NCBI GenBank assembly: GCA_951406725.2
Contig: OX597827.1
Location: 78,616,001-78,680,000 of the forward strand
Source: Octopus vulgaris
Taxonomy: Eukaryota
DNA length: 64,000 bases
Reading direction: 5' to 3'
Position 1 is the first letter of the stretch. Every line of letters begins with the position of its first letter. Positions 1 through 64,000 of the stretch are shown piece after piece. The notes beneath the pieces were generated by a model. That model did not search any database. It saw only the letters and a program-made list of their open reading frames with translations, and was not told the DNA's origin. The position numbers were made by a program, and so were the translations under genes.

Positions 1-1592
1 TCTTGAATGGAAGGCAGGCTTGTCAGGACCTGGTTGAGATGTGGAGGAGAGCTTGGCAGATACAGGGCTAGTTTGGTAGAAAGCTCATGACAGAGTTTGA
101 CCGTTGCTGGGTGAAGATCTCCAGTCACTTGGTGCTCCAGTAGAAGTGGGATGAACTGAGACTTAGATAAAAAGAAGAGATGATCATGGCTGGAATGTCT
201 TTGATCATAGGGTTGCTTCATTGAGGTTGGCCTGGGGCTAAACAACAACTAGCTGCTGTTGAGCAAGGAGCCTCAGTGGTTGCTTAACTAGCTAGAAATA
301 GTAGCCAAATACATTACATGGTCACAGATTGTCTGCTTTGAACCTAAATAATGACATCACCATTGAATGATGTGCTCCTGTTGACATCCTTTTGTATCGG
401 GAGACAATGGAGTTGCACATCTGCCACTTTTTACAGCTGCACTGAAGTGTCCTCCAGTTTTGCGCAGGCCTGGGCTAGATGTAAGAAAATCCTGGGTAGC
501 CCAATTGTCACGATTCCTCTCTCGACTTTGCTGACATAGTCCAAAGGAGTGCAGAGCATGTTTGGCACCAGCTTGGTTGCAGGAGCTGCTGAAAGAGTGT
601 CAAGTCGAACACTAAACCACCAATGGGGCTCCACTCTGGATTTCTTTGAAGGCTGTCTCCTTTCTGTAACCCTGGATAGGGGCCTGTCAGCCAGAGCCAG
701 CTGAGCCTGGGACTCGTGTCAGGCAGGGTTGTCACTCTCTGAAGTAGTGAAGAAAATCATAACCCACTCCCTAAATAGACTATATCTGAAGAAAGGCAGG
801 ATGGTCACAGCTGGAACCTCTTTGATCAGCGAGTGGCTGGATCAGAGTTGATCTTGAGACAAGCAACAATATATTCCTTTCTGAAATGGAAAACTGATTA
901 TTGTTGATGAAAACACAAGATCATTAAATTTTTATCTATTGATTAGAAACTCTCAGCCAATCATTCAAGTCTCTTCTGGAAATCTTTGTCTACCCCCAGT
1001 CTACTCCACCCCAACCCACACCCTTCTCTTTTCTTAAACTTGAGCTTTTGGTGGGACAAAAAGTTGAATCAGGTGCTGATGTTTTGTTGGTGTAATCTGG
1101 GTGGTTGGTTGAGGAAGGCATATTCAGGGCCTTCACAGGCTCTTCCAAACCAAAATCTTATATCTTGCAAGCTTCATTAATAATGCTGACCTTTCATAAA
1201 CATCTTATAAGAAGGAAGCTTTTAAAGGGTTGCTCTTCTTGCTAGAAATATCAACTGAATCTCCCTCAAATCATATTCTACCATTCTAAACATGGTAGGG
1301 CATCAGATAATGTACTCCTGGCTGTACTGTCTTAAGGGATGGAAACACTGGACAGATACTAGGGGCCCACTGTAAATCCATGAATGTTGTAATTTGTCAA
1401 ATACTACAGGCCTTAGTGTCTTACTTGACTGGGGGTGGGGTATGGCTATGATGCTGTTAAGACAGCCCTGAGTGCTAGGTATATTAACCCTAAAGATGAT
1501 AGGACGGTCATGCCTGGAATACTTAACCATGGTTCAGCTGAAACAGGATGGGGTCAGGGCTAAGCAGCAACACCTTATTTGTTGTAGTTGAA

Positions 1593-1780
1593 CCCTTTAA
1601 CGTTCAGATTATTCTGTAAATAAATGTAATGCCTATTTATTTACATTGTTTTCAATTATCTTCTTGTTTTGAGATTTCAATGACATGTTAGGGTAAGTGT
1701 GAGAGGCCAGATCAGGTTGGTTTGAACATAAAACTGGTAGAATATTTTGGCTGGATCTGACCAGTTTAAATGCTGAAGGA
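1593..1780 (+). mobile_element. Second piggyBac-like MITE family (another copy at ~12340-12556)
   Basis: TGAA-CCCTTTAACGTT...AATGCTGAAGGA-TTAA; internal homology with 12340-12556. Confidence 0.6.
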
Positions 1781-2294
1781 TTAAGACTGATTTCCTGGTT
1801 AGTGGATGTATCAAGCCATGATGTTAACATACTATAGCTGTCTGTCTATGATGTCTCTATCCTTAGCGAAGGCACTTAGCCTAATGGTTAGGGTATTTGG
1901 CTTACAAATGTAAGGTTGTGAGTTTGATATCCAGGCACACATTGAGTCCTTGAGCAAGACACTTTATTTCCCGTTGCCCCAGTTGACAAAAATGAGCAGT
2001 ACCTGTAATTCAAAAGGCCAGCCTTGTCACATTCTGTGTTGTGCTGAATCTCTACGTCAAGGGCATGTGTATCTGTGGAATACTCAGCCACTTGCACATT
2101 AATATCACAAGCAAGCTGTTCTGTTGATTGGATCCATTGGAACTCTGGTTACTGTAACTGATGGAGTGCCAGTCGTGCCACAGACACAACCATCTCCTCC
2201 AATAATCCTGCAATAATCCTCCAATGTTCAAACCATATTCTTCATGGAGTGACTTTAATGTTGCTATTCTCATTCATTCAACAATTGAACTCCG

Positions 2295-2667
2295 CCTTAC
2301 TGGCACTTGTGCTGGTGGCACGTGAAACGTTACCTGCGTCACCTTATTGGCACTTGTGCTGGTGGCACGTGAAAAGACATTCGAGCAAGGTCGTTGCCAG
2401 TGCCGCTGGACTTGCTCCTGTGCAGATGGCACATAAAAAGCACCATTTGAGCGTGGCTGTTCCCAGTACCACCAGATTGGCCCTCGTACCAGTGGCACAT
2501 AAAAACACCCACTACACTCTCAGAGTGGTTGGCGTTAGGAAGGGCATCCAGCTGTAGAAACTTTGTCAGATCAAATTGGAGTCTGGTGCAGCCATCTGGG
2601 TCACCAGTCGTCAGTCAAATCGTCCAACCCATGCTAGCATGGAAAGCGGATGTTAAATGATGATGAG
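2295..2667 (+). mobile_element. RTE 3'-tail repeat (family B)
   Basis: Internal GGTGGCACGTAAAAAGCACC repeats, GGTTGGCGTTAGGAAGGGCATCCAGCTGTAGAAAC and a (GAT)n tail; the same 3'UTR follows the RTE ORF at 18471-19692. Confidence 0.85.
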
Positions 2668-3584
2668 AATCACGTTCTGGAATTTTATCCCCGATAAACT
2701 AATGACCTCGTCTTTACAGATGAAGCGTTTTTTTAAAATATTTACATGTAGCCCACTGATCCATTTGATCTCCAACTGTCATCATTTAATATCTATTTCC
2801 CATGCAGACAGGAGCTGGCAGGACAAGGTACCACGCTAGGGTCCATAGTCTGTTTTAGCTTGGTTTTTCAGCTGGAGGCCCTTTCTAACACCAACTAATT
2901 CACAAAGTGCACTTGGGGCTTTTCGTGTGCAGCACCAGCACCAAAAGGCACCTGATGTTGATCAGTGATCAGATTGATCAAAACATGGCATCAGGAAAGG
3001 CATCCAGCCGCAGAAACCATGTCACAACAGACAAATGGAGTCTGGATAGCTCCGCGGCTGGCCAGCTCCAGGTCCTACTGCCCAACCCATACCAGTATGG
3101 AACACGGACGTTAAATGATGATGATAGTGTGTGAGTGTAAATATTGGTTTCAAATTTTGGTACAAGGCCAGCAGTTTCTGGGGTGGGGGTTAGTCAATTG
3201 CATTGACCCCAGTGCTCAACTAGTACTTATTTTATCGACCTTGAAAGGATGAAAAGCAAAGATGATCCCAGTGGCATTTGAACTAAGACGAAATGTTGCT
3301 AAGCATTGTGCCTGGCATGCAAATGATCTACCGGCTCACTGCGTTAGTGTTTGTGTAAATATTAAAAAATCTTTCAGTCTCTTATGACAAGGTTAATAAT
3401 CTGAACAATTGTGATTGTTTTATGAGCAATCAAGCTACTTAAGAGTCATTTAATTATCTCAGCTGTTGAGAATATCATTGACAGAAAACAAAGTTTTGTT
3501 GGAGAAACAAAATTTAAATGTTTCAGTGCGTGTGTCTTAAAAATATTACTTATAAAGGGCAGGGGTTTCAGTTTTAAGACATTA

Positions 3585-4368
3585 CAGAGTGTTCGGGCTA
3601 AATTTGACAGTTCACATAAAAGGGAAGGGAAACACAATACCCCAACCAAAAGATAAAAGTATTTAAAAAACATAAAAAAATATCAGATCAAGGATGAGAA
3701 GTATGTTTCCCTTGGCTTCCAGCATGGCTTTAAGATGGCTCCAGAACCTGGTGCATAGGTTCTTAGGAAGATTTTGGAACACCTCCTTGATCTTGGCCAC
3801 CGTCTCAGTTTTGCTATTACAGTTGGTGTCTTTCTCAACCACAGACCCTACACAGTAATCCATGAAATTATACCAGAAATTGGGGCTTGTGAAATCCTAG
3901 AAATTCTCATGACAACCACTTCTGACTCTTTCCAGTGGTATGGCAAGGAGCCAAATCCTGCTTCCAGACATGGCCTTCCAGTAGCTTCCCATAGGTATCT
4001 TAAGACCCTTTTCAAAGATGTGGGGCAGCATAACTTCACTCTCACTGGGGACACACTCAAAGACCTGCTAGCCACAGCTTTGTAGTCTTCACTGCAGTTG
4101 TCCATGTCACGTCTTACAACTTTTACAATGTACACAAAGCCTTGACCAACAGTAATGATGTTGGCATTTTGACACAAATCTTCCCAATACAGGTAAACCT
4201 TTCCCGATATTCAAATGGCTTCCAGTCTTCCATATCAGCTAACTTTTTCTGAACTACGACTTCAATATTGATTCTTTCCAATGCCATTGATTGTTCATTG
4301 ATACATCAAGCTCTTCCCAAAAACAAGGAGACATTTTTTTTAAAAATCATCAAATTTAGTCTGAGCAG
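3585..4368 (-). mobile_element. Degraded, internally deleted maT/DD37D-like Tc1/mariner element
   Basis: Degenerate TIRs CAGAGTGTTCGGGCTAAATTTGAC / CTGCTCAGACTAAATTTGATG with TA flanks. C-terminal remnant MDYCVGSVVEKDTN...HLKAMLEAKGN. Confidence 0.7.
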
Positions 4369-4718
4369 TAAATGAGAGATAAATCTCCCAATAAAAGATT
4401 CCAGTTTATTGCAGGTGATAATCCCAGAATTTCTGGTACCAAGTCCCCCAAACATCCAGAAACTTACACATTCCTGAAGTGAATTTGAACTTGTGGTGCA
4501 GTAGTTGGTAGTCTAATATTCAATGCATTAACCTATTGAACATCCATTTAGGTTAGACTGAGGTGAGATGGATGCAAGCTTAGGCCATGGGGTCAAGAAA
4601 TCTACCTGATAATCACACAATTTCAAGGTTTGATCCTCCTGAACAGTATCTTGAAGAAGTGTTTTCTACTCTAGTTATTGATCAACCAAAACCTTATCAG
4701 TGAAATTTAGTGAACATA

Positions 4719-4916
4719 TTTCGTTTTTGGATTTGGTTTGCAAGATTCTTTATATGAGTTTGTGTGTTGAAGCATATTCTGTTGTGTCTGGGGAGAGTCA
4801 TTTTCTTTTTGTGCCTTATAATTTAATACACTCACCAGTAAAATTTCCACTTTTCTTATTTTTATTGTCCTAAAATTTTCGTTGCATCTGGCAACCTTTT
4901 CAATAGTTTTGACTCT
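4719..4916. mobile_element. ~200-bp insertion flanked by a 12-bp direct repeat
   Basis: TTAGTGAACATA at 4707-4718 and 4917-4928 (TSD-like). Confidence 0.55.
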
Positions 4917-7900
4917 TAGTGAACATAAACTGGGCAGAAATCCATCACAAGGATTTTTTTCTTTTTTGTGGTTAGAAATAATATGTTTCCCTGTTTTTGG
5001 TGTCTTTCGTGCATGGCACTTTTTCAAATAATCTGGCCAGTCATACTTGCACTTCTTCCGCTGACCAGACCATGATGAGGTTTTTATATTTAAGCCTGTA
5101 ACCAGGTGAGGAAGAATGGTGCTCATGACCCCCCTTTTTTGGGGTGGGGGGGTTCCATGACTGTAGACCAGAGACTTGGTTCACCTGTAGCGAAGTGGAC
5201 TGTGTTAATCTCACCTGAATGCCAAGTGAAAGGGCTTAAACTGGGTGCAATAGATTAGGTCTACTTCTCAACAACAGGGGTGGTTCCACTAATGGACTGC
5301 CAAAATTTCAGTCACCTTGTTCCTCTCTGTTTCTTACTAACTCTAAATGCAACTCCTTTCCTTCCTCTTTTCTCCATCCCTTCCATTCCTCTCTCTTTCT
5401 CTCTCCTCCTGACACAGTTTCCTTTCTCATTCTCACCATCGTCCACCATCCCATATCAATAATTTGTTCCTTTCATCCTATTTTAATTTCTTTCAACATC
5501 TCACCGCAAGCCATCACTCTCTTATTCATACTTCCAGTCAGCGGTTTTTTTTAGACAAGGTAACATCGCTACTATTGATGCTGTGGGAAAAGAAAAAATA
5601 CGTTCTTACTACACTATAAAGTAGTTGGTGAATTGAGCAGATCTAACATGCAATGTTGAGAGAACACTTTGGTCTTGTTAAGAGCTGTGACGACCCCTCT
5701 GTGCTGGTGCCACAAAAAGCAAATGCACCCAGGACTCTCTATAAAGTGGTTGGTGTTAGGGAGAGCATTCAGTTATAGAAACCATGCTGAATCTGATACA
5801 CTGGAACAAGATGTGGTCGTCTAGCTTATTAAATCTTGTTGGTCCCTTCAACCCATGCCAGCATAGAAAGCAGATGTGAAATGAACATAATGATGAAGGT
5901 GGTGAGGATATTGTCGTTCTACTCTGCACCCTAAAAGGGAACACTTATTCAAAGTCCCACTGATTGGGATCAAACCTGAAACCACAAAGTTGTAAAGCTC
6001 TTAACCTCGCAGCCATGTCTATACTCTGGACTTTCTACACTATAATTGTGAGTTCAAATCCACCGAAAATTTTTCTGAACGAAACATTTTCTATATACCT
6101 CCCAGTTCCATTTGCTTTTAGTTTTAGGCACTAAGGTATATGTGAACCCCTGAAATTGATCTCGCTTCTACTTGACACCACGAAAACGGAGCTCAGGGCT
6201 AACCCTTAAAAACATTTCAGGCTTTGAGGTCTTTATTTGCAGACTTTAAAAAAAAAATTGAGTTGCAGGGGTGATTTCACTATGGAAACGATATCAGTCA
6301 CTAATTGCCGTCGGAAAAGATAAGAGGTTTCTGTCTCTCAGGCACCGTGATTCATGTCTTGTGGATTTTGTGTGAATGGAGAAGAAAGTTGGTTACAGAT
6401 TTGAGGACCTACAACGGGCAACAATTTACAAGACTGCCATCTCGCTCTCCACTGTACTGTGTCAGTGTTTACCATCTGCACATCAGGGTGTTCTGTTCTA
6501 TTTCTGGATAACAGATGAGGGTTTGGGGGATCACTTCCTTTCTATTACGTCGCTCGTTCGAGAAGGACCTGGCGATTATCAAACACAAGTGGTAGACGTC
6601 TTTCTCCAGCACCTCTAGTGTAATCAAGAGTACAGTCCCCTTACACTGCAATGTTCCACCTCATCCGTACAGATGGCAGGACAATGTGATGTAAGAGATG
6701 AGTGTTGATGGATGTAGGATGTAGAAGAGAGAAGATGAGGCCAGAGTGGATGCTGACTGATATGAAAGACAAGATTGAAGTAAGCTGAGAGTGTGGTGGG
6801 ATATGAAACCCCTTTCGTTGCCATGGTGAAATACACTGCCTTTATTTCAATTAATTTTTGAAACGAATGAAAAGTTTTGTAAAATACTTTTGTCGTTATT
6901 AAGCTGGTGTTTGGCACGGATGGACGGGCAATTTTGGTGGAAGACTTTAATTTCGATCGCTTTAAGACAGGAAGGTAGTATGGAGGAAGCGGTCTCAAGG
7001 TGGGTTGGTGTGAAAGGGTCAAAGATGTCAACTAATGTATGTAGGAGAGGTAATGGTGCTGGTACAGACCCCTGGTGAGGGTTGATAGTGGGGGCGGCAG
7101 TAGAAGAAGAGGAAGTGGTCGTGGTCAAAGAACAAAGGATGATGTAGGTTGAAGTGTTTGAGTTTTATAGTTGAGGTGACAAAGTTTCAAGAAATGTGAT
7201 TGTGGACCTGTGCAACCCATATTAAAATGATGAGTAAAATTATGAGGATGATCTCTCGTGGCCTTCAAAAGTTCCAAGCTTAATCCCTTAATCTCTTTCA
7301 TGCTCTTCTCCTCTTTATGGCTTTCTTACAGTTCTTATCTAAAAAGAAGCGTAGCGTAGTATTTATGGGGGTTGGACTAAGGGTTATAAGGTCTGTCATG
7401 GGTTGAAGGGTCCAATTTCTAAACTAGGCGACACATTGTGTCTTTGAGCAAGGCACTTCGTTTCACATTGCTCAGCTGAAATTGAATAACAACCCCCTCC
7501 CAATGCAACCCTTTCTCCTTCCAGCTGTTATATCTTCAATGTTCTATTGAATCCAAGGTAGGAAGTCTTAACACAGGGTCTGTGTCCACTCACAACCATA
7601 TAGACAGCTAAAAACAGCAGAAGCATGAAACAAGCCACCAAACCATTTTCTCTTGTGACAGTTCAATTAACCTTTATTTTCAGTTCTTACCATTTATCCT
7701 CTGCACTCTTCCTCTTCCTTTGGCTCTTCTTCCTCTGTTCCTTTTCTTGCAGCAGCATTCTGTCTCCTTTTTAGTCATCTCTGTTGAGTTGTTGTGCACC
7801 TCTGTATTGGCAGCGTCAGTTGAATATGTGACCGAGGGTTAAACCAAGAGTTCCCAACCATTTTTTCGCCTCTGGACCCCTTTGTTTGTTATTTTACTCT

Positions 7901-8048
7901 GGTGGACCCCTATAGCCATTTGATATTGAAAAACTAGTTTTGTAGAGACTTCTTTTTAAATCCCTATTTTGCTATTCCTGCAGTTTGAACTCTGTAGGAA
8001 CATTAATGAAAAGACCAAGCTCTTTCTTCCAATAAATACATCTAAAAA

Positions 8049-8280
8049 GGCAGCAAGCTGGCAGAATCGTTAGCACACCGGGCAAAATGCTTGGTGGTAT
8101 TTCATGTCATTATGTTCTGAGTTCAAATTCCGCCAAGGTCAACTTTGCCTTTCATCTTTTCGGGGCCGATTAAATAAGTACCAGTTACGCACTGGGGTCG
8201 ATGTAATCGACTTAATCCCTTTGTCTGTCCTTGTTTGTCCCCTCTATGTTTAGCCCCCTGTGGGCAATAAAGAAATAAAT
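8049..8280 (+). mobile_element. SINE family C (GCTGGCAGAATCGTTAGC head; GCCTTTCATCCTTTCGGGGTCGAT central domain)
   Basis: B-box GAGTTCAAATTCC and a conserved central domain recurring many times in the window (also ~10351-10570, 22771-22870, 29588-29720, 61635-61858; minus-strand 3145-3345 and 61080-61230). Confidence 0.8.
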
Positions 8281-8876
8281 ATATCTAAAGCAAATATTTT
8301 TGTAATGTATCTTTTAAATACTGCTGTGGCTCCCTAATTTACTATTTTGCAAGTGTCTTCTACTATAGCCTTAGGCCAACCAAAGCCTTGTGAGTGGATT
8401 TGGTAGACGGAAACTGAAAGAAGCCCATTGTGTGTGTGTGCCTTTGTGTCTCACTACCATTGCTTGACAACTGATGTTGGTGTGTTTACATCCTCGTAAC
8501 TTAGCAGTTCAACTAGAGAGACTGATAGAATAAGTACTAGGCTTACAAAGAATAAATCCTGGGGTCAATTCCTTTGACTAAAGAAAACCCTTTAAGGTGG
8601 TGCTTTAGCATGGCCACAGTCAGTGAAACAAAAGAATAAAAGAATATGAGGGCTCAGTAGAGTAAAAAGGGGAGCAAAGGGATGCATGGCTACAGAATGG
8701 TTAAGGCCCATTGTAATCCCTATCAATAAGGAGTCAATGAGCAAAGTCTATAACACAAAATGACCAGATATCAATAAATACCTGGAATGGTATTTGTTGG
8801 GGAAAATAAAACCTTTTAATTCACAGACCAGCATCTAAGACAGTCTGTATTCTTCACCAGACATGGAACAGGCTAA

Positions 8877-9492
8877 CCTTTTCGTTACCATATTTCTGTT
8901 CAGATGATCTGTGTTTCTTTCAATTAATTTTAAATATAACAGAGAATTTAATAAAATAACTTAGGCGCAGGAGTGGCTGTGTGGTAAGTAGCTTGCTAAC
9001 CAACCACATGGTTCCGGGTTCAGTCCCACTGCGTGGCATCTTGGGCAAGTGTCTTCTGCTATAACCCCAGGCCGACCAATGCCTTGTGAGTGGATTTGGT
9101 AGACAGAAACTGAAAGAAGCCTGTCGTATATATGTATATATATATATATATATTTGTTTGTGTGTCTGTGTTTGTACCCCTAGCATTGCTTGACAACCGA
9201 TGCTGGTGTGTTTATGTCCCCGTCACTTAGTGGTTCGGCAAAAGAGACCGATAGAATAAGTACTAGGCTTACAAAGAATAAGTCCTGGGGTCGATTTGCT
9301 CGACTAAAAGGCGGTGCTCCAGCATGGCCGCAGTCAAATTGACTGAAACAAGTAAAAGAGAGTAAAGAGTATCATTAAGCTAATGTTAGGAACATAAATT
9401 GTGACTAAGGTTTGGTGGAAGATTTTAATTCAGAACTTTTGAAAACAAGACATTTGCCAGAGCAGGTTTCAGCTGGGTTGGTAACGAAAGGG
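8877..9492 (+). mobile_element. piggyBac-like MITE (~220 bp) with nested CORE-SINE
   Basis: TIR CC(C)TTTCGTTACCA / TGGTAACGAAAGGG with CTAA and TTAA flanks. Same family at 40976 and 56774. Confidence 0.8.
8964..9370 (+). mobile_element. tRNA-derived CORE-type SINE, family A (full length)
   Basis: Head GGCGCAGGAGTGGCTGTGTGGTAAG...GGTTCAGTCCC (A/B boxes), CORE-like CTTGGGCAAGTG, internal (TA)/(TG) tract, tail GACTGAAACAAGTAAAAGAG. Confidence 0.9.
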
Positions 9493-9611
9493 TTAACTGA
9501 CCTGTGTCCATTACTGGTCAGGTAGTATATGTTCCAGCCCTACATATCACAACAACCATTTACAGAATCTGGTACAGTGTAAACTTAACCTGCATCAATA
9601 GGCCGAGTAAC

Positions 9612-10135
9612 TGTTAGTTAGTTAGTTAGTTAATTTGGCTCAAAAGCAAATAGCAAGGCCATGTAGGGGGACATGGAGTTACACTCCGGAAAAGGTCGAG
9701 CGTCCTCCTGTTCCATGTCTCTTTCGAAAACTGTTTGATGTTGGCAGTTTTATCTTCTTCTTTGCTGTTTCTGCAAGAGTGATCATGTTCTTTATGTTGG
9801 CAGCCTTGACACTGGTTAATATGGATAATCTATGTTACGAAAATGTGTGTGTAGATACCCACAGTAAACTAGGGGTACACAAGACATAGAAGGACCAGTG
9901 GCAGACTGACACACAGGCAAGAACTGCATGTGTAGCAGTTGTACAGGAGTCAGGATGGCTCCCTAAGAGTAGTCGGTAGCTTGTTACCTAGGGGACCAAA
10001 TAATCAGAGAAATGTGTTCTGAAAGCATATCTTCCAGCGCAAGGATACTGTAGGAAAGGATCAGGGACATATTGTCTTTACTAGTTGCATTCTCTTTCCC
10101 TGAGTGAAGGGCAAATTACGCGATACTGTAGTCTG
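9612..10135 (-). mobile_element. Probable non-LTR retrotransposon 3' end with (TAAC)n tail
   Basis: (GTTA)4 at the left end on +; coding-like minus-strand remnant with CTTATHAVLAC (possible zf-RVT-like motif). Clade not determined. Confidence 0.45.
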
Positions 10136-10565
10136 AAGGGCAATGTTGTATCATAAGGGTATTGGGGGTGGGGGGAAGAATGTGATACAAATATGGGTTA
10201 ATATGACTGGGAGGTCATCTGGCTGTAGAAAATCTACCTCAGCAGATTCTGTCTGACCCATGGAAAAGTGGACATTAAAATGATGATGATGATCAATAAT
10301 ATACATATCGAATGTGTGTGTGTGTTTGTCATCTATATTATTATAGTTAAGGCAATGAACTGGAAGAATCCTTAGTGAATTGGGTAAAATGCTTAGTGGA
10401 ATCTCTTCTGGCTCCTGAGTTCAAATTCCACTGAAGTTGACTTTGCTTTTCATCATTTTGGGGTTGATGAAATGAATACTAGTTCAGTCCCAGGGTAATG
10501 GATGGGGTCTGTGTAACTTACTGACCTCGATTCTAAAATCGATGGCTTGTCTCAAAATCGGAAGC

Positions 10566-10583
10566 TATTATTATTATTATTAT

Positions 10584-10614
<31 letters not shown>

Positions 10615-10615
10615 G
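10566..10615. repeat. Compound microsatellite (TAT)n(AGT)7(GGT)n
   Basis: Direct reading; AGT x7 at 10585-10605. Confidence 0.9.
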
Positions 10616-10929
10616 TGGGGCGCATGGCTTAGTGGTTAGGGTGTTGTACTCACGATCATGAGATTGTGGTTTCAGGTCCTAGGCCAGGTGGTGTTGTTGT
10701 GTTCTTGAGCAAAACACTTCGTTTCATGCTGTTCCGCGATCACTTCAACACGTGATGTGGGGTACACCTGTGCACCTGTTCAGGTAACATTGGTTTGATG
10801 GGAGGGATGAGCTGATGTGTGCCACAAGCATTTGATCTCTAGAAACAAATCATTTTTACCGATCGTTTGGCAAAAGCTGAATATTCATTCGTCGTCTTCA
10901 GTGGGAGAGTCCATAATTGTTATTATTAT

Positions 10930-11463
10930 TGAGTGAAAGAGCAGTGTGTACCATCAGTCACATTGGGGCATAAATATACGAAGCCCAGTATACCCATCTG
11001 ATAAGGGTACACCAGGCACATACATCACAGCCAAGTGTGTGGAACATGGGGATCTCATATCAAGATAAACAGCACATGACCTTGCAGGTGGGGCTCAATT
11101 AGGATGTTCCTTCAAGTTGAGTAGCCCATCCCACTCAAAAGGTTCCTGAGTAAGGGTTGTTTAAGGATGTTGAAAGAACCACCCATGTTTCCAGAGGTGA
11201 ACTATTCAAACCCCAAAGAATCCCTCTCAACACATGGCTATGATGCTCCCCCACTACTTCTGCTCGTGATCAGAGATGCAAATATCGTCAGCCACTAAGG
11301 GACATGCTCAACTGGTTACGGTCAAACAACTGACTAGCAAATCTGTGCTATTGAGCAGAATATTTGCTGTAGCCCATCTTTTATACCAAGACAAAACAAT
11401 GTACATGATAACACTTCCAATCAGTTAAGATCAGAGCCATGAGAGCCACTGCCTGGTGCTGCA
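10930..11463 (-). mobile_element. ~530-bp interspersed element embedded in (TAA)n microsatellite
   Basis: Sharp boundaries with (ATT)n on both sides; no ORF of 60 aa or more. Confidence 0.5.
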
Positions 11464-11491
11464 ATATTATTATTATTATTATTATTATTTA

Positions 11492-12090
11492 TGGCAATGA
11501 ACTATTGGAATCGTGAGCACACCAGGCAAAATGCTTTGTGGTATTTTGTCTGCCGCTAGTTCAAATTCCACCGAGGTCGACTTTGCCCTTTTGGGGTCGA
11601 TTAAATAAGTACCAGTTATGCACTGGGGTCAATATAATCAACTTAATCCGTTTGTCTGTCCTTGTTTGTCCTCTCTGTGTTTAGCCCCTTGTGGGTAGTA
11701 AAGATATTTTGTCCATCTTTATGTTCTGAGTTCAAATTCTGCCAAGGTCGACTTTGCCTTTCATCCTCTTGGAGTTGATAAGGACCAGTTTAGTCCTGAG
11801 GTTGATGTAATCAACTTAACCCCCCTCCCAAAATTTTGGACCGTGTGCCTGTAGTAGAAAGGATTATTATTATTAAGGCAGCAAGCTGGCAGAATTGTTC
11901 GCGCTCTGGGCAAAAAATGCTTAATCGGCATTTTGTCTGTCCTCATGTTCTGAGTTCAAATTCTGCTGAGGTTGACTTTGCCTTTCATCCTTTTAGGGTT
12001 AATAAAATAAGTACCAGTTGTGTACTGGGGTCGATGCAATCAACTTGACCCCTCCCAAAATTGCTGGCCTTGTACCAAAATTTGAAATCA
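11492..12090 (+). mobile_element. Three tandem/nested family C SINE copies
   Basis: GTTCAAATTC...GTCGACTTTGCCTTT appears at ~11560, ~11730 and ~11955; the last copy follows an (ATT)n tract. Confidence 0.8.
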
Positions 12091-12642
12091 TTAATATCAT
12101 ATTACTAGTATACCCATATCATCAAAACTGAAAATAGTCTTAATAGATACAGAGGATGGGGCATCCAGTGAAATCAGGTTTTTTTTATATTAAAATATTT
12201 TTTGAGCAAACTCATAAAAATTGACAGCCAATATTTCACGAATGTGTATAAATGCTTTCTGCTGAAAAACAAAATGATGGACCACAATACATCTATAAGC
12301 ACTTTGATGGCAGCTGTGCTCTGGGAAATGACATCTTTTTTACTAGTTCAGGTGACTCTGTCAAGTCCAATGCTTATTTATTCACATTGTTTTGAATTAA
12401 TCATGCTTTATCTCGCAACTTGGAGATTTTAATGATGTGATTGTTTATTTTTACAATGGCATTGTAGGGTATGTGTGAGAGAATGGATCTATCCAGTTTG
12501 AATACAAAACAGGTAGAGTACTTGGACTGGATCTGGCTGGACTAAATGCTAAAGGGTTAGTAATAATTATGAAAATTTCAGTTAAAAAGAAACAATGATG
12601 CCGGTCATCCTTCTAGAGGCAAGGAAACTGTCCATGCAGTCT

Positions 12643-12975
12643 CATCATCATCATCATCAACGTTTAACTGGGGTCTGGGAAGCCAGGAGGCTGCACCAGG
12701 CTCCAGTCTGATCTGGCATATTTCTACAGCTGGATGCCCTTCCTAATGCCAACCACTCCGTGAGTGTAGTGGGTGCTTTTTACGTGCTACCGGCACGGGG
12801 GCCAGGAGAGGCTTGCAGCGGCCACGATTGGTTGGTGCTTTTTACGTGCCACCGACACTGGTATCACAACTACAATTTCCATTTGATATTTATTTTGATG
12901 TTGATGTTACTTGACTCAATGGGTCTCCTCAAGCACAGAAGGTCACCCTACGATCCAAGGTAAGCACAGCAGGTC
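12643..12975 (-). mobile_element. RTE 3'-tail repeat (family B)
   Basis: Reverse complement of family B; shares a subfamily segment with 44100-44478. Confidence 0.85.
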
Positions 12976-13759
12976 GTTTACACTTCCATCAAATAGCTGA
13001 CCATTCTTTAATCCACTTTGGATTATAAGAAAGAATCAGGTTTTAACAAATCTTTAAGATTAGCCCCTTTTATTTAAAATTTTGTTTTTGTCTTGTTACT
13101 TTAGCAATGAAAAATGTCTTCATTAAATTATCTGCATTAATTTTTAATAATTCATTCATTTTATGTTTTTTTCCTTTCTTCCAGGTCTCTTCTCTCTCTG
13201 TTGCTAACAGATTCCTGTCAGATGGTTCCCAGATGTAATTAACCGGATTAAACCGAGCACCTAACAAACCCCTGCAGAAGCTACTCTGTATGTCAATAGG
13301 GGATCTTTGAATAAACTCTTCTGCCAATGTGACAGTGTTCACATCCCAGAGATACCCCTTCGATCCCACCACCACCAAACACACTGTCAATTGACAGAGA
13401 ATCTCCTGAAATCAAAATGTCAAAGAGTTGATGAAATCTTTTGATAATTAATTACCTGTCAACTATGTACCTGTAATTAAGGAACATATGTATGTATGTG
13501 TGTGTGTGCATGTGTTTGAAAATGTGTGTTGACATAAAATCCAACTGTTTGGTTCTTTAGTTTATTTTAGTGTCTGCAGCCAAAGCCATGCTGGAGCAAA
13601 GTAATCCTTTGACCAAAGTACTTTCAGCCTGTGGAACTAGTTGATAACAGATGCTAGACTTGGCAGGGTGGTTTCTTCAGTTCTTCTTCTTGTTATAACG
13701 CTAAAATTCTGCTCTCCTCAACCAAACCTGCCGCTACATAACTCTTCTAAACCATAAAC

Positions 13760-15742
13760 ATGTATTCCGTACAGTCTGTATACACCCCAATGGGGAAACA
13801 GTTTTTTGGAACCTTTGATTTCAATGGTGGTAAAAATTACCCTCCAACTTCGGAGCCCGAGACAGAGACCCCACCTACCAGTACGCCATCATCCAATACA
13901 GGGATTACATCATCAACCAATACAGGAATTACCAACAGTATAAGTTTTATGAACAATTCCTACCAGCATCATCATCACAGACAGATGACCATTCAGCATA
14001 GTTTGGCCCATAAGAAACCATATCGATGTGATATTTGTCGGAAGGGGTTTTCAAGAATGGCTAATTTAACGAACCACGAACGTGCGTCTGCTGCAGGTTT
14101 GAGTCAGACCCACTTCAGTTGTGAATATTGTACAAAGGCATTCAGCCAGCGAGATTATCTGCGGATACACGAACGCGTTCACACTGGAGAGAAACCCTTC
14201 AAGTGTTCAATGTGTGAAAGGTCTTTCAGCCATCAGACCATTCTACAAAACCATGAACGAGTTCATACTGGTGCGAAACCCTACAACTGTGCAATCTGCA
14301 GCAAGACGTTTGCTCACCAGACCACGCTGGTCAACCACCAGCGCATTCACACTGGTGAGAAACCGTATCGGTGTTCGATCTGCAATAAAAATTTTGCTCA
14401 TCAGACTACGCTTATAAACCATGCGAGAACACACACCGGGGAGAAACCATTCAAGTGTTCGATCTGTATGAAAGCGTTCGCTCACCAGACCACGCTGATC
14501 AACCATCAACGTATTCACACCGGGGAGAAAACCTATCATTGCCCGACGTGTCTGAAGACGTTCGCTCATCAAACCACCCTTATTAACCATCAGCGGGTAC
14601 ACACTGGCGAAAAACCTTATAAGTGTTCAGTTTGTGACAAAATTTTTTCCCATCAGACAACACTGACAATTCATGAACGAATCCACACGGGCGAACGTTT
14701 GTACAAATGCAGCCAGTGCGAGAAAAGCTTCACCCATCAAACCACCTTGAAAAACCATGAGCAATGCCATTCACCTGAAAAGGCTTACAAATGTTCGATC
14801 TGCATGAAATCATTTGCCCATCAAACATCTCTGTTGAATCACGAACGTGTTCACACAGGGGAGAAACCTTATCATTGTACAACCTGCTTGAAGACATTTG
14901 CACATCAAACCACACTGAAGAACCACGAACGGACCCACACGGGCGAGAAGCCCTTCACGTGCTCAATATGTCAGAAATCTTTCACACACCAAACTACATT
15001 GCTGAATCATGAGAAGACTCACGTTGGAGAAGTCGTGGTTCCACCAGTCTCAATGTCAGAGAACACTCCCGGAATGGTGTCCCGCACTTCAGGGTCATCA
15101 TCGAACATATTCCACTGCACCATTTGTAGGAAGTCTTTCTCTCACCAAGCAGATTTGAAGAGCCATGAACGAAGTCATGTCTCTTCTGTTGGCAACAGTA
15201 ATAATAATGAAAAGCTCTACAGCTATGATGGTACTTCCTCCAGCAGCATTCAGCCACCGTCTGGGTCTTCTGTTTCACCTGGCGCTGGGGCAGGTGGCGG
15301 CGGCGGCGGTGGTGGTGGCAGCGGCAGCAACACACCAGGGGACAAGACCTACTCTGCCACGTCCTTGACTCAGCATGACTCCGATACTCCACCTTCCAAG
15401 TCTAACTCTCATTCATCTCATAATCGAGGCAGCAGCAGCAACACCAACTCCACGAATCAATCTGCCTCTTCTAATAATGCGGACAAGCACCACAGGGACC
15501 CCAACAGCCATCCATCATCATCCCTTTCTCCGCGATCCAGCGGGTCCCATCAGCAGACTCAGTCCCACTTAACCTCCAACACACCAATGCAGATGTCATC
15601 CTCTTACATCCATCAAATGTCATCCCACTGGGACAACAGTTACAGTTGGCCCAGGGGTTTCCCAGTGTCTTCAGGATGGAGCCCTACGTGGCCTAAACCC
15701 CCTAACCCTATCCCGTCTGTACGACAAAAAGAGTTGACCTAG
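13760..15742 (+). CDS. C2H2 zinc-finger protein ZNF-A (660 aa): 12 canonical fingers plus 1 degenerate N-terminal finger; S/T/N/H/G-rich low-complexity ends with a poly-Gly tract
   Basis: Long ORF with repeated Cx2Cx3Fx5Lx2Hx3H motifs and TGEKP linkers. Start context ATAAACATG. Candidate upstream acceptors TTCCTTTCTTCCAG|G (exon from 13185) and TTTATTTTAG|T (from 13571). About 2.2 kb downstream has no recognisable TEs, consistent with a 3'UTR. Confidence 0.95.
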   Translation: MYSVQSVYTPMGKQFFGTFDFNGGKNYPPTSEPETETPPTSTPSSNTGITSSTNTGITNSISFMNNSYQHHHHRQMTIQHSLAHKKPYRCDICRKGFSRMANLTNHERASAAGLSQTHFSCEYCTKAFSQRDYLRIHERVHTGEKPFKCSMCERSFSHQTILQNHERVHTGAKPYNCAICSKTFAHQTTLVNHQRIHTGEKPYRCSICNKNFAHQTTLINHARTHTGEKPFKCSICMKAFAHQTTLINHQRIHTGEKTYHCPTCLKTFAHQTTLINHQRVHTGEKPYKCSVCDKIFSHQTTLTIHERIHTGERLYKCSQCEKSFTHQTTLKNHEQCHSPEKAYKCSICMKSFAHQTSLLNHERVHTGEKPYHCTTCLKTFAHQTTLKNHERTHTGEKPFTCSICQKSFTHQTTLLNHEKTHVGEVVVPPVSMSENTPGMVSRTSGSSSNIFHCTICRKSFSHQADLKSHERSHVSSVGNSNNNEKLYSYDGTSSSSIQPPSGSSVSPGAGAGGGGGGGGGSGSNTPGDKTYSATSLTQHDSDTPPSKSNSHSSHNRGSSSNTNSTNQSASSNNADKHHRDPNSHPSSSLSPRSSGSHQQTQSHLTSNTPMQMSSSYIHQMSSHWDNSYSWPRGFPVSSGWSPTWPKPPNPIPSVRQKELT

Positions 15743-18439
15743 ATATTCGGCTTTACTTTCAACCCACAAAAATCACATGAGAACGGACATTCATTCACAC
15801 CTGTAGTTTATGAAATTACCTTTCCACCTCAGCCTACGACGGATCTACTCAAACAGTTGTCTTCTAAGACTCTTACCTTTTCTTTTCAATCGCAACTCTA
15901 TCTCACGTCAGCTGCAGCTTTGATGACAGATTCACCTGATTTTTCAAACAGTCATTTCACTACAATTTCTAGGTTGTATCACAAGGCCTTCTTCATCTCT
16001 CTTCTCTCTCACTCACACAAATGTTCCCACAGTCAACCATTTCCCCTCCTTTCTCACTAAATATTTTCAAGTGTCTATATTTGGTGGAAGGTTACCTTAT
16101 TTCAACCAAACTGATCAATACATTTTCAATAATTCAATACAACCTCAATCGATCAACTTGACAACTGTGTAACACTCTCAACGGGGTTGTGCTGTCTGCT
16201 GCAAGTTGCCCGGCCGGTTGGTCGTAGCAGCTACGTAACATCATTGAAATTTGGTTAAAAATTCTAGTTACAGAAGTAAGCATCACCTAGAAACGTGAAT
16301 TAGTGCAGCCAATTATTAAATATATTTTTCAATCCTAGTTGTAATGTGATGATGGCTATCTTACAGTTTTATTTCAAGATGCCGGTGAAAGTGTGAATTG
16401 ATCAACAGCCAGTGGACGTTTTTGCTGTTTTGTAAAGCAGTTTATATTTTACACTTTGTGTATGGATAATGTTACCGAATTTGATGTGGTGAATGAAATT
16501 ACCCAGTTGTATCAGGAGTTGATTTCGTTGAGAAGAAATGAAAGAAAAAAAAACTCTTGTAAAATATGCAAACACGGAGGCGATAAAGTGGAGGAAATTT
16601 GAACCTTTTAATTTAAAACAACAAAAAGTATTGGCTGTCAGCCCTGTAATATGCAAACAAATAATCATTTTTGATTGAAATCATTGAGCTGTATCAACAC
16701 AAGCTGAAATCTAGAAGTTTGGGGACTGGATTTTTTGTGAGTCAACCTAAAATGTTGTGCAGCAGATTCTCTTGTCTTAATGTCAGTCTTACAATTCAAA
16801 CAGTCAACCATCGCATTATAACTGCCACCAGACCTTTTGGACAGCAGTTGCAGTATATTTATGTATTCTATCAAAATGTAACTCCTCTCTCTCTCATACA
16901 TACATTCATACAATGTATATACATACATACATCTATATATATATATATATATATAATATGTTATATAGGAAACAGCTCCTTATTGTCGCATGACAAACTG
17001 AAACAAGAGGAGTCTGACTCGTTTTTGTCTATTATTTGGGATTTTTTTTTCACTTTTACGGTGTCTCATTGCTTCCTTAAAGAATTTATACATTTTAAAA
17101 ATGAAATTGCATCCAATTGGCACTATTAGGGTCAGTTCCACTGTATCCGGCCTGTCTGATGGGGATTTCCCCATGGCAGAGATGCAGCAAGCTGGAACAG
17201 ATGAAAGCATCGCATCAAAGTGAGTGACTTTATTCTCCATCAATTTTTACCATTCCCCCGCCCCCCACTCTCCTCTCCCATAGAATTACCATCTAGGAAC
17301 CACCACTAATAACCGTTTTGTCTGTTGCTGATATCAGCTTGTACTCGGAAGCCTTTAGATGGAAAGTGTAATTTGGTTTTTGTGTTTTGACGAGAAGATT
17401 CTTCCTGGAGCCTAGTCCTTTCCCGATGCCCCTTGTTGAAAAGGGAAGCAGAAACAGTTTCTCCGATTTCCTCAAATGACAAAAAATACAAAACTGAAAG
17501 TGTCACCGTCATGTCTGTACCACCATGCTATTTCATTACCTTTATTCCATCCTGTCATTAATTACTTTGGTCAGGTGTTACAGCATCCTCATCCACCTCA
17601 CACTTTTATTGTTTCAATTCTGTTTTTTTTTAAATATAAATCTGTGTTGGTGGAGAGAAACACAAATGGCTAACGTTTTGTATCACACTCAATCAAGACA
17701 GACATACAAGCAACTTTTACATGCAAATAATAGAAAGAACAGAGCTTTCCATCTGTGTTTACTCCATAACTTTTTTATCTGTAACTCACATTCATACATA
17801 TACATACGTCTGTGTGTGTGTGTATATACAATACATACATGCATGCGTGCACACATTCAAACATTCAAACCATAAGCACCAATGCTTATATAATACTTAT
17901 AAAAATAATTACCATGTTCATTTATAACTCACAGGTATAAAACACAAACAAACTTGATCAGATGCATTATCATTACTTACATGCCTACCTTATATATATA
18001 TATATAAGATCATCATTTCATGTCCACTTTCCATGCTGGCATGGGTTGGACAGTTGAACAAGATCTAACGTATCCAAGGACCACTTGTTGCTCCTGTGTT
18101 TGCTTTGGCAAGGCTTCTAGGGGTCAGAGACCCCCTTCCTAGAATGAACCATTTTATAGTGTCCTGAATACATTTTTCATGACACCAGGTGGGGGTTGCC
18201 TTGTAGGTTATAGACATGAGAGAGCATTGAGAGAATGTAGGTGGGTGGGGAATACCAAAGGAAGCAACACTGTTGGAGAAGGGGAAGAGAAATTTTAGGA
18301 AGAGAGTCAGGGGAGGGGGGGTTAACGTGCTGATAGTAAGGGATTCAGTTAATGGGCCCAGCAATGGGGTGGGTTGATCTGTTTGCTATGCTTGAATGGG
18401 TTAGGCAGTTCTTCAGGGTCGAAATAAGTTCTTATTAGA

Positions 18440-18470
<31 letters not shown>

Positions 18471-19692
18471 CATCGGGCGCTATAAATAGCACTGAAATTG
18501 TGTAGAGAACAACTTCCGCCACATTCCAGGGAGAAAAACTAGAAGTAGTTGATAGCTTCTGTTACCTAGGTGACCAAGTCAGTAGTGGGGGGAGGGTGCT
18601 CTGAAAGTGTAGCTGCTAGAATAAGAATAGCCTGGGCAAAGTTCAGAGAGCTCTTACCTCTGCTGGTGACAAAGGGCCTCTCGCTCAGAGTAAAAGGTAG
18701 ACTGTACGACGCATGTGTACGAACAGCCATGCTACATGGCAGTGAAACATGGGCCGTGACTGCTGAGGATATGCATAAGCTCGCAAGAAATGAAGCCAGC
18801 ATGCTCCGATGGATGTGTAATGTCAGTGTTCATCCTCAACAGAGTGTAAGTACCTTGAGAGAAAAGTTGGACCTAAGAAGCATCAGATGTGGTGTGCAAG
18901 AGAGACGTTTGCACTGGTATGGTTATGTGGCGAGAATGGATGAAGATAGTTGTGTGAAAAAGTGCCACACCCTAGCAGTTGAGGGAACCTGTGGAAGGGA
19001 GGAAGACCTGGGATGAGGTGGTGAAGCATGACCTTCGAATGTTGTGCCTCACAGAGGCAATGACTAGTGACAGGGGACCTCTGGAAATATACTGTGCTGC
19101 AGAAGACTCGGCAAGCGCAAGTGTGACCATAACCTTGTGGCCTATGCTAGGGGTGTAACCAGTCCACTTGTGCGTGCCTTTTCTTCATTGGACACTAAAC
19201 TCTGCTTGCGAAGACCAGTTGAGGCAAGTGAAATCGAAGTCGAAATCAAGTTCGGTGACTGGCATCTGTTGCTAGTGGAGCACTAAGAGTGCCATACGAG
19301 TGAGATCGTTGCCAGAACAACAAGCTGGCCTTCGTGCCGATGGCACGTTAAGCACACCACTCAAGTGTGATTGTTACGGCATCGCTTTACTAGCACTTGT
19401 GCTAGTGGCATGTGAAACATTCGAGCAAGGTCGTCGCCAGTGCTGCTGGACTGGCTCCTGTGCAGGTGGCACATAAAAAGCACCATTTGGGCGTGGCCGT
19501 TGCCAGTACCACCTGACTGGCCCTCGGTCCGGTGGCACATAAAAAGCACCCACTACACTCTTGGAATGGTTGGCGTTAGGAAGGGCATCCAGCTGTAGAA
19601 ACTCTGCCATATCAGATTGGAGTCTGGTTTGCCAGACCTCAGTCAAATCGTCCAACCCATGCCAGCATGGAAAACAGATGTTAAATGATGAT
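18471..19692 (+). mobile_element. 5'-truncated RTE-clade LINE (3' end of RT ORF plus 3'UTR and (GAT)n tail)
   Basis: LEVVDSFCYLG...ARIRIAWAKFRELLPLL...LYDACVRTAMLHGSETW...RRLHWYGYVARM, with frameshifts. Ends in the common AAAAGCACCCACTACACTC...ATGATGAT tail. Confidence 0.9.
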
Positions 19693-21241
19693 TTTATATA
19701 TAAATATATATATGTATGTTTGTTTGTTCCTTCTCAAGCCATGCCTGGCTCATAAGGGCCGGCTTCCTAGTTTCCTTGGCATATAGGTTCCCCACCTGGA
19801 TGGGATGCCAGTCTGTCACAGGTGAGCTGCAAGAGTGAGAGAAGGAGTCAGCAGAAGTTCACCATTACCTTCTGCCAGAGCCGTGTGGATTTTAGGTGTT
19901 TCGCTCATAAACACACACATCGCTCGGTCTGAGACTCAAACCCGCAAGTCCGCTGCTCTAACCACTAGGCCATGTGCCTCCACATATATATATAAATTGC
20001 CTTTAATGGTGGCACTTAAGTAAATAAAGCTACAATTAACAGCACATAAACATTGGGTTTAGAAAACTCTGGAGAGAAACATTTGGAGGCTGCCCTTTCA
20101 CTTTTTCTGTCGAAAAGTTGTTTTTTTTTACCTAATATTTATGTTATTTGTAGCTTTACACACAATCTAATCAGACATGCAAGTAATGTATCATCTCTTG
20201 GAACAAAGTGGGATCCTTTTGGTGGTTGTCTGGCCCGTTAGAAATAGCAACCAAATTACATCCAGTCAATAGAAATGAAAGAAAAGGAACGCTTGACAGT
20301 GTTGTTCGGAATAGCTTCTTATTGACAAATAATGGATTAGGTCTACCATGTGATATATGTATATATATATATTTAGTCAGGTTGGCCCTTGCTGGAGCAC
20401 TTCTGCTGAGAGAGTTGACTTAAGGCTAAACAACTGCATTGCCTAACAAGCTGGCTTTGCTAATTTTCCTAACGATATTGTTGTTGTCATGGCAACAGCT
20501 GTTGGATGGTATATATTGTATCAATGGCTTCCCTCAGCTCAATGTCCTGGACTTCATTCGGTCAAGACACACAACGGTGCCTGTGTGGACAGGCGAAAGT
20601 CTTCTCGGTTGATTTGGTAGTCAGAAACTAGAAAGAAACCCACACGTGTGTGTGTGTGTGTGTTTACATATGTTGCTCACTTAGTTGGAAATTGTTCAAG
20701 CTTTGGTGTTCTCCTTGCAGTAAAGCATCTTCTTGCTTCCTGCCTTTGAAGGTGTGCAGAACATGAAATCCTTAAAAAAAAGGTGGGGGCCATTATCTGG
20801 CTGTAAAACAATACCTTAATTATTTACACATGAAAGCACACAATAACGAACAAATATAGTTTGTGGTGTTTTGGGCCATGTCCCTTCATGTCAAAACCCT
20901 TTTTCAATGGTAATTATTCGAGTGAAATAAGTACCAGGGTCAGTATTATAGGTTAAAACCTATGAAAGCATTACCCTAATATGGTTACACTCCAACGACA
21001 GGAACCAGGACAGGGGGTGGGGTGCATTTATATACTTTTGGGAAATGTGTTTTAGAGTGACCACGTCCCTGTTGTTCTGTGATCTATCATTTCTTTCTCT
21101 GCTGCTGCTGTGTAGTGGTGTTCAGCCATAACGGGCAAGAGTGAAAACTGCAATACATGCAACTAGGGTTCCAAAGATGACAGAAGTGAGAACCTAACTA
21201 GCATTTTCATTATATTTTCTCTCTCTCCAAGAATAACCTCA

Positions 21242-21390
21242 GGTGTGCTTATTTTACTTTTGCAAGAAAAATGTTGACAGTGACTTCAAAGTTCCCTCTT
21301 AGTTGTCTTCATCAGACTGATGGAGGCAATTAACCTGAAAGTTTGAATCCACTGCCTACCTTTTTCTAAAAGAAATAAAATAATGTCACC
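21242..21390. repeat. 149-bp degenerate palindrome centred on 21316
   Basis: Arms 21242-21315 and 21317-21390 are reverse complements with scattered mismatches; centre TTGTCTTCATCAG-A-CTGATGGAGGCAA. Confidence 0.8.
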
Positions 21391-23134
21391 CTACTGAAAT
21401 GGCTCGAGTAATCGTTTAAACAGTGTTCCACTGGTTTCATAATTAACCAAACATAGAACCAACCACTTATCAATAAGTAGTGTGTGTGTGTGTGTATCAT
21501 CACACATAATTATACTTTAGGATTTTGCATAGGCAGACTAATATTGATAAGCAGCTACATAATTCTTGTTCCATTGCCATTCAATTATGTATATTTATAT
21601 CTACATACATAAATAACAAACAAGAAAGTGAGCACTCCACACTACATTGGTGGCTGAAGAATTTCTTTGAATAGTCAAGTGGTGTTGTGTGGTAGCAATT
21701 GCATGAAACGATTGGTAGCATACTATCAGCACTCAACTATTAAACAATGTGTGTGTGTGTGTGTGTGTGTGCACATTTGAGATCCGTTGAGCTATAATCG
21801 TCTTTTGTCCTGGATTCCAGGTGACTGAATTGACAATATTTATCTAGTACATACCTTATTGACCCTGGACAACTGAAAAACAGTGAGTAACAGTTGCAAG
21901 AGTAACTTGCTAATATGGAGTACCATGGTAGTTAAACTAGTTTCCAGCTCAACACCTGAACACGTTAAGGTACTTCAATAGCAGAATGTTCTTCAAATTG
22001 GAACAAGCAAGACAATGACAGGTGCAAAATAAAATATCTGTGGGCAGTGGAGGGCTCCAGCGGATTTCTCTATCAAACATGAACTTACTGAATCAGATTG
22101 CTGTCAGATATGTTTTTAAAAGGGTTATGAAAACCCTATTCGTATTGAAAGGATTTTCAAAATTTAGTAACAAAAAGTGCTTTAATGGAAATCCTCCGAG
22201 ATTTGGTCGAACCACCCTGTTTCCAACTCCACCATCTTCTCATTTATTCTAATTAGTCTTGTAAAAAAAAGTGTCTAAATTAGTTGCTTGTGCCAAGGAT
22301 GTTTGCTGTTTATGTAATCCACAAATAAAGCCAAAATTTCAATCTGAATATTGTAAGATGGAGCAATTTCCTGACTCTGTAACATCCCCCATTTATTAAT
22401 GGGGTATCTAGCAATAAAAGCTAACCATTCTTTTGTCTTTAAGATGTCTTCATGTTTTATTTAACACCTTTTCAATCACCTGACTAATAATTCCTGCTCT
22501 ATGATACAAATCCTTTACTTTGAAACTCGTTATAATTTCATGAAAAAAACTCCAAACACCAAATTAATGAGGACAAACTTGGATCACTCCAAGACTACAA
22601 TACGACTGTCTCTTACCCCCCGCGATGAATTTCTTCATCCCCAAACCTCAGATAAGTTCCTTCCCCCTCAATAACTTCCATTTATCTTTTACTCTCACAT
22701 ATCTTCTTATATTGTTGCCAGTTCAGATTCTCACCTGTTCATTGCAATTTTAGGTTTTATTTCAATCACAGGTAGCAAGCTCATAGAATCATTAACATGT
22801 TGAGCGAAATGCTTAGCAGTATTTTCTCTGTTGTTATGTTTTGAGTTCAAATTCCACTGACATTGACTTTGCTATAACTACAAAACTACTGGGATACTGA
22901 GCATCAGAACTGCACCCTTCTGCCAGGCCAGTGTGGCAGTGTCAGATGACCTCAAGCCATTCTCTGGTGGAGAGAACTTGCTGAAGTCTTTGTCCTGCAG
23001 TAGGCTGCCCATGGGTGATCTAATCCAAGCCAACAGGGGTTTAAAACCAACAGTTTCAAGGAGAGAAGTTAGTAAATGACATCAGCCCCCATAATGTGAC
23101 TGGTACTTCATTTGATCAACCAGGAAGGTAATGG

Positions 23135-23700
23135 CCAGCTACAGTTGTATCCACCATATCTCTTGAGGTTTAGCCTACCCACAGGTGTACTAAGTACCTT
23201 TACTGAGTTATAGGTTATTAACAGGTGTCCCACCTACCCAAAGGTGCCCTGGTTATTTCTGCTGCTGTGATGGCTATTTACAGGTGTCCCAGCATCCCCC
23301 ACTGAAGTGATTGCTTCCCACAGGTATTACAACCATCTCTGCTGGGTTGTGGAATATTCATAGTTGACCCCGAAGCCTTTTCTTAGATGTAGGCTGTTGA
23401 CAGTTGTCCTCGCCAGGGTATAGGTTACCAAGAGGTGTCCCAGTTAACCCTTCAGAAGCATAGGCTACCAACAAATACCCCACTTAACCTCTGATGAGGC
23501 TAAGCTACTCAGCAGAGACCCAGCTAAGTGGAGACAACTGACTCAGCTGAGTTGTAGGCAACCAACCCCCTTTCCCTGTTGCTTCTGATGAGGTGAAGCC
23601 TAACTGAAGTGCAGATTATGGACCGGTTTCCATCGCACCTCTACTAAAATGTAGGCCATTCACAGGTGTCCTGGCTACCCATGCTGAGGTGGTGGCTACC
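23135..23700. repeat. Highly diverged 40-bp tandem array (~13 units)
   Basis: ACAGGTGT-like core at 23181, 23221, 23280, 23320, 23360, 23400, 23431, 23471 and 23662. Consensus approximately CTGAGGTGTAGGCTACCCACAGGTGTCCCAGCTACCCCT. Confidence 0.8.
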
Positions 23701-24241
23701 AAATAGACTAGTAAATCTATTCCATTCCAGTCGTGATCATCCAATCTTTATGTTACACTTTTGATTAGTCATCAAAGTCAGATAAAATTAGCCTCCAAAG
23801 TGTTTCAGCCCTCCATTTCCACAGCCTCTGCGACCAATATTTTGATGAAAAATACACCTGTATGTTACAAAATGCAAGGTAGCTGTACATCGCTGCACAT
23901 TCAACCAAGAAGGAAAAGGTAATCACACACCGTAACTGGGAAAAGAAAGCTACTTTGAGTAGGAGTTGCTTCCCTTCGAGGTTTTAACATCGGCTAAAAT
24001 CACGTGATCACAGCCATATTGTTTAGCTCCAGAGCTGCCCTGGATAAAGTGGATCTGTTTATCAATGGTTTTCTGACTGCTATGACAAATTACACACACT
24101 GCTGTTATAACTGTGGTGTTGTGGTAGACTATAAAATGTCTAATCGTATTCAGCTGGGAAGAGAAACTTGGGTCCCCTTCCCTGATTTAATCTACCTAAA
24201 AGTCATGACCACAGCCAGAATAATTCTGTCTCTCCACTCAT

Positions 24242-24251
<10 letters not shown>

Positions 24252-24326
<75 letters not shown>
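24252..24326. repeat. (TA)n microsatellite (other TA/TG tracts at 16930, 33560-33640, 37920-38040, 45420-45500, 63830-64000)
   Basis: Direct reading. Confidence 0.95.
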
Positions 24327-24328
<2 letters not shown>

Positions 24329-24724
24329 CGCAGGAGTGGCTGTGTGGTAAGTAGCTTGTTTACCAACCACATGGTTCCGGGTTCAGTCTCACTGCGTGGC
24401 ACCTTGGGCAAGTGTCTTCTACTATAGCCTCGGGCCAACCAAAGCCTTGTGAGTAGATTTGGTAGACGAAAACTGAAAGAAGCCCATCGTATATATGTAT
24501 ATATATATGTGTGTGTGTCTGTGTTTGTCCCCCTAGCATTGCTTGATAACCGATGCTGGTGTGTTTATGTCCCCGTTACTTAGTGGTTCGGCAAAAGAGA
24601 CCGATAGAATGAGTACTGGGCTTACAAAAGAATAAGTGCCGGGGTCGAGTTGCTCGATTAAAAGGCAGTGCTCCAGCATGGCCTCAGACAAATGACTGAA
24701 ACAAGTAAAAGAGTAAAAAGAGAG
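24327..24724 (+). mobile_element. SINE family A (full length)
   Basis: Near-identical to 8964-9370. Confidence 0.9.
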
Positions 24725-24756
24725 TATATATATATATATATTATGTATGTGTGTCG

Positions 24757-25053
24757 AAGCGCAATGGCCCAGTGGTTAGGGCAGCAGACTTGCAGTTGTA
24801 GGATCATGGTTTCGATTCCCAGACCAGGCATTGTGAGTGTTTATTGAGCGAAAACACCTAAATCTTCACGCGGCTCCGGCAGGGGGTGGTGGTGATCCCT
24901 GCTGTTCTCTTTTGCCACAATTTTCTCTCACTCTTTCTTCTATTGGCCTGCTCACTTAGCCAATGGGGTGGCGTCATTTGAAGGCTAAAACAATGCGAAG
25001 TGCATTGTGACCAGCGATGTGTAGCAACATCAGACAGCCTGGTCGGTCATGTG
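24757..25053 (+). mobile_element. tRNA-derived SINE (family D-related)
   Basis: TGGCCCAGTGGTTAGGGCAGC...GGTTTCGATTCCCAGACC head between (TA)n tracts. Confidence 0.75.
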
Positions 25054-25180
25054 ATATATATATATAATTGTCATCAGCAGCAACATTTCTCATCTGGGTT
25101 GGATGGTTTGACAGGAGATGCTAAACTCTCCCGTCAGCTTTGACATCTAGAAATTCTGTACAGTGTACTCAGTACAAACA

Positions 25181-26838
25181 AGGGCCAGATTAAGACCCAT
25201 AAAGATCCTGGGTGCTTAAAAGATTCTGGTGGGCCCATATATACAGGATGGGTAAGATATTTGAGGACAGATTTATGTTTATAAGAAAACTGTATAATAA
25301 AGAATATTTATCAAAAAATTCTGAGGGTAAAAATAAACCTTCTTTTCTATGTTATTCAATAAAGCCACCTTCAGCTTCAACAACTGCTTCTAAATCACCT
25401 ACATATTCGATTCAAGTGGTCCTGGTTCCTTTTGGACATTACTCTGACTATGGCAGCTTTCATAGAATCTTTGGTGTTATGGGTGTATTCATTGACCTCT
25501 CTCTCTCAACAACACTCCACATGTAATAGTCCAATGGACTGAGATCTGGGGAATTAAGAGGCCAAATGTTAGGGGTTACGTGATCATGAACATTTTCAGC
25601 CATCCATTCTGTTACTAGAGCCATGTCTGATAGTGCAGAGTCTTACTGAAACACAGGTAGCTTTCCATTGTATACACTGTATATCCAGGGTTTAACAATT
25701 ATTTCCAAGACCTCAATGTAGGTGGCAGAGTTAACTCTAAGGCCTTGTAGAAAAAAGTAAGGAGGCATCATATGTCCTTCATTGCTGACAGCCCCTAAAA
25801 CCATGACAGTTGCAGGAAATTCTGTATGCATAACACTTGGAACTTCAGAAGGATCTGCACATAAGCATCTGCCATTTCTTCTGCAAACTTTTTGAAGCTG
25901 GTTGAAGTTTTTCTCATTTGAGAAAAACCAAATTAAATCTTTTTCTGCTGGATTTTTCAGTTTATTTAAGAGTCTTTTAGGTCTGATGTAATGATTTTCT
26001 TTTGCTTTTTCTGACCAATTGACCTTTCCTCATCTTATAAGACTTATATCTGATGTCTTTGTGGACAACATTTCTGACTGTTCCTTCTGACACATGGAGA
26101 TCTTTTGCAATTGACCTCATAGACTTTCTGGGATTCTAATCAATGGTCTGTTAAACTTTCTGGATAAATTCAGGTGTTCTGATGATTTCAGAGCATTTAG
26201 AATGCTTTTTATGCTTTGATACTGGTGATACATTTCCATCTTCAGTCTCTAGCTTCTTACAAACTTTGTAGACAAAAGACCTGGCAACTTTTAAAAATCG
26301 AGATATTTCTAAATTGCTATGCTCAGCCTTTATAACCACAATAACCGTATGCCTCTTCATTTCTTGAGAAAGCTGAGTGTCTGCCATTATTATTTTCTGA
26401 AATAAAGATTCAACAGAGTTAGCAAAAAATGCATCAATGACCCCAAAAAAGCTGTCCTCAAATACCTTACGCACCCTGTATGTAATTCAAAATATCAACT
26501 GCAATAAACCATAAAACAGTGTTCATTTTTGTAAACTTTAACTTTATTTATCTGATCAGATCCTCAAAATAAATTTTGTGCCTCACATCTCTACTAAGGC
26601 ATCCAGCTTGCCTTGTTGAGGAGTTGATCTGATGGGATTTTTAATAAACTTCAACTGAGCAATTTGTGACCACCAATGTTCAAAATATATGAAAAGCAAT
26701 GTCCACATTTGGGAAGACACACTTAATAAGGTTTATTTTAATGAGGTTAAAATGATTTCTTTTGTGCCATAAACTATTTACCATTTCCGTGATGTCCTAA
26801 GCACATGCTTATATTGCTTAATGGTCAACCCAGCACTG
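25181..26838. mobile_element. hAT-like non-autonomous element hosting the maT insertion
   Basis: Ends AGGGCCAGATTAAG... and ...TTAATGGTCAACCCAGCACTG resemble degenerate CAGGGCCGG-type TIRs; the maT element sits inside at a TA. Confidence 0.45.
25244..26478 (-). mobile_element. Tc1/mariner maT (DD37D)-like transposon, full length, transposase disrupted
   Basis: TIRs CAGGATGGGTAAGATATTTGAGGACAG / CAGGGTGCGTAAGGTATTTGAGGACAG with TA on both sides. ORF pieces: HTH region (26151-26474) and PATVMVLGAVSNEGHMMPPYFF (25643-25831); WPLNSPDLSPLDYYMW at ~25520-25565. Confidence 0.9.
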
Positions 26839-26849
26839 ATGCAAGCTAT

Positions 26850-28420
26850 GGACACATATAAGGTGCAATAGAAACCACAGGAAGATTAACAGAGCAAGGA
26901 ATCTTCCTCAAATGTCCAAGGGGATCCTTAGAATAGATAGCTTCTGTTATCTAGGCAACCAAATTAGCAATGGAGGATTTTGTTCCTTCTCAAGCCATGC
27001 CTGGTTCATAAGGGCCATTTTCCCGGTTTCCTTGGTGTATAGGTTCCCCACCTGGACGGAACGCCGGTCCGTCGCAGGTGAGCTGCAAGATGCAGAAGGA
27101 AAGAGTGAGAGAAAGTTGTGGCGAAAGAGTCAGCAGAAGTTTCGCCATTACCTTCTGCCGGAGTCACGTGGAGCTTAGGTGTTTCTCTCATAAACACACA
27201 CATCACCCGGTCTGAGATTCGAACCCGCGATCCCTCGACTGCGAGTCCGCTGCTCTAACCACTAGGCCATGTAACTCCACTAGCAATGGAGGATGTTGAT
27301 CTGAAAGCGTAGCTGCTAGGCTGGGCAAAGTTTAGGAAGCTATTACCTTTGATGGTAAGAGAAGGCCTCTCTCCCTCAGATTCAAAGGCAGATTGCATGA
27401 TGCCTGCGTGTGAACAGCTATACCACATGGTAGTGAAACTTGGGCTGTGACTGCAGAGGGCGTGTGAAGACTTGAAAGAATGGCACCAAAATGTGTTGAG
27501 AGAAAAACTGAAAAAAGCAGAGGCATCAGATGTGGTGTGCAAGAGGGAAGACTATGCTGCTATGATCATGTGATGCAGATGGATGAAGAGAGCTGCAAAA
27601 GAAGAGCCAATCACTACATGTGGAAGAGGTGGCCCCAGGAAGATAGATGAAGTGGTGAGAAATGATCTTCAGATGTTGAACTTCAGAAAGGAGACGAGTA
27701 ACCAAGACAACTGATAATTTGATGTGCTTGTAAAGACACGTCAAAATAAGGAACATCGAGGCCATACAGGCTACACTCTCCACCCCAGCCTTCAGACACA
27801 CGCACACAATGTCCCCTATCAAAAATCCCCTACAACCCATCTTCTCCACCTGCTGCGTGTCCCTCAACTCTCCCTCATGTGCCTATTTGCACACACCCTC
27901 CATGCCCTCACATATCTACTATAGATACCACCCACCACTACAATTTCTCCCACCAACACATCCTGGTCACCTCTTCCCTATCTCCCTCCACACTCTTATG
28001 GAACATACTCCTGTGTTCCTTCTCTGCCACATACACTCACCCCCACTCTACCTCGTAGGTATGTCCCAAGACATTTCTTCCACCACATATTTCTCTCTCT
28101 CTTTCCTACAAGGGTAACCAAGTATCACCCCTAGAGTAAGACACCTCTTTTATACTTTAATCTTTCAACCAGCACAAAGTTGCCTCAAGACCAGCCCCTC
28201 TCCTAATCAAGAGATCTTTGTCTTGCAAGTCACTTGGTCACCCTGTTGGTGCTGGTGCTACATAAAAAAGCACCCAGTCCACACTCTGTAAATTGACCAG
28301 CATTAAAAAGCATATTCAAGCATGGGAACCATGCCAAAGAAGACATCGGAACCTGGTGCAGTCCTCTGGCTTGCCAGCTCCTGTCGAATCATTCAACCCA
28401 TGGAAAACATGTTAAGTGGA
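26850..28420 (+). mobile_element. Degraded RTE LINE 3' portion interrupted by a tRNA-SINE
   Basis: IDSFCYLGNQISNGG followed by homology to 18570-19016. TAGCAATGGAGGAT is repeated on both sides of the inserted SINE. Confidence 0.75.
26980..27272 (-). mobile_element. tRNA-derived SINE family D (related copy ~19720-19982 -)
   Basis: Minus strand TGGCCTAGTGGTTAGAGCAGCGGACTCGCAGTCGAGGGATCGCGGGTTCGAATCTC: A and B boxes followed by a non-tRNA body. Confidence 0.8.
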
Positions 28421-28905
28421 GAGGATGAACATTTTGCAGTGAAGAGAAATAAATCAATTCTGATGAACAAAGGCAAAGGAGACAACCGGGGAATCTAAAT
28501 TAATAAAGTTTAGATTAAAAATAGAATGAATATGGTCTTTAGTAATATGATGGTTTGTGTTGGTTTTGTTATATCCATCAGGAAGTGGGAGCCTGTAATC
28601 CTTTACGGTTAATATACCACCTCACATTATTCCAGCCTTACACAGATTTTGTTGTAATCTTAAAAAATAAAAACTATATCACAGAAATTGTTCCATGTAA
28701 ACTTGATTTCAGAACAGGATGTTGTTGCGAAAGGCAACCAGAATGTGGTTTTAGTCCAGAGTTGGGCCTAAAGAATGTCGTTATGATTTCAAATCTTTAT
28801 AAAAATGAACAAGATACTCTAAGATCACAAATTTCTGTAAAATACACCAATTTATTCCACTTTATAAACGTTTTGGGTTTTCTAAATGCCAAAACTGGCA
28901 ACTGA

Positions 28906-29514
28906 CTAGCTTTGTTGTGACTGAGATGATTTCGGAACTTTGATGACGAGGTGATGGGCTTTCGTGTGTTTCACCAACTGACTGTTATCGGGGAACAACA
29001 TGCCACACGGCTTGCAACTGAATGGATTATCCATCCTATGGGAATCCAAATGGGAACGAAGTGTTTCTTTCCGATTGAACTTCGTTTTACAGACATTACA
29101 TTCGTAAAACTGTTGATGTAGGTGAATGCTCCTATAATGACGCGTCAAAGCTCCAGCTTGATGAAACTTAAAACCACAGTCAGGGCACTCGTGGCTGGCC
29201 TCCCTCGTATGTACAGCCATATGAAGCTTCATATTCGACTCCACCTTGAAGGCTCTCTTACAAATCTCACAAGCATATGGACGGGCAGACGAATGGGTCG
29301 CTTCGTGCTTTTTCAGGTGATGCGTTTGATAGAAACGTTTTGCACAATGACTACACTTCAACTTTCGAAGGAACAAGTGCGCCGGTTTATGGGTCCTCGC
29401 ATGGGCCCTAGATGAAAACACCTTCTCACACACATCACAATAAAAACCATTTTCGATTATTTTCTTCTTAACTGTTACTGGTTCCTCATTTCCAGTTGCT
29501 GTGGAGGCCTGCAT
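28906..29514 (-). CDS. C2H2 zinc-finger protein ZNF-B (202 aa, 6 fingers)
   Basis: Six C2H2 motifs, finger 4 of HX4H type (HECPDCGFKF...HYRSIH). Acceptor TTGGCTTTCAG| 30 nt upstream of the ATG (exon from 29544). Confidence 0.92.
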   Translation of the reverse strand: MQASTATGNEEPVTVKKKIIENGFYCDVCEKVFSSRAHARTHKPAHLFLRKLKCSHCAKRFYQTHHLKKHEATHSSARPYACEICKRAFKVESNMKLHMAVHTREASHECPDCGFKFHQAGALTRHYRSIHLHQQFYECNVCKTKFNRKETLRSHLDSHRMDNPFSCKPCGMLFPDNSQLVKHTKAHHLVIKVPKSSQSQQS

Positions 29515-29865
29515 CCCTATTTGAAAATTTCTCTTCTGCTGCAGCTGAAAGCCAACGGAAATATTTCATTAAACAAGAGAACAGCAATGGTGGTCAACCG
29601 GCAGAAATTAGAGAATGTCAAACAAAATGCTTTGTGGTCTTTATTTTATGTTCTGAGTTCAAACCCCACTAACATCAACTTCACTTTCATCGTTTGAGGG
29701 TCAACTGGGGTCCATATAAAAATCTGGTGGGTTAACCCTCAAAAAATAGCAAATTGGGGTCCCACTGTAATATTTTAAGAGCTGATGAAAAAAAAGTTTG
29801 CTTTCATAGAAAATATCCTAAGTTCTCAGAGAAAGAAAATAAATTTTCAAAGTACAAATAAAACA

Positions 29866-30286
29866 GACATAGGAGTGGCTGTGTGGTAAGTAGCTTGCTT
29901 ACCAACCACATGGTTCCAGGTTCAGTCCCACTGCATGGCATCTTGGGCAAGTGTCTTCTACTATAGCCTCGGGCTGACCAAAGCCTTGTGGGTGGATTTG
30001 GTAGACGGAAACTGAAAGAAGCCCGTCGTGTATATGTATATATATATATATGCACGTGTGTGTATATGCTTGTGTGTCTGTGTTTGCCCTCCAACATCGC
30101 TTGACAACTGATGCTGGTATGTCTACGTCCCCGTAACTTAGCGGTTCGGCAAAAGAGACCGATAGAATAAGTACTAGGCTTACAAAGGATAAGTCCTGCT
30201 GTCGATTTGATCGACTAAAGGCGGTGCTCCAGCATGGCCGCAGTCAAATGACTGAAACAAGTAAAAGATTAACAAGAGTAAAGAGT
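29866..30286 (+). mobile_element. SINE family A (full length)
   Basis: Near-identical to 8964-9370. Confidence 0.9.
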
Positions 30287-30434
30287 CAACAAAAGCAGCT
30301 TCAAAAATTCTTCCATGAATTATGAGAAATCAAAAACAACAACAACAACAACCAGAATCAGTGATGATGAAGTGAAAATAAACGTATATATGGTTACACA
30401 CACACACACACAAGAATATGGCTTCAAATTATTT

Positions 30435-31448
30435 TCGTGATGCGAATGCAGACAGCTGAATAAAGAAGTGCCAGTCACTGAGAGTAGATGGTTCCTGTGG
30501 AAGAGGGAGACCCAGGAAGATATAGGATGAAGTGATGAGAACCAATCTCAGGATGTTGGGGTTCACAGAGGAAATGACAATGGACCATGATGTCTGGTGA
30601 TATGAGGTTCTAGAGAAGACCCACCCACATCAGTGAAACTGAGTGCTAGAAGTGTTGTGTGTTCCACCCACCCTCCCCCAACAAACTGCCCCTCTTACTC
30701 ACATTTCCACTTCATACATTATGATCATCTTCCTCATTACCCTGTTCATTGTATCATTGATTTCCCCACCCTGTCTATATACCCAGATTCTCACGAGTCG
30801 CAGCATTCTCCACCCCCTACTTGCACTTTCTCGGCAATACCCTGCCACATACCTTGCAGCTATACCCAGGCACTTTGCAGCCATCTCTCCCCTGCTCTCT
30901 CTCTTACTCTCCCTTGCACTTCCCTCTGGCTGGGTAGCCATGTATCTCCTTTACAGCAGCATACCTGTTTCTGCCCTCTCCCTCTCTCTCTGGCCGGGTA
31001 ACCCTGTACTTCCCCTACAGCAAGTCACCTGTTCCTGTTTCCCTGCCACACTCTAACCTTTCAACATCTGACACAAGATCACCTCCTCCAATGCCCCCCC
31101 CCCCCCTCTCAAAAAATCCTTGTCTTGCAAAGTTACTTGGTGACCCTTACCAGTGCTGATGCCACTATGAAACGCACCCAGTCCACACTGTGAAGTGGTT
31201 GGCATCTGGAAGGGCAGCCAGCTGTAAGAACCATGCCAAAACTGGACCTCACCTGTGCTGGTGCTGCATAAAGAGCACTCAGTCCACTCTATGGAGTGGT
31301 TGGGGTTAGGAAGGGCACCCAGTCGTAAAAACAGTGCCAAAACAGACACAAAAGGTCTGAGATAGCCTTCTGCTTAGTTGGCTCCTGTCAAAGCATCCAA
31401 CCCATGCCAGCATGGAAGGAGGGCATTAAATTATGATGATGATGATGA
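30435..31448 (+). mobile_element. Degraded RTE LINE 3' end
   Basis: CCTGTGGAAGAGGGAGACCCAGGAAGA (CGRGRPRK) followed by the RTE-type 3'UTR and (GAT)n tail. Confidence 0.7.
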
Positions 31449-31794
31449 CTTTGGCTAGCATTGAGGGTGAGTAGGGGTCAAATAGGAACCAAAAGAGTCC
31501 ATTGGTAAATAAAGGTTGACAACAACTCGACTAACCCTTGTCTTCCAAATTACTGGAATTCTACCAAGATCCAAACCAATTCCAAGAGTTTTTCAAGATG
31601 TGAACAAATCCTGGAACCAGGAACATAAATCAACGCTGGTTGTTGTTTCGTCAAATGTGACACTTGATTTAACAGGCCAACCATGGCTATCCTGTCTGCT
31701 TAATCAACATAATCCACGAGCCTTCTTTACTAAGACAATAAAGACTCAACGAAGATATACATACAAATACACTCTACTATCAGGAGCATTCATC

Positions 31795-32060
31795 GCCGCC
31801 CAGCCTCGCCTGGCCCCCGTGCCAGTAGCACGTAAAAGCACCATCCGTTCATGGCCGTTTGCCAGCTCTGTCTGGCACCTGTGCAGGTGGCACGTAAAAA
31901 GCACCCACTACACTCACGGAGTGGTTGGCGTTAGGAAGGGCATCCAGCCGTAGAAACACTGCCAAATCTGACTGGGCCTGATGCAGCCTTCCGGCTTCAC
32001 AAACCCCAGTTAAACCGTCCAACCCATGCTAGCATGGAAAACGGACGCTAAATGATGATG
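31795..32060 (+). mobile_element. RTE 3'-tail repeat (family B)
   Basis: Same motifs and (GAT)n tail. Confidence 0.85.
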
Positions 32061-32130
32061 AACTTACTGGAAGCAGTAGACTTTCCAAATCAAAATTCAC
32101 TAAAATTTATTTAGTAAATTTGAGGACTGA

Positions 32131-32517
32131 CTCTTTTACTCTTTTACTTGTTTCAGTCATTTGACTGCGGCCAAGCTGGAGCACCGCCTTTAGTCGAGCA
32201 AATCGACCCCGGGACTTATTCTTTGTAAGCCCAGTACTTATTCTATCGGCCTCTTTTGCCGAACCGCTAGGTGACGGGGATGTAAACACACTAGCATCGG
32301 TTGTCAAGCAATGCTAGGCGGACAAACACAGACACACACACATATATATATACATACATACGACAGGCTTCTTTCAGTTTCCGTCTACCAAATCCCCTCA
32401 CAAGGCATTGGTCGGCCCGGGGCTATAACAGAAGACACTTGCCAAGATGCCACGCAGTGGGACTGAACCCGGAACCATGTGGTTGGTTAGCAAGCTACTT
32501 ACCACACAGCCACTCCT
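32131..32517 (-). mobile_element. SINE family A (full length)
   Basis: Reverse complement of family A; short CTGAC/GACT duplication at the ends. Confidence 0.9.
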
Positions 32518-32754
32518 GACTGTATAATCAACTGTTTTCATTGAGGGAAATTTATAAAACGTTTCACCAAAAACGAAATGTTTTAGAATGACAGAAGTTA
32601 CGTTCTTTGACGCTTTTTACTTTGAAGTAAATTATGAAAACAAATTTTAAAAACTGATACAGAAACACAAATTTAAGTTTGTGTATATTCGCTACTACAA
32701 CAATATAATAATAAGTATAGATTCTAAGGTGTTCATTTGGTTTAATATCAATGA

Positions 32755-33036
32755 AGGTGAGGAGGAGAGCCCCTTCGGTCATGAATGACCATGGGATTGC
32801 ACCTGGAAAGTTACCCTCCCAGGCACAAGTCTCCCTTCTCCACACCACCGATGTTATCCAAGGGAAAGGCAAAGGCCATGATACAGCTTGGCACCAGTGA
32901 TGTCGCTGAGTGAACTGGAGCAATGTGAAATAAAGTGTCTTGCTCAAGAACACAACACGCAGCTCGATCCGGGAATCGAACTCACAACCTAACGATCGTG
33001 AGCTCGACGCTCTAACCACTGAGCCATGCGCCTTCA
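32755..33036 (-). mobile_element. tRNA-derived CORE-like SINE (relatives at 10617-10915 +, 1868-2180 +, ~7370-7490 +)
   Basis: Minus strand GGCGCATGGCTCAGTGGTTAGAGCG...GAGTTCGATTCCCGG, then GTGTTCTTGAGCAAGACACTTTATTTCAC. Confidence 0.8.
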
Positions 33037-33558
33037 CAGAATATCTTGTTCTGAAGATATAGAATTCATTTATACATGTGTGCTAAGGGCACTGTCATGC
33101 CTTTAGTTGTCAGAAGTGAAAGTAGTCAACTTCGTGTATTTCCGTCAGGTTTATACCTTCGTTAATTTACGCCATTTATTTACGTACCACCACGCTGTTA
33201 GGTTTATAAAACAATTGAAGTTCAGTTTAAAGTTTATAAATAAATACATTTCATTCCATGTTCTGTTTAAACTTTATAAATAAATATATTCTTGCATTAT
33301 TCATTATTGTTTTTAAAAAAGAAATCACACCAAATCTGCACAAATGACCACCACCAGCGCGATCACATACACCAATCATACACACGTGTGTGTGTGTGTG
33401 TGTGTATATGTGGCTATATGTCTGACTAATGTGTGTGTGTCTGTATTGTATGTGTGTGTAAGTAGTTATATGCTTATATTATCCATTATAGTAATATTTG
33501 TCTGTTGAAATCCGTTTTAAGGCGGTCAATAGTTTAATTAAAGATGTGTCTATACATG

Positions 33559-33593
<35 letters not shown>

Positions 33594-33596
33594 GTG

Positions 33597-33636
<40 letters not shown>

Positions 33637-34357
33637 CATGTGTATACATTACACATGAAATGTATTTATTTATAAACTTTAAACTGAACTTCAATTGTTT
33701 TATAAACGTGCTAAGTAAATTCTTGGTTGATAATTTACTTCCCAGCGGAGGCCGAGTGTTTCCCGGGGGTCAGGTGTTTCTCACCCGACCTCTGACTACT
33801 CCCCTAAAAGTTGATGCAACGACAAAGAAAACCCCACACCGTCATCACCTTAATTTTTCTTCTTTAACATTCATCCACCGCCCTTTAATCATCAGTTTCT
33901 GGACCCCAGTATCAATCAGATTAAAGATGATTAATGAATAATGGCTCACATCTTCGTGTGTAATTATACTTTACAAGGTCTCAAATCAAACAAACACTTC
34001 ACCCATCAGAGTTCAAGTCCCAGATCGGAACCACTGTCCCATAAAAGATCTAAATGTTTCACAGCGACAACATTATGACTTCGTTTCGGTAACATTTTAC
34101 TTGTAACGTTGGAACGAAATTTCTAAAACTCGGAACGTAACTTCTGTAATTCTAATACATTTCGTTTTTGTTTTTTGGTGAAACGTTTTATAAATTTCCA
34201 TCAATCCCAATGAAAACAGTTGATTATATACAGTCAGTCCCCAAATTTACTAAATAAACAGCTATAAAAAACACCTACATTATCATAACAATAAATTAAA
34301 ACATAGCAATAAGAGCAAATAACACCAAAGAGGTCAACCAATTTCGACTTCGCTTAC

Positions 34358-34520
34358 CTTTATGAATTGTTTTTAATTTTGTGATTCGAGAGAAAAGTTG
34401 AGCACCACCACACCACGTTCAATATTACTCGAGAAATAGCTCTACATTACGACAGCAAAACTAAGTAAGACTCCTGCAAGGGTCAGAGCACACCATTTCA
34501 CTGTGATGGCTATTCAGAAA
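34358..34520 (-). promoter_or_regulatory. Candidate non-coding first exon/promoter of ZNF-B
   Basis: Strong donor AAG|GTAAGC (exon end 34358) in a locally CpG-enriched stretch with no recognisable TE. A second donor GAAG|GTAAGA lies at ~35323. Confidence 0.45.
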
Positions 34521-35884
34521 TAATTGATAGATGTGATTGGGGGATCTAATTAAAATCATTTAAAACTACTCACCATGAAACTAGCGAAGGATATCGAAAA
34601 CACTAGCTCAGACAGATTAGGGGACAGAAAGATAACAATTTTAATTTTTTAGGAAGTAATACACACACGCAAAAATAATTGTTTCTATAAATGTAAAGGA
34701 ACACGTGTTGTAAATATCAGCTGTTTAAGCAAGCGAGTCCTGATGGAGCAGATCTACAATCAAAAGCGGTCCAGTCTTGACCACCCTGTCATTTCAGAAA
34801 TATGCCGAGGACTACATTATCTTTAAAGTGGTAAGTGTGATGTGAAGTGGATTTAGCTGCTATTTTGAGTAAATTGGGTGACCAGGGGACAGACCCTCGT
34901 CGGGGAAGAATTTAACCAGCTAAACTACAACTATGCTGTATTCAGCATAGAAGTATTCGGATCCTTCGAAGTAGCCAATGGTTTCTATAACCAAGGTGGG
35001 TGCTCTGAGAGCATTGTATCCAGGGTATGAACAGGGTGGAATAAGTTCAGGAATCTACTACCTCGATCAGGGCTGGCCTTAGGAAGTGCGGGGCCCCAAT
35101 ATTGCTGTATTCATTTCACTTGTTAATAAATTTAGTAAATTTAGAAGAGACAGGTTTTAATAAAAGCAAGCTGAGGATATTTTCAAGCCAAAAATATTTC
35201 GTAGTTGTACGGCAATAAAACTGGAAATGAATGGGAATAAATAAACAGAAATAAATTGGAAATTAAAGCACAGAAATATCGTAAACAAGTGTGTATAATG
35301 AACCAGGAAAGGATGGTCTTACCTTCAATTAAAAACAAAGCAATTCAATGGCTTTGAATTTATAATAAAAATGTAAAACGGAACAGCAAAGGTTGGAACA
35401 GAAATCGACGAATGAGGAAATATTTGTTTTGAGGAAGAAAAAATAGTTTTGAGGCGCGTAGATGAAATATATGGAAGACGCTAAGCGATTAAATGTACTC
35501 TCGATTACGGAAGACACAAAGCGAAGTAACTGATAAACAAACAAAATATTAGACGGTATTAAAAGCAGTGGATGATTTGTTGAATCGTTGGAGAATGGAC
35601 AAAATGTTTTGAAGCATTGTTCTGAGTTTCCGTCGAAGAATTGGGGAATAAAATAACAGTCAATACTATGACAAACAGTTCAGCAGCAGCAGCCGTTCAA
35701 GAATTTGGACCTGGAGACCTCCATTTCCAGTGACTTCACGGGCCACCTCCTAGTGGTGTCGGGCGTCAAAGAAGAGCCCTCGACAACAAGACGACCGAAG
35801 TTTTTTTTTCTTCCAAGGTCTGGGGTCTCCAGCCCCTAAGTCCTAGACCATCACCTAATCACCCTTACCCGGCTTGTTGCTTAA

Positions 35885-35996
35885 CAACAACAACAGCAGC
35901 AGTCCTACATACGTACAGAAACATATCTTCTTAGAATACACAACAACAACAGCAGCAGTCCTACATACGTACAGAAACATATCTTCTTAGAATACA
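35885..35996. repeat. Perfect 56-bp tandem duplication (2 copies)
   Basis: CAACAACAACAGCAGCAGTCCTACATACGTACAGAAACATATCTTCTTAGAATACA x2. Confidence 0.9.
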
Positions 35997-36499
35997 ATAA
36001 GAATTAATATAATTAAATAACAGAATTTATTGAGTGTGGAAGTCTGCTTTCACTCATGTGTCTTGATAAACATCATCATCGTCGTTTAACGTCCGTTTTC
36101 CATGATGGGTTGGATGGTTCGAAAGGAGCTGGCAAACCAGAGGACTGGCCCATTGTTTGTTTTGGCCTAGTTTCTACCGTTGGATGACCTCGTTAACACC
36201 AGCCCCCTTACAGAGTGAACTGTCACTATGCCATAAATAGGTTTCTCTTTCTTTCTTCTACAACAATGGTTCTCAACTAGAGTTCATAAAAGATTTGTGG
36301 GGGAGGGGTCAAACTATAACATTATGCTGTTTGGAAAAAATAAATGTCAAGTCAACTGAACAAGATGTTGTTGATCTTTGTTCAAGTAAGTCGATATTCT
36401 CAACTCCTATTTACTTCAACTGAAATACATTTAATGATATTGTAATCTGTTAGATATAATACACTGAACCTCAGCAGACAATGTGTGTGTGTGTGTATG

Positions 36500-37075
36500 T
36501 TACATAAAAAGTATCTGTACTGGTGCTATGTTAAAAGCACCGAGTACACTCTTTGGAGTGGTTAGCATTGGAAGGGCATCCAGCTGTAGAAACCAACCCA
36601 AAACAATGGAGCCTGGCACAGTCTTCTAAATTGCCAGCTCCTGTCAAATCGTCCAACCCATGCTAACATGGAAAATACTCATTAAATGGTGATAAAGATG
36701 TGTGTACATGTGGACCAGTGCCAGTGGCACATAAGAGAACCATCCGAATGTGGCCGTTGCTAGCGCCACCCCGACTGGCCTCCGTGTCGGTGGCACGTAA
36801 AAAGAACCATCCGATTGTGGCTGTTGCCAGCCTTGTCTGGCCCCCGTGCCGGTGGCATGTAAAAATCACCATCTGATCGTGGCCGTTTGCCAGACTCCCC
36901 TTGCACCTGTGCCGGTGGCACGTAAAAAGCACCCACTACACTCATGGAGTGGTTGGCGTTAGGAAGGGCATCCAGCTGTAGAAACACTGCCAGATCAGAC
37001 TGGGCCTGGCTTCCCAGACTCCGGTTGAACCGTCCAACCCATGCTAGCATGGAAAACGGACATTAAACGATGATG
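36500..37075 (+). mobile_element. Two tandem RTE 3'-tail repeats (family B); an inverted older copy lies at ~36070-36220
   Basis: Same motifs; the second copy has four internal GGTGGCACGTAAAAA units. Confidence 0.85.
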
Positions 37076-37447
37076 AGACAACTCAGTTACGCACACACAC
37101 AATATATATATATATTTAATACTTATATATCAAAATTATAAGACAAGACTGCTACCATCGGGGAAATGGCTGTGCTTAATATGCAGAAAAGGAATAGGTG
37201 CGAATTCCATACAGGATACCCAGGGTAAGCAAGAGGTGTAGTGAGATCACAGGTGGACTAACAGCAAAGCTAACACCTTCACAGGTGGCAGGTGTACTAG
37301 AATATTCCTTTGGAATAGAACCTATCAACAATCCAGAAGGATCCTTAGAAGTAGCCAATGATTTCTATAACCAAGGTGGGTGCTCTGAGAGCATTGTATC
37401 CAGGGTATGAACAGGGTGGAATAAGTTCAGGAATCTACTACCTCAAT

Positions 37448-39327
37448 CAGTGCGGGGCCCCAATTGGGAACAACTTTGGCAGGCCCCGGGTTCCCAGTCA
37501 ACATGCACCAAGGGCTATAGAATTGTAAAAATATAAAAATCCAGCTGTTGAAACTATGCTACCATGCGATGCCACATCAAAGCACTCAGTCCATGGTGTA
37601 AAGTCCGTGGCGTTAGGAAGGGCCACAAGAAAAAACATGCCAAACCAGACGTAGCCCCTGGCTCGTTGGCCTGTCAGACAATCCAACCCATGCCAGCATG
37701 GAAAACGGACGTTAAATGCTGATTATAATATGCATATATATACTGTGTGACATAGGTGCAGGAGTGGCTGTGTGGTAAGTAGCTTGCTTACCAACCACAT
37801 GGTTCTAGGTTCAGTCCCACTGTGTGGCATCTTGAGCAAGTGTCTTCTGCTATAGCCTCAAGCTGACCAAAGCCTTGTGAGTGTATTTGGTAGACGGAAA
37901 CTGAAAGAAGCCCATCATATATATGTATATATATATATGTATATATAGATGTGTGTGTATATATATATACATATACGTATATATGTGTGTGTATACATAC
38001 ACACACACACATATATACATATATGTATATATATATATACTCTTTTATTTGTTTCAATCATTTGACTGTGGCCATGCTGGAGCACTGCTTTTAGTCAAAG
38101 AAATTGACCCCAGTTCTTATTCTTTGTAAGCCTAGTATTTATCCTATTGGTCTCCTTTGCTAAACCGCTAAGTTACAGGGATATAAAGACACCAACATCG
38201 GTGAGGGGACAAACACAGACACACACATATATATATATGGCGGGCTTCTTTCAGTTTCCATCTACCAAATATACTCATGGCTTTGGTCGGCCCAAGAATA
38301 TAGTAGAAGACACTTGCCCAAGGTGCCATGCAGTGGGACTGAACCCGGAACCATCTGGTTGGTAAACAAGCTACTTACCATACAGCCACTGCTGCACACA
38401 CACACACACATATATATATGAAATACTCTTTATTGAAATAATAAAGTTTCCCCAAAATTAAACATATACAAACACATATATATATATATTAAGAACAATC
38501 TTACTTAGAAATGGATGCGTGCGTTCCGTCATATAATAAATTAATAAATAAATATAACATATGCATATATACATACATATATGTATGTACCTATCTCTAC
38601 ATGTATATATATACATGCATATATGGGTACAGGACACCAAAAAAACGTCGAACACAATGAGAAACGAAAACAAACACAAAACCAAGGAACTGGACATTTT
38701 TCTTTAACAACGAAAAAATAGAGTACAGGACAAATAACACAAGGAAAATTCCCATTCTTCAGTCGCCTTTGTTTCATCTACTCCACGTTTCGAAGGTCAA
38801 GGCGATATATACATACATACTGCGGACAAGGCTGCATGGCATTTGATTATAAAAATAAAAAGATACACAAAACATATACCAACGAGTGAAGAATAAACGC
38901 AGAGAGATAAGTTCTGTACTTAACGTGGATTTTTTATTTATTATATATAAAATAAACTTTAATGAAATAAAAGTTTCCCCAAAATTAAACATATTTATAA
39001 AAACTGACACACACGAACATACATACTCTCACAGACACAAATATTTTACCCAAACATCCCCATAAATACTCCCAAACAAACATAACACATTGACCCCTTA
39101 CACTAAAAATTCAATAAATTTCTTCCAACTCAGCGGCTGACCCCAGCAGTTTTGGATGAATGGGTTTATCTTTTGATATCTGGTGTCACTAAAGTCTAGA
39201 AAGTATGTTTCTTTCTCTTTTTTTAAAAGACTTCACGGAGACTACCTTTATGAAATGTCGCAGTATCGAATGTGGCCTTCTTGAGCGCAGGGCCCAATTG
39301 GAAGGAATCGGCTTAAGGTCAGCCCTA
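37448..39327. mobile_element. hAT-like non-autonomous element with nested SINEs
   Basis: Right end CTTAAGGTCAGCCCTA is complementary to CAGGGCTGGCCTTAGG (left end, retained in the copy at 35068). Degenerate 8-bp TSD ACCTCAAT (37440) / ACCTTAGT (39328). Confidence 0.6.
37755..38395. mobile_element. Two family A SINEs tail-to-tail (+ 37755-~37925, - 38041-38395)
   Basis: Plus-strand head, (TA)/(TG) spacer, then a full minus-strand copy. Confidence 0.85.
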
Positions 39328-39597
39328 ACCTTAGTTCCCAACAGCGACTCTCCTTTAGAGTGAAGGGCAGATTGTATGACGCTGGTGTGTGCTAAGTGCA
39401 ATGCTGCACAATAATAAGACATGGACCTTGAATGCAGGGAAATTGTGAAGACTAGAAACAAAGCAAGGATGCTGTGACTGATGGATGATGCTAGTGTGCC
39501 TGGAGGAGGGAATACAAGAGTAAAACTGGGAACCAGAAGTTATGTAGAAGAGAGGAATGTACTGATTGATAGCCATGGGATGCACATAGATGACATC

Positions 39598-39900
39598 ATC
39601 AATCATCATTGTTTAACCTCCGCTTTCCATGCTAGCATGGGTTGGACAATTTGACTGAGGACTGGTGAACCAGATGGCTGCACCAGGCTCCAATCTTGAT
39701 CTGGTAGAGTTTCTACAGCTGGATGCCCTTCCTAATGCCAACCACTCCGAGAGTGTAATGGGTGCTTTTTACATGCCACTGGCACGAGGGCCAGTCAGGT
39801 GGTACTGGCAACACCCACGCTCAAATGTTGTTTACGTGCCACCTGCACAGGAGCCAGTCCAGTGGCACTGGCAACGACCTAGCTCAAATGTTTTTTCATG
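39598..39900 (-). mobile_element. RTE 3'-tail repeat (family B)
   Basis: Reverse complement of family B. Confidence 0.85.
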
Positions 39901-40616
39901 TGTGCCATTAAGATGACGCTGGTTAACGACAGTTGTATTAAAAAGTGTTGGCTGCTCCAAACAAATAGGACTTGTGGAAGACATGGGACATAGTAGTGAA
40001 AACTGGTCTCAAAATACTGAGTTTCACAGATGAAATGACAAGGGAGCACAAGAGACATGCAGGGCAGGAGAAAATCTTGCATCAAACAAGTCTGACAGAG
40101 AGAACACCAAAACAAGTTGACAGCCAAGATGCTCTTATCCACTCCTCAGTTTTACTATCGTTCTTCCATTGACCCTCTCGTTAGCTTCTCCAGTTCATTG
40201 TCACCTCTGCTATGGGATAACACTGGATCAACCCTACCCCTGATCAACTAACCCTACAATCCTTATCCTGTCTCCTAAGCCCTCAAATTGCTCTTTCACT
40301 TGTTTTCTTCCCTCAGCACCAACACTGAGAATTCTATGCAAAGTGGTTCATGTTAGGAAACCTGGTCAAAACAAACATTTGAGCAAGACGTGGCCCTCCA
40401 ACACATCAAGTCTTGTTGAACCATCCAGTATGGAAGACATAAAATGATTAGGATATAAAAAGATTGCATTTTCTGTAATTTGTTTCATTAAATAATAACA
40501 AAACCTCCAGCCCACCCTAAAAATACCCTGGTCAATATTATAGAATTGGCCAAGGGGCAGCCTCTAGAGCTTTCAACAATGAATGGCTCAATGGTGAAGC
40601 ATATTTTCAGACAAAC

Positions 40617-40811
40617 CAGTGGTTCTCAATCATTATTTACCTCTTTCATTCCTATTTTACTCCAATGGACTTCCATGGCCATTTCCTGTATATAAAAAAT
40701 CTTACTATATTATTAGGAACTGCATAAAAAGGGTGTTAAAATGTTTTGTGTACTGTAAAAGCATGACCAATTTCTTGTAGATTTTCTGTGGACCCCAGTT
40801 GAGAATCATTG
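40617..40811. mobile_element. hAT (Charlie-like) MITE; related partial copy at ~7843-8040
   Basis: TIRs CAGTGGTTCTCAA / TTGAGAATCATTG with internal GGACCCC motifs. Confidence 0.6.
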
Positions 40812-40859
40812 ATATAGATTGCGACATAGAACATCAAGACAACAGCAGGACACAAACGA

Positions 40860-42203
40860 ATGACAGATAGCCACACAAGTTCCATTCACATAGTTTTCTC
40901 TGCAATGCTGTTCCAGGCATTTTTAATTATTTCAACAGCATCCAAAACATTGAATGATCCCTAAACTTCTTTTAACCCTTTCATTACCAACCTGGCTGAA
41001 ACCAGCTCTGGCTTTGAGTACAAATGTCTTGTTTTCACAAATTTTGAATTAAAATCTTCCACCAAACCTTAGTCACAATTTACATTCCTAACACTAGCTG
41101 AATGATAACCAAGTTATTTTACTAAATTCTTTGTTATATTTAAAAGTAATTGAAAGAAACACAGAACATCTCAGCAGAAATATGGTAACGAAAGGGTTAA
41201 AGATGAACCTCCTTTCCTTATCAATGGTGTTTATTAAGTGATCAGATGTGTGCCAAATATAATACGCCTTAAATATTGCAATACCTTGATCCACTGGTTG
41301 TAAAAGTGACATATTTGGTGGCATAAAAATAGATCTAATATTTGGATGGTTCTGCTGCACAGATTGTGGATGGCAAAGAGCATCATCAACAACCAGAAAT
41401 GCAGGGAACGGAATATTTTTGTCTTTACAATATTTTAAATTCCAATACAAAATTATGTGAAAACCAGTCTTGAAACAGTGAAGTAATCCAAGTATCTTTA
41501 TTTTCTTCTTCTCTAAATGACCAGAAGGGTAGCTCTTACGGAGCCCTTTAAGGGCCCATTCTGCATTACCTCCAAGCAGCAGTAACAGTCATTATCATTT
41601 TAAAACCTTGCTTTGCAGATTTTCTTTTGCAATGGAAGTATTTTTTTTGGGGGGTATGTGTTTCCAAAACTGACTTGTTTCATCTACGTTGAAAAATTTC
41701 AGGGAATATAACCATATTTTCTCGTTTCTTTGGGAAGAACTCTATTGATTCAATATCAAAATTTGCAATTTCTCTTTGCATTTTTACATGATGCCAACCA
41801 ACTGGTTTTGTTTTTTTCATATCAATAAAACCAGCCATTGCTTACAATAAGTTTCTTTACATTGACCTCCTTTCATATGTTTAAGTGTCTTGAAAACAGA
41901 CAAGGCCTTAACGCAAATAACAGACTCTGTTCTCGGCATATTTAATTGTTACTGATAAAAGCTCTTCTGTGTGACCAATGAGGCTGACCACCTCTTTCTT
42001 ACACACCCTCATCATTTCTAATGAATATGTCCTTCTAATTTCATTCAAATATTTTTCTTTATCCATTAAAATCCTAAAAGAAATTTTAAGGCTAATTCTT
42101 TAACACTTCCTCCGGTTTTGTGTTCATTTAAGATTTCATACTTCATGGCTCAAGTTATTGTTTTCCGTTTTGCTAGATTATCAAGAGCATTCAATGCCAC
42201 CAT
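40860..42203 (-). pseudogene. Tigger/pogo (TIGD1-like, CENP-B HTH + DDE_1) transposase remnant
   Basis: By-hand translation gives KRKTIT*AMKYEILNEHKTGGSVKELALKF (psq-type HTH), FFNVDE, LLGGNA, LFQDWF and FLVVDDALCHP...FMPPNMSLLQPVDQGIAIFKAYY. Multiple stops and frameshifts. Confidence 0.85.
40976..41196 (-). mobile_element. piggyBac-like MITE inserted in the Tigger remnant
   Basis: TTAA-CCCTTTCATTACCA...TGGTAACGAAAGGG-TTAA. Confidence 0.85.
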
Positions 42204-42371
42204 ACAATCCTTTCGTTTGAACAAACGAGAAGCAGCAGGGTTTCCAAATTAAAATTCACTAAAATTGCTGGCCATAATCTTGGACATCAATGGAAAATTC
42301 ACTCAGGAGTAAATTATGAAAACAAACTTAAAAACCAAAATGGAAACATGAAATGAATTTTTGTATATTCA

Positions 42372-42756
42372 CTCTCTTTTACTTGTTTCAGTCATTTGAC
42401 TGCGGCCATGCTGGAGCACCGCCTTTAGTCGAACAAATTGACCCCGGGACTTATTCTTTGTAAGCCCAGTACTTATTCTATCGGTCTGTTTTGCCGAACC
42501 GTTAAGTAACGGGGACGTAAACACACCAGGATTGGTTGTCAAGCAATGCTAGGGGGACAAACACAGACACACACACTTATATATATATACATATATACGA
42601 CAGGCTTCTTTCAGTTTCCGTCTACCAAATCCACTCACAAGGCATTGGTTGGCCCGAGGCTATAGTAGAAGACACTTGCCCAAGATGCCACGCAGTGGGA
42701 CTGAACCCGGAACCATGTGGTTGGTTAGCAAGCTACTTACCACACAGCCACTCCTG
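42372..42756 (-). mobile_element. SINE family A (full length)
   Basis: Reverse complement of family A; absent at the paralogous position ~32690. Confidence 0.9.
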
Positions 42757-42789
42757 CTGAATATAATAATATGGTTTCTGAGGATTTTA

Positions 42790-44007
42790 TGAGGGTCAGC
42801 TGAAAAGTTCAGAGGCTGAGCAAGATACTTTCATGGAATGTGACCAAATGAGGTTTATTTTTCAACATAGTCCCCCTCACGGTCCACACACTTCTTCCAT
42901 CGGTGTTGAAGTGCTTGGATCCCATTGGTGAAGAAACTTTCATCCCGTTGGTTAAAAAAGTCATCAACTGCACACATGACATCATCATCACTGCGATGCT
43001 GCTTCCCAGCCAAGTGTTTTTTCATGTTGGGGAACAGATAATAGTCAGATGGGGCCAAATCGGGAGAGCAAGGAGGGTGATCAACCACTTCAAAGCCACA
43101 ATCACGCACAACAGCCATTGAAACCAAGGACTTGTGTACTGGAGCATCGTCCTGATGAAACAAGACCCCTTTTGCCAGTTTCCCTGGGCGTTTGATCTTC
43201 AAAGCCCTTTTTAACTGCCTCAGCAAGTTGGCATAGTACTCTCCATTGATGGCATGCCTCTTTTGAAGATAGTCAATAAACACAATACCTTTTGCATCCC
43301 AAAAAACTGAGGCCATCACCTTCCCTGCAGGTGAAATATTCTTGGCCTTCTTTGGTGCAGGTGGAGAGGTGAGTTCCTTTGTCTCAGGTTCAAAATGATG
43401 AACCCAGCACTCACCCTGGGTTAGGAAACGTTCAAGAAAATCAGCTGGATCTGCCTCAAACAATGCCAGATTTTCCCGTGATGTGATCAACCTGGTGTCT
43501 TTTTGATCAGATGTCAGAAGACGCGGCACCCACCGAGCAGAAACCTTCAACATGCCAAGTTCCTTATGCAGAATATTCTCAACTCTCTCACGGGATATCC
43601 TAATAGCATTGGCTATTTGATTTATAGTCAACTGCCTGTCATCCATCACCATGTGGTGAACACGATCAATGTTTTCCTCGGTGGTGGCAGTTGCAGGACG
43701 TCCAGACCTTGAATCATCTTCAAGATTTTCCCTTCCCTTCCGAAATTCCGCTGCCCACTTTTGCACTGTCGATAAAGCTGGAGCATCATTCCCTAATGTA
43801 GCAACCATGTCAGCATGAATGTCCTTGGGGGCTAAACCCTTTTTCTGCAGGTACTTGATAACACCACGATGCCAAATTTTGTCCATTCTACCTGGAAAGA
43901 AATAATACCGTTATTAATAAGAAGTGTTGAAATTAAGGCATGCAATGTTTCACAGCTCTAGCATCACTCCTTCAGAGTCAGCCTAGGAACTTTACAACCC
44001 ATCCTCG
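42790..44007 (-). mobile_element. Near full-length mariner DNA transposon (~1.2 kb)
   Basis: Imperfect ~30-bp TIRs (TGAGGGTCAGCTGAAAAGTTCAGAGGCTGA versus reverse complement CGAGGATGGGTTGTAAAGTTCCTAGGCTGA). Flanked by TA and CA (mutated TA). The empty site is visible in the paralogous segment at ~32720-32755. Confidence 0.9.
42855..43886 (-). CDS. Mariner (DD34D) transposase, 343 aa, ORF open but first catalytic Asp replaced
   Basis: Motifs WVPRLL, GKVMASVFWD, LFHQDDAPVH and SPDLAPSDYYLF. The expected xDExW motif reads TQGECW. Confidence 0.88.
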   Translation of the reverse strand: MDKIWHRGVIKYLQKKGLAPKDIHADMVATLGNDAPALSTVQKWAAEFRKGRENLEDDSRSGRPATATTEENIDRVHHMVMDDRQLTINQIANAIRISRERVENILHKELGMLKVSARWVPRLLTSDQKDTRLITSRENLALFEADPADFLERFLTQGECWVHHFEPETKELTSPPAPKKAKNISPAGKVMASVFWDAKGIVFIDYLQKRHAINGEYYANLLRQLKRALKIKRPGKLAKGVLFHQDDAPVHKSLVSMAVVRDCGFEVVDHPPCSPDLAPSDYYLFPNMKKHLAGKQHRSDDDVMCAVDDFFNQRDESFFTNGIQALQHRWKKCVDREGDYVEK

Positions 44008-44099
44008 CATTTAGTTTAATATCAACGAAAAGTATTCATACTAAATATCTTGTGCTGACTATATAATATTCATTTATACATGACACAACCAGCCCCAGC

Positions 44100-44478
44100 C
44101 CATTCAAATTACCTTGGCTTGCAGGATGGCCTTGCATTGTAGGGTGACCTGCTGCGCTTGAGGAGACCTCAAAATAAAAATAAAAATCAACATCAAAATA
44201 AAAGTCAAATGGAAATTGTAGTTGTGATACCCGTGCTGGTGGCATGTAAAAAGCACCATCCAGACGTGGCCAATGCCAGCCTCCTCTGGCCCCTGTGCCG
44301 GTGGCATGTAAAAAGCACCCACTACACTCACGGAGTGGTTGACGTTAGGAAGGGCATCCAGCTGTAGAAACACTGCCAGATCAGACTGGAGTCAGCCTCC
44401 TGGCTTCCTAGACCCTGGTCGAACCGTCCAACCCATGCTAGCATGGAAAACGGACGTTAAACGATGATGATAATGATG
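44100..44478 (+). mobile_element. RTE 3'-tail repeat (family B)
   Basis: Same motifs and (GAT)n tail. Confidence 0.85.
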
Positions 44479-45425
44479 ACATGACATATGCTAAGTAAAT
44501 TCCAATTCTTGGTTGATATATTTACTTCCCAACGGAGCTCAGGTATTTTCCACCCAAAATCTGCCTGCTCCCCTAAAAGTTGATGCAACGACAAAGAAAA
44601 CCCCACACCGTCATCACCTTAATTTTTTTTCTTTTACATTCATCCACTGCCCTTTAATCATCAGTTTCTGGACCCTAGTATCAATCAGATTAAAGATGAT
44701 TAATGAATAATGGCTCACATCTTCGTGTGTAATTATACTTTACAAGGTCTCTTCACCCATCAAAGTTCGAGTCCCAGATGGGAACCACTGTCCCACAAGA
44801 AACCCAAGTGTCCCACTGCAACAATATTGCAACTGTTTCAGCAGCGCTTACTGGGTCGGTTTTGTTGTTTTTTTTTCCTTTTAAATATATATCTATTTTC
44901 CTAAAAGTTATGAGGGGAAAATCGGATCTTGTGAATTTTCCGAAAGTCCTCTCCCCACTCCATGTTCGTTTGCACATTTTTTCTTTCTTTTCATATTTCG
45001 TTTTCTACACACTTTCTTACATCTAGTAGGCTAAGCTTTTTTCTCTTTTTGTTAACGGGTCTTAAACTTTATAGGGACCGAAATATTCTCAAAAGACTTT
45101 TTTTTAACCGAAAAGGCTTCTGCTGTGATTTTTTTAAGTGTGTCGAGCTAAACAAATTAGCCAAAACGGTCCGGATGGGAGGGGGAAGTTCTTCATAAAA
45201 AGTTTCCCCTCATTAAAGGCCATGGTGAAAAACTCCCTGTAAAAACGGAGAAAATTCAACTAATCCCAAACTGCGCCTCACGTTTCAGAATTATAATTCC
45301 CGATGAATGAAAGAGAGGAATACATTAAAGAAAGAAATGAATTTAATAAAAGAAACCAACCCATTTCCTAACACTTTCTTTCCCCCATAAAGTAGTGATG
45401 GCTCTTCCGTAAGAGTGTGTGTATG

Positions 45426-45467
<42 letters not shown>

Positions 45468-47024
45468 CACATATATATATATATATATATACACACACCT
45501 TCGCACAAAGGTAAAGAATGGTCTCTTTACATAGTGTAAAAGTGTACCGTTCGTGGTTGTTTAACCAGGCGAGTCTTGATGTGGCAGATCTATGATCAAA
45601 AGCAATCCAGTCTTGACCACCCTGTCATTTCAGAAGTATGCCGAGGACTACATTATCTTTGGAAGTGATATTTCTTTTCTCAAGAGAGTGAAGTGGATTT
45701 AGCTGCTATTTTGAGTAGATTGGGCGACCAGGAATAGACCCTCGTCGATTCGCTATGAATTTAACCAGCTAAACTACAACTATGCTTGGACATTGTTGAA
45801 TTTCGATCACTTGTTAATAAATTTAGTAAATTTAGAAGAGACAGTTTTTAATAAAAGCAGAGAGAGGAGGAGATTGTCAAAGCAAATATATATTGCAGTT
45901 GTACGACAATAAGGTTGGAGACGATTAAATGGGATGAAATAAAGATAGAATGAGAAAACTTGGAAATAAAACAACACAAATGTGTATAAATATGGTAAAC
46001 AACTGTGTATAATGTACGAATAAAGGATAATATTACCTTCCATTAAAAACAAAGCAATTTAAAGACTGAATTAATGATGTTTTGGAGGAATAAGACGGAT
46101 GAATGAGAAGCTTAGAGGCGCGTAAATGAAGCATATGGAAGATGCTAAGTGATGAAATGTGTCTTAGACTACGGAAAGCACAAAGCGAAGTAACTGATGA
46201 CGGTATCGAAAATAATACTAGATGATGGGGAAAACTGTGGCTTTGTTGAATCCTTGGACAATGGGACGAAATATCTTCTAGTATTTTACGTTCGGTCAGT
46301 GATTTGGGGAATAAAGTAATTGTCAATTGATAACGGACAGCTCCTCATCATTGTCTTCATTCGAATGTCTGCTTTTCAGGGCTAGAAATGGGTTTTATGA
46401 GCTACAGTAAGTTGCTGAAGGCTGCCACCACCCCTGCCCTCAGTGGGATGAAAAGTAGAGGAATGCTGTCCCCGTAATGTCCCCATTTCCATGCTTTCAT
46501 GCATCAGATGTGACTTCATTGAGGAAGAATTTTCTTGACCAGATGCCATTTCTGTCACCCAAAACTGCGCAATACTCATCTTTGAATTTACACATAATCA
46601 CATATTTGTGTAGACAACCCTCCCGCATATCTGTTAGTTTGAAGTCAACAGCTGTGGCCATAACATGTTAACATCCTCCTTACAATGTCCTTCATGATAG
46701 ATATCAATTGGATGCTATTTCTAGCAAATCAAACAGCTCACATAGTAGCTCCCTTGTTGGTTCATTCAATGTGTAGTGGTTATTCTACCTTCAATTCTTC
46801 TTTGATTAAAGAAATCCGCAATAGTCTTCCAACTCAACCATGACTATCCAGCAGAATGATATTGGCCAATGGGTCTGCCTCCAACTTCAAGATGGAGTGG
46901 GGGTGTTTCTCCTAGATTTCCAGCCATAGAAACTTCACCAAACACGAGATGTGATCCCCCTGACTTGTCTGGGAAAGCCAAATCTCAAAATAAGGATTGA
47001 CTGGGGCCATGGGTTCATCCTTTG

Positions 47025-47350
47025 TTCTGGACATGGCTGTATGGTTAAAAAGCTTGCTTTACAACCAAATGGTTTCTGGTTCAGTCTTACTATGGGGCCA
47101 AGTGTTTTCTACCCCAGGTTGACCAATGCTTTGTAAGTGAATTTGGTAGATGGAAATTGTGAGGAAGCCTGTAGTGTGTGTGTCCCTTCATCACCATTTG
47201 ACAACCAGTATTAGTTTATGTGCCTCTAAATTAGCAGTTTGGTAAAAGAGACTTAAAAAAAAATAAGTATTGGGGTCAATTTGCTCAAATAAACCCTTAA
47301 AGGTAATGTCCCAGCATGGTTGCAGTCCAATGACTGAAACAAGTAAAGAA
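47025..47350 (+). mobile_element. Diverged SINE family A (other diverged or partial copies: 8348-8645 +, 54030-54375 -, 54680-54820 -, 58340-58609 with 59155-59268 -)
   Basis: Recognisable head, GGATTTGGTAGA and CCAGCATGG...GACTGAAACAAGTAAA motifs. Confidence 0.7.
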
Positions 47351-47384
47351 GAAGACCATAAAATGCTGATGATGATGAATACTA

Positions 47385-48053
47385 TCATCATCATCGTTTA
47401 ACGTCCGCTTTCCATGCTGGCATGGGTTGGACGGTTTGACTGAGGATTGGTGAACCAGAGGGCTGCACCAGGCTCCAATCTGATCAGGCAATGTTTCTAC
47501 AGCTGGATGCCCTTCCTAATGCCAATGACTCCAAGTGTGCAGTGGGTGCTTTTTATGTGCCTCTGGCACAGGAGCCAGTCAGGCGGGCCTGACATCGATC
47601 ACGTTCAGATGGTGCTTTTTTATGTGGGATTATAAGTCAGGCAGACCTGGCTTATAATTTGTATTTTTCATACAAAATCCTTTCTTCTTCCAGAAGGCCA
47701 CATTTAAGGGACTCTAAAGCAACATGCTCTCTATCCCTGATTTAGTTTATCTGTGGCACATGAAAAACATTTGAGCGTGGTCATTGCCAGTGCCACCGGA
47801 CTGGCTCCCGTGGGGTTGGTACATAAAAAACACCTTTTATGCATGGTCCTTGCCAGTACCACCTGACTGGCGCCCGTGCCGGTGGCACATAAAAGCACCC
47901 ACTACACTCTCGGAATGGTTGGCGTTAGGAAGGGCATCCAGCTGCCAGATCAGATTGGAGCCTGGTGCAGCCTTATGGCTCACCAGTCCTCAGTCAAACT
48001 GTCCAACCCATGCCAACATGGAAAGCGGACATTAAACGATGGTGATGACGATG
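47385..48053. mobile_element. Head-to-head pair of family B repeats (- 47385-47625, + 47750-48053); another - copy at 49055-49240
   Basis: Same motifs in opposite orientations. Confidence 0.8.
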
Positions 48054-49573
48054 ATTTGTTGGTTCCACAGAAGTGTGTTCCTCTAAGATATTGCTGACAT
48101 ATCTGAGATGTGTTTTGGGGGACAGAAATGGTATCTAGTCAAGAAAATTCTTCCTCAATGAAGTCACATCTGATGCATGAAAGTATGGAAATGGGGACAG
48201 CATTCCCCTACTTTTCATCCCACTTAGTGAATATGAATATTTTAGATGACCATCTCATTGATAGGAAAGCCCTCACTACTGCAGATTCTTTTCTACTCTT
48301 AGACACAAGGCTCAAAGTTTTTTGGGGAGGGGGCCAGTTGATTAGATCGACCCCAGTACGCAACTTTGTTATAAAGTATTAGCAAATAAAAAAAAGGGGG
48401 GGAGCAATAGTTAAAAAAAACGTTTGAGAAACACTGGTGTAATCTAATGGTGCTGGTGTTGCCTTGTTTCACAATATCTAAAAAACCATCAGAAAATGTT
48501 TGTTCAGCCGAATCTCCCTCAACTTACTCCTTTCTGACTTTGGAAGGAAGTGGGGACAATGAATGCTAACAGAGATACCGAATTGTTGACTGAAACACCG
48601 AGAGGTCATGGCTGGAACGCCTATAACCAAATGTCAGCTGAACCATAACTGACCTGTGGATTAAACACTAATACCATTTAGGACATCAAATACATTGACG
48701 AACTATACAGAATATAAAAACTTTGTAAGGAGACAGGGTTTTTTTTTAACCACAGGAGATTCAAAAGCTAATGTTCTATCAAAGAGAAACATTATTTGAA
48801 TGAGACCAATATATTACTGGTACTTTATCAATGCCATTGTACTTAACATATAACAAATATTATAATGATAATATTAAGGCAGAAAAACTGAAGTAAGCAG
48901 AGTTAAGTACTTTACAACATCATAATAGCTGTACTGAGATTTGAACCTGAGACCATGTAGTTAGTAGCCCAACATTTTAACCTTACAGCTATTGTACTTC
49001 ATTTACATAAAAAGTCCGTACTTTAAATTCCAAAGTATACTGCCATACGTTTTATCCTCATCACCATTTAACATCCGTTTTTCTATGCTGGCATGGGTCG
49101 GACAGTTTGATTGAAAACTTGTAAGCCAGAGAGCTGTACCAGGTTTTGATCTGATTTGGTAAGGTTTCTACAGCTGGATGCCCTTCCTGATGCCAACCAC
49201 TCCGAGAGTGTAGTGGGTTCTTTTTATGTGCCACCGACAATGCGACATTATTATGATACTGGTGTTCTCTCTCATCCAGATACAAAGACTTAACCAACCA
49301 CGTAGAGACATAATTAGTTTGTCTTGAATTAAGTCCTTTCTTCTAATTTGGCACAAGGCCAGCAACTTGGAGGCTAGAGGGAAATGAATTATATCACCCC
49401 CAAATGCTCAAATGATACTTGCTTCATGTAAGAAGCTAGAAAAAATACAGTTAAGCATTTTGTCCAGCTCATTAACGAATAATCTACCACTTCACAAACA
49501 ACCTTAATTTAATTAATAAAGGAAAAACAAATTGGTAAAAGAAAGGAAAAAAAATGTGAAGAAAAAATATATT

Positions 49574-49579
49574 TTTATT
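49574..49579 (-). terminator. Candidate polyadenylation signal of ZNF-C
   Basis: AATAAA on the - strand followed by a U-rich tract, at the end of the TE-poor 2.5-kb region. Confidence 0.5.
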
Positions 49580-52055
49580 TCAACAACACTAAAGAAAAAT
49601 TGTACATTGTTGGACAAATGAGAAATATCTTTACAGCTTCTTGGTAAAGGCAGCTATTTTTTTAGCTTGTTAGTCTCTTTAATTTACATGTTTGGAATTT
49701 TCTGCACTAAAATATTAATTGCCCTCATAAAATTCTAACTTTGTTTAACAATACATTGAATAACGTATTGTCAATAAATGTTGATAAAACTTGCAATCAT
49801 TTCATTTTCCAAGCTGATTCCATTTGAGAAAAGCAAAACACAATTTGAAATTTTAAAAGTTGCTGATTCTGTCTCAGTCCAAATTGAAAATGGGAAACTT
49901 TAACGGGAGCAAAGCAGTTCTTTGTACAAGGGATCCCCTGCAGAATAATATGACCTCAAATTTTGTTGGAGCCAAAACTGTTTGTTGGCTCTCTCAACTA
50001 AAAAAAAAAAAGGGGATTCCATCTACAACTCGGTGGAACTCCCAAAGCTGCAGTTTTATACTGAAACTGCCATTCTTTCCACCAGTTGACAAGAAAACAT
50101 CGTCAATCCAGGTGATTCCCATTCACACACACAGTTGTAAACAATAATTGTAACAGAGAGAAATATTATGGAGACACACTGACACACCTTCACAGCTTCG
50201 TTTGAGTCCGTGAAGTGAAACTCTTGTTATAATGGACATAAATAAAAAAGCAAAATTAAGAACAATTATGTGATTAATGTAATTAACTCTCTTCTATTTT
50301 AAAAAATGTCTTCAATTGAAATGATGAATTTTTTTTTTTTTTTTTTTACTTCTTGGGTCTGAAGGAAGGGACAGTGCCCTTGGACCTGTACAGACCGTTG
50401 GAGGCTGGTGAGGTTGATGTCATTAATGTTTTTGCAAAGAAAGACATCAACAAGGAGGGAATTCCAAGGGGATGATGTTCTGGAAAGGAAGGATTGTGTG
50501 AGAGTGATGGGGGTGGGGACACAACAAGGAGGAGGACAGGAATGTCCAAATGGAAGTGACATGAGCCCAGCCAGTTCTGAGGAGCAGTGGCCAAAATAGT
50601 AGCAGTGGTGGAAAAAAAAAAGTAGAGAGAGAAGAGACAAATGTGCCGATGGATCAGAGGCCGGAGTTTAATCTTTGAGTCATGACTTTTCTGCCCAATC
50701 AGTCAGGTGTTGGCTTGTTTCCAGATGCAATCTAGGCTGGATGTGTATTTGTTTGTAAAAGCAGCAATGCCCCAGATACGAGAGAGAGGGAAAGCAAGCA
50801 AGACCCCACTGTATGTCTGGGATCTATAAATTACTCTCATTTTTTCTTAAAACTAAATAAAATGTTTTAAAACCAGATTGACAAAAATATCATTTTCATT
50901 GTCTTCCAATCCAAGTTGTTGCCATTTCTAAATCATTTTTTCCATTGCATAACAAAATGAAGATCCTTCTAGAAATATTATATAATAATTTAGTGGATGT
51001 AGAGAATAGAATCCACAAAATATTGCCATCACCATAGTCTTCTTCATTTAAAATTCATTGAAATAATTGGGCTGAGTGTATTTTGGAAAGAAATCATTTT
51101 TACATCTAAACATGTCATTTCATTTAATGTTTCCCTTAAGAAAACTTCTCAAGTGATAAAAACTTAACCAACAAACAGTTGAATGAATTAGGGCAGTTTT
51201 AAGTGAGCCTTTTTATACTGGAATATTTCAGACAAAGGGACAACCTTGAAATATCAGTTTTCTCTTCTCCCCTCAAAACAGAAACTCCATTGTCAAACTA
51301 TTTTCGCAGGGAGCAGATCACAACAAACCAACTTGGATTCTGCTTTTTATCTTTGAAAGGTGGTTTGAAACTGATGTGAAATAAACCTTTATCCGAAAGC
51401 TTTGCATCCAGAAGAGAAGCAGGAACTTAAATATTCGTCAGCCATTGTTCAAGACCACTGAATGGTAATGTATTGCTGTGCGGAGAGTTGGTTGATGCGT
51501 AAGCTGATGGTTACAACAGCCATCAACAGAAGCTGTCAGCGTTGTTCATTTGTGAGTTCAAATGGGGAGTTTGATTACTGGCTTCATCTAGCAAAAATGG
51601 GAGTAAGTGTGACTACCACTCCTCCACTTAGTTGAGTGTCACTCAACTGAAAGTTAACCTGGAGAGAGGGATCTGGAGACATTTGACAAGTTACAGTGTG
51701 TTGCTGGGGCTGCTGCTACAGTTAACTCCCTTCGTATACATAAGCCTCACCCTCTCTTGATTAAGAGGGGCCTGGTGGTTTCACAGTGAAATACAGAAAT
51801 CAACAGTCCTGTTTTATTGGCCAGACGTTGTGAATGCATTGCTCCTTGCTCAAGGCAGCGTCAAGACTCAAATCCAACAGTTTAACTGCTGCACCAATAT
51901 GACATACAGACACACCACATTATAGAAGAAAATTATGTTAATATAAGAGTTGTTTTATGGAGATTGTGCGATGATATTGATCGAGATAAGATTGAAAGTG
52001 TTATTACAAGAAGATAAAACATCTGGCTCGTTAGGAAGATGTAATGAAATATGGT

Positions 52056-53519
52056 TTAAGTGTTCATTTTCGCATGAGATTTCTTATGTTTCAATAGGTG
52101 GCTGCCATCTGTGAACTTCTTGTCACAAATGTCACAGCTATACGGCTTCTCCCCAGTATGGATCCGTTGGTGCCTGCGAAGGTCAAAGCCTCGAGCAAAC
52201 TTTTTCCCACAGACATCACATTCGTAAGGTCTGAGGCCGGTGTGGCTACCTCGATAATGGGAGTTCAGATGACTGATCTCACCAAATCTGAAGCCACAAA
52301 TAGGGCATTCGTGGGGTTTCTCTCCCGTGTGGCTTCTGTGGTGACGAGTCAGATCACACCGTTTTCTAAAGCTCTTCTCACAAATATCACAGACAAATGG
52401 CCGAATCGAAGAATGCGTTAGCAAGTGAGCCTTCAAATGACTATTCTGGAGAAAACGCTTATCACACTGTTCACACTTGAATCGTCGTTCACCAGAATGT
52501 GGCCGGTTATGAGTATGGAGATGGTTGCCTTTAGAATACAGATTCTGACAGATGTCACAAAAGTACAGTTTGCTTGTTTCGCCCTCCACCTTCACTTTAA
52601 CAGCCCCTGATTGGCTGGTTTTATTGTCCTGACATGGTTGATTAGTCATATTGTCCTGACACGGCTGACTGGTCGTATTGTCACGACATGGCTGATTGGT
52701 CATATTGTCACGACACGGCTGACTGGTCATATTGTCACGACACGGCTGACTGGTCATATTGTCACGACATGGCTGACTGGTCATATTGTCACGACATGGT
52801 TGACTGGTCATATTGTCACGACACGGCTGAGTGCTTGAACTGTCTTGACATGCTTGCCTGTTGGCCATGTTATTTTGACATTGTTGTCGACTGCTACTTT
52901 CCTGGCATGCTTGACTAGTCATATTGTTTCGACATGGTTGATTAGTCCTGGTGTCTTGACATGCCTGATTGGTCATATTGTTTCGACACGGCTGACTGGC
53001 CATATTGTTCCTGCATGTATGACTGGCCATACTGTTCCGACATGGTTGGTTACTGGTCCTGTTTTGACACTGACTTGTCATACTGTTCTGACATAGCTGA
53101 CTGGTAATATTCTGACACAGTTGATTGGTCATATTATTCTGACACGGTTGATTGGCCATATTGTTCTGACAAGACTGACTTGTGGTCCTATTGTTCTGAA
53201 ACGCTTGGCTGGTGGTGCTGTTCTGACACGGCTGACTGGTCGTACTGTTCTGAAATGGCTGAATGCTTGCATTACCTTGAAATGCTTGACTGGTCGTATT
53301 ACTTTGAAACGGTGGACTGTTGCTGTTGTCTTGAAACGGCTGGTTGCTTATATTGTTCTGAAACGACTGAGAGCTGGTGGCCGCAGGGTTGAGCAAGTTC
53401 TTGTTGGACTTTTTGCAGCCCTGCATCATAGCATCCACATTGGCAGCAGCAACAGCCCCACCAGCGTCACTTTCACTGAGGTTCGGTATGGGGAAAAGGT
53501 CCATTGTTACAATGTTCAA
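52056..53519 (-). CDS. C2H2 zinc-finger protein ZNF-C (487 aa, 6 C-terminal fingers, N-terminal 9-aa tandem repeat domain)
   Basis: Six C2H2 motifs with TGEKP-type linkers and a VKVE SUMO-consensus before the fingers. Acceptor TTTTCTCTTTGTTTTCCAG|G (exon from 53951). About 2.5 kb of TE-poor sequence downstream ends at AATAAA (49574-49579, - strand). Confidence 0.95.
   Translation of the reverse strand: MNIVTMDLFPIPNLSESDAGGAVAAANVDAMMQGCKKSNKNLLNPAATSSQSFQNNISNQPFQDNSNSPPFQSNTTSQAFQGNASIQPFQNSTTSQPCQNSTTSQAFQNNRTTSQSCQNNMANQPCQNNMTNQLCQNITSQLCQNSMTSQCQNRTSNQPCRNSMASHTCRNNMASQPCRNNMTNQACQDTRTNQPCRNNMTSQACQESSSRQQCQNNMANRQACQDSSSTQPCRDNMTSQPCRDNMTSQPCRDNMTSQPCRDNMTSQPCRDNMTNQPCRDNTTSQPCQDNMTNQPCQDNKTSQSGAVKVKVEGETSKLYFCDICQNLYSKGNHLHTHNRPHSGERRFKCEQCDKRFLQNSHLKAHLLTHSSIRPFVCDICEKSFRKRCDLTRHHRSHTGEKPHECPICGFRFGEISHLNSHYRGSHTGLRPYECDVCGKKFARGFDLRRHQRIHTGEKPYSCDICDKKFTDGSHLLKHKKSHAKMNT
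52612..53372 (-). repeat. Coding 27-bp minisatellite (~28 units, consensus SQPCRDNMT / SQPFQNNTT) in ZNF-C
   Basis: Plus-strand unit TGGTCATATTGTCACGACACGGCTGAC repeated near-perfectly at ~52640-52830 and degenerately further on. Confidence 0.95.
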
Positions 53520-55384
53520 CTACTTCCAGGACAACATGCCAGTTACAAAACAAACAACTATTCTGGGTATTGGCAGAGTGCTGTCTGCACTGTTGCTATA
53601 GAAACAGTCTGATAATTTTCTACAAGATGACCACCACTATCTAATCACACAATTTTTGTACCATTCCAATGACAAAGCGAGACAGACAGGGAAGTAGCAA
53701 ATCTTACAAGCTGATTTTTTTTTCTCTTTTAAGGAATCTTTGAATGTCCGAACATAACAAGGTTAAAGTCAGTGTAATTAACAGACTGGGTGAATAAAGT
53801 GGACAGAATTAATTTAATTATAGAAAACAAATGTGGTTCACTTCAGGATGTTCATTGTACGTAGAACAATGGAGGATGTGTTGAAATCTTGCAATTTTTT
53901 CTGTAGTTCTGTTGGGACATCAAAGTGACGGGGTCAAACCATCTCAGTCACCTGGAAAACAAAGAGAAAAATGAAATCATTTGGAAAACGGAATTTTATT
54001 TAAAACCAAGACAAAAAATAGGTTTACCTTTTTACTTGTTAAACTATGGCCATGCTGGGGCACAATCTTGAAGGGTTTTAGTCAAACACGTCAACCCCAG
54101 GGCTTGTTTTTTTTTAATCCTAGTACTTTATTGGTCTCATTTGCTGAACTGCTAAGTTACATAAACAAACAAACCAGCACCAGTGTCAAGTGCAGGAGGA
54201 GGAGGAGGGAGGGAGGAAACAGGCAAACACATATACAGATGGGCTTCGTTCAATTTCCATCTACTAAATCCCCCAAGCTTGTCTATAGTGGAAGAGTTTC
54301 CTAAGATGCCATTCAGCAGGACTGAACCCAGAACCATGTGGTTGGGAAGCAAGCTTCTTACCAATACAGCCACAATCTGTAAATCATTAGACCAAGACTA
54401 GCCATAAACATTGTGCTGTAATTAACATACACATCGTCATCGTCGTCGTCATCATCCTCATCACAATGCCCAATTTTCCAGGCTTGCATGGAATGGACAG
54501 AGTTGATCAAGGCAGATTTTCTATGGCCCAGAGTCCCTTTCTGTTGCCCTTTTCCAAGCAAGATAACATTTCCCCATGACCAGACATGCTCTTGCTAGAA
54601 TATTGGAAATGAGCGACACTCATTTGCAATTATCACATCATGTCAAGACGAGGGGAAATAAACACACGTCCACATGAAAGCCTCTTTCAGCTTCCATCAA
54701 CGACATTCATTCACAAAAGCTTTGGTCATCCTGGGGCTACAGTAGAAGACACTTGCTCAAGGTGCCACACAGTAGGGTTGAACTTGGAACCATGTGGCTA
54801 GGAAGAAAGCTTCTACAGTCACCACACACACAACACATTTTCTAGGGGCAGAAGTAATTTTAACAAATCCAGAATTTACGTTGTACAGCATTTGCTATAC
54901 CTGTATTTTCCTATGTCAGTGGCCACCCTGACTTACTTGTCTTGGCTCATATTTATATTTATGCACACAGTCTTAACAACAAAATATCACAATAATTTCA
55001 TATATATTGGACATTTTGGCAGAGGGATCCAATCAATAGTGACCTGTAGTAGGGCAGAAGAGGAATGACCATCAAACCAGAAGTCAATCGCCCAGTCTCC
55101 GACACTTACACATTCAACAGACATCAATTTTAGCCGGACATGATGTATAAAATTACAACAAATGAAAACAAACCAAAGTCAAATTTAAGCAATATATTCC
55201 CACAGAAATTTGGGGAAGGGAGTTAGTCAATTACATCAGCCCCAATACACGACTGGTATTTTAATAAAAGACACACCTACATGCATTTTTCAGGCATAAA
55301 TTCAACAGTTTCTTACTTTGCCTTTATTTCTTCATTCTATTCTATAAGCTGAATTTTGTTTTTACATAATTAAGGGGTTTTCAA

Positions 55385-55672
55385 ATTTATAACATTTTTT
55401 CACGATGAGAGTTGCTGAAGTGTGGAACAAACTGCTGGCATCAGTTGTTAGTTGTCGGAGCACTGCATCCTTCAAAACTTCCATGCTTCCTGAGATTCGC
55501 CAACACTACACCTGATTTTCTCCCCTCCATACACACACAAGCATGTATCTGACTCATACACTGTTCACTTCCCAGACATTTGTACATTACTGCATATGCT
55601 TTATATGCACTTTCTGACCAGTTGTGGTGCACCTGAGCACTGTATACAATAATTATCATTATTATTATTATT
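55385..55672 (+). mobile_element. CR1/L2-clade LINE 3' end
   Basis: FFTMRVAEVWNKLLASVVSCRSTASFKTSM matches the CR1-type C-terminal FFSxRVVxxWNxLP motif; ends in (ATT)n. Confidence 0.8.
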
Positions 55673-56773
55673 AAATATAAAACCATGAGAAAGTAAATGC
55701 TTCTAAACAGATTTACAATCTATTGACTAATGACTTCAACTGACAGAACTGAAACAATTATCATAATATTCATTACAATTATAATTTATTATAATTATTA
55801 TGATGATCTTCAAGTTGCTACCTAAAAAAAGGCCTTTCTGTAGTCTTAGGGTTTACTCTGACAGATTGTCCAAATTTAACCACTAAACATCAAAACAGAC
55901 ACCTGACAAACATTGAAAGCCATTGTCCCAAGTTTTGGTTTCATTCTTTAGTAATCTGGTCTGAATTTATTCCACATAAGAAAGAATGTTTTTTATAAAT
56001 GAAGATATATTTTCATCAACAGATTTATAACTCTAAAACTGCAAAGATGAGCAAAAAACCCCATTAAATTCAAAAGAAATTCATTTACATTTTGGTTGGG
56101 ATTTTAAAATTGAGTAGACAGATGGTGCCTGATAAATATGTGTTTTCACAGGGTGGTTCTGTATCAGGTGTTTCCAGCTGTTCTAAATTCTGATGAATAT
56201 TTGTACAATCTTGTCTACTAGTTTACTACAGTTTTTTAAGAGCAAAGACTTAAGTTTGTTGAGATAAAGGTCAGGGTTAGGAAATACTTGAATCTCCTTA
56301 TACACAGTATCACGTTAATGAGAGTCTGTTGGTCAAGCTATCCCCACACTTTGATTAGCAGATTAATAACTTTTAAACTAATTACAGTGTTGTCATAAAG
56401 ACAGTGCAGTTTAATCAATTGAAAAGAGACATACACTGTCAGCTGCCACAACTGGTATGCTACCACAAGATATAAGACACTTAACTATTTTCATAATTCA
56501 ACAGCCTCTTGTCGTCCAATTAGTCACTTCTAGTGATGTGCTGTACTAATGACTCTCTTCACTCCAGATATTATTTTCTTGCTCATCATTTCCCCCATCA
56601 AATACATTCAATGGTGTCACAACTTTTAATTGTCTTTAGGTTTCTTAAATATTTCCATTTTCACAACCTCCAGTCCTTTCCATACCTGGTCTGGGTCTGG
56701 GCCACTCTATTTCATTAGAGAAACAACAGTTGGACCACACCTTATTTTATTAGGGTTACAGGCATTCTATTAA

Positions 56774-56993
56774 CCCTTTCTTTACTACATTTATTTTGCG
56801 GTGCTCTGGGTTTCTTTCAATTACTTTAAATATAACAAAGAATTTAATAAAATAACTGAGTTATCGTTCAGCTAGTGTTAGGAACATAAATTGTGACTAG
56901 GGTTTGGTGGAAGATTTTAATTCAAAACTTACGAAAACAAGACATTTGTACTCAGAGCCAGACCCAGTTTCAGCCGGGTTGGTAATGAAAGGG
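56774..56993 (+). mobile_element. piggyBac-like MITE
   Basis: TTAA-CCCTTTCTTTACTA...TGGTAATGAAAGGG-TTAA; internal sequence matches the other two copies. Confidence 0.85.
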
Positions 56994-57089
56994 TTAAGGG
57001 ATCTCAGAGCACCTCATGTGTCTGTCAACCAACAAGCTACTTAATGGATATGGAATTTCTGTTCCAGCATCAGTATTTAGCAGGGCCTC

Positions 57090-57480
57090 ATATCAGTGAG
57101 GGGGGCCGGTGCGCATTGATGCCGTCGAGAGGTAGGCCCCGAAACGGCGCGCATTCTCTCCTGGTGACCCCATACACTTGCTGGCTTCTGGTATATGGAG
57201 CTTTCGACTGGTAGCACTTGCATGTGCAAGTTGTTTGCAAGACATCATCTCCACCCAATGCGAAACAGCCACTATCTGGCTTACAGACCATCTCATCAAT
57301 GGGCTTCCTTGGCCAGGAAACACACCTGATCTGAACCTCATACAAGAATTGGTGGGTTGCACTTGTTGAGTAACAATCAGTCCACCAGAGAGTTCGATCA
57401 TTTCAATTGCTTTGAACAATGATGAAGATAACAGTGTTATTGTTGTGCCGGCTGCCTACACCACCACTATTTTGTCTTTA
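57090..57480 (+). mobile_element. Tc1 (DD34E) transposase remnant
   Basis: WLTDHLINGLPWPGNTPDLNLIQELV matches the Tc1 WPxNSPDLNPIENLW motif. Confidence 0.7.
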
Positions 57481-57686
57481 TCTCCTTCATGCTCAGATCA
57501 ATGACAAGTTAAAACATTAGATCCTTCACTCTTCACAGAAGTTGAACTTATCCAACTACTCTGGGAACTCTACCAGATTCACAGCAATTCAAGAGCCTAT
57601 TACAGAAGAAGTGATAAAGTATCATTCTGATTTCATTGATTAACCCCTTCCTCACAAAATTTATGGCCTTCTACCTACACTGAAAA

Positions 57687-57719
<33 letters not shown>

Positions 57720-57722
57720 AAA

Positions 57723-58150
57723 GGCGGTGAGCTGGCAGAATTGTTAGGATGCCGGGTGAAATGCTTAGTGTTATTTCATCTGCTGCTGCATTCCGAGTTC
57801 AAATTCCGCTGAGGCTGACTTTGCCTCTCATCCTTTCAGGGTCAATAAATCAAGTACCAGCTGAGTACTGGGGTCAATGTAATCGACTATCCCCCTCCCC
57901 CAACATTGCTGGCATTGTGCCTATAGTAGAAAGGATTATCATTATTAACATTAAGGTGGGGTGAGCTGCCTGAATCGTTGGCACACCAGACAGAATGCAC
58001 AGTGGCATTCTGAGTTCAAATGCTGCCAAGATCAACTTTGCCTTTCATCCTTTTGAAGTGAATAAAACAAGTATTGGGTCTGATGTCATCAACTGGTCCC
58101 TTCTCCAAAATTACAGATTTTATGCTTCTTAGAGTAAAAAGGATTATCAT
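57723..58150 (+). mobile_element. Two tandem family C SINE copies
   Basis: GGCGGTGAGCTGGCAGAA head at 57723 after (ATT)n; second head at ~57955. Confidence 0.8.
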
Positions 58151-58525
58151 TAGCATCACTGAAGACTGGGTCTCTGGATTAGTTTGTGCTGTAAGTCTCA
58201 TACAAACACCTGGTAATTCCCAAATGAAATTGGGTCACATTAATAAAGATTAAATCTATGTCAGGGTCTGTTGTTCGTCTTGTATTCCAGGTTCAAACCT
58301 CATCAAAACCAATCTTCATCCGTCAGCAGGTCATTCACTCAGTTCAGTCATTAGACTGTGACCATGCTGGAGCATTGCTTTGAAGAACTTTCAGTAGAAT
58401 GAATCAACCCCTTATACTCTTTTTATCCTTTTAAGCCTGACACTTCTTCTATCCCTTTCTTTTACTGAAACACTAAAGATACAGGGACGTAAACACACCA
58501 ACACCAGTTGTCAAGTGGTGATAGG

Positions 58526-58558
<33 letters not shown>

Positions 58559-58609
58559 CACAACAAGCTTCTTTCAGTTTCTGTCTACCAAACCCATTCG
58601 CATGGCTTT

Positions 58610-59154
58610 ATTTCTTACATTGCCATAAAGGCAGAACCCAGATAATGTAGCTTTGCAGGCTGGGCACAAACATTAACGAGATGAATGATAATGATACACT
58701 AATGAAAAAGATGGGAGAAGCCAGAAAGCGCCCGCCGACCCTCTGCTTCTCTATAACATTGTTCTTTACAAAACACATAAACTGAGGTCTTAACCCTCTT
58801 ACAATTTTAAAATACAATATTTGGACTTAAAAAGTTCACACAAATATAATATACAATTCATATTCAACTTGAGGCAACCAACCTCTACAACCCTTCCCCA
58901 AACAGTTCCCTTGTGATCTGTAGGCTTTCCTGCAACCGCAATCCGGGGTCACAAAAATCCCTTCTATATTTCTTGTTTTTACATGAGTTACGTATTTTTT
59001 TTTCCAGTACCAGAGCAGCCACTCTGGACTGTCAATAAAAGTTGGGTCCATCAGAACCCGCCTATCCAACTCCGTTTCTACAACGAAATTGTCCATAGCC
59101 CCTCCCCAGAGGTACCAGAACATATATTCTTCACCACTTTCACTGGGAGGGGCC
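58610..59154 (-). mobile_element. Probable 5'-truncated LINE (L1/Tx1-like) inserted into a CORE-SINE
   Basis: Splits a minus-strand SINE. Flanked by TCGCATGGCTTT / TCACAAGGCTTT (TSD-like). The minus-strand end reads AAGAAATAAA. Confidence 0.5.
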
Positions 59155-59535
59155 TCACAAGGCTTTTGGTGAGTTTGAGACTATAGCAGAAGACACTTGC
59201 AGTGGGACTGAACCTAGGACCATGTAGTTGGGAAGCAAACTTCTTACCACAGAACCACACTTGCGCCTAGTTAATAAAATGAAGTACCAGTCATATACTG
59301 GGTTTTATTTAGCATTCCTCTAAAGAATCCAAAACGTGAATAGAATAAGGTGCCAACCTATTAATAGTCAGACGTTTTACTTCAATGCCTCAAGGTATGT
59401 TCAAGCTCTCTGACCTTTTTGAGTTCAAATAAAGTCAAGATCACTTTGCCTTTCATTCTTGCAGGGTCGATAAATAAAGCACTAACCCAGTACTGGGGTC
59501 AGTCCTCCTTCACCCAATGGAAAAGTCAATATTAC

Positions 59536-60119
59536 CTCATGGGTAAGAGAAAAAAAAAGCCGGAATTGGATGGGTTTTCCCCTTCATTTTTTTTTTTGTT
59601 CCTATATTTCTGTGTTTCATCCAACGGCAATTACAATTCAGAAACACCTGAGTTTTCCCTTCCCCATCCCACCACCATCTTCTGCCTTCATTTTCCCTCC
59701 CCATCAGATCGATACACTCATTCCAAAACACTGTTCCCACTCTAGTCTTCCACACGAAATCGGCTGAGGTGAGACAGGACAAGGACGGACCCCACCGAGT
59801 CTCAAATAGACCCAAGACGCCGCCGCCGCCGCCCTATGTCGCGGCGATGCACCGATGCCTTCATCACGAGTTGATGAAGGCCTCCCGTCAAGACAAGTTA
59901 TTTGGTTGCCACCGTTTCGTTTAAACACCCACGCATTGCTTGGCAGGCACTGAATTGTTTTCCTGCTGACATCTTTTGATAATGAAACAATAAATGATCA
60001 ATACTTTTAATAAGACTTCCATAATATGTATAAACGAGAGAGAGAGAGAAAGAGAGAGAGAGAGAAAGAGAGAGAGAGAAAGTATTAAATGTGACACAGA
60101 TATAAATATATCGATACGT
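59536..60119 (-). other. Candidate 5'UTR exon of ZNF-C
   Basis: Acceptor CTCCCTTTCAG| (60120-60121) and donor GAG|GTAATA (59535); GC-rich interior with (GCC)5. Confidence 0.4.
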
Positions 60120-61599
60120 CTGAAAGGGAGGTAATCCGATTCCTACCTGTTTGACACAAACCAGTGATGTCATTCAATAAGCTAGAAATAGCAGCCAACT
60201 TTCTTTCAAATTACACCTGCTGTCTTAAATAAAGGATGCACTGGACAAAGTAATCGTAGATAGACATAAACTGGAACGATTTGGATGCTGACGAAGGCTG
60301 GACTTGGAGCCTAAACAATAACAACCCGACCGGATTAATCAGACATCATGTCATTAATTAATTCATAATTGAAATCAAATTATTGACACTCAAAATTATT
60401 TCAGAGTGATGTCTTGCACATCACTGATCACCTGTGGATGACCTACGGTTAAATAGCTTACCAAACACCGGCGTCACAGCGGCCTTATCCCAATATAATG
60501 AGAATAATTACTTTAATATTATTTAATAAACTTTTCGAAGGCTGAAGTTCATTAGGATATTTCCTGTCTCCAAACCCCAAGACACCTCGCCCTTAATTTT
60601 GACAAAAAATAAATAAGTAAACGTAAAACCAAGCCTTGCTACTGACCTAACGACAACAGATAGATCACCATGATCAGTCTATAGTTATTTTGCTCCTAGG
60701 GTTAAAACTGGCTTCTGAAAACGAACTTCTATCCATCCTCAAGATTCCCGTAGAGGCAGCCAACCCCATTGTTGAATAAAATTAAGGTTAACAACGTTTT
60801 GCATTGTCCAACGTCTTGGCACAGAAAGAGAAGTCATGCGGAGACAGACTCAAACATGTCTTTTAATAAAGGAAAGCCAGGCTTTTCACTAATAATGAGA
60901 ATACTTTATATTAACAATTTGAGAACCTCTGCTCTGGGACCCACGGAAAATTTTCGGGACATATCTTTAAAGAGTAATACTGTCGACGTCCGAAGTAGGG
61001 TAATTGAGTTAGGTCCAATTACAAATCACAACCAACAATTAACAACCTTTCTGCCAGGTACAAATATCAATTCGATGCAGTATTTGAAATGGTAACTATA
61101 TTTTATCGATCCCAGACGGATAAAAGTCTCAACTTCGGCGGAATTCGAAGTAGAAATGTAAAGAGTGGTAAAGCAAAACACCACAAGGTATTTTGTTGAA
61201 CGCTCCACATTCTCTGTAACCATTAGAAACAGGCAGACACAGTTGAAGACTGGAAATTTCAATTATTTTGTAATAAGTATTAATTGTTGTCACATTTCCA
61301 ACCTGGTCACCATTCTATTCCAGTGTGTGAATAGGGTCAAATATTCTGGCTGTGCTGGTGGAAAGCTATGTACACCCATCAGCAGACCCAATTACAAAAG
61401 GCGCTCCAGCTGTGACCATCCTATCATTTATTTTCATTTTTTTTTTTTTTTGTATATCAGGATTATCATTTTCCTGCCCGAGGTCAACTTTGCTTTTCAA
61501 TCGTTTCGAAGGTCGATAAAATAAAATACCAATCAAGTCGATACAATCGATCTCCACTCATTTCAAAAGTTGGCTTTCATCATCATCATCATCATCATC

Positions 61600-61633
<34 letters not shown>

Positions 61634-62149
61634 CGGCTGCAAGCTGGCAGAACCGTTAGCTCTCCGGACAAAATGCATCGCGACATTTCATTCGGTTTTA
61701 CGTTCTGAGTTCAAATTCCGTCCAGATCGAACTTATCCTTTCAGGGTCGATAAACCAAAAAGCAGTTGAGCACAGGGGCTCGATATAATCGACTGACCGA
61801 CCCCCTATCCATCCAATTCTTCAGCCTTTGGGCCTTTAGTGGAAAGGATTGTTATTATGAAACGCCAAACCGAATGTTTTTGCAGTTTCTTCTACTATTA
61901 ACAAAAGTCTTGGACATTTTTCAGTGCAGCTGGGACCCGATAAAATATATTAGTGATAAACGATCAACTCTTTTGTTAGAAATCATTTTATATTTTATGA
62001 AAGACACCAGAAATGCTGTCTCACAGACCACACACTTAAACAAAACAAACAAGAAAAAGCATTTATACTTTAGTCGCATGGTTAATGACTAATGATTTAA
62101 CATGACAACCCCCCACCACCACCACATAAGTTGTGTAAGAAACACTGAT

Positions 62150-62590
62150 TAAAGGCCGAGCTCCTATCTAGGTGACCTGCTAGAAATAGCAGTCAAATTT
62201 ACTTGAAATTATACTCTTGTCTTTAAAAGAGACATATCAGATAATGTGCTCCCAGATATCCCCCATAAAACAGAGTGGTCACGGTTGGAATGTCTTTGAT
62301 TATAGTCTGTCTGCTCGATCAAACCTGATTTGGGGTTAAACAACAATGCAACCTGCACAAACCAAACACTGAGCAGGCCAACGATGATGACTCTTGTATA
62401 TAGTTCGTTCATTTGCTAGAAATAGCAACCAAACGTCCCTCAAATTGCACACCCCACTGTCTTGCAAAAAACGAAAGACATACTGAATGTGGTCCTAAAT
62501 ACACAGAAAGGAAGACGGGATGGTCACAGATGGAACGTCTTTTGATTACAAGGTCTGCTCGATCAGAGCTAATTCGGTGTCAAACAACTG
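62150..62590 (+). repeat. Tandem pair of an old interspersed repeat (family E; other copies ~170-330, 740-870, 1230-1570, 20210-20440, 34720-34900 -, 45555-45750 -, 48510-48670, 60180-60325)
   Basis: Recurrent GCTAGAAATAGCAGCCAAAT...GGATGGTCATGGCTGGAATGYCTTTGAT...GGGGCTAAACAAC motifs. Confidence 0.65.
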
Positions 62591-63282
62591 AGTAAAGTCT
62601 GTAAAGTAAAACACCTGCGGCCCCTTGGACTAAGTACAACCTCCCCATAAAAGACTGACAATTAGGGAGTTTAAAATGGGGGACAGCGGGGGCCAGGGTT
62701 AAGATTAACAAATCCTTAGAGGTTAAATCAGGATGGAATCATATTTGTAGACAAAAATATTGAACCAGTTTTTTCTTGAATCTCTGCTGAGAGGAAAACG
62801 AAGACGAAGACTTTTACCTCATCTTTAATTAATTATAATTATTTCTAATTATTTTTATATTTGACAGTTCCATCTCTCGTAGTCTGTGCTGCGATGATGT
62901 TAATACATGTAATAGTGGCCGAAAATGAGGAGAAAATTTGTGCAGATTGGCAAAGGCCAACGAATATCTTCTGCCTTAACTACAATAAATAAATTGTGAC
63001 TTTTGTGTTGCAAACACATTCCTAGAAACAGTGGACAGCATGCTGCCTGGAAGTTGGTTTTCTTTGGGAAAAGTCTGTAATTTGAGGGTAATTACATAGG
63101 ATAGACGATAGAGCGAATGTCTGAGGAGACGAAGAAATAGGTGAGTCGACTCAGGTTGGTCGAGATAATAAAGAAACAGGACGGGGAAGGCCATCGCTTC
63201 TACGCAGCTGGGAATCTCTGATAAATCGACATGACACAAGGAAAACAAACGATTCGACGAAATAAATCGAGGTTGATCTTAC

Positions 63283-63600
63283 CTTGAACAGCACAAAAGA
63301 AGCAGCAAACGCTTCTGGAATCGAGTCGGAATCGAATAAGATGGGCAACAATGATGTAATGTGGCTGTGTGACGGGGTTAATGTCGAATAAACAAGAGAT
63401 GTTTACATCTGGAGTCGGAGAGAGAGAAATGAGAGAAGCAACACATTAGAGACTGAAAGGTCATGTGAGGGAGAAGACAGGCGCGCAAATTAACACACTA
63501 TGGAAGACACGACACGTCTCCACAAACAACGGTCAAACGGATCGTCGTGTCACTTGGTTGCCGTTGCTTTCGTTCAATTATACCTAATCAAATTGTTTTG
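63283..63600 (-). promoter_or_regulatory. Candidate first exon and promoter of ZNF-C
   Basis: Donor CAAG|GTAAGA (exon end 63283). CpG-rich unique sequence with GCGCGC, an inverted GACACGAC/GTCGTGTC pair and a GTTGCC half X-box-like motif. Confidence 0.45.
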
Positions 63601-64000
63601 TGAATATTAACTTGTGTTCTTGTAGTCGGTGTTTTGTTATTGGTTTGTTACTGCTTGCTTTTGTTGTTGTCTTTGTGATGTAGTTTCTTTGTTGGATAAT
63701 CGATTTGAATCACATAGGTACTTCCGTACTTACAGCATGTGATAAATTATTTCCCTTTATAAGAGCCTTTTATATATAAAAAAAAAATCCATTATACTCT
63801 TATATAAACACACAAGCAGATATTTATATACATACATGCATACACGAATACATACATATATACATATGTATGTGTGTGTATGTATGTACATAAATATATA
63901 TATATGTGTGTGTATTATGTACATAAATATATATATGTATGTATATATACACACGTATGGCTACATATATATTATATATGTACACATGTATAATACATGT

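Follow-up and report, generated by a model that had tools for sequence, protein, structure and literature searches.

C2H2 proteins that bind simple repeats are already known, as is the internal duplication of finger arrays. PRDM9 combines near-identical DNA repeats and hypervariable contact residues with a SET domain. The octopus gene analysed here, ZNF-A, resembles it in having many similar fingers in one exon, but its pattern is the opposite and it is without SET. ZNF384 and ZNF362 have near-identical helices. Like ZNF-A, they are ancient non-KRAB tandem C2H2 proteins, and the simple repeat enriched at their sites is poly-A (PMC13444102). While they form a two-gene vertebrate family linked to a mononucleotide run, ZNF-A has ten uniform fingers with a predicted triplet target and belongs to a varied family of about 40 members. 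ZNF191/ZNF24 binds the (TCAT)n microsatellite HUMTH01, with length-dependent effects on transcription (PMC2694838); it is a SCAN-domain protein encoded by a single gene, whereas ZNF-A lacks SCAN and sits in a family. ZNF775 and ZNF721 contain internally duplicated arrays, that of ZNF775 being conserved in mammals and sub-arrays of ZNF721 matching alpha satellite, and long C2H2 arrays in general often use sub-arrays (PMC13541613). In these two proteins the duplicated units diverge in specificity, while the contacts of ZNF-A stay identical as its silent sites saturate.

As for cephalopods, C2H2 genes have been described on the protocadherin chromosome (PMC9068888). The family of ZNF-A is probably one of the four coleoid-shared C2H2 clusters of PMC12513265, a paper whose main text does not contain the words 'helix', 'motif' or 'satellite' and which names target identification of the cephalopod ZNF expansions as future work. 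Our literature search, which covered mostly non-subscription journals and, for PMC12513265, the main text, returned no paper describing cephalopod ZNFs that have uniform helices or read repeats, and no family whose paralogues would each suit a repeat period of their own.

ZNF-A lies in a stretch of 64,000 nucleotides (hereafter the window; G000:C14:78,616,001-78,680,000) of the 2.8-Gb Octopus vulgaris genome, with two of its exons outside. Its parts are the following:

G000:C14:78,614,5xx and 78,607,7xx: two alternative 5' exons, outside the window (mapped contig ends)
13185..16850, forward strand: large single exon that holds some of the 5' UTR, all of the coding sequence and at least 1.1 kb of the start of the 3' UTR (contigs)
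13760..15742, forward strand: coding sequence, a single ORF of 660 aa with 13 C2H2 fingers (ORF list, Pfam)
13760..13822, forward strand: N-terminal family motif MY[PS]xQ..Y.MG.QF, common to most paralogues
14027..14182, forward strand: finger 1, which is degenerate, and finger 2, which is atypical, as in many paralogues
14204..15022, forward strand: fingers 3 to 12 (F3-F12), ten in tandem at exact 28-residue spacing, helix HQT[T/I/S]Lx[N/I]
15116..15178, forward strand: detached finger 13, helix HQADLKS
15605..15691, forward strand: C-terminal Trp-rich family motif Y.H.M...W[ED]N.Y.W.RGF....W (alignment of 23 members)

The array is of the Kruppel type (C-x2-C-x12-H-x3-H, F and L core, TGEKP-type linkers, 28-residue spacing) and is flanked by low-complexity sequence. 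Finger 1 (14027) is without the second His, finger 2 has the helix QRDYLRI, and finger 13 stands 52 residues beyond finger 12. At the curated cut-offs Pfam gave zinc-finger families alone, with no KRAB, SCAN, BTB or SET and no known N-terminal effector domain of the KRAB/SCAN/BTB/ZAD type. The Trp-rich motif, a putative co-factor-binding motif, matched octopus, Argonauta and cuttlefish proteins, with no match in Pfam or Atlas.

The gene is expressed, as judged from splice joins in contigs of RNA-type runs, no run being on record as RNA. Such contigs, from three studies, cover 13185-13478 and 13520-16850, with a gap at a TG repeat. In 3/3 non-DNA runs they have loose 5' ends at 13183/13185, behind a ttccag acceptor, while a DNA run reads on through. 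Each loose end maps once in the genome, to a 5' exon 14.6 or 21.4 kb upstream that is followed by a GT donor, from which splicing and expression can be inferred. One RNA-type run differs from the genome by A>G at 14641, 14642 and 14823, changes that are absent from a DNA run of another sample. They are, respectively, silent, I>V in the scaffold of finger 8 and Q>R at +1 of finger 10; the contigs of a second run are interrupted at 14640/14643. A-to-I editing is possibly the cause.

Other genes were also seen in the window. A second ZNF on the reverse strand (52056-53519) combines six mixed fingers with about 24 N-terminal copies of a 27-bp repeat, whose unit encodes nine residues of QPCRDNMTS type including a Cys. 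Six mixed C2H2 fingers of non-uniform type are also encoded by an exon at 28906-29565 (reverse strand). At 42855-43910 (reverse strand) there is an open mariner-type transposase frame of 351 codons, with TQGECW in the region of the first catalytic motif; it is probably inactive, because TQGECW departs from the active motif.

Fingers 3 to 12 carry, in order, the helices HQTILQN, HQTTLVN, HQTTLIN (three times), HQTTLTI, HQTTLKN, HQTSLLN, HQTTLKN and HQTTLLN. The residue counts of the first-pass annotation are exact (H at -1, Q at +1 and T at +2 in 10/10, T at +3 in 8/10, N at +6 in 9/10), and the synonymous codon differences that it reported among these fingers are present in the sequence. Mean identity at the contact positions (-1/+2/+3/+6) is 0.856, a value reached by 0/20,000 random draws of ten fingers each from 401 fingers of the same family (maximum 0.72). 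In the best window of eight fingers, contact identity is 0.88 for ZNF-A, at most 0.49 for 17 other octopus ZNFs and at most 0.74 in 131/240 database matches with at least eight fingers. N at +6 (211/455 fingers) and T at +2 (108/455) are family defaults, and therefore only H at -1 and T at +3 are specific. A PDB search with ZNF-A gave generic arrays only, and its three best alignments were without a similar helix.

Searches with the C-terminal and N-terminal parts of ZNF-A collected at least 43 family loci with finger arrays, i.e. about 40 paralogues, all on C14 (32 + 11); three of the 43 are partial and one, L106, is doubtful. One further locus, L160, was dropped as not being a member, and three loci on C4 and C6 with weak matches to the C-terminal motif were dropped because they are without finger arrays. 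Hallmarks of the family are N-terminal MY[PS]xQ, an often degenerate finger 1 and the Trp-rich C-terminal motif. Family genes lie at 0.27-0.33, 15.3-15.4 and 75.7-78.9 Mb of C14, the protocadherin chromosome, directly bordering its two protocadherin clusters, which extend over about 0.6-15.1 and 79.0-82.0 Mb; about 370 kb separate ZNF-A itself from the closest cadherin match. A profile of the C-terminal motif, run against 1.84 billion proteins, gave 18 matches, of which 10 are true family members (among them three from Acanthosepion pharaonis, one from Argonauta and two from Octopus). Judged from these sequences, the family is common to octopods and decapodiforms.

None of these ten proteins carries an HQT array. 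As for an orthologue of ZNF-A, three word-indexed protein searches, other Octopus species included, yielded generic fingers at best, two start variants had no exact match among proteins, and a run of another organism compared with ZNF-A at 80% showed short cross-matches only. Atlas contains the ZNF-A sequence, in generic clusters only. These blanks do not show absence, since exact look-up found only 1/10 paralogues.

The octopus-cuttlefish split is about 270 million years old. Across it, one paralogue (L085) was compared and its helices are frozen finger by finger: against the cuttlefish orthologue, which is 296/300 identical to a named cuttlefish protein, there are 2/56 contact changes, both in the atypical first finger, and 23/140 scaffold changes. 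Against O. bimaculoides and O. sinensis the same array has 0/354 residue changes, and three others (L074, L080, L098) are similarly frozen within octopods. In the cuttlefish orthologue of L085 (P0246, P0263-P0267), finger 3 shows Q>R at +1 and N>S at +3 between assemblies, and finger 4 shows H>R; all of these are compatible with A>G, and RNA recoding of a recognition helix is possible. Also, in L073, L077, L081, L083, L085 and related loci of C14, one or two linkers per unit are shortened by one residue (HTG-G[DE]LF). In these arrays, which have a four-finger period, each shortened linker stands before a finger whose +2 residue is I, V or F, and this may reflect a change in finger register or packing.

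Other paralogues repeat a helix of their own, for example HQTNLxx nine times (L100), QRANL[D/N/H]I (L089), Q[KR]ANLxN (L096), R[NK]DKLK[IL] (L101) and QKSYL.K (L091); L157, L069 and L099 are likewise built on single helices. The helix type of ZNF-A recurs in L149, with H[QKR][ST]TLxN in 10/12 fingers on the least similar scaffold. In ZNF-A the helix has period one, and this helix period is compatible with a DNA repeat period. A simple helix code predicted ATT for L149, CAT for L100, AAT for L157 (too short for the code run and decoded by hand), TAA for L089, AAA for L096 and L069, TGG for L101, GGA for L091 and ATA/ATT for L099; the fragments L153, L156 and L159 were excluded from the run. The code was fixed after the helices had been seen, and for that reason p-values based on it are not independent.

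In four further paralogues the unit is four fingers long; its hydrophobic residue stands at -1 in one finger, at +3 in the next and at +6 in the third, and is missing from the fourth. These units decode from the N- to the C-terminus as AAT, ATA, TAA and AAA, which is (AAAT)3 in register. The hydrophobic shift is thus suggestive of the register shift predicted to be needed for reading (AAAT)n in 3-bp steps. Shuffling of finger order gave p = 0.10 (L071), 0.006 (L073), 0.03 (L077) and 0.01 (L086), values that count as one suggestive case and not as four tests, because the code is post hoc, many periods were tried and the genes share ancestry; moreover, the outgroup gene L024 and two T-rich outgroup genes also scored against their own pool. 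Three further observations speak against the reading: eight arrays with NQFFLK fingers (L072, L076, L078, L080, L081, L083, L084, L088) gave no simple-repeat decoding, AAAT, the repeat with the best decoding, is rare, and AT, AC, ACAT and AGAT, the commonest repeats of the genome, are without a clearly decoded reader in the family. Alternating helices with a two-finger period were observed in L079, L090 and L074 (C14 at 77.58, 77.33 and 51.58 Mb), and these arrays could read dinucleotide or hexanucleotide repeats.

We favour the reading, at a probability of about 0.55, that the old and selected ten-finger array of ZNF-A binds runs of an AT-rich triplet, predicted from its sequence to be either ATT or an ATT/AGT mix. 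According to this reading, an ancestral family finger would have been duplicated inside the gene long ago, and each finger would now recognise A-[T/G]-T, advancing by 3 bp from one to the next. Used in full or in sliding sub-arrays, the ten fingers would match microsatellites of (ATT)n and of compound (ATT/AGT)n type, longer tracts being more occupied, and the conserved C-terminal Trp motif might bring a chromatin or transcription co-factor. Paralogues might do likewise for other simple repeats. A periodic target is likely because of the family context, in which paralogues carry different uniform or periodic helices. ZNF384/ZNF362 on poly-A and ZNF191 on (TCAT)n serve as precedents. The earlier proposal of an array selected to bind a pure triplet repeat gains from this context as regards periodicity, though not as regards (AGT)n specifically. 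More tentatively, a coleoid family of about 40 genes, older than the octopus-cuttlefish split, may divide simple-repeat space among its members (poly-A, ATT/AGT, TAA, CAT, TGG and GGA for the uniform arrays, tetranucleotides for those with a four-finger period), with repeat length feeding into regulation and ZNF-A as the reader of ATT/AGT.

We consider it rather unlikely that the fingers are redundant modules, three or four of which bind short or degenerate AT-rich sites, or that they serve RNA or protein contacts. Human C2H2 proteins as a rule make alternative use of their sub-arrays, and about 25% of them have internally duplicated fingers (PMC13541613); a role of this kind would agree with a family default helix predicted to read A-rich DNA and with abundant di- and tetranucleotide repeats that are without decoded readers. 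However, all four contact positions are kept throughout a series of ten fingers spaced by exactly 28 residues, it is precisely at -1, +3 and +6 that the paralogues differ, and the register-shifted order of the four-finger units would be superfluous for generic AT-rich or protein binding.

That ZNF-A is instead specialised on pure tracts of (AGT)n = (TAG)n/(ACT)n, acting by the same mechanism with a middle G, appears improbable. The first-pass annotation had named (AGT)n as the most plausible target on the strength of the engineered helix HRTTLTN, which Table 1 of PMC7317221 indeed assigns to AGT and which agrees with ZNF-A at -1, +2, +3 and +6. This is one engineered module in another context, whereas the simple code gives ATT. 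What Asn at +6 reads depends on its context (PMC4330361), and a helix engineered for CAT did not work when its context was changed (PMC3919609), points that count against the ATT prediction as well. The searchable supplements held no one-hybrid data on a helix of the ZNF-A type. Where a middle G is predicted, family fingers have H, K, Y or R in position +3, which together with the T, I or S of ZNF-A at this position favours T as the middle base. If the target is a triplet, then ATT or degenerate A[T/G]T is the probable form of it, and pure AGT an unlikely one.

Repeat counts bear on the same question. In a 400-kb sample, ATC (59 tracts), AAT (58) and ACC (11) led the triplet classes, and the ACT class, with 6 tracts, was about ten times rarer than AAT; other counts were AT 276, AC 106, ACAT 71 and AGAT 30, with 1 AAAT and 0 AGG tracts of at least 18 bp. 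Over 40 stretches of 10 kb, tracts of at least ten units numbered 36 for ATT, 41 for mixed A[GT]T and 5 for AGT, so long AGT tracts do exist, and the AAT-class predictions for L089, L099 and L157 leave room for an AGT specialist. The (AGT)7 tract previously pointed out upstream of the gene is real (10584-10604), and belongs to a longer feature:

10566..10613, forward strand: compound (ATT)6(AGT)7(GGT)n tract, intronic and at background density

It carries no weight as evidence for AGT. With 5' exons 14.6 and 21.4 kb upstream of ZNF-A, the tract falls in a 5'-UTR intron; 0.96 AGT tracts of that kind are expected per 64 kb and 1 was seen, the chance of one within 3.2 kb upstream of ZNF-A being about 5%. 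An (ATT)8 tract lies nearer to the gene. We rejected the (AGT)7 tract as an autoregulatory site on the same grounds, its intronic position and background density. ATT tracts were also compared with SINE tails, but the association is weak, 4/67 tracts following the SINE-end word.

As to age, four-fold sites differ between fingers 3 to 12 at 182/251 positions (0.725, against a saturation expectation of 0.748), and the lowest pairwise pS is 0.57. At the same time pN for the contacts (-1/+2/+3/+6) is 0.068, compared with 0.006 for structural residues, 0.208 for linkers and 0.402 for the remaining variable positions, so that the contacts are about six times more constrained than the latter (contact/scaffold ratio 0.17). 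The helix of these fingers is under purifying selection across fingers. In outgroup octopus ZNFs the contacts diverge 1.63-4.65 times faster than the scaffold in 18/18 genes, at an unsaturated four-fold divergence of 0.14-0.52; 19 such genes had been taken as top search matches, not at random, and one was dropped for too few fingers. ZNF-A thus lacks the low silent divergence and fast contacts of young octopus-specific ZNFs. Among 31 family genes measured, the contact/scaffold ratio is 0.11-1.09 and four-fold divergence, 0.63-0.83, is near saturation. Scaffold identity is 0.48 within the ZNF-A array, 0.51 to L089, which has a different helix, and 0.34 to L149, which has the same helix type. 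As identity within the array is no higher than that to L089, the scaffold no longer records the duplication and the helix alone has been kept uniform.

A historical accident, i.e. ancient internal duplication of one finger under ordinary structural constraint and no selection for a periodic target, is very improbable. Internal duplication is common (PMC13541613), N at +6 and T at +2 are shared with the family, and F6/F10 and F7/F11 are mutual close scaffold matches, a trace of block duplication. Structure does not demand what is seen at -1, +3 and +6, though: these positions vary widely among paralogues and are the fastest-changing in the 18/18 outgroup ZNFs, whereas in ZNF-A the contacts are nearly as fixed as the zinc ligands despite saturated silent sites.

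Recent expansion or gene conversion of a PRDM9-type coding minisatellite can be dismissed almost with certainty: the 84-bp period found by Tandem Repeats Finder at 14249-14628 has only 69% matches, and single contigs span the array gap-free in two RNA-type runs from two studies and in one DNA run, possibly the source of the assembly. With 182/251 four-fold differences, fixed contacts and no SET match, ZNF-A is unlike PRDM9-type genes. The array is old and selected, as its silent sites are saturated and its contacts constrained, the reverse of the 18/18 young ZNFs. The earlier view that it is no recent expansion is borne out by the saturated four-fold sites, and the check for homogenisation by gene conversion, i.e. 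for low inter-finger dS, revealed none, no pair of fingers having a pS below 0.57.

The family context is a stronger result than the single gene, and makes the idea of repeat reading directly testable. If it is true, the family would offer a natural set on which to calibrate the zinc-finger code in its poorly predicted A/T-rich part, and in cephalopods, whose genomes are unusually rich in such repeats, the length of a microsatellite would feed directly into regulation.
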